Shown here: positions 1 through 64,000 of the stretch, in pieces
Layout of the letters: each line of letters begins with the position of its first letter
How positions within the stretch are numbered: the stretch's first letter is position 1
Assembly: GCA_009914755.4 (NCBI GenBank)
Contig: CP068257.2
Coordinates: forward strand, 14,912,001 to 14,976,000
Direction: 5' to 3'
Source: the human T2T-CHM13v2.0 reference genome, Homo sapiens
Length of the DNA: 64,000 bases
The notes under the pieces: model-generated
Told to the model about the DNA's origin: nothing
What the model saw: the letters and a program-made list of their open reading frames with translations, nothing else
Databases searched by the model: none
Translations under genes and position numbers: made by a program

Positions 1-120
1 GTAGGCTTTGGAATGAGGCAATCAGAGCTCAAATGTAGCTGTAGCTGTATCATTTTGTAGCTACACGGCTATCTCTGTCTCCATCAACCTCACTTGTTTT
101 ACCTATGACTAAAATAATAT

Positions 121-495
<375 letters not shown>

Positions 496-1306
496 TTATG
501 AAGTGTTTGGTACAGGGAAGGCAATAAGTGTAAGCTATTGTGATACAATAAAGATGGACATGAAAGTTTTTGCTTATTTTGGTTATTCTGTCTAAAAAGG
601 TTTGAATTACTTTTATTTGTGGCAAAATTGCATAATCTTTGAGATCTGCTAACCTTTATATTCACATTAAAATGTAATTAATAATGATTATGTTGCATGC
701 CACTCTCTTATTTCTTAGTTGACATTGTATCTTTTCCTAGTCTGACTTTTCTCCAGATTAACACTTTAAAAAAAGTCATACGCAATCAGAGTAAAGGGAA
801 TTTGTCAGTCATTTACTCCAATATCCTCATCTAATAATTAACAAAACTGAAGTTCAAACTCGTTGATAACTAACATATTTTTGTGAGATTGTTGTATAAT
901 GTCTGCCTTCGTAGTAGCCTGTGAATTTCCAAAAAGTAGAAAACCACGTCTGTGTGAATGGCTTAGTATCAACAATGATTGATATAGGGTGAACTCTCAG
1001 TGATGAATATTTCTGGAATAAGAGAATGTTGTGGAACTACTTCTGGCCAGACTTCTTAATTGTAGGCTGGTGCTTTTTGTGTTATACTATGTTTCTTTTC
1101 ACTCAAACCTCATCTTGTTTTGCAGATTCACTTATTAAAAATCTCTCCTGAAAGTTTTTGTATATCCTGGAGTGGCCCACATAAAACTGATCGTTATGAG
1201 ATCCAGGAACTCTCCTGGTTGTATAATGTGATCACCTGCTTTTGGAGGTCTAATGATGCATACCCCCAGAGACAGACCAAGGAAAAAGTAAAGCTGAAGC
1301 AATAAC

Positions 1307-1338
1307 TTATTTATTTACTTACTTACTTACTTACTTTT
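1307..1338. repeat. Simple repeat (TTTA)2(TTAC)6
   Basis: Sequence cttatttatttacttacttacttacttacttactttttc seen directly. Confidence 0.9.
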
Positions 1339-1682
1339 TCCTGGCTAAGATGATCTAGACATGTGGATCTTCTATCCTTGGCATCAAATTTGGTGCTCCT
1401 TTCTTGTGTCTAACAATTAATTGCTTCAACCTTAATTTCACAGTAGTACCAATTTTGTGTTAACCTTGGCTGTCTGCAGACTACTTTCATTCTTGTTGCT
1501 TATTTCTACTCTTTAGTAACCCGGAGAGAAGCAGAAAAGTTTATAGGACTTGTGTTCTATAAATGAGGGAACTAAGGCTTTGTCTGAATTCAGATACCCT
1601 CTCTGCCATCATACTGTTTTTACGTTGTGCAGTTTTGCCTCCCTTCACTGGGTTGGGGCTGCCTTAGAACTATGGTTGAGCT

Positions 1683-1958
1683 AAGGATGAGGTGGCCTCC
1701 ACCTGTAATCCCGGCACTTTGGGAGGCCAAGGAATGTGGATAGCTTGAGGTCAGGAGTTCGAGACCAGCATAGGCAACATCGTGAAACCCTGTCTCTACT
1801 AAAAATACAAAAACTAGCTGGGTGTGATGGTGCATGCCTATAGTCCCACCTACTTGAGAGACTGAGGCAGGAGAAGTGCTTGAATCTGGGAGGCAGAGGT
1901 TGCAATGAGCCAAGACTGTGCCACTGTACTCCAGCCTGGGCGACAGAACAAGACTCTG

Positions 1959-1989
<31 letters not shown>
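1683..1989 (+). mobile_element. Alu SINE, full-length, older divergent (AluJ/S-like)
   Basis: Reads ggtggcctccacctgtaatcccggcactttgggaggccaagg ... gcaatgagccaagactgtgccactgtactccagcctgggcgacagaacaagactctgtctt plus poly-A (1963-1989). It differs at many positions from the young consensus. ORFs 1620-2216 and 1681-1905 (-) are Alu translations. Confidence 0.9.
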
Positions 1990-1991
<2 letters not shown>

Positions 1992-1992
<1 letters not shown>

Positions 1993-2068
1993 AACTGGGC
2001 CTCAGTTTGGTCATCTGGAAAATGAGCCAGATGGTCTCTAAGGTTCTTACCATTAATAAGTCTCTTCC
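1992..2068 (+). mobile_element. MIR SINE core fragment
   Basis: Sequence ggaaactgggcctcagtttggtcatctggaaaatgagccagatggtctctaaggttcttaccattaataag matches the MIR core (ctgtgcctcagtttcctcatctgtaaaatgggg...acctacctcataggg). It is sandwiched between two Alu-derived pieces. Confidence 0.5.
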
Positions 2069-2251
2069 AAAAATACAAAAAAATTAGCTGGGCATGGTGC
2101 CACACACCTGTGGTCCTAGCTACTCTGGAGGCTGAGGTGGGAGGATTGCTTGAGCCCAGGAAGCAGGTGTTGTAGTGAGCCAAGATCATGCCACTGCATT
2201 CCAGCCTGGACAACACAGCAAGACTCTGTCTTAAAAATAAATAAATAAATA
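2069..2251 (+). mobile_element. 5'-truncated Alu (linker plus right monomer) with an (AAAT)n tail
   Basis: Starts inside the Alu A-rich linker (aaaaatacaaaaaaattagctgggcatggtg), runs through the right monomer (...gccactgcattccagcctggacaacacagcaagactctgtctt) and ends in (aaat)5. Confidence 0.85.
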
Positions 2252-4439
2252 ACTATGGCTGAGATATTTTACCACAGTGAAAGAAATCTAACCATTCTCC
2301 CCGTAAGTTCTAGCAAAGTTCCTAGAGCAGCCTTGGGCTATAGGACCACTGAATTCCCATGCTAAAGTCCCCCCCCACACCACCCCCCATGGAGTCCTGA
2401 AGTTAAACAGCTGGCTAGTTCAAATTGTGGTTTAGGGCTGCAAGGTCTGTGTTTAGTAATTAGCACTTGAACCTAGCAATAACCTTCAATGAGTCTCTCA
2501 TTTTCCTGCTCTGGGGAGAGAAAAAATCAACAAATACAGACTAAGTGTGCTCTAGTGTCAGATGGTCAGAGTCTGGATCACTTGTTGGATGTATGGAACT
2601 AAACAAGTTCTTTCATTTCTTTGTACTTCAGATGCCTCATCTGCAAAGCAGTGTCAATCTCAAAGTTTCTTGGAAAGGGTAAATGAAATTATAAATGTAA
2701 TAGCACGGGGCCTGACTCATAGGAGTGCTCCGTAAATATTAGCTCCTAATCATTATTATTATTCAGTACTTGGCAAAAATCAAGTTACAGTTTCATCTAA
2801 TCTGAGTTGATCACATGCATATTTTTCTTTATTTAAAAAAAATTTCTTTACAAACATGAAATAAATGGGGTGGAATTTACTTTCTTCATTTATAACTAGA
2901 TGATTTCAATTAATTTGATTTTCAGCAAAAGCATCTTTATCAGTTTTGACCATGTTGGAAACTGAACACAGCCCATCTGGCATTATTGGCACCACATTGG
3001 AAATGTATATAATCTTATGGTGAAAGTACAATTACAAGTGTAATTCTGTCTTGACGTTTGCTTGAAATTCATCTCTTTTGGGTTATATGTTAATAATGAG
3101 GGCGGAAATTTGCTGTGAGCATTTACATTTGATCTAGACACAGGCTAATATTGTTTGCCTGCAATATATTTAACATTCCAAAACTGCTTTCTGATTTATC
3201 TTATGTATCTTAAAACTTACAGCTATTAATTCTTCTCATTTTTCCACTAAAGCTAGCATACCACAAAGCAAAATATGAATATATTCTATAAGTTGTAGAA
3301 TTTCTTAAGATTTATCTCTACCATTGGATGAGGCATCATAGGCCCTTTTCCTCAAGGAAGTGGAAAATATTCTGTGCCAGTAGTTGTCAGTAAAAGAGGA
3401 TATCTGTCCCTAAAGTTTATTTCATATGAATATTAATATTCCTTATATGGCCATCATTTTCAGTGTTTCATTTTCCAAATGCACTTTCTAAAAACATGTT
3501 AAATTATGGTCCATTACTAACCACTAATGGATGATTTTATGACTGAATTCTGCACCAAAAATGATTATTTGCTGTGTGAGGACAGATTTGCAAAACAAGA
3601 TGTGGTAGCATTTAAACGGCCACTTATTTTTAGTAGAAGACTGCCCTGACTGTGGCCTAAAACTTAGATTTCCATTTCATGGCATCATTATCTTCAGACC
3701 CAGATGGGCGTCTCTTGCACTTAAGGAGCATGAGGAAAACCAATTTGATTAAAATAAGCTGTTTCGTATCATTAGGAAATTTGGAGATGGAAAAATAAAG
3801 ATTTGTGTAATAAATGTATGATCTGAAGCCACGTTCATCCTCCAAGGTAATTAGCAATTCTGTATTTGCAGGAACCAGGAAGGCAACAGATTTTTCTTCA
3901 GGATGCTCTTTTTGTGGAAAATTGTGGGTATAATACTTGATGGGTCAAACTGAACAAAGTGAACTATTTGATTTATGGTGTGAATATTATGAGAATTATT
4001 CTGTAGTTCATTTCTTCCCATCAATTCATGAAATCAATCTTTTAAGCTTATTTTGCAATCAAAATTCCTAAAAAAAAAACCTAAGGATCTTATCTTATAA
4101 TAACATCACAATTCTTTCTATATTATTTTCATTCAATATACTGCATATCTAGATCCATTAAAGTAATTTTAAAAATTTCTTCTATTGATATGGCTACAGT
4201 CTATTTCAAATATTGGCACCTGAAGATAATTGTGAAGTCAGCAATGATTCAGCAAAACAGAATTTAAATAGTGCTGAAAGCATAAATAGTACCCAAGGAG
4301 ATGTGGGTCTTTTCTAAAAAAATTTAAGATCTAGGATTTACCCATACTTAAATAAACTTTAAGTATTTATTTTTTAACTAATCTCCACTCAAAGCTCCTT
4401 CAAACGCTGTTTCCATGTTGTTTACAGTGTAAATGAATA

Positions 4440-4550
4440 GGATAATGAAAATAACTATTAAATAAAATAGAGGTTAAGTGACCTGCCTGCAGCCACAGAG
4501 TTAGTTCATGGCTATGCCAAGAATCAAACTTAGATTTTCTGGTTTGCCCA
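4440..4550 (-). mobile_element. MIR SINE fragment
   Basis: Plus strand reads agaggttaagtgacctgcctgcagccacagagttagttcatggctatgccaagaatcaaacttagattttctgg. This is the reverse complement of the MIR core consensus (cagagaggttaagtaacttgcccaaggtcacacagctagtaagtggcagagc...gaacccagg). Confidence 0.5.
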
Positions 4551-5609
4551 TGTTCTTTTAACTGCTTTTTTTGATGAAGTCAAGGCTTTGAGATAACTGA
4601 CCTCAATACATAGTTCAGTATCTCCGTTTGTCAGCACAAAATACACTTCATGCTATTGTGGTGTTTAGATAAAATATACAAAATATAAATGCTAATGAGA
4701 TGCCCAATATGTGATGATGAATCGCAAAAAGCAATATAATGTGACAAATATTTATTAAATAGCTAATTCTGTCAATATAAATATTTCTGAGGAGAGTATT
4801 CTTTTCACCTTCAGAAAGCCGTATAATACCAACAATTTATGAGGGGTGAAACCAATCAATGGTAAAATACTTTCGGATTTTTAAAAACTAATTTAGTAAT
4901 TGGCAATATATTCAGGAACATTATTAAGTTGGTTTTTTTGCATCACAAAGATTGAATTCTGCTATTTCTGTTGATAGAACATGTACTAAATGATAACACT
5001 GATTAATAAGGGTAAGTTAGGTAATTTTTAGAAGTGCGGTTCCAGGAAGAAAACTTCCTAAATGATGGAAGAAAAAAATAAGTTAACTTAGATATTTTTC
5101 TGTACAATTTAGAAACAGACGAACCACAGATTACAAAGCATGACTTCATGATCTCTGGAACAAGGCTATGACATGAGGAATTTAAGAAGCTCCCCTTACA
5201 TACATTGTATCAGACTCTTGCCCCTCCCTCCAGGACCTTGTGCTGCCTGTTCCATTGCCTGAAATATTTATGTGACCCAAAGAAGACTGGGTCTTAGATG
5301 TTAGATTCTCCAAGAATCCTCCCCAGACTCCCGGTGTCTGTGGGAAGGATGGTCCAGTGCGCCCCTTAGAGTCTGTACTTTGTCAGCCTTTGTCACAATA
5401 TAATCAGCACATCGAATGCTGTGGGCTGTTTACCTGGCGTCATTTCGCTGGAGAGACAACTTCCCAAGAACAGGAACTGAGTGTCCAGTGGTCTAGCTGT
5501 GTTTCACCCATAGTAAGTGATCAACTCTGATTGAATGAAGGGATACTCAAGTTAACTAGTCCCTGTGCAAGTCCCTATAGCGTAGAGTCACAGGCTCTCT
5601 TTTGAAGCT

Positions 5610-5800
5610 CTTTACTACACTTTATTTCACTCAGATGACAGGCAAGGAAACTGAGACTCAGGCAGGCTAAGAGATCACACACCATAAATGGCAGAGTGAG
5701 GAAATCAAGCCCATTCTCTTTCCTTGCTTATTCTTTCATTCAACACATTTATGCTGAGCATCCTCTATGTGTCAGACATTATGTCAAAGCTGAGAATCCA
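5610..5800 (-). mobile_element. Two adjacent MIR SINE fragments
   Basis: gatgacaggcaaggaaactgagactcaggcaggctaagagatcacacaccataaatggcagagtgaggaaatcaagccc is the reverse-complement MIR core. It is followed by ttcattcaacacatttatgctgagcatcctctatgtgtcagacattatg, which is the reverse-complement MIR 3' end (catttattgagcgcttactatgtgccaggcac). Confidence 0.5.
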
Positions 5801-6766
5801 AAGATAAATAGGTTAAGATTTCCTGAAGCTCCCTGCCTAGTCAGAGATAGACTATAAACAGTAATTATAATTCAATATGATAAGGGCTTTGACAGAACCA
5901 TGTACTCTGTGCTGTAGAATTTCTAAAGAAGGAATCAGTGTCTGTGCATATTAAATCGCTCCATTTTATTTTAATATTCTTTTAATACTCTTTTATGTCT
6001 GACTTTAGTATATAACTACCCTCATTTAGAAGAAGGTAGGCAAAGGCCTATTCAATTTAATGAAAGTTTAAATATTGCAATGTTATTTCTAAACTAATTA
6101 GTTTTCATGATTGTTCATATTGTACATTAATTTGAATATCAAACAGAAGTCTAATAGTTTTAAGTGGATTGCTTAGAAAAATTAGTATTGTCATTTATAT
6201 AACTTGGAATCCAAAGAAGATTCTCTGAAGAGAATGATCATAAGCACATTACCAGAGTAGATGAGTGAAGAACTGGGGTAGGAGTACACTATGGCATGGA
6301 GATGGCTTAGGGTGAATCAGGAACTAGCAACACCCTTCGATAAAGCAGCTGTGTGCCTGAGTTTTGATCAGAAGTTCATCTGCTGTTGTTAAAGATCTTT
6401 TAAAGAATAACTGGATGAATAGTTATTTTACTTCTCATAGTTGCCTGGATTAATAGATTTATTTTACTTCTCATAGTTTTTAAATTATTCTTCAGACAAA
6501 AGAAAATAGCCATGGCAGATTATGGCATTTAATAATGGTAATTCAAAATATTTTATCAAATGAATTTAAAAAAAAGTAAATGTCAATAGGCAACATCAGT
6601 TTATTTCCATTTCTTAATAATCACCAAGCTATTCAAACCGAGAGCAATGAGAAGCTCATAAAAAACAAGCCATGAACCTACCAGGAAATTCGAGGGAGGG
6701 GATCTCCCTTTATCAATCTGTGTATCTCCAGTGCTAAGCACGATGGCTTATCTCATATGTGGTTGA

Positions 6767-7097
<331 letters not shown>

Positions 7098-7532
7098 TAA
7101 AACTTCGTTCTTTAAAAATAAGTAAACAAACCAAAAATTGAATAGACATAAACCAAATAAGGATAAAAGAAAACTCTGCTTTAAAAGCCTAATTCCAAAA
7201 ACCTATGAGCTGCAAGTCATCAGTGATTAAAAGCTAGGAGGCACACTGGATGTTTAAAAGTAGTACCTGTGCCCTTCTAAAGCAGCCAAACCAGTGAAAA
7301 TGGGTAGAAGCCAATAAGGGGGCATTCACCCCTTTCAAGCATCTAAGGAATGCACATTCAACACATTCCAAGCACACCTCCCCCGCTGCAGGCTGCTCAG
7401 GCCAGTGGCCTTCCACCTCTAGCCACATTGCACAAAAATTAATAGGAAAACAAAAGAGATGCCTTTCTGGATTTGTCACATTGCTTCACACTGGTGCCCC
7501 TTTCTCTTGTAATCAGGATAAAGAAAGTCTCT

Positions 7533-7839
<307 letters not shown>

Positions 7840-8948
7840 CATTGCAGCCCCATTGTGAAAAGCAGGAATGTGTGAACCCAAAAGTTCTGACAAAGGAAGT
7901 GGACGGGGCAGCAGGCATAGATGAGGTAGCCCGTGTAGAAAAACTCCAGAATTTGCTAGGTATTTTTTTTCTTCTGGTCACTATTTAGAATTCTTTGCTT
8001 AAACTCCCACTTCCAACTTATTGTATATATATTGTCAGCTCAAGAATGGAGAAGAAGGTGTTTAACTCTAGATTAGACTACCCAACCTGTGGTTTAGTAG
8101 GGTAAATAGAGTTCATAAACAAAAAGCCCTGTCCTTACCAGTGTTCATCAACCACCTGCTTGCTGTGTCGAAATCAAGCCAGTCAGGAAACTCATCCCAC
8201 CCTTGATAACCAGAAGCAGTAATTCAGCAAAGTGGACTAATTGTACTATGTCACTCGTTTTTACTATACAGATATCTGTGGATATCTCTCCAGAACTTCA
8301 TGTATATGTAAGTGACTTGCTCCCAATTCTTTCACATTTTATCAATATCAGCTGTGTTTTGCTTAAAAAATGAGCCTTACCTAACTAAAATTTCTACTGT
8401 AATAAAGCAAGTTAATTGTAGTGAAATCTAATTATCTGTTTACTATGATTTCATTATAAATCTTGTGGGTTTTTTTTTCTTACATTGTCCTTATGTATTA
8501 GCACCTGTGGTAAGATATATTGATCACAGTTTCATCAGATAGGCATACTGCTTCAATATTGTTTGAAAAAAATCTTTATCTTTCAGCTTCATATTCTAGG
8601 AGGAACCAAATGTAACATTTACTTTTCATTTTGATTGCATATTAACTTGAGGTCATAATCTTGCTTTAACAATCCATCTCTTCTAATTATAGATATAGGA
8701 GGTATGGAAGTATGTGTTTGCCACAGAACAAACCCTGGATATATTTCCATCTTGCTTATAAAACTTGTCTTTATGTAAATGTTTAAATAAGATATTTTAG
8801 GATAAATGGTTTTTATCATTGCCTATTATGTCATTTTCTATTAAAAGTGAATTTTATACTTAATTGACTCTGATTCTTAAGGCATTAAATTCTAGTCCAT
8901 TCTTCTTATGAGATAGGGTTAGTAAAATAAGTTAGTTTTATGGGATCA

Positions 8949-9093
<145 letters not shown>

Positions 9094-12000
9094 TCAAGTA
9101 AAAATATCTAGAAATATACTTTCCCCAAAATGTGTATATTTCCTTATGCCATTCTGCCAATTAAAAATTGTCAGTTCCTGGATGTTACTTGGATGGTGTT
9201 TTCCTAATACTAAAGCTACTTATTCTAGGCATTTGTGAGTTTTATCATTCTCAGGAAGAATAAATTAACTCAAGTGTCTTGCCTTTACTAATAATCTATA
9301 GAAGATATAATACATTACAAAACGAGATCTTCAAAGGCAATTTATCTATGTCTGTGGGTCAGCGGAGAGACATCAAGAGTTAGGAGGGAGTGTACCTGTA
9401 ACATTCTGAATAAGATTTTGATGTTAAAACCAATGTGGCTTGTTAGTCCGATATGTCCCCTCTATGCCACTAAAGATGGTGCCTACTCCTTACCACTCAT
9501 ACTTGCCATATTCTTTACCCATTTTTACTTGACTTTGTACCCCAAAGTTCCTCTTGTGGGCTATGTGTGGAATGTGATGGCTTTTAAAAACATAAATTGG
9601 GGAACAAGTGTGAAAATAAATATATGGACAACATTTTAAATATTCTAAATATTATAATTTAAACATCAAAAGAGTTATTGTATATGTTCAAGATTGAAAG
9701 TTAAAAAGTGAATATAAAATTCTAAATAATAATAACTATTTCAACATGAACCTAAAACTGTGCCTGTTGAACAGTGCATAGAATATTAAATAGAATTAGT
9801 AAAGAGTTACTTGAGTAGTGAATTACATCCTGCATTGTCAGCCTATGATATCTATGTCCATATATTTTGTAGCCTAGATTCATAAAATGTATATTTTTTA
9901 AAATCTTAACACTTTTCATCAAATGGAATGATTTGTTTTTAATTTGATTATGGATCAATTTTTAATTTGATTCTAGAGCCTACTTAATCATTGCTTTAGG
10001 TTCTTAAATTTCTTTTATAGAACATAGGTGAGCAGATTTTTAGGGTTTCCTTTTAGATGGTTCTGAGGTTTCTGTCCATGTTCAATACTATGAGTTTATA
10101 ACTTTACAATATTCTTTTGTCACTTGCCTAAAAGCAGGTTTGTTATTTTTCTTTTTCTCAAGGAAAGCTTTAGAGAGAGAATCTAGATCTTTTAAATTTG
10201 AAAGGCATTCATGATACCCAGTTACTTCCTCTAATGATTGACTACTGTTGTGAAACCTAATGTTAATATTTAAGAAGTGGAAAATTATGGATTGTATTGT
10301 AAAATAGTCAATTAAAAGAAAAGTATTTTTGTGTGTGGGAATCTAGCAACTTTCATCCCATAATCCTTAAATCAAGTTTAATGTATACTAAAAATATCAA
10401 GTTTTACTTTGAACTATTAAGATTAATACAAGACTCCCATGTTTTTTCAGATTTTCCCAATCTTCAATGTTCTAAGGGATTTACTCTGAGACTACTTAAA
10501 CCTTAACATTTTTGATGTTCTCATTTACTCACTGGCTGTTAAAATCTCAAACCTTGTGCATCAATACTAGGAGCTCTTACTTAAAATGATTAATTGTAAT
10601 GTTTTCAACAGTGAGCACTAATGTTTTTCCTTGGGGGAAAAAAAATCTTCCTTATATGTTTATGTGGTTCTCTTGCCTCTGTAGTTGACTTAGATTAATT
10701 TCTTTGCTAATTTTCTTGTTCAGTTGGATAAAAGAAAGCTTCGGGCTTTGTATTTCTTGAAAACCAAGAAAAGTAAGTATTACACATAAGAAAATATCCA
10801 ATTTTACCACTTCTTCCCTTGGGCAGTTGACCCGTGTGCACATGTGCATGCATAGCAATCTTTTGCAATGAACTCAGTTTATATATGAGATCTGTTTTTC
10901 AGTATTGTAGAAAGATATCTAATCTATTTGAAAATACATTGTCAGCACCTAGTGTTCCAAAACATAGATTGAATTTAGTGTGGGAATACCGCATAGTATT
11001 GGAAGAAAAGTAATTAAAATCATTTAGAAATTGTTTTGAAGAATGCATTGCTGCAAGGTGTCATAGCCATATAAACATGACACCACCATCTTATGGAATG
11101 TACAGAAAAGGGGTGTCTCTTGTGCCAAATAAACATTCTTTAATTAACGCTTCACAATATGTAGTGTGAACTTTCCTAGTCTGTGTTTATCCCTCCTGGG
11201 GCTGCTACTTTTAATGCCTCAAAAACTGTTGCCTGTATATATTCTCTTTCTGCTGGATCTTGGGATGAAGAATTGATTACAGGTGCATTTTCTCCTTGAA
11301 TCTGTCTAATAAGCTGAACTAAAACTACACTAATACAAGAAAGCAACAAGAAAGGTCTTCTTATGATGAATTAGTTGTGCTTATATACATATAAGAGTTA
11401 GTGAGGGCCACAAGAATAAACTGGCACAATAAACTATTTGTATTTGAACACTACTATTTGTATTTTAATATAATAATTACTTTGAATTCCATAATTAATA
11501 TACCTATACGTGAAACGTTTTCCGCTCAGCAAAGTCATAGACTTTGGGGGGAAAATGTTATTTTATTTTATTGTGAGGGTTTGAATAGGCATTTTGCTAT
11601 TCATTATCTATTTGCAGGGAAATGACAAGTTTTCAAAATGAAACAGTCTTTGTTACCTGTCTCTTTTGAAAGACTTACTCTCATGTTGTTTATTTAATTG
11701 TTTTGTTGGCATTAATCTTGCTTTTTTTTAAATAATGCATATTCCTTTTAATTATGTCTACTTATTTAAATAAAACTTTTAAATTGTGAATAGCTATGAA
11801 TCACCATATCCATATAACTAGAATATGAAAATCTTAAAAAATTAATGTGCTGATAATTATAATATTCCTGTTTCTTGCATTTGTTTTACATTAATACACA
11901 TTCTGAAAAAGAGGAAATGCTTATCTTGGGAGTGGCTTAAGTTGTTTTGGGCACTTTTTCTCAGTGATAGTCATATATTTTGGAGCAGCCAAAATTCATA

Positions 12001-15000
12001 TCTCTTTGCCAGTGTACAGACCCAAAATGTCAAGTTATTATGCACTAGTAGAAGGACATATTTTCTTCACACTTTATTAATTAATCTATTTCGTGAATTT
12101 TTCTTTTCAAATGTCTATCACTGTAATTATCTTTGCTTATACCAAATTCAGTTTCACTGGATTACTTAGAATGCTGATATTCAAATAGTTTTTTGAAGCT
12201 CAGATTTCAGGCTTTGTTCAGTTCTACTTACAGTATTTATTACGATTAATCATTATTCCACCTGCCTCTGAGCACCTTTTACCTAGTAGTAGCAGAGGTG
12301 AGTCCAGTCTCGTGCAGGAAGAACAAGGATGTGTTTGGCAGGTAAGCTGATTAGTGAGTCTACATCAAGTGATTGAGTCAACAGTTCATACCAACATAGC
12401 TAGAGCAATGCTTTTTGAACTATGGGCAGCTGTCCTTCCTCTTGATGCATGCCTCTTTAATCATTTCCAGCATTTTCTTTTCCATTTGTTATTTTCACCA
12501 GGGAAGAGAGAGCCTTATAATATTAGTCTGTTATGTTAGCTTTCCATAGATGTACACATTATTTAAATCATATGTAAATTAGATCCATCCTTCAATAAAA
12601 ATTTTAAAACTAGTAAATCATCTCCTAATAATTTTTCAAAATTTAAATTACTGTTAATTTCAGATAAGGCTAATAGGCAATGGTTTTCTTGTTCTACAAT
12701 ACTCTTAACCTAGAACTAAGCCATGTTCTCTAATAACCAGATCTCAAGGTATATGAATTTTCTTTCATTATTGGAAACATGGTTAGAGTGACCTAAAGCT
12801 CCAACTTATTATTACATACATGGAACCCAATCTAGCTAGTTCTTTCTTATTTAAATTATCTTTCCTTAGAGCCCTTTCATTGTTCCTCTTGGGGAGGACT
12901 TAAAGGTTTTCTTGGTTCTAGTCACAATCAGAAAATATATAATGAATTTTTTACATATAAGGTGAAAGAAGTAGAGGTACATTATTGCTTGAAAACAAGG
13001 TGTAGCACATTTTTAAAAATTACTATGTTAAATAGAATCAGCATATGTAAACAGAACACCAGCTAAACTACCCCCACCTAAACTTTAAATGAAGACAACT
13101 GAGTAAAATGAGTAAGATGTTTTCTGACGTAATCACTGAAGTCTCAAAGGAAAACAGGACAGTCACAAAATTACCAGGTCTGATGAGTTAACTACTTAAA
13201 AGTGTGATTAAAAGCCAATGGAAATGATAGGAATGGCAGCAAAAAAGCATCCTGAATGTAGAAATAGAGGTACATTCAACTGGCCAACTGGAGTAGGATT
13301 TCTGTTATCCAAGGCTGCGTTAAGTGATTAAGAATGCACACTAGAAGGCATGGTTTTCACATTATCTCAACACATCTGCTCAGTGGATGAGTAGTGGATG
13401 ATATGGAGGTTGTCTGGTAATCTTAAATGGAAGAGGATATAAGCCATGAAACAGGAGAGTGAGGAATGTGATAGAAATATGTTTGAACCTCACATGTTGT
13501 TAAGTTCTGAAGCCCTTAGGAATTTCATCTTTTAAAATTATTATTATGTTCCATTGTTATTTCTCCTCAAGAATAGACTGTGACTTTTCTTTCTTATCTT
13601 CATATTTTTAAAAATAGTCTCTAACACGTTTTGTACAAAATCTCTAAGGAAATTTTAGGGTTTCTTTAAATTCTTAACTCAGTATTTTTCAAGGCAAACC
13701 ATTCCGAATAAAGGAACACAACATTTCTGACATATTTGAAGTATGTAAAAACTCTAAATTACGTGGATCCTAATGAATCATAGTTGCAGTTTAGGTAGCT
13801 ATCCTAAAAATTAGGAAGGTCAAATACTACCTCTTTGTTTGGAAATTCCACCTCCGTGATTTGTTCATGATAGCCTTTTTGTGAGAAGGGTTTTGACTGT
13901 AAAGAATGAATGAATGAGTAAGCAGTTTTTATTAAACAAGCTCAACTTTGTTCTGTTGCTGCTGTCTCTTTGTTGTTGTAATGTATGCTTCTAATTCACG
14001 CAATACCAACATGTTTTCCCTCTCTTCAAGAAACAAGCTTTACTAAAATACTTTCACTTCTAAACAACGTGATACATATATTTGAAATTTTCTTTGAGTT
14101 AATAGAGGCCTACTTTAGAGTGTTGTCTAGAATATTGATAAAAATCTTTTTAAGTATCCTCAAAGCTGCCTGAACAGGGGATGAAGGGTAGTCAGAAATA
14201 GAAATATGCCTTCTATTTTCTCATACTATTTATTGAGTATTTTCTAAATAATAAAGGGGGAAAGAAGATATAAATATTATCCAAAAGAAATACGAAGGAG
14301 AAATGCTTGACGTGATGGATACCCTGTTTACCCTGATGTGATTACACAGTGCATGCCTATGTCAAAATATTTCCTGTAATCCATAAATATATATACCTAC
14401 TATGTACCCATAAAAATTAAAAACTAAACAAATTTTTCCAAGGTATATGGGCGTATACTTTCACTTTACAGTTGTAGAAGTTGGATGCCTGAGGTTTGGA
14501 TAAATTACTGCTTTCACAAGTCAGATTCCTTTAAAACTGGTTGGGGATTTTGAGAATGCATCCAATGTATCTGCTCCTGCTCTAGTGAAGAAGTCCTCGG
14601 CTGCTGCTACTCAGGACAAAATCATCATGGTGCATGGAAGAAACCAGTAAAAGGACCCGTAAATATTAGATTTTTCTGACTTGTTCACTTGCCTCTTCCT
14701 CCTTCCCATAAGTGTACTCTTTTTTTTAGGGTCTATGTGCAAGCAGTTTTTTTTAAATATAATCATAAAAGTTGCTTTTTCAAAGGAGTCTAAAATGCAT
14801 TTCATATTTGTCATTGTTTTCTTTAAATCTAGAACTCTTTTGGAAGGGATATGTAACTTGAGATGGCATTGTTATAGTTTGGAAACTGTATTCATCTGCT
14901 TCTTCAACTCAAAATAACAGTGCCTTCAGATCCTGAAAACTTAACTACTTGTCTTTATTTATTTTTACCCCACTACAGCTTATGTACCGTAATCAATAGG

Positions 15001-15942
15001 AGTTCAGACTTTATCCTCGTTTTTGCTGCATTTCACATCTTCAAAAATCAACAACTCTGTCAAAGAATTCCAGACACATAAAGCCAAGTTTAAGAAATAG
15101 TCATGAATTGGGATTTTTTTTTCTCCATTTAACAAAATTTACTTTAAAAATAGCAGGGAAAATAACTCCAAATCAATCTGTTACAAGGAAATGTTATTTT
15201 ATGTTTGTATGGCGCTTTTTGTTTTCAATGGTTTTAAAGTTGCAAAATTGATGTTCCATTCCACGGTGGTAGTGTAATGCATTTTCAAAGGAAGAAACCG
15301 AAGCCTTGAGGTGTTAAGTATCCTGTCTGTAGTTGCACAATGAACATGGCAGAGAGAAAATTAGAACTCAGTTTCTAAGTTTTGTTTTCTTTCATCTGTC
15401 TCTCTTTCACATATTAAATTCTCAAATTAGAAGTGTGATGTGCTTTCAAATTTAATTTAGACCCCTAAAAAATACTTTTTCTGTGATACATTTATGCTTA
15501 CTTTTCTATAGTCTAAGTGATTATTTTCAAAAAGTTTAAAAAAGTAGTTAGAAATATGAATGACCCAGGAATGCAAAAAGAAGCCTCCAGACTGATAGAT
15601 TTTATTCTGGTAAAACTAAAACGCTCCTGGAAGTTTTGTTATAAATTTTTTTCCAAGAACTGACTTTATTCCTCTGGAAATGACATCATGATGTATCACT
15701 AAGTGGTCTACTTTGTCATGAAACTTGAGACTACCACATGGGATAGAATATTTAAGTTCCTGAACTTCTTAATGACTTAAGTTTTCTTGAACATTAAGGT
15801 ATTCAGTGACTACTCTCACAGGCTTACTAGATAATGAAAAGTCTAATCTTTAGCTGAATCTTCAGTCATATAATGTGTAGTCAGATAAGAAGTGAATAGA
15901 CAACACAATAGTTAAGTAATGAGCCAATGGAAAAATGAATGA

Positions 15943-16498
<556 letters not shown>

Positions 16499-30324: not shown

Positions 30325-30500
30325 TTCTTTGCTACCTGTTTCTTTCTCTCCTTTTTCATTCTTCCCTTCCCTCTTCCCATTTCTGTGTTTCCCTTTCTTC
30401 TTCCCTGTTATTATTTTCCTTCTTGCTTTTCTCTCTCATGAGAGTATATTCTTAATTCTGTTTCCTTCTGGTGCCAACTTCTTTTTCTATTTTTATTCTT
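30325..30500. repeat. Polypyrimidine (CT-rich) low-complexity tract
   Basis: cctgtttctttctctcctttttcattcttcccttccctcttcccatttctgtgtttccctttcttcttccctgttattattttccttcttgcttttctctctc ... is more than 85% pyrimidine on the plus strand. Confidence 0.8.
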
Positions 30501-31939
30501 GCGTTTGAGAGGTTTCTTTTTCCTTTTGCTTTCAAATCAGGAGCCTGTAGGAACTGATCTTAGAGATACATACCCTACTACCGATGCTTCTATCTCTTTA
30601 TAGGTTGTGTGATGTTTTCTTTGGAACCTCTGCGAATGGTTGTCCTTCTTGTTTGTTGCCACAGATCTGTTGCCAATCTGCTACCTTAGTTGAGCCTGCA
30701 GTGCCGCACTGCATGCTGGGATCTGTCTGTGTGAGTAAACTGAAATTTCTACAGCACCAGACAGCATTAGAGTTGGCTTGAGAATTGCCGTACTTTGCTT
30801 CCCTTTGTATGTATTTCTTGTATGCTGCCGAGTCACTGATGGCTAGCTCTGTCTGGCAAGTAATTCAAAAATGCTGTTTATGTAGAAAGGAAAGGTAGGG
30901 ACTTTACCACACTCTGTCATTAAAGGGAGCAATTGAAGAACAAAGGAACTGAGTAAATACCTATATATTGCCTTTTGTGTTGCGAAACACTGTAGCACAA
31001 ACACATTTGTGTTCAGCCAAATGTTTTACTTCCTTTTGTAATAACGCATATAGTAGGTTGTCTCCACATATGTACAAGAATCCATATTTTATTTAAACGT
31101 ATATAGTCAATTGTTCATATTTATAGGCTGCAAACATTTCTCAATCTCAAAGACTTTTACATATCCACTCCCACACAGCTATTTGTTATTATTTTAAAAG
31201 TTCTTAAATTAAAAAAAAAAATAAAATATACTAATATCTCTGTTGGTTGATTTTATTAAGCAACTTAGGATTTCAACACAGTTTAAATCATATTGATGAC
31301 TCAGATCCTGGCAGGTCTTACAATTCCTGTGAAATGAGAGCACAGCTAATAAAAATATTAAGCAATTACTTTTATTAAAATCATAGGGTTTTTTTCATTA
31401 TCACATAGAAATGATTGATCTATACAGATTGGTCTCACTCATGTGTCTTTTGGGCTGCTTGGGAGCTTCATGTAGAAGTGGAAAGTCCCCTTTGCTCTTC
31501 CTTCGACCAAGGTGGGGAAAATGAAGGCATAGAATACAATCTAGGGCTATTAAAGAATTGCTGGCATTACTTCTCTCTATCACGTGTGAGCCTGGCTGCC
31601 TGCTTCCTGAGGTAGGGGATCCAGGATGAGACTGTGCCGGAGCCTGTTTCCACAACTGCATTTGGAGATCCGTCTTATTGATTAGCGGGGGAAAGGGGTG
31701 GGGATCAGGAGTGTGAGGTGAGGGGAGGACCAACTGACGACTGGCTCAATGAAGCACAAGACATTTTCTTCCGGAAAGATGTCAAACAACTGAGAAACAG
31801 CCAGAGAGGAAGTAGAAAGGTGGAAAAATGAGGAGACCCTGGAAGAAATGAAGGCATTTCCTATGAGACAGCCTTGGGGCTTTTTTCTTTTCTTTCTTTT
31901 TTTTTGCTTCCATCATCTGACCTGCAAAGGCTAGAGTGA

Positions 31940-32222
31940 CAGCGTCATGCAAATGCTGCAGTCCAGCAGGTCTGGGAGAGGGTGGATGCTAGACTGTGAG
32001 TTAATGTTAATGATGAGCGCAGTGAAAATACCAGCCGCTGCCACCCCCTGCTCACAGAAGCGCTCTGAGTCAGCATCAGATGCTTTGCCTCGCCTCTCGC
32101 TGTGTATCTGTATGCCTGTGTGCGCGCGCGTGCTCGCTCGGGCATCCGTGTCTAGCCGAGGGGAGGGGGTGGCGTGTGAGTGCGTGGAGGGTAAAAGCCA
32201 GTCAGTCAGTGAGAAGCAAAGG
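31940..32222 (+). promoter_or_regulatory. Candidate CpG-retaining promoter or first-exon region ending at a consensus splice donor
   Basis: Octamer ATGCAAAT at 31948-31955. AP-1-type site TGAGTCA at 32067-32073. About 15 CpGs in 32033-32180 (gtgcgcgcgcgtgctcgctcgggcatccgtgtctagccgagg), which is unusual for this AT-rich window. GGGAGGGGG GC-box at about 32162. TAAAAG at 32193-32198. Then cagtcagtcagtgagaagcaaag|GTACGT, with the donor GT at 32223. Confidence 0.35.
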
Positions 32223-32826
32223 TACGTTGGAGAGCAACTAAAATCTGACTGATTTCCATCTTTGGAGCATCAGATGTATTCCCTAAGGAGGATGGGTCTC
32301 CGTGATGGGGGTGGTATAATTATGTTAATGTCATTTTTATGGAGGGGTGAGATTTTTCATTCTGATAATTGGTTGAATGCTATGGTCAAAAATTGTAAAG
32401 CCATATTCAGTTTTAGGGAAAAGCATGGACTTAGATCTAAGGGCTGTTTTATTTTTTCGCTTTTTGTGAGTGCTGCTTTTTTGTTTTTTTGGTTTTTGTT
32501 TTTTAACTATTTATTTTAAGCCATAAGTGATTCAGTATGGGAAATCAAATGATAAACAGAAAGAGATCTTATATAATGATGCATTACATCATGGAGCAGA
32601 ATATTTAAAGTCTTACAAGGCAGAGTAAAGATCTGGACAGGGGGTGGGGGGTGGTGGTTGGAAAGGGGTGTGGTACTAGGGTGGAGGAGGGGGGCCAATT
32701 ACCAAATATTTTGTGCAGTATAGCTTTCCTTGCAGCTTACTTGGAAATGGATGATTCACCTGTTCTACAGGAAAACATTCTAATTCTTTCCATTTTTTTT
32801 TTTTTCCTCCTCTTTTCCCTTTTAAG

Positions 32827-33000
32827 ATCAACCACCTCAGAAGAGCCAGATTCCACTTCTGTGGCCAGGACTTTTACATTATGGCTGGTCCGATTGTTTT
32901 ACCCTGCGTTCTATGCTACTAAACCTTGGATCATTCCTAAAGTACAAATTCTGTTCTCGAACCACAAACAAGGCTAAAAGATCGGAGGAAATTCAGTGAA
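32827..33000 (+). other. Candidate internal or terminal exon of a non-coding transcript, starting at a strong splice acceptor
   Basis: A 45-nt polypyrimidine tract (cattttttttttttttcctcctcttttcccttttaag) ends in AG at 32825-32826, and an exon-like segment follows (ATCAACCACCTCAGAAGAGCCAGATTCC...). Only a 13-codon ATG ORF (MAGPIVLPCVLCY) is present, so it is non-coding if real. The 3' boundary is undetermined. Confidence 0.25.
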
Positions 33001-36000
33001 TATACAGGATTGGGGTTGTGTATTTTTAAAAGTATTGAGCTTTATAATGTAATTATTCAAGAAATAGAATCATGGTTTTTTTATGATGTTGCCAGCATTT
33101 TAAATTACATGTTTATTAAGTGGCATTGCTCAAATAACTACAGAGTATGCGTGGAAATATTTGCTGTCTGAATAGTTTGGAGATTCAAAGAGAAAAATCA
33201 AGCTTCAGAGGTATTAAATTATGACATGCAGAAAAGTTTTTGTTTTGTTCTTAACTGCAACGGTATATATTTAAATCCGATTTAAAGTATTATATGTCCT
33301 GGGCCCACCTTACCAGTTGTGCTGTATAGCAGTGTAATGGGAAGCAAAATTTCAATTAGGGTCCCATTAACTGGCATATAATCCTTCTTTAATGTAATAG
33401 AGGCTATGGTGTTGCTGTACAAATCTGCTAGAAGCAGATTTTAACCCATGTTTAGTCTCTTTCTTTGGATCTAATGGAATGACTCTTAACTGTTCATTGT
33501 CTGCATTGTTTCTCATATTCTTCATTATTTTAAGGTCTGGAATTAGTCTATAAATGGTCGTCGTGATTACTCAGCTCATCCTAACTTTTATATATCATAT
33601 ATATTTCTACTGAAGTATTTTAAATAGTATTTAGAGGTAAAAGTCTAAGTGAACCCAACTGTAATTTCTAAGCTATCCTTATTTCTGGAAGAAGAATTCT
33701 ACCGCATCAAACCAGACTTTTCCTAGTCCCTGAGACCCTAACTTGTGAGGTATTTTAGTAACATCACAAGTCAGGCTCTTGGGACCTAGGCGGAGGGGAA
33801 CCAGCAGCTTTGGACCTTATTGATTGTCTGCAGTTACCACCAGAACAAAAGAACATACATAGATTCTGCCTAGGAGAAAAGAACAATGCTTTTCTTTATC
33901 ATCAGCAACGTTTTCACCATGACCCATCCCCAAAAATACTATTGTCAGAAACTGTACTCTAAAGTGATTACACAGTTGCACTGAAATAGCGTTTGTATTA
34001 TAACGATCATACAAAAGCAATATAAGAAACCTGTGTAAGAAGCAAAATTAAAATATAAGTGTTTTAAAATGCTTCTTTTGGTGCATTTTAAGGTGGCTAG
34101 TATAAGAGGATATCTCTTCAGTTAATGAAGAGAGGGGATTATATTTATAACTTTTCATATGCATTGAAATATATACATTAGCTACTTAAATAAATCCTGT
34201 ATGCCTCCATATAACTATGGCTCAGACTATGTCATATACAGCTATAAGCATGCTTGAGGCCTAGAAATAACATGATTTACAATCTTCTTTATTGACCCTA
34301 TTAGATTTTACTACCGATTTAAGAAGAATGCTGTTTTATACTTTGTATTTATTGCCAGGGCTTTTCTGAGTCTTCTATCCAACCAACATACTTTATATGT
34401 CTTAACAATTCTAACAATTATTTTGTTACGAGAGTCCAAGAGTGAAAGTTTCACCAATAATCTGGGAAAATATGTCTTTTTAAAATTTTTTACAGTTTAC
34501 TGTGTACATATCATGGGCCTACGTGAGATAAAACAGTAAACGCCACCTATGAAGTCAAACTGCTTTGACTAGCAACTGCATATGAACTGCATAGTTTTAG
34601 TTTTATAAGAATTTTAGCTTTATCGGAGGTAACTATTCCAACCATAAGTAATATGTCATATTTGAAAGTTTAATAGCCATTGCCACATCAGATATGTCTT
34701 TCTTGGAGATAGAATCAGTATGCTAAATCTATTTAAAAATTTTACAATAATGTTACAAATATCAAGATTCAAAATGGAGATGACAGACTTTCCTTAATAG
34801 AAGCAACAAAGTGGCTTCATTCTTTTAACTATTGCCTTAGATGGGTGCCATAAATTATGTGTCTTCTGCATTGTTAAAATAAATTTATGAATGTATTTTA
34901 GAATACTGTACGGAGTCTTTGTTCATCTTTTTAAAAATTTCTTATAATACCTACTTGAAATATTACAGAATACAAATCATCTATTAGTCATAGTTATTAA
35001 AAATTACTATAACAATATCATAAACATACACATCTATATAAAGCATGCAGAATATGTTTAAGCATGTATGCACACTGTACCTATTCAGATTCTTTATTTA
35101 TATCATCTACTTCATTTATCTAGAAGTTCTGAAATTTTAGGTGTGTGTATGTATATGTATAAATATAAGTTTTAAAGCTCCAAATGAAAGGAGGTAATAT
35201 AAACAGTAAAGAGCTTTGGTAGTATTTATCTTTTATTTCTTTTGACCTCATTCTCATTGGAATTGAGTATTTTTTAAAACCATAAGTTTCTTAATACAAA
35301 GAAATCTATGTATGTGTGTCTACATGTACACAGAAGCTTGATTACATTTAATAGCAATGTTCACACAATGGATCTGAAAGTACTTCTTGTAAAAAAGAAT
35401 ATCACATACAAGTATGTGTTTACTAACATCTGTTTTAACATGATCATAAATAATATCTGTGAAAGGTTCCATCAAGTTAGTTCCAAAACAATGTAAGGGG
35501 TAGATGTTTATTGGCTATAGTGATATCAGATATAGGTTATTCAAACGTGAAAATTTTTTAATGTTATCATATTCATGAACCACACTATATATTAACTTCT
35601 GTCTCATAAAAGAAATATACCAAAACTGAATTGAGAATGCAGTCATGTTTGTTCATTTTCACCATAAACATATAAAATGTTTTTTACTGATAATCCTGCA
35701 CAATTGGAACTTCTCTATGTAACCCTCCTATATGAACAGTCTTTCAAGAGCGTCATTGACAAAGCTTTTCTTTTACTTCATAAAGGTGTATATAGATTTA
35801 AGTGGGTGACTTTGCTTATGTAGGCTACTTTATGCTGTATGTGCATAGACAGATGCCACTTTTTCTGCATTTCTATCTCAGCTGTCACAGGATAATATTG
35901 TTTTAGGGCTTTATGATATGATTTGGAAAATCAGATCATACTAAGCTTAAAATAAAAAGGAGAGATCTACAACAAAGAGCGAGAAAATGATGTGTGTTGC

Positions 36001-39000
36001 ATGCAAAAAAAACAGTGATATTAACAATTCGATGGCTTCCTGGTTGGGAGACCAGCCTGAGCCAGACGCATATATTAAGGGCTGTCTGCTGCCGATGTGA
36101 GCTTGCTCAATGCGGTGGAAATGAGGAATCATCTCCTTTCTGACACCAGCTTATTTGTACATTTTAATTTTGAAATAGCCAATCACTGTTTTACATAAAT
36201 ATACTAACCCCTGCCTGATTCATTTTCTTTCCCATATTGTTTGTTAATTTACTGTGAACTTCAAGTTCCTTTTTTTGGCAAAAAAAATCATCATTCAACT
36301 TCAACATCTACCAAAGACCAATGAAGTATTAGCTTTTCTTTTGTCTCTTTTGTATTGCTCTGATAATATTGTGATATTCATGCTTTTAACTTTTAATCTC
36401 TGTAAGGAAAACATCAATTTTCCAAAATAGCATTTTTTAAAGCCTTTTAGGATCCATCAAGGAAGCCACTCTGGAATTTTGCCAAATCTAAATATGATTA
36501 TATTTCATTTCAGGGTTCATGGGATCAATATCTTTTTCAGTATAAAAGTCCCAAACACTTTAGTATTCCAGTGGAGCTACAGAAGAGGTGTAGAGATATT
36601 CTTAAATCATTTAAGCATTAGGCTACATTAATAGTGTCTTGAAGAGAAATAAGTATCTCAGGAGAATTATAGTACAAGTTAATTACTAATGAAATTAGAA
36701 AGGGTATGTTCTGCCTTAAACTCCTCTTCAAATGGACAGGCTGGTACATGTGCCTAGGCTTGGTCTAATACACCTTAAATATATAAACGGTTTTACAAGC
36801 TGTCATGTTTGGATGAGTTTGAGAAAAGCAGTATATAAAGGGTTAGCTAACGCCCAAATTTTCTTGCCATTTACACATGCAATGCAGCCTACATTTCTGT
36901 AGGCAGCAAATGCAGGCATCATTTTGATTGCTTGAATTCTTTTGTTTAATTTTTTACTAGACATTTAACTTAGCACTCAAATCCCACTGATCCCTTAGAG
37001 ACTGCATTTGGATAAGGAAAACAAAGTTCCTAATATAGAGAAGTTTAAAAAAAAAAAAAATCCTGGGCCCTTGTAAACATTTGAGAAATAGACTTTTAGT
37101 GTAGCGCTGCAAATACATATTTAGAGTGCAGAAACTTAGGTACCTTTATTATCTATCATCATCCTGGTTTTCTTATCTTTCAGTGACCAACTATAGAGTC
37201 GGTCACATATTTATTTCCTATATGTCTTTATTTCTTGAAAGGTTTAGTAAAAACAGTGTAAAAATTGACATATCTTCATAAAATGATTCACACCATTTCT
37301 TCAATGAGCTAGCTTCAATTTTCATTAAATGTTGCTTTTCTCCACGTCTCTACATGTTAAATGTAACTTTATGAAGTACATTAGCAGCCAATAATATTAA
37401 CTTGTATGTAATAGTTTACTTGTAGGAATTTGAAAGCAGGTGGAACTTGAAGGTAATTGAGATTAAGTGAATTTAAGATTAAATAGCTTCATTTTATATA
37501 AACAGTTAATTTCATGCATATTTTATGGACAACTTAAAAGTGAAAAATTCTGATAAGGTGAACTAAATTTTTCATTATTGATATAAGTAACGTGACTTTA
37601 AATCTGTTACCTTAATAATTAATTTCTAAACAAACAAAACAGGTATAAAAATAATCATGGACTATATTCATTAGGTCAAGTAAATAAGAATAAAAACTTC
37701 CTAGGTTTTGTCTTGGCCATATAAGGTCTTTGAGGTGTTTTGGGTTCTTTTGTGTTGATTGATAGATTTAACTTTGCCTCTCTTCTGAGAAGTTTCTCCC
37801 TCTTTGTCAATAGGTGTCTGATGATTTGTGAGCCTCAAGTGACTACTCTGTGGAATCATCTGTCCTTGCCTTTGAATTAGCTTTCCCTAGGCCATGAGTC
37901 AACATTAGTAGTTTATACATCCAAATTGGTAGGTCTTTATGAAATTCTTCTATGTATTCGTTCTAGACATATAAGTGAAGTATAAGAAATTATAGATTTA
38001 CATTGTGGTTGTTTTTACAGCTTCTGGACATCTTTGAGAAAATACTTGGGTGGCATTGAAACACTAGCCAATGGAAGCATTTGATTTTGTAGAATTTTGA
38101 AATGTAGTGCCTTACTCATAGTACACTTCCTAGTCTTGGGGGTGGGAAGACCAGTCTGTAGCTAACTTATTACTGTCTTATACATCATGCTAAAGCCCAG
38201 CCTGGGCATTTGTAAACCTCGGGGAGGTTTCTACTTTAGACAACAGTTTTTGTTGAGGGATTACACCACAGTCAGTTCCCTCCATTTCTCCCTCTCTTCC
38301 TGGCCCCCCTCCCACCCAACATGGAGCCTTTTCAACTCTTCAAAGAAGTGGGAAAAAAAAGTAGACTCTTTATTAATGGCAGAAAACAAACTGGCTGCTG
38401 TACTTCCGAGGCAGCTCTCTAATAATAAAGCAGAGTAGGCACTGCAACAAAGAATTCTTGAATGTACTAAATATATAGGGAAGCCTATTTAAATTCACCA
38501 GAGGGGCTTAGAGGACAAGCAGCAGAAAGTTTAGAATTCAATTCAAGCCATGCCAGAAAATGAAAATGTACTTAAAAAAGGATTTCTGAAACAATTGTTC
38601 AAAGAAATGTCAACTTTTAAGGTTCTTTCTAGAAGAATGAAATTTGTACTCTAATTTATGTGGTGACTTTTTCAATTAGAGAGGAAAAGTGATTAACAGA
38701 ATCTCAAAGGAATTGTATCTTATGTTTAAAGAAAACGTGTTTTCTTTCCATAGGATGTTCTCTAGTGAGGGCCACCTAGTGCACTGACTAAAAACAACCA
38801 AATATATTTATGGGACAAACAGATAATGTATTTTTTTTTTTTTTTAGCAATTAGACATAACAAATGCTCATCTTACTTTGACAGAAAAATATTCAACTTT
38901 ATATTCTTTCTAGTTCATTTTCTCACATTCAGCTCTACGATTTAAAATATTTTAATTGTAACTCTGAAAGAGCAATTTGCTGATAAATAATAGGACTATG

Positions 39001-39190
39001 TGTTTCTAAATTTAAGAGATAAAAAAGTGATCCCTACCTTATCTCTTAGTGATTGAGTCAAGAAATTATCGTTGCCCATTATTTACCTATCTATAAGACA
39101 TGTGTTTCTATAAGGAATACCCACATCTATAAGAATATATATTTTATTAATCACAATGTTCACTTTCTTTATAAAAACTGCTTATAAAGA

Positions 39191-39554
<364 letters not shown>

Positions 39555-40730
39555 TTAGAAGTAACATAGATATTGGAAAAAAAAGATCGTTTTTCTTTGT
39601 CCTCAAGGATTGCAAGTTTTAAAGAGAATGGAGGCTTGGACTTGCTAGTGACCATCTTTGTTGCCATTGTGGAGAGATTCTACCTGAGAATGAAACCCAC
39701 ATGGAATTCATCAGTTCCACAGTATAATTTGTCAGCTTAAAATAAGATATTTATTTATTAATGCATCTATTCTTCCCACCCTCCCCCAAGTTCTCTCTGC
39801 TGGCTCTGCCTCTCCCTCTCACCTGATATGTTCTCCCTCTTTCTTTCTCTTTCTCTCCAGTGTTGACTTCATTCTCAGGTAAGCTTTCTGAATGTGGTGG
39901 CAAAGATGGCCACATACAACTTCAGACTTGCATCATGCGTCATCCTACAGCCTGTGAATCCAGGAAAAATAAACAAACAAAAAGATTCTCTTTATGCCAA
40001 CATCAATTTCAGTTGTCAGAAAATCTTGGATTGGCTCTGTTTTGGTGACATGCCCATATGTGGATCCACTTATTTGATAAACAAGGACTACTCTGATTGG
40101 ATGGCCAATGTAGGGAGGCAAAAGACGACTAGCCTATCAAGGTCATGAGGAATGAGTGAGGGTCTGTCAGTCGTAGAAAGTGAAAGGAATTTAAAGCAGG
40201 CGGGAATGTAATGGAACACACAACCACCACTACACATTTTTTAATTACTGAGTATAATGATGATTGATAGGCTTTTGAAAATGTTTGTCTTGGTAAACTC
40301 ACTGGTACCTATCAATGTGTAGGCAACATTAGTTTATTTTGCCAAATGTCCTCTTACAGCATGGAAACTATAAAACATCTGCTGCAGCAAATCTCAACCT
40401 TGAGTGTCATGAGATTAATTACTTTTATTAACACTTTCCATAAGCATGTAATATATGACATATACCAGGAAAGTCAGCATTTGGTCTCATTTAGGAATTT
40501 GAAATTTTAAAAATTATTTAAGATTACTAGAAATTGTTTGGTAAAGAAGAGATGATTATTTTTTTCTGTAGCCTATTGTGTCTATCCTTAACCACCATAT
40601 GATCAGACCATTTCCTTACAGCAAATTTTATATCCTCCCCACTTTTACCTCTAATGTTAGAGATAATTAGTGCTGATTCTTGGAAATTTTTATTTTTGTT
40701 TATGAATTAATTTCTTCCTCTACTACTATT

Positions 40731-40793
40731 ATACATATATATATGCATTATATATACATATGTGTGTGTGTGTTTGTGTGTATGATGTATATA
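40731..40793. repeat. Compound (TA)n(TG)n microsatellite
   Basis: atacatatatatatgcattatatatacatatgtgtgtgtgtgtttgtgtgtatgatgtatatat seen directly. Confidence 0.9.
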
Positions 40794-42620
40794 TGATGGC
40801 TACAGTTATAAAATAAGGATGTTAGATTCTTATTCCATATCCTTTACCTTGTTGCTCTTTTGTTTATCATAGTATGACCTGGGTGGTTTTTAACATTTTA
40901 CCATCAAGAACTACTATTTAGGAATCTTTCTCAATGAAAAAGAGATTAATTTACTATGAATAATGGTTCTAATGCAAAACATTTTGGGCTTTTGTTGTGA
41001 TGCAGATGAGCAAAGCCATAAATATAATTTAGAGAGTTTGAAAATGTATTTTAACATTCACAATTCTTCTCACTAATTAATCAAATTACAAAATTATGCT
41101 GTGGCTTCCAGTATATTAAAATAAGTTGTCATATTTGGAACATCTGTTTATGGTCCTATTATGAATATGTATTTCTAAAGGGCTGAAATATAGATTGCCA
41201 TAAATAATGTTTGCAATTTAGTCCGTGGAAAAATGATACCTACTTCCCTTCACAATGCTTGTTTATTTCCCACGAAGTAAATCTTCCAGATTGTATTTTA
41301 TCATTTTCTTATCAAGACGGAGGAAAAAAGACTCGGGTCTTACTTAAGCCTTGCTGATTGGTTAAGAAAAGAGATGGCTGTCATCGGCAGCCTTGCCAGA
41401 CACTGTACCGTGGCTCCAGACAGTCAGCTGGTACTATCGCTTTGTCTCAACTATAAATCACAGTCTCGTAATGGCCAAGGCTGACACCTTGACATTTTCA
41501 AGAAGAGTAAAAGACCTGATTTGAATGGAAATCAATTTCATTTCACAAATCTTGGGTGACTACTCCAAGCCTTTTCTTGTGTCTTCTTGAGACTTATTTG
41601 GGATTTTCATGATCATCAGAGGATTATTTGAGTGTTATATTATGACTTTTTAAAGCTATAAAACCATATTCTTACTTCCTTCTTCATTCCTAACATGAGA
41701 AAATTGATTTTTAAAGTTTTATGTAAGAAAAATCACTAATAAGCACTGATAGTTTTTAAAATGGCAATAGCAGCCAATGCTGTTTAGTTTTGCAAAACTT
41801 TTGTAAAATGTTCTCTGATTTAAAAGTACAAGCTGTGTACACACGTATCCAGATTAACCTTTGATTACCTGATAATAAATATTAGCAATTATCAAGTGAT
41901 TTTGCACTTCAATCAAGCAGGTCTCAATGAAACTTAAAATCTTTTGAAAAGTATTTTCACTTTTACGTTCTTAGACATAACAAGAAAGTTTTAAGCCTTA
42001 AATTTTAAGTATTCTAGAGCCAATGATGAGTAAAAAGTACTTAATTATGTTAGATGGGACCTTGCATTAAATTGCATCCGATCTTTTGACCATTCGACCC
42101 AAGTGACACAGAAATAATTTCATACTTTACTAGTATGAAAAGAAATTCTTTTTGGGGCTTTTAGGAGCTTGGCATTGAATGTTTAAAATGTTTAATATAC
42201 TTATTCTGTTACATCTTTCTCCTTTAGAAGAATACTACCATTTCTTTAAAAGCACGGAGGGGAAGACATTTCTTCTTTCCTGGTATTTTGTCTTGATCCC
42301 TCTCCAAGAGTGATCTAAGCTCAGTAAAGCCTTGGTCTTCTCGACACAATATTAATGGAAAATGTTAACCTTACCTATCTCTCTTTTTTAAGTATGGAGG
42401 GATTACCACAATGCCTTGTGATGATTTCTCTTCATCTTCATTGTTAGTCCTCAACTTTGTCTCAAATCATAATTTTAAACAGATAAACTTTGATTGTTAA
42501 ATTCATTATTTTGTAAAGCCCTATGAACGAGTGAAATTACACACAGTTACAAACAGGATTCCCAACCCTTAAATCTTTTTATTCATCCTTCTATCCATCT
42601 ACTCATTCATTCATAATCTA

Positions 42621-42979
<359 letters not shown>

Positions 42980-43064
42980 TTAAAAAACAAAAAAGTTATC
43001 AAGTCAGAAAGTGATCTATCCACAAAGGAGATGTAAACACAACGTTCTGATGTTTTGGGATTCT

Positions 43065-43391
<327 letters not shown>

Positions 43392-46300
43392 TGAAAAGTC
43401 ATTTATTTTAGTCATTGAAAATCAAGGACAATTCCTTGGTGGAGGCTGCATTTAGCTGGTCCCTAGATAGGAAGGATTTCTAGAGAAAGTGATGGAAGGG
43501 CTTGGGTTTCTGGGAGACTATACAGTATATACAAATGTGCAGGAACAGGAAAGCTGGGCTATGTTTGGCAATGAATGTTGTTGCAAAGTTAGGTGCATTG
43601 TTGGAAAGTTAGTAATTGAGTGCCTAATAAAAAGTAAGCTGAAATCAGTTGATGGAGTAGCTACAGAGTTCAGGGAGGTTGTCCTGGGGATTGTGCAATT
43701 TTACAATGGAGTAGGCACTGAGGACCTTTTAAATATTTGGGGACAGACGCAAGGATGTAAAGTGCAAGATTAATCTGTTTCCAGTCAATATGGCTTAATA
43801 CTCCAATCCAGAGGACCTGTCAGAATTACTGAGCAAGCTTTATGTAGACACACCATTTTTCCTACCCCTTAAATTCTGACTCACTAGGTCTGGGGTAGAG
43901 AATGTGCAGGTGTGTTTTGTAAAAGCTCCTAGATGACTGGCTAACACACAAATTGAGAAAGAGTTGGATAGAGAATGCTGAAATGAGAAAATATAAGGGA
44001 TTATTAGATAGAAATAAAGACTATTGCAATGTGTAGGAAGAACAAAAATGGAGATATAAACCAGGGTTTCCTAACATGAATTTCACATGCCCCTAGACTT
44101 TTGGGGTTTTATATTCCTATGAGAGTGCATGTAATATTTTGAGTGTATGTCTATTTTTTTTCTGGAAAAGGTGATCTAACCATGTATATAATATTTTCAA
44201 AGACTAAAATCACCCAAAATTAAGAACTACTAGGGCCAGTTAGTATGAAGTAAATGGGAGAAAGTTCATGAATCTACAATTGGAAGTATTTAATGACAGA
44301 GTAGATTGCATAGGGATGAAATTTGTGGCAAGAAAGAAAGGCAGAGAAGATTTCATAAAGTTTTTCTACCTGTTGATACTAAAAGAATTAGAATCATCAT
44401 ATTCCTTTTGTGAATTAGCATTAACTTCCTCTTACACTTGTATTTCAGTTAATAGAACTTTGATATTAGGCATGGTGTGAATGTGGCACCACAGGAAGTT
44501 GTTGAAGCAGTAGTGAAAAATTTAGAGATGACTACATAGCTTCAGAAATCATTCTTCTAGAAACATAGTTGAACACTTTTGAAGTTAGGGATCAGGTTGC
44601 TTCCATCTTGTTGCTCTAGTAGAAATGCAAGGAGAAAAATAAAGGCACTGCACTCCCTTTTAAGGAAACAATTTGGATTTTTATAAACAGAATCTACTAT
44701 GTCCTTAGAACTTAATCACAAGTTACACAAAGTTTTGGAGCGGAGGGGTGCATGAAAATGCAGACTTAATTCTAGGTAGTTATTTACCCAGCTAAAAATC
44801 AGAAGAAAAAAAGCAGTAGATATTGAAGAAAAACTATCAACCTGTCATAGTGAACATCAACAATTTTGAAGCATCTGATAATAAATGAACCCAACCATAA
44901 TATGAGGACATTTATCTCAACCTTCTCCTTAAATAATATATTTTGCTTAGAAAGATGTACAGATTTCTTTATAACATATCTTATGACACATTTTAACACC
45001 TGTCTTATACAGGTGATTCATATCCTGAAAAGATTAGAACACTTCCATGTTCAACTGGAAAGATAATATTACTGGTTGCAAATGCAGTTAAACCTATTCC
45101 AATGTTACTAAGCCTACTAGTCTTGAACCATTTTAAAACAATTTAAGATATTTTCACATTATCTAAAGATAACTAGGTTTTTTACAAAATAAAGTCTGGG
45201 GAAGGACAAAAGAAAAAGTAACAAACTCTTAGAGATCGATGATAGCAAATCTTCATTTTATAAAATTATAAAATGAAAAATTCCAGACTAAATAGAAAAA
45301 CAAAAACAACTATTAGTCTCATCAGCCAGAGAATATCTCCTATTATCATACAATGTAAACTCATGTGCTCTATCTCTCTCCACCATCACATACATGCACT
45401 CAATATTTTTATAATCTTTTGTAACTTGTTTTTCAATTGTTATATACTGAATACTTTGCCACATATTATTTTATCATATGCTTATTATGTTATTGTTTTA
45501 TGATACACTAATATAATTTATTTAACCAGTCAGCTCACAGGTGTACATTGAATTTACTTTCACCTTATTTTTAACTAATATAAACACTACTATGTTGATA
45601 AATACACATACATATAATTATATGTAGTGATTCCCTGGGTATATTCATTGGAACAGATGATAATGGCCTGAATGAAGGTGATGGCAGTGGGATTAGCAAG
45701 GCAAAGAGGGATCAGAGAAAATTTAGAAGGTAGAATTAACAGAGTCAAGTGATTGACTGTATAGTTGAATGATATCTGGAAAACTTAAACCAAAATAATT
45801 ACCTCCTAACATTATGCTGTTGCTCTATTGTTCTCCGCTCATTTGATCTATAACATTTCTTTCTTTCATGGGAAGGAAGATGCAATCAAGAATAGAATAA
45901 ACAGAAGATTTGAAGTGACTGGTAGATTATTTTTTAAACTTATAGCAAGTGTAATGAGCTCTAAACAAATTGGTCTGGTTTGGAAGAGATAGACTCACAA
46001 GAAAAAAAAATGGTTTTACTTTTAATTTCTAAAGTTCATGGCCAGAAATATTAGCCTAATCCTAGAGACCTGGATCATAGAACTTATCATAGTTAACTAT
46101 CAAATAGAGAAGACTTTAGGATATGATCTGAAGGTAGTCATCCATCATATAGAACACCATGATACTTTCTAGACTGGGGTCAGTGAAGAGACTAGTGTCC
46201 TAGAGAGAGAAGAAAAAATTGAATATAGGCAAATATTCCTTATTTCACTCCTAGTTTTACACTAGTGGTCGTTAGTGTCCTAGAGAGAAAAGAGAAAATT

Positions 46301-46783
46301 GAATATAGGCAAATATTCCCTATTTCACTGCTAGTTTTACAACCTCTAGGGGAGGGAGTGAAAATCAGAGATGTGTAATTCCACCTTTATTATACACTAA
46401 ATTCTCATACATTCTAGAATATTCTAGTCCATTTTAATATTGTAGATACAATAGTAATAACTATTGTTCTAGATTTTCTTTTCCTTTTCAAGATTCCTTG
46501 AAAACTGGAATCTTTTTTTCATGGAGCTTATCCAGGGGTAGCATAGGACATAGTCTTTTTTGTTTTTCCTAAGTTTCATTCAGACTTTACTTTTTCTTCT
46601 GTCTTTATGCAGATAATCAAGTACTTGATCCTTAGCAGATAGGCTCATTTATTCACTTAGTCAACAAATACATTAAATACCTTCCATATGGAAAGCAAAT
46701 TATTTTAAGTTGTAAAATTAATTTCAGCTACAATTTATTGTATTACATTTTTTTAATGTTAATTGAACATATCAAGGCCTTTA

Positions 46784-47315
<532 letters not shown>

Positions 47316-50300
47316 TTATTTGTTAGTGCTTCTAGTATCTTTCCCAAGAATTCAAGTGGAACAGAGAATCCAGTGAAATTTGGTGCTTTGCATCATTACT
47401 AAACTCATATCTGCAAGGTAATCATGTGTGATAAGGCTAAAATGTAAAAGCATTTAAATCAATAGCTCTTTCAGATGTTCTTCTGATAAAATTGCTTCAT
47501 TTACTTTCCTAACTAATTTATGTAAGTGAAAAGATTAAGAGAAAAACTAATATTAGGAGTAACAGGATCCAAAGAATGTATTGAACTTCATTGTTTTAGT
47601 TGGCATCTTTGCGAGCCTTTTAATGATCTGATCTCAGAAACATCTATCTTAGAAAGGGGTATACTTTCTGGCTTCATTTACTTGAAAATAAATTAAGTTA
47701 GGGTCATAAGCAGAGGTTAGGTTACTTCTACCTGGAAATTAATCAGAAATTTGATTTTGCCCTTTGTATTGCTTTTCTGCCCCCACATCTCAACACACCT
47801 TCTGTCGTACAATCCTAAAGCTCCCTTTCTTGCATCGTGGCAGTTTAAAGGAATTTGAAGTTGTGGATTTCCATATTTACATAATTATATACTGAATATA
47901 TAATATAATAGGGTAGGGTAAAGTGTTTTTAAAAGATGTGACATCTTAAAGAAAATCCACAGATATCATAAGTGAGTCTAATTTATTGGCAAATTTCAGG
48001 CTATGTTCTTAGTCATATTTCTGCTAGAAGAAAACTACTTTCCATTTTGTGTTTTCTCATTTGCATTACTGCAAAGTTATTCATGCATATGAAAAGGATA
48101 TTATTCATCTCTGTATTCCTTTCTCTCCTTATTCCAAACCCAATGATTTTATGAGTTATACATAAAGAAACACACTGCTATATCTATATGTTTATACATA
48201 GATATCTATGTGATTCAAATTTGGTATTACAGCTGGATAGCAACCCCAAGTGATAACATTATGTGCTACATGTGTCTTATTACATCATTAATGATATACC
48301 AAAATTGTCAAATATGTTGAAATCCAACAATTGTAACTGACAAGCTTTAGCATGATTTGCCTCCATTGGGAATGAAAAAGAGATAGAGGAATGTATTTCT
48401 GAATTCTTCCTCAAAGTGCATATGGCTGTACGATAAGCTCTTGTTTCTTACCTGCTAATATTTTTAGTGAGATGCTGTTGTCACAGTATTCATGGTAACT
48501 GGTTTCTGAAGTTTTTATGTGCATAAAGCCATATCATCTCCTAAATTGAAATTCCAGTGATATTCCAGAAGGAACTATGAAGGTGAACTGGCAAGAAGAA
48601 AGATGACCAACCTGACAGGGCTTTTTCCTTTCTCTAATGTTTGATTCTTCTTATCTCAATATCCCAAGGAAATTATTTCACTTGAAAGTTTAGGCAGAAT
48701 CCGCAGAAAAAAAAATTTCTCTTTTCTACTCTCCAGTTCTACTCCTACCCCTTAGAAAAGCAAATGGTATTCCTTCAATTCTTGAAAGTTTTTCCTTAAA
48801 ATATCTTGGCATTTGCAAGGCAGAGGAAAATAGGGTTGACAGTGAATTTCATGGACACAAACCTCATTCATGACAATGATGAGGTATTCAAGATTTCTCA
48901 CCCTTTGTGTCCTGCTTTATGTGTATTTAGGGATGGCATGAAGGAGGAGAAAGAGGAAGCTTATACTTTTTTCTTTAAAATTAATTCCCATTTAGCCGTT
49001 AAAGAGTGGAATCGTTTTTAAGCCGGGAAGACATTGTATTTGCATTTTCCTTTTCAATAATTGTAGCAGATATGAAAGTGAATAGACAATGGCAGTCACA
49101 TACAGAATAACCTGGTTTCCTAGATGGACCCACTTGTCGGAGATCAAACGGCTACAGCACATTTAGGGTTACACTCTCTTTCCCTTCCTCCTTATTCTCA
49201 ACTGCAGTGGAGCTTGTTCCAAAGTTGCCATGGTAACACTATATCTGGCTGCTAGCTCTGTCGTAAGTTATTGAACTGAGACTGGCTTTTGGTTTAGCAG
49301 ATAATTAGGTTCTGTCTCACAGGTTCATTTTCCTGTGACTGGGACGTGAATATGACCTACAGCTGGCCTCAATTTCAGTGTCACAGACAAAACTTTAACC
49401 CTTCCAAGCTCCTCTGGCACACTCCTAAGCACCGCTTGTGTGGTAGAGGAAGTCCAGTGTATGTCACCCATACCTTGAGGAGGATTACCAAGTCCTCATT
49501 TTATTTTTTATCTTTAGCATAACACTAAAGAAAATATAGTGAAGGTTGTACACATAGAGCATTTTCAAAATAAAAAATATAACAATGTGATATATAGTTA
49601 TGTATTTTATATATACTACATGAAACTTTTTGTAGTCATATTATTTCCTTGAGTCTCTAATAATTTTTAAGTCACACTGAAATTTCTTCTGTTATAATTA
49701 GGAATCCACAGAATTTCAATTTCAAAACCTCTGTTCTCAGAAATATTAGGTGGGTACTTTTATTCTCAGCTTTGAGAACTGTCTGCCAGTTCATTGACAC
49801 TCCTCTCTCTGCTCTTATATACCCTGAATTATAGCTGACATTAAAAGGTTCCATTGGAGTCACAGGCAGACCCATATGACAGGAAACACCGCTACCACTC
49901 TACTAAATGCCAAAATGCTCACTCAGGGCTTAAATCTTGCTGGCTTGGAAAACCAGCTACTTCTTTTGCATGTTGTATTTGGAAGATTTCAATCAGTTAA
50001 ATAGCTGCCCTTTGTTTAAGACAAAGAAAGAAACATAACTTTGGGAACAGATATTGAATTCACAATATCCATGGCAACACAGAGAGCTGTGGAATTGCTA
50101 AGAGAAGATGTACCTTTGTATGTCAAACAATGGGAAAGACCTTCAAGGAAATCTGTTTAAAATTTTTAGTGTATGTCACCTAGAAGCTTAACATGAAAAG
50201 GTAAGAAAGGAATAGGGAGAGTTGAGTTTACCAGAATTAAAACATGAGTTAAAGGAATTCCATACCCTAATTGGCCGAAGGATCACCTAACCATGTTAAT

Positions 50301-50363
50301 AGTGACAGGTAAAATTTGTGAAAGGGAAGATTAGAAGATTCAACAATTGCATATTGGACTTAT

Positions 50364-50404
50364 GATGTGTGTGTGTATGTGTGTGTGTGCGTGTGCGCAT
50401 GTGC
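50364..50404. repeat. (TG)n microsatellite, imperfect
   Basis: gtgtgtgtgtgtatgtgtgtgtgtgcgtgtgcgcatgtgcac seen directly. Confidence 0.9.
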
Positions 50405-51099
50405 ACAGGCATATGTCCCGCATAGACTGTACTCTATTTTAATCCGTGCCTTTCATTCTCAAACTCTAGATGACAAGAGCACCTCAAAGGCAGCAGCCTC
50501 AAGGAGCAGCCATGGCCCCAGACTTGTCGCACGGATGCAGAAAACTTAATGGAGGAGGCTGAGGTCAGAATGGGAAGAGTTTTTAAAAAATAAAAAGGGG
50601 AGCTAATATGTGAGGAACTGATTGCTGTGCATTATTTTCCACTGAACAGACCTTCTTTTAACTTCTAATCTCAAGCACATAGCAGCTGTTGTTTTCATAT
50701 TAAAGATCAGTAAGTGTTTGTTGAATGAATGTATAAATTCTTCCCCAATCTCTGTTCCATGTAATAAGAACTAAGTTAGCATTCAATTATAAAGAGGACT
50801 TAGAAAGTCTGCAGACATTTTTGATCAAAAATCCTTTTAACTGTCTTCTTATGGTTCCCGGTAACACCTAAGCCCAAAAAACTCAGGTCATTTCTTGCCT
50901 GTACTGTTGCAATAGCCTCATAATAACTAGTCTTCTCCTTTATCAACCACAGTCGTCTCCGCTACACAAAGAAGAGAGGGTGCTAATCTAAAGTGTAAAT
51001 TATTTTAAATCAGCACCCTTCTTGTAATTTCCCAGTGGTTTTTCCTGTCATAAGAATAACATGCAAAATTCCTTGCTTGCAAAGCCAGGTATGACCTTG

Positions 51100-51525
51100 C
51101 CCCGTCTACCTTACTGGCATCGTCTCTCATGACTCTTCCCCTTTTTCACTCTCCATCTTGCCTTTTCCCAACCATGCCTGCTAGTGAGCCTTAGCCCTTG
51201 TGTTTTCTCTGCCAGGGATGCATGACTGGCTTCTTTACTTTATTCTGATCTCTCTGCTCAAATGTCATCTTTTTAGAGATAGCTTTCCTAAACATCTTTA
51301 AAAGTACCCCATGAACTGTGAAACACCTTTCCTGCTTTTTCTTCATAGTACTTATCACTTCCTGATATTATGTTAGACAACAAGCAAATAAGTATATGCT
51401 GTTCCCACTAAAATATAAGCTCCATTTGAACAGGAGCCTTGATTATTCCTGAGTATACCCCTAGTGCCCAGAACCTAGTAGGGCTTTAATAAATATTAGA
51501 TTCATTTGTTGAATGAAAAAATGAA
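51100..51525 (+). mobile_element. Ancient LINE2/MIR-type 3'-end repeat fragment
   Basis: cctgctttttcttcatagtacttatcacttcctgatattatgttagac...ctaaaatataagctccatttgaacaggagccttgattattcctgagtatacccctagtgcccagaacctagtagggctttaataaatattagattcatttgttgaatgaa is colinear with the common L2/MIR 3' motif (...ttttctccatagcacttatcacc...ctagaatgtaagctccatgagggcagggac...ccagcgcctagaacagtgcctggcacatagtaggtgctcaataaatatttgttgaatgaatgaa). Confidence 0.45.
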
Positions 51526-54500
51526 TGAATAATTGAATAAAGATATCCAGGTAGAGTGTCCGGGCAGCCCAACCTATGTGAAGCCAGTACAAGAATGTTT
51601 CTGTGACATAGTGAGTGCAATTATTCCTCTAAATGATGAACTTGCATGAGTACACAAGGATAAAATTAAGCACGTAGTTTAGATTTCTGCAAGTCTCTTC
51701 CTCAGATTGAGGAAAAACAAAGAAATTGAGCTTATTCTCACCTCATTCTTACATGAACTAAATCCAGAATAAAGCATCATTTAAATACCAAGCACATCCC
51801 TACCTCAGCCACTCATGGAATACTTTATCTGTAAAGGGACAGATAGATAGTAAATATTTTTGGCTTTGGGGACCGTACAGTCTGTGTCGCCACTACTCAG
51901 CACTTCTGTTGAGGTGTGGAATCAGCCCTAGACAACACATAAACAAATGGGTGTGGCTGTGTTCCAATAAAATGTTATTTATAAAACTAGGAAATCAGCA
52001 GATTTAGTCCACAGGCTGTAGTTTGCTGACCCTTGAATTAGAGAGTCTTCCCCAAATCCTCTTCCCAAGTTATTGAAAGAATGCCCATAGGACCATAGCT
52101 CCCTCACCTGGTTCTTTCAAGAAATGAGACAAATTCAGGGATGGTTGGAGGGTGGAACGCCTACCTGTGACATGACTATTGAGCCTGATTTCTTTCCTTT
52201 TATCTCTTTAAAGTGAGTCAGGTCTTAACTTTAAACTGTCTCTAAAGTGGCAATAACTGGGCCATGTCAAATACTCCCAATGACAAAATTTCTTCTTGGA
52301 GAATGAATGAGGGTTGCATACAGTGGTGTGTTGGTAAATGTTTAGCAACTGGCTCTCTTACTGATTTCTGTAGTGTAAATTCTCCCATCCTGGCCATCTG
52401 AAACTACCAATATGATGTCACTTGATGTAGAGTTGGGAAAAGACAGTCTCTTGAATAAGTATGAGCTGGTTCCAGCCCACTGCTGAACACATATTTAAAA
52501 GCTACAATAGCTCTGCTCACTGCCATTGCAGAGTCTGGAGGAAAGAGTAGCAGGCTTGATAGGAGCAATTGGCTGAATAATCTTTTGCAATGCCAATAAA
52601 TAATGAAAAAGTATATAAATATAACGCTGTATAGAAAGCTCTCAAGTTCAGTGTTTGGTTAAAATACATACTCAGTAAATGGTAGCTATTATTGTCTTAG
52701 TTTAAGTTATTGCAAGCATTAAAATTAAATGTTTAGCTACAGACTCAATCCAGTTTTAATGTCATTGTGTTAATAAGGCCTCTTAACATTGAAGCAACAA
52801 AGATAAAGGAATTTTTTTGTAGCTATTCACGATTCTGCCCAGCTCAAGGTAAAGATAGCAACAAAATACTCCAACCAGAATAAAAGAAGTCTCCACTTGA
52901 CTGCAGCTCTTCACAACACTTCACAAGGGTCAAGCTGTGTTAGTTTCCTTCAGTGTTAAACAGAATGCATCTTAAGAGAATAGTTCAATTATTGATTGAA
53001 TAGTAGGTTCAAGTTGACTATAATCCCAACTAATACACTCTAAGACCAGGGATGGGCCGACAGAAGGGTAAAGTTTTCCACTCAAGTCTCGAGGCAAACA
53101 CTCAGATAGAAGTAGTAATATGGATGCCTTCTATTATTTGGTCACATACAATACTGTTCCAGCCCAGTTGTGCAAAACTGGTGAAATAAAAGGCAAAAAT
53201 ATTGACAACAGTTTGGGTAACTGGATTCCAAAATGGGCATCCATCTAAGAGAAATTAATGAAAAAAAAGCATATGGACCTTGAAATACATTAATACACAG
53301 TTTAGGTTTAAACACTCAGTTTTTATTAGAAAAGACTAACTTATCCTGTTTTGAACACTACAAAAGTGCTTTCTGAACCATTTACTCTCAAACCTCCTCC
53401 ACCCATTCCCCTCCATCTATAACGCTTTCTGCACATCTGTAAAAGGTATGACTTAGTGTTTGGTCTGTGAAATAAGGTTAAAAAGGAAGCATTTCTTTTT
53501 ACATTCTAGCTAATGTTGATATTTTTCTCATGCTTCTATTAGCACATAATTCAGATACATTAGTTTTGAAGTTTTGAATCTTCTCTGCTTCTTGAGGGCT
53601 CTCTGTTCTAGATCAACATGATCTGTGGAACACCAGCCAAGTCCTGGGCAGAACCCTCCCCGTTGTCCAAATATTACTGAATCAGTTGAGTTTTCTCTGT
53701 TGTCAATGAATTATTCCACATGTTTCTTTGCTACATTTTTTTTGGCTTTCTGTTCACAGTAAATATAGCCTTTGTTTTTAAAAACTTCTATTATGAAAAT
53801 TCCAAATATATGCAAATTAGAGAGAATAGCATAATGAACCTCTATGTGCTTATCACACATATAGGTTCAACTAATTAAATTATATCAATTTATGGCCAAT
53901 CTGGTTTCATTTATAACATCATTCGCTCATTCCTAACTCCCTGGATTATTTGATTGACATGTTTCTAAAGTTCCTTTTAATCTGTAGGTTCCCCCTCTCA
54001 TTTAATCTTTTGCAACTTATTCATTGATGAAACTGGGTTATTTGTCCTTTATTGTTTCTCTCATTCTGAAATATGCTGTAATGTCATTAACCATATTCTT
54101 CTTTCCTGTATTTTCTGTAAGCTTTGAGCTAGGCAGAAATATTTTAATCAGATTCCTTTTTTTTTCTTTTAGCAAGATTTCTTCATAAATAATATTGTAT
54201 GTGTTCATGAAAATAGAAATAAAAATAGAAATAAAGAAGAAATAACAGAAAAAGGACAGAAATTGTTAAAATTTTTTTATGAAAACAGATAGTAAATAAC
54301 ATTGTAATAAATCCCAACAGAACATAGAGAACCTGACTTTATTGACGTTAGTGGGAGGAGGTTTGTGATTTTAAAACTATATATTATGGTTATGTCATCT
54401 AAAAATCAAATATTCAAGCACATATATTAAAATTAGTCATCATTACATTTTTCCAAAATAAAAAATAAAACTAAACCAACATTAACCATCAGTGATTCCA

Positions 54501-55723
54501 TCAACTGAGCAAGTTTGAGTAGCATTACCCTAGTGAATATCAGACTATCGATTATTCTATTCATGTACCTGAAATTGGATAACAGTATGAAGAATTTCCT
54601 GAACAAATACAAGATACATATTTAGACCTTCTCCAGTCTAGAGGAATACTTGCTTCTTGTCAGAATGAAGAATGAGGAGTATTGTTTTAGAACTGGACTT
54701 CTTTGATGACCCTTAAGTAAACCAATATGGACCAGATAACAGGAGCATTTCAAAGCATCAGAATTTTGGGGGATTCTTGTGGTGGAGCACAATGAGGCAT
54801 TCCAGCCTACTCTAAGAAAATAGTTCATCCCTGTCAATATCCTGGGAAGCAGAGTTCAGATAAAACTATGAAGACACAATGTAAAATGTCAGTTGTCTTT
54901 GCAAAACATTAAGTATATGTGTATTCTTGGGAATGGGGGGAAGTATGTAATTATTTGTGGCTTTTCAAAAATGAATGGCTTTTGAAAAGCCACCTCTGTA
55001 GTGCCTTTTTGATTCCTCTTACGAAAAAAACAAACCTGGAAAAATTAGTAGTCTTTAATTTATAGTTAGTTAGCACATTATGACAGAACTTTAATCTCAT
55101 ATCTCACTAGGTAGAAATGAAATAATACATTTTCCCATTATATATTGATTGGAGTTAATTAAATATAGTTAGTATTCCATTTACATTGATGCTTTTTGTT
55201 CAAATCTATGGTATTATGTATAAATATGCCAATTATTCAGTAAAACATCACTAAAATTAAACCTATATTGTTATGAAGCTGTTAGAAAATATCTTCTTTG
55301 AATTCTGAGAGCTGTATTATATTAGTTTAACTAGTTATCTTGAAATTCTGAAGTTCCTTGAATCTATTTTAATTTTGTATCAGGAATTGGAGAGGTTTTT
55401 CCAGAAAAGTGTTACTTAAATGCATCAAATGCAATGTGGGAATTTTGACCCACTTCTTGTATTTCTATTTTCCTGCTGTTTTTGCCCCCAGAGGAAGAAT
55501 ATAAACATTTTGCTTATTGTAACACATTGCTTCATTATGATATATTATTGTTACCATTTTTTTTAAAAAAGAATGTTTCTAGGTTTTAATTAAGCTCCTT
55601 CACCTAATATGTAATTTTAAAGTTATTATTTCATATAATATCTAACTTGCCACAGTTAGGAACCTGGAGCAGACTGAACCTTTGGACAAAATGATGCCGT
55701 TATTATGAAAACAGAAAAGCATA

Positions 55724-56007
55724 GACCAGGTGTGGTGGCATATGCCTATAATCCTAGCACTTTGGGAGGCTGAGGTGGTTGGATCACTTGAGGTCAGGAG
55801 GTCAAGACCAGCCTGGCCAACACAGCAAAACCCCGTCTCTATTAAAACTACAAAAATTAGCCTGAAATGGTGGTGGACACCTGTAGTCCCAGCTACTTTG
55901 GAGGCTGAGGCAGGAGAATCGCTTGAACCCGGAGGCAGAGGTTGCAGTGAGCTGAGATTGTACCACTGCACTCCAACCTGGGCGACAGAGTGAGACTCTG
56001 TCTCAAA

Positions 56008-56042
<35 letters not shown>

Positions 56043-56044
56043 AA
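55724..56044 (+). mobile_element. Alu SINE, full-length, with an (AAAT)n tail
   Basis: gaccaggtgtggtggcatatgcctataatcctagcactttgggaggctgaggtggttggatcacttgaggtcaggaggtcaagaccagcc ... gcactccaacctgggcgacagagtgagactctgtctc plus (aaat)12. A possible TSD is gaaaagcata / taaaatcata. ORFs 55642-55971 (-) and 55730-55993 (+) are Alu translations. Confidence 0.92.
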
Positions 56045-56705
56045 TCATAGCTGTAGGCAACTTCAAGCTTATAATTTTGCAGAGCAATAGCAGTAAGATA
56101 CTCTGTACAAAGTTAAGTCAAGGATTATTGCACATCTCATATGATGGGATTCTTTCTTTAAAAGTTTTATTTTATTGTAGTAAGAATACTTAGCATGAGA
56201 TCTACACTCAACAGGTTTTCTAAGTGTACTGTTTATTATCACTGATGATAGGCACAACATTGTACAGCAGATTTCTAGAGTTTATTCATCTTGCTTAACT
56301 AAAACTTTATGCCCATTGAATAGTAACTCCCCATTTCCCCTTTCCCCCGCTTCTGACAACACGATTACCCTTTGGTTCTACAAATTTGACTATTTTAGAT
56401 ACATCATGTAAGCGGAAGCAGAAAGTGTTTGTCTTTCTTTGACTAGCTTATTTCACTTAGCATAGTGTCGTCCAGGTCATCAATGTCATCCCACACTGCA
56501 GAATCGCCTTTTTTTTTTTTAATGGCTAAATAGTATTTCATTGTGTATACGTTTTTTTATCCATTTCACCTATTGATGGGCATTAAGGGTGTTTCCACAT
56601 CTTGGCTGTTGTGCATACTCCTGCATTGTGCTATTCATGGGAGTGCTAATATCTCTTTGGGATCTTGATTTCAATTCTTTTGGATATACAGCCAAAAGCG
56701 ATATT

Positions 56706-56876
56706 GCTGGATCATATGGTAACTTTTTTTTTCAATAGTTTTAGGGGTACAGTGGTTTTTGGCTACATGGATGAATTATATGGTGGTGCAGTCTAGGCTT
56801 TTAGTGTATCTGTCACCTGATTAGTGTACATCGTACCCAATATGTAATTTTTAACCCTCACTCCTCTAGTTTTATT
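56706..56876 (-). mobile_element. Short nested L1 3'-terminal fragment (last ~165 nt of an L1PB-type 3' UTR, antisense) inside the old L1
   Basis: tttttttt caatagttttaggggtacagtggtttttggctacatggatgaattatatggtggtgcagtctaggcttttagtgtatctgtcacctgattagtgtacatcgtacccaatatgtaatttttaaccctcactcc matches the antisense 3' terminus of older primate L1s (ttaggggtacaagtggtttttggttacatggatgaattgtatagtggtgaagtctggg...gtacattgtacccaatag). It interrupts the colinear old L1 between ggatcatatggtaac and ttttttgaggaaac. Confidence 0.4.
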
Positions 56877-56893
56877 TATATATATAAATACAA

Positions 56894-57196
<303 letters not shown>

Positions 57197-57762
57197 TATT
57201 TATAATTTTTTGAGGAAACTTTGTACTTTTTCCCATAGCTGTACCATTTTGCATTTCCACCTACAGTGTTCAAGAGTTCCAGTTTCTCCACATCCTTACC
57301 AATACTTGTCTTTTTTTTTTTTTAATAGCCATCCTGGCAGATGTAAGGTGATATTTCATCACAGTTTTGATTTGCATTTCCCTGATAACTAATGACATTG
57401 GACTTTTTTTTATATATCTGCTGGCCACCTGTATGTCTTCTTTGGAGAAACATCTATTCAAGTTTCTAGTTCATTTTTAAATTGGATTATTTGCTTTTTG
57501 CTATTGAGTTGTTTGAGTTCCTTATCTATTTTGAAGCTTAACCCTATATCAAATGGGATTCTTATATTTTTGTTTCATATTTTGTAATATATCAGGTCCA
57601 TGAAATTAGCTATCTTAAGTAAGTTGCTTTTGTGTTGTTTCTTATGACAATTCTGATTAGAATATTAATACAAACGTGAAATGCAGCTTTTACCAACAAA
57701 TGGGCTAGTTTTTATTGAATCAATAAAACCCATATTTTGAGAGTTTTACTCAAAAGAACCTA

Positions 57763-58977
<1,215 letters not shown>

Positions 58978-59715
58978 GGCCAACTTGTGAAGCTAAAACC
59001 AGCAAAAAAAAAAAAAAGTGTTATTCAAGAGTAAGAATGAAATAAAGATTTGTTTTTGGATAAACAAAAAAAAAAGAAAGAAAGAAATGGCAATTACTTA
59101 GAGAGGCTTGGAAGGTATATTTCAGAAACCGATGTGACAGCACTTACTGATAATTACAGTGTTAAAAAAAAAGTTTCTGTTTTGAATGTTCATGTAAATT
59201 TGCATTAAATTTAATTGTTGTCAAATGTGTAGTTTATGTTCTAGTGTGACAATTTTTAATTTTGTTTATATTCATTTATGATTCATTTGAAAGGGTTTTT
59301 GTGTAAATTGATTGATTTGTAACAAAATGCCAATTCTCATGGTACATTATTAAAATTCTGTGTTAGTGATAGAGCTGCTTTTTATAAAAAGGATACTTTC
59401 CATTAACATTTGAAAGTAAGTATTCCTCACTTTATCCTGATAATGATAATGACAAAAACTTGTATGGGAGGATGTGAACCAGCACTACACAACTTCTAAC
59501 GTTTTGTCTTACAGTGCTTCAATTTTCTATCTTGTAAACTTATATTTGTCCAGCTAATTGGATTACATTAAGTGATCTGGTATTTTTAAGCAAAACAAAA
59601 TAACAGATCTTTGTAAGAGCCAAATCAAAGACTTTGGCCTATTATACATGTAAGCTAGGCTTTATTTGTTGTCATTTTAAAGAAATAGTAATGGTGACCA
59701 AAAAACAGCAGAATC

Positions 59716-60358
<643 letters not shown>

Positions 60359-61087
60359 CAAAATAGCAGAATCTTAAGAGTTAGAAGACACGGTTAAAAT
60401 CACCCACCCTCTCTTAGGCTGAAATTCCTAAGCAACACATCTCTCTGGCTTATAGCATTTTAATTAAGGAATTAACATTTTCTAAGGTAAGGAAGTTACT
60501 ACTGTCGTAGGCAACTAATCACATTTTTGCATAACTCTAATTTTTAGGAAGTTCTTTCTTATTTGAACCAAATTTTATCTCTGGACTAATACCAAATATG
60601 TCTATATGACAGCACTTTGAATATTGGAGGTCTGTTTTCATGCCCTTCTCCCCAGACAAACCTTTAATTTGTTACAATAAATTTTTAAGGATCTCTGGAA
60701 TTACGGCATTATTGTTATACATCTACATGGACTTATGATAAAGTTTTCCAGACCACGAAGTCTGCCCAAAATTTTGGAGTTTAACTTAACGAAATTAGAA
60801 TCCAGCTACAAAGTTAAAGAGAAGACCACCTTTACTTCTGACACCCAACCACAAGTTCCATATTGCCCCAAACCACCTTCAGATTCCATAATTTACTAGA
60901 AATACAGAACTCACTGAAACTTATTATACTCACAGTTTTATTTATTACAGGGGAATGATTCATAAAATCAGTCAAAGAAAGAGACACATAGTACAGAGTC
61001 TGGAAGGGTTCCAAATGGGAGATTTGTGCTGTCTTTAGGATGTATTCCTCTTCTACTACTGATGTGTGATGGTACATTTTTGGCCCA

Positions 61088-61453
61088 TTTTGTGTTGGTA
61101 TAACAGAATACCACACACTAGATAGTTTATAATGAACAGAAATTGATTTATCACAGTTCTGGAGGCTGGGGAGTCCAAGACCAAGCAACCAGCATCTGGG
61201 CCTTCTCAATGTGTCATCCCGTGGCAGAAGGTGGAAGGGCAAGAGAGGGAGAGAGAGTAAAAGAGGGACAAGAGGGTCAATCTACGCCTTTTATAACAAA
61301 CTCACTCCCATGATAACAGCATTAATCCATTCACTTTGCCCTCATGGACTAATCGCCTCTCATTAGGCCCTACCACTCAGCACTCTGGAATTGGATATTT
61401 AACTTTTAAATGCATGCTTTTTGGGGGACGTATTCAAAACACTGCAATACACA
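61088..61453 (-). mobile_element. Solo-LTR-like ancient repeat (MaLR/THE1-related family), minus orientation; exact family not assigned
   Basis: ttggtataacagaataccacacactagatagtttataatgaacagaaattgatttatcacagttctggaggctggggagtccaagaccaag ... ccattcactttgccctcatggactaatcgcctctcattaggccctacc ... catgctttttgggggacgtattcaaaacactgcaatac. This is the reverse complement of the abundant LTR motif tgctatggactgaatgtttgtgtccccc...catgagggtggagccctcatgaatgggattagtgcc...cttggacttcccagcctccagaactgtgagaaataaatttctgttgtttataagccacccagtctatggtattttgttatagcagcc. ORF 60832-61242 (-) partly lies within it. Confidence 0.45.
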
Positions 61454-63149
61454 TGAAGAACTATCAAACAGGGAAGCTCAACTGAGCTTCTGTACTCAAA
61501 GATTTTGTTGGAGTTTCAATACATAGGCATGAGTGATTGATTAACAATATAGCAAGTTGTCCAAAGAGCCCATGATGAATAACAAAGACATTCTTATCAC
61601 CTGGTGAATTTCAAGGGTTTACAGATTACCTCCAAAGAACCAGATACAAAGACTGGGCCTCTCTTTGAGTGAGGCCAAATTTCTTTCTATGCTGTATCAT
61701 TTGCTATTTTCTTGGCCCCAAATACTCCAATTTCTTCAACTTACATGAGATACAGTTTCTGAAGTTCAACATGTCTTGGATGTGTTTCTCTAGATAATCT
61801 CTAACATTTCAATTTCCTCTTTTGACATACATACTTCCTATTGCTTGTCTTCAGAAGCTATCTCTAATTTAAAGTATTGGAACCCCACTAGGAAGTGTAA
61901 AATAATACTTTAGGGTCAGCCAACTTGGAGAATCCTGACATTTAACAGCTGTTAAAACTTGGAAACATTAGATGTTCCTTCTGAACTTCCAGTTCTTCAT
62001 AGATAACAGTGTTACGAATAATACCCACTTCATATTTTATGGAGGCTAAATGAGATCACGTGTAAAATTTTTCATGCATCATAGGAGCTTGATAGATATT
62101 AGTTATTTTTTGGGACAAATACTGGACAGTGAATTTGTGTGTGAAAAGTATTTTAAGCACTGCTTGCTTATCAAGTCTTCTAGACTAGATGTATGCATAC
62201 ATTATTAAAAACATAATTCAATTCAGTTCATTAAATATTTATCTAAGTTCAACTGAGAAGTGCACAGCATTATGCTAGTGACTGAGAGAGAAGAAGACAG
62301 TTTCTGCCTTTCTGGAGTGATGACATTTTCATAAATATCTCTGATGTAAGTAGATTGGAGTAGGTGTTAAATTCAGATACAAAACTAGTACAACAATGGA
62401 AGTCCAAGACAGAAAAAAATATCTGATTGGGGTCATTGGAAGAATGCATCTCCAAGAAGGTACTATGTCCCTGAAGGCCCAGTAGTGAGTAACTTTGAGA
62501 ATTTCTGAGTGAATTTACTTGGTAAAAAAGTAGATTTAGCAACAAGATATAAATAAATTAATCATGAATATAGAAATAAACTTTAAACAAAATTATAACA
62601 GAAATAAGAGCTCTCTAAAATAATTAGCAATGTTAAAAAAACAAACATAACTTTTAGCCATGAGTTTAATCTTTGCATGAAAAATATTTTATTGATTTTT
62701 ACTGGAATGCAAAGAGATTTCTTCTGTGCTTCATGCTTTAAACATCCAGGAAACTTTACCCAAGTCTGAAATTGATTACGTCAGTTTTTTATTTCAAGGA
62801 AAATATGTGTAGATTTTATTTGAGGTAGTTTTGTTTTGAAAACTATGAAGGAATTAAACATAAATCATTTATTCCTCAAACAATTTATTCAACAAATATT
62901 CATTGCATGTATGCTGTGTGCCAGGAACTCTTCCAGACTCTGGGAAATATGTCTCCAAGAAAGCAGACAATACCCCTGCCCTCTGTGGAAGACTGACAAA
63001 TATACAAGTGCATATGTATATATAGACTGTCAGATGATGTAAGTATGATGAAGAAAATGAAAGCCATGTAATGGGTGATGGAGCGGGGCATAGAAAGGTG
63101 CCATTTGCTATTTTATAGAAGTAGATCAGGGAAGACCATGTCATGGTAG

Positions 63150-63646
<497 letters not shown>

Positions 63647-64000
63647 CACCCTCCCTACCTTTAGCGTCTGCCTCACCTCTTGTCTCTGTGTTCCTCTATA
63701 CCTGTGCTGTCTTGTATGGTCACCACTAGCCACATGTGTCTACTGAGAACTTGGAATGGGGCTAGCCCAAATGGACAATATGAGAAAAATGTAAAATATC
63801 TCAATACTTTTCGTATTGTTTCATACGTTGAAATACAAATAGTTTGAATATATTTGATTAAGAAAAATGAATTCCATATTTCTTTTCTTGTAATTAACAT
63901 TTTTGTTTTGAGATAATTCTAGATTTCCATGCAGTTGTAAGACATAACACAGAGAAATCCTGTGTACCCTTTATCCAGTTTTCCCAATAGCAATATCCTG

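What the first reader, a model, noticed from the sequence alone, without database searches (positions are those of the whole stretch)
31940..33000. CpG-retaining promoter-like patch with a consensus splice donor, followed 600 bp downstream by a strong acceptor: candidate unannotated (lncRNA-type) transcript
Seen in sequence. In a window that is otherwise AT-rich and CpG-depleted, 32033-32180 holds about 15 CpGs (gtgcgcgcgcgtgctcgctcgggcatccgtgtctagccgagg), a GGGAGGGGG box, a perfect octamer ATGCAAAT (31948) and a perfect TRE TGAGTCA (32067). The patch ends in ...gtgagaagcaaag|GTACGT at 32222/32223, a good 5' splice-site match. At 32780-32826 a 45-nt pyrimidine tract ends in ...ttttcccttttaAG|ATCAACCACCTCAGAAGAGCC. 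No ORF longer than 13 codons starts with ATG in the downstream exon-like block. Retention of CpGs implies germline hypomethylation, and the splice signals fit a spliced non-coding RNA. Alternatively it could be an enhancer with chance splice-like motifs.
Basis: partly seen in the sequence, partly recalled or inferred. Interest (0 to 1): 0.6.

Follow-up and report, generated by a model that had tools for sequence, protein, structure and literature searches.

The report
Conserved exon pair upstream of MIR125B2
The CpG-rich patch and its splice sites are real, but they are not an unknown gene: they form a deeply conserved non-coding exon pair inside the known microRNA host gene MIR99AHG, about 1.5 kb upstream of the miR-125b-2 hairpin, and most likely serve as a local promoter and first exon for that microRNA.

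Summary
The CpG patch at 32018-32183 is the only CpG-dense stretch in the 64 kb that is not an Alu. Exon 1 ends at 32221 (AAG|GTACGT) and exon 2 starts at 32827.

The 32221-to-32827 junction is present in public gene models: human Celera hCG2036655 (100% identical to my spliced translation), RefSeq "uncharacterized LOC" models in gibbon, macaque, marmoset, squirrel monkey and golden jackal, and GenBank models in squirrel, pangolin, dolphin and whale.

Published MIR99AHG/LINC00478 primers map exactly at 50.5-54.3 kb on the same strand. The miR-125b-2 hairpin sits at 33711-33799, about 900 nt downstream of the acceptor. A macaque model that starts upstream of miR-99a/let-7c splices into the same acceptor.

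The block is extremely conserved: 216 nt are identical in human, squirrel and pangolin, and the run crosses the exon-intron boundary. The open reading frame is not conserved and has no Pfam domain.

Best reading: an alternative proximal promoter and first exon, plus a shared exon, of the pri-miR-125b-2 / MIR99AHG transcripts. This is already known in kind and largely already annotated. The TSS itself is not shown here.

The parts
31725..31929 (+). Conserved upstream flank and candidate core promoter. It contains ETS-like CTTCCGG and GAGGAAGT motifs and a pyrimidine tract of variable length.
   Evidence: Identity to squirrel and pangolin is 0.84-0.98 in 50-nt windows; sequence. The motif reading is my inference.
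31947..31954 (+). Octamer ATGCAAAT. It also holds the ATG of the non-conserved 141-codon spliced ORF.
   Evidence: invariant in all 7 aligned sequences.
31990..32221 (+). Exon 1. The 5' end is uncertain: the human Celera model starts near 31990-31992, primate RefSeq models include ATG 31947, and a weak acceptor at 31928-31929 cannot be excluded. The 3' end at 32221 is firm.
   Evidence: Junction present in P0019, P0016, P0001, P0002 and others; 0.96-0.99 identity to squirrel, pangolin and L006.
32018..32183 (.). CpG-dense patch: 15 CpGs at 32018-32183 (17 human CpGs over the 31940-32230 interval used for the conservation count). It is the only non-Alu CpG-dense region in the window.
   Evidence: All 17 human CpGs are kept in squirrel and pangolin; only 6 of 17 are kept in the divergent ortholog L004, and most of its losses are to TG or CA.
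32066..32072 (+). AP-1 / TRE motif TGAGTCA inside exon 1.
   Evidence: invariant in 7 species.
32119..32334 (.). A 216-nt run identical in human, squirrel and pangolin. It spans the 3' part of the CpG patch, the donor and the first 113 nt of intron 1.
   Evidence: No excess RNA folding energy (z = -0.31).
32222..32826 (+). Intron 1 (GT...AG, 605 nt). It is as conserved as the flanking exons.
   Evidence: 0.93-0.94 identity to squirrel, pangolin and L006.
32780..32826 (+). Polypyrimidine tract and acceptor AG (32825-32826).
   Evidence: Only + strand site in the window with at least 36 of 40 pyrimidines before an AG. The AG is conserved. It is used both by exon 1 and by the upstream 49-nt exon in macaque isoform X5.
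32827..33171 (+). Exon 2. The start is firm. It extends at least to 32977 in most models and to 33171 in the marmoset model. The 3' end is unknown and it may run on to the hairpin.
32761..32766 (-). ARE half-site TGTTCT, equal to published ARE2 (-945/-950) of the 'miR-125b-2 promoter'.
   Evidence: coordinates match PMC8096848.
32952..32957 (-). ARE half-site, equal to published ARE3 (-754/-759). It lies inside exon 2.
33246..33251 (-). ARE half-site, equal to published ARE4 (-460/-465).
33711..33799 (+). pre-miR-125b-2 hairpin; mature miR-125b-5p is at 33727-33748.
   Evidence: Exact match to the mature sequence; sequence; fold -35.8 kcal/mol, z = -3.6; only sub-threshold Rfam matches; invariant arms in the orthologs.
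10724..10772 (+). A 49-nt internal exon (acceptor ...ttgttcag|, donor AAA|GTAAGT). In macaque isoform X5 it is joined directly to the acceptor at 32827.
37814..37928 (+). Cassette exon of MIR99AHG variant NR_136545. The boundaries are inferred from splice consensus.
   Evidence: Published NR_136545-R primer maps at 37882-37904; sequence.
50471..54251 (+). Common exon and last exon of the main MIR99AHG/LINC00478 isoforms. There is an optional donor at 50563|50564. The LacRNA 3' end is near 50.6 kb and the full-length 3' end primer maps at 54226-54251.
   Evidence: Primers from PMC10559167 and PMC9926633 Table S2 map exactly; sequence.

Best explanation
The finding is a genuine, deeply conserved non-coding exon pair: exon 1 (about 31990 to 32221), a 605-nt GT-AG intron, and exon 2 (from 32827). 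It lies inside the known microRNA host gene MIR99AHG (LINC00478/C21orf34, human 21q21) and 1.5-1.7 kb upstream of the miR-125b-2 hairpin (33711-33799) on the same strand.

Exon 2 is a shared exon. Transcripts that begin upstream of miR-99a/let-7c (the 'tricistron' primary transcript) splice into it, and so does exon 1.

The CpG-dense patch with its invariant octamer and AP-1 sites is most likely a proximal, alternative Pol II promoter and first exon. It would give a short primary transcript that carries only miR-125b-2, letting that microRNA be expressed independently of miR-99a/let-7c.

Shown here: the splice junction, the locus identity, the position and strand of the hairpin, the conservation, and the lack of coding constraint. 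Inferred: that transcription starts at the patch, and that exon 2 transcripts continue through the hairpin.
For: Junction:
- The spliced translation retrieves gene models carrying exactly the 32221|32827 junction. These include human Celera hCG2036655 (126/126 identical) and models from Nomascus, Macaca, Callithrix, Saimiri, Canis aureus, Ictidomys, Manis, Sousa and Balaena.

Locus identity:
- MIR99AHG qPCR primers from PMC10559167 and LINC00478 primers from PMC9926633 Table S2 map exactly at 50473-50547, 50602-50627, 51168-51585, 53625-53649, 54226-54251 and 37882-37904, all consistent with a + strand gene.
- Mature miR-125b-5p is at 33727-33748 (+) and the hairpin folds well.
- The three published AREs of the 'miR-125b-2 promoter' (-945/-950, -754/-759, -460/-465; PMC8096848) fall exactly on TGTTCT sites at 32761, 32952 and 33246.

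Shared exon:
- In macaque locus L008 the order is: first coding exon of isoform X5, miR-99a, let-7c, the 49-nt exon, exon 1, exon 2, miR-125b. Isoform X5 joins the 49-nt exon to the same acceptor.

Promoter-like character:
- It is the only non-Alu CpG-dense patch in 64 kb.
- It is the conservation maximum of a 24-kb alignable region, 0.98-0.99 identity in 32000-32250.
- The partial CDS of the human Celera model implies a transcript 5' end near 31990.
- The candidate acceptor at 31928-31929 is weak: it did not reach my 36-of-40 pyrimidine cut-off and has A at position -3 (by eye).

Extension toward the hairpin:
- The marmoset model reads exon 2 unspliced to 33171.
- Conservation of about 0.9 or higher (0.88-0.99 in 250-bp bins) runs without a break from 31750 to 34000 and includes the hairpin.

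Literature:
- A fragment directly upstream of the hairpin has reporter activity and binds AR (PMC8096848).
- LINC00478 behaves like an immediate-early gene in CAGE time courses (PMC6119861). This would fit the conserved AP-1 site, but that link is my inference.
Against: - No CAGE, 5'RACE or RNA-seq data could be consulted, so the TSS is not demonstrated.
- Primate RefSeq models include ATG 31947, upstream of the Celera 5' end. A conserved AG at 31928-31929 preceded by a pyrimidine tract could make exon 1 an internal cassette exon.
- The established view is that all three microRNAs come from one polycistronic transcript with three TSSs upstream of miR-99a. No TSS next to miR-125b-2 was reported (Emmrich 2014, PMC4003278).
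- The forward primers for the three RefSeq isoform groups, which represent the 5 TSSs, in PMC9926633 do not map in the window. Exon 1 is therefore apparently not one of the 'main' RefSeq first exons.
- No gene model seen here runs from exon 2 through the hairpin.
- The nearest AATAAA downstream (34189) is not conserved.
- The intron is as conserved as the exons. This points to a DNA-level regulatory role that does not require the patch to be a TSS.
Confidence: 0.68

Rival explanations
1. Exon 1 is only an internal cassette exon of the long MIR99AHG or tricistron transcripts. It would be spliced in through the AG at 31928-31929, with no transcription starting here. The CpGs would survive because the sequence is under strong purifying selection, not because it is hypomethylated.
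For: - A conserved AG follows a pyrimidine tract that is kept in composition but varies in length in 6 of the 7 aligned species; in L004 most of the tract is absent.
- Primate models include sequence upstream of the Celera 5' end.
- Upstream exons of the same gene do splice into this neighbourhood.
- The literature places all described TSSs upstream of miR-99a.
- Non-CpG bases in the block are as invariant as the CpGs.
Against: - The putative acceptor is weak: AAG, with a pyrimidine tract interrupted by purines, and it is not among the strong sites.
- No model seen joins an upstream exon to 31930. Macaque isoform X5 skips exon 1 altogether.
- The human Celera transcript appears to begin inside the block.
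- A CpG-dense, GC-rich, TF-motif-rich block at the conservation peak is typical of a promoter.
Confidence: 0.22
2. The block is primarily a conserved cis-regulatory DNA element (an enhancer or conserved non-coding element) of the miR-99a~125b-2 / MIR99AHG regulatory landscape. The spliced RNA would be a by-product of enhancer-associated transcription with no role of its own.
For: - Conservation ignores exon boundaries: 216 identical nt cross the donor into the intron, and intron identity (0.93-0.94) equals exon 2 identity.
- There is no excess RNA structure (z = -0.31).
- Homeodomain-like TAAT repeats, the octamer and the AP-1 motif are invariant.
- The surrounding 24 kb holds several other peaks at or above 0.9 identity.
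Against: - The splice sites are used and conserved in many mammals.
- The acceptor is shared with the long pri-miRNA transcript.
- Enhancer and promoter roles are not mutually exclusive. This reading complements the best explanation more than it excludes it.
Confidence: 0.2
3. It encodes a small protein of 141 aa, as the RefSeq 'uncharacterized protein LOC...' and GenBank 'hypothetical protein' models assume.
For: An ATG-initiated spliced ORF of 141 codons is intact in human, gibbon, macaque, squirrel monkey and squirrel.
Against: - Indels that are not multiples of three shift the frame in pangolin, dog/jackal, cetaceans and the species of L003, L005 and L006. The middle of the 'protein' is read in different frames, while the DNA stays 86-98% identical over exon 1.
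- Marmoset has a frameshift near the end.
- The divergent ortholog L004 has 2-nt and 10-nt indels in exon 2.
- There is no Pfam domain.
- The intron is as conserved as the ORF.
Confidence: 0.03
4. It is a free-standing, unannotated lncRNA unrelated to neighbouring genes, or 5' exons of a Sprouty-3-like gene (the pangolin annotation).
For: The pangolin model KAI5281840 is named 'Protein Sprouty-like 3'. The region looks gene-poor.
Against: - The window lies within MIR99AHG, next to MIR125B2.
- The acceptor is shared with the tricistron transcript.
- There is no Sprouty domain in any model and no SPRY3-like coding exon in the window (the query sequence was from memory).
- Public models already exist.
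Confidence: 0.02

Closest known systems
[quoted passage not shown]
   Same: Same locus and strand. Published gene-specific primers map in the window. It is multi-exon, alternatively spliced, non-coding, with several alternative first exons (PMC9926633: 14 exons and 5 TSSs in the 12 main isoforms).
   Different: Exon 1 and exon 2 of the finding could not be shown to be among the RefSeq 'main' exons. The forward primers for the three isoform groups lie outside the window. The human annotation itself could not be consulted.
The miR-99a~125b-2 'tricistron' primary transcript (Emmrich et al. 2014, PMC4003278)
   Same: The macaque isoform X5 model starts about 1.7 kb upstream of miR-99a, spans let-7c and splices into the acceptor at 32827, just upstream of miR-125b-2. 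That is the architecture expected for the polycistronic transcript.
   Different: The described TSS1-3 are all upstream of miR-99a. The finding's exon 1 would add a start site that serves only the distal member, miR-125b-2.
Published 'miR-125b-2 promoter' (AR-responsive region within 1 kb upstream of the hairpin; PMC8096848)
   Same: It overlaps the finding. ARE2 lies in intron 1 next to the acceptor, ARE3 lies in exon 2, and the coordinates match to the base.
   Different: That work defined the 'TSS' as the 5' end of the pre-miRNA, and its reporter used a 745-bp upstream fragment. It does not include the CpG patch or exon 1 at -1.5 to -1.7 kb and does not describe the exon-intron structure.
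Proximal promoter of the paralogue miR-125b-1 in MIR100HG (chr11)
   Same: The paralogous cluster has a promoter region studied directly upstream of pre-miR-125b-1. It contains octamer sites bound by OCT4 (PMC3763434), which parallels the invariant octamer here.
   Different: It is a different locus. Sequence homology between the two upstream regions was not tested because no chr11 sequence was available. In that study pri-miR-125b-2 was not consistently OCT4-responsive.
Ultraconserved elements / conserved non-coding elements overlapping exon-intron boundaries
   Same: 216 nt are identical in three mammalian orders and straddle a splice donor.
   Different: The formal definition (at least 200 bp identical in human, mouse and rat) could not be tested. 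The most divergent ortholog available (L004, species unknown) is only 0.92-0.98 identical over the core.

Membership tests
MIR99AHG / LINC00478 locus | Published gene-specific primers map uniquely, on one strand and in the expected order | tested here: met
   Primers from PMC10559167 and PMC9926633 Table S2 match exactly at 37882-37904, 50473-50547, 50602-50627, 51168-51585, 53625-53649 and 54226-54251.
MIR99AHG / LINC00478 locus | The finding's exon 1 and exon 2 are exons of an annotated human MIR99AHG transcript (RefSeq or GENCODE) | not testable with these tools
   No human annotation was available. Indirect evidence only: the human Celera model hCG2036655 has the junction, and macaque isoforms link exon 2 to upstream exons of the cluster.
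Primary transcript of MIR125B2 | miRNA hairpin on the same strand, downstream, within the same conserved block | tested here: met
   pre-miR-125b-2 is at 33711-33799 (+). Identity stays at about 0.9 or higher (0.88-0.99 in 250-bp bins) from 31750 to 34000.
Primary transcript of MIR125B2 | Continuous transcript from exon 2 through the hairpin | tested here: inconclusive
   The marmoset model reaches 33171 unspliced. No model seen reaches 33711, and no conserved poly(A) signal lies between them.
RNA polymerase II promoter / TSS | Mapped 5' ends (CAGE, 5'RACE) and promoter chromatin | not testable with these tools
   The only indirect evidence is the 5'-partial CDS of the Celera model, which starts at codon 16 (about 31992).
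CpG island | Gardiner-Garden and Frommer criteria: at least 200 bp, GC at least 0.5, o/e at least 0.6 | tested here: met
   32001-32200 has GC 0.59 and o/e 0.87. The longest compliant span is 31890-32385 (496 bp), right at the thresholds.
CpG island | Takai-Jones criteria: at least 500 bp, GC at least 0.55, o/e at least 0.65 | tested here: not met
   The longest span that meets even the laxer criteria is 496 bp at GC 0.50. PMC10559167 states that there is no CpG island in the MIR99AHG promoter, but it does not say which promoter sequence was examined.
Spliced GT-AG intron | Canonical GT...AG, and the junction seen in transcript-based models | tested here: met
Long non-coding RNA | No reading frame conserved across species and no protein domain | tested here: met
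   Frame-shifting indels; no Pfam match at E up to 1.
Ultraconserved element (Bejerano et al. 2004) | At least 200 bp 100% identical in human, mouse and rat | tested here: inconclusive
   216 bp are identical in human, squirrel and pangolin. Mouse and rat sequence could not be obtained.
Sprouty family (from the pangolin product name) | Cysteine-rich Sprouty domain (PF05210) | tested here: not met
   No Pfam match for P0002 or for the human ORF. No SPRY3-like exon in the window.
Imprinting differentially methylated region | Parent-of-origin-specific CpG methylation | not testable with these tools
   The only basis is the literature statement that MIR125B2 is paternally expressed in human brain and that no DMR is known (PMC10014956).

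The most novel reading that the evidence does not exclude
The CpG patch could be a miR-125b-2-specific promoter whose allele-specific methylation underlies the reported human-specific paternal expression of MIR125B2 in brain (PMC10014956). That paper explicitly leaves the controlling CpG element unidentified. The patch is the only non-repeat CpG-dense sequence in the 64-kb window, which covers about 34 kb upstream and 30 kb downstream of the hairpin. At least one mammalian lineage has let it decay by CpG-to-TpG changes (L004 keeps 6 of 17 CpGs). A species difference in CpG content at this element could therefore match a species difference in imprinting.
Probability: 0.08. Interest if true: 0.6.

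Novelty: already known. Interest (0 to 1): 0.25.

Why it matters
miR-125b is a heavily studied regulator in haematopoiesis, leukaemia on chromosome 21, p53 control, neuronal function and imprinting. Knowing which promoter feeds which copy matters when interpreting expression and methylation data.

The result re-files an apparent 'unknown lncRNA' as part of the MIR99AHG / MIR125B2 transcription unit. It shows that published work on the 'miR-125b-2 promoter' used the region within 1 kb upstream of the hairpin (a 745-bp reporter fragment). That work therefore left out the far more conserved CpG-dense block at -1.5 to -1.7 kb. That block is the obvious place to test for miR-125b-2-specific transcription and methylation.

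Tried and rejected
- Rfam gathering scan of the whole window found nothing. It also missed pre-miR-125b-2, which scores below the family thresholds, so an empty Rfam result is not evidence that no miRNA is present.
- SPRY3 / PAR2 hypothesis, prompted by the pangolin product name. No SPRY3 or TMLHE coding exon is in the window (protein queries were from memory). There is no Sprouty domain. PMC6591651 gave no support. Rejected.
- My first guess was that the patch is the classical 5' TSS of LINC00478. It was rejected when primers showed that the window is the 3' end of the gene and contains miR-125b-2.
- Literature searches for hCG2036655 and LOC101178714 found nothing. Searches for a sequence-defined MIR99AHG promoter gave no sequences. 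Primer hunts in PMC9502606 and PMC8087685 were unproductive. Sun 2014 by DOI was not held.
- Gene ranges returned by the look-up of encoding contigs are CDS extents only, so they gave no UTR or TSS information.
- I tried to identify the species of the Logan contigs. No rodent SINEs are in L004 or L011. Both carry the human-type miR-125b-2-3p, so by my memory of the mouse sequence they are not mouse.
- A metagenome scan for the mouse-type hairpin found nothing, so the state of the CpG patch in mouse remains unknown.
- RNA structure as the reason for the invariant 216 nt has no support (z = -0.31). With no sequence variation, covariation cannot be tested.
- The poly(A) signal at 34189 as the 3' end is not conserved.
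Full report
**1. What is in the sequence**

The window is primate DNA: 35.6% GC, CpG observed/expected 0.25, 22 Alu copies and an L1 fragment.

- Octamer ATGCAAAT at 31947-31954.
- TGAGTCA at 32066-32072.
- GGGAGGGGG at 32161.
- Fifteen CpGs in 32001-32200 (GC 0.59, o/e 0.87); the stated interval 32033-32180 holds 13.
- Donor AAG|GTACGT, with the exon ending at 32221.
- A tract of 39 of 40 pyrimidines ending in AG at 32825-32826, so the downstream exon starts at 32827.

On chance:
- The octamer and the TRE occur in the window at the frequency expected from shuffles.
- Donors matching 8 of 9 consensus positions occur 17 times on the + strand.
- The acceptor is unique at my pyrimidine cut-off.
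- Every other CpG-dense 200-bp window overlaps an Alu.

So the CpG patch and the acceptor are the two features that stand out.

**2. The splice is real**

Joining 32221 to 32827 creates an ATG-initiated ORF of 141 codons. I used it only as a probe. A search of the protein collection returned gene models that contain exactly this junction (...SEKQR|STTSEEP...):
- Ground squirrel KAG3283762 (96% identity over the full length).
- Pangolin KAI5281840.
- RefSeq models from Nomascus (LOC101178714), Macaca nemestrina, Callithrix (LOC128930370), Saimiri (LOC141582058) and Canis aureus (LOC144301757).
- Sousa and Balaena models.
- Human Celera protein hCG2036655 (EAX10040.1), which is 126/126 identical to my spliced translation.

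The other hits are unspliced genomic ORFs that read from exon 1 into the intron.

The Celera CDS is 5'-partial and begins at codon 16. This implies a human transcript whose 5' end is near 31990-31992. The marmoset model reads exon 2 unspliced at least to 33171.

**3. It is not coding**

- The middle of the 'protein' is read in different frames in jackal, pangolin, cetaceans and several unidentified mammals. The cause is 1-, 2-, 4- and 5-nt indels in DNA that is otherwise 86-98% identical.
- Marmoset is frameshifted near the 3' end.
- The most divergent ortholog has 2- and 10-nt indels in exon 2.
- No Pfam domain is found, and in particular no Sprouty domain, despite the pangolin product name.

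**4. Where it is**

From memory of Celera accession ranges I guessed 21q21 and tested the guess with published primers.
- The MIR99AHG qPCR pair of PMC10559167 matches exactly at 50473-50492 and 50528-50547.
- Table S2 of the LINC00478/LacRNA paper (PMC9926633) places the reverse primers of all three isoform groups and the 5'RACE primer in the same exon.
- The same table places the LacRNA 3' end near 50.6 kb, the 3'RNA probes at 51.2-51.6 kb, a 3'RACE primer at 53625 and the full-length reverse primer at 54226-54251.
- An NR_136545-specific primer maps at 37882-37904.
- The group-specific forward primers do not map in the window.

The window is therefore the 3' part of MIR99AHG, with the gene on the + strand.

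The mature miR-125b-5p sequence is at 33727-33748. The 89-nt hairpin at 33711-33799 is the miR-125b-2 precursor (it matches the miRBase hsa-mir-125b-2 sequence as I remember it). It folds to -35.8 kcal/mol (z = -3.6). Rfam reports it only below threshold.

As an independent check, the three androgen-response half-sites published for the 'miR-125b-2 promoter' at -945/-950, -754/-759 and -460/-465 (PMC8096848) fall to the base on TGTTCT at 32761, 32952 and 33246 when counted from 33711.

The finding therefore lies 0.9 kb (acceptor) to 1.7 kb (patch) upstream of MIR125B2 on the same strand.

**5. Relation to the long primary transcript**

Macaque isoform X5 (P0007) joins an upstream exon to the same acceptor. 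In human that exon is 10724-10772, with acceptor ...ttgttcag| and donor AAA|GTAAGT.

In the 59.6-kb macaque locus L008 the order is:
- first coding exon of X5 (4001),
- miR-99a (5707),
- let-7c (6438),
- the 49-nt exon (33060-33113),
- exon 1 (54620-54895),
- exon 2 (from 55495),
- miR-125b (56397).

This is the architecture expected for the polycistronic 'tricistron' transcript. Emmrich et al. described it with three TSSs, all upstream of miR-99a (PMC4003278).

Exon 2 is thus a shared exon. Exon 1 is an alternative upstream partner located next to miR-125b-2.

**6. Conservation**

- Human 31518-33500 is 90.7-90.8% identical to squirrel and pangolin, and 84% identical to a more divergent unidentified mammal.
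- In a 24-kb comparison the maximum lies in 32000-32250 (0.98-0.99). Identity of about 0.9 or higher (0.88-0.99 in 250-bp bins) runs from 31750 to 34000 and includes the hairpin.
- A 216-nt run (32119-32334) is identical in human, squirrel and pangolin. It crosses the donor into the intron.
- Intron 1 (0.93-0.94) is as conserved as exon 2 (0.92-0.93).
- The invariant run has no excess folding energy (z = -0.31).
- The octamer, TRE, G-box, donor and acceptor are invariant or nearly so.
- All 17 human CpGs are kept in squirrel and pangolin. The divergent ortholog L004 keeps 6, and most of its losses are to TG or CA.

This pattern indicates constraint on the DNA itself (protein binding, promoter or enhancer function) in addition to the splice signals. 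It also means that CpG retention cannot be read simply as hypomethylation.

**7. Interpretation**

Firmly shown:
- A conserved, spliced, non-coding exon pair belongs to the MIR99AHG / miR-99a~125b-2 transcription unit and sits immediately upstream of MIR125B2.

Most likely (about two in three):
- The CpG-dense block is an alternative proximal promoter and first exon. It would give a miR-125b-2-only primary transcript.
- Supporting points: the Celera 5' end, the weakness of the only candidate acceptor upstream of exon 1, the position at the conservation peak, the motif content, and published reporter activity of the adjacent sequence.

Main rival:
- Exon 1 is a cassette exon, and the block acts as an enhancer-type element.

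These readings can only be separated with 5'-end and chromatin data that the tools here do not provide.

**8. Novelty**

The transcript is in public gene models, the locus is one of the best-known miRNA host genes, and the adjacent sequence has been studied as a promoter. I therefore rate the finding as already known.

Two points may be useful:
- Published promoter constructs stop short of the most conserved, CpG-dense block.
[quoted passage not shown] This patch is the only non-repeat CpG-dense sequence in the window. That link is speculative and untested.

Noticed in passing
window 33711-33799 (+): The pre-miR-125b-2 hairpin is present, but the whole-window Rfam scan at gathering thresholds does not report it. 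Locally it scores only 28 bits (mir-10), 24.5 bits (mir-2003) and 21 bits (lin-4), all far below their cut-offs. An empty Rfam result should not be read as 'no miRNA here'.
   Followed up: yes
window 10724-10772 (+): A 49-nt internal exon with strong splice sites. In macaque isoform X5 it links an exon upstream of miR-99a/let-7c to the acceptor at 32827.
   Followed up: yes
window 37814-37928 (+) and 50471-54251 (+): These are MIR99AHG exons located by published primers. One is an NR_136545-specific cassette exon. The other is the common or last exon, which has an optional donor at 50563|50564 and the LacRNA poly(A) site near 50.6 kb (AATAAA at about 50590).
   Followed up: partly
window 23000-23750, 36000-36250, 36750-37000, 38250-38750, 41000-41500: Further conservation peaks at 0.87-0.96 identity to pangolin and squirrel, on an unusually high background of 0.7-0.85 across about 24 kb. 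This is a dense cluster of conserved non-coding elements whose roles were not examined. An octamer also sits at 23006.
   Followed up: no
L001 (pangolin KAI5281840) 10001-10889: The pangolin GenBank model of this non-coding exon pair is named 'Protein Sprouty-like 3'. It has no Sprouty domain and no relation to SPRY3, so this is a misleading annotation that can propagate.
   Followed up: yes
window 20788-21168: Overlapping ORFs translate to a repeating peptide (…YIYYICTI… / …LHILYMYN…) in a 25% GC stretch. This indicates an AT-rich tandem repeat or minisatellite.
   Followed up: no
L004 about 2260-2400 (orthologous to window 32100-32170): In one divergent mammalian ortholog of unknown species the CpG patch is replaced by TG/CA-rich sequence, with only 6 of 17 human CpGs kept. 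The flanking octamer, TRE and donor stay intact. The CpGs are therefore dispensable in at least one lineage.
   Followed up: partly
window 57760-58743 and 22 sites listed: An L1 ORF2-like fragment on both strands and 22 Alu copies. The youngest-looking Alus (94-96% identical to an AluY consensus written from memory) are at 121-400, 39190-39443 and 63395-63646.
   Followed up: no
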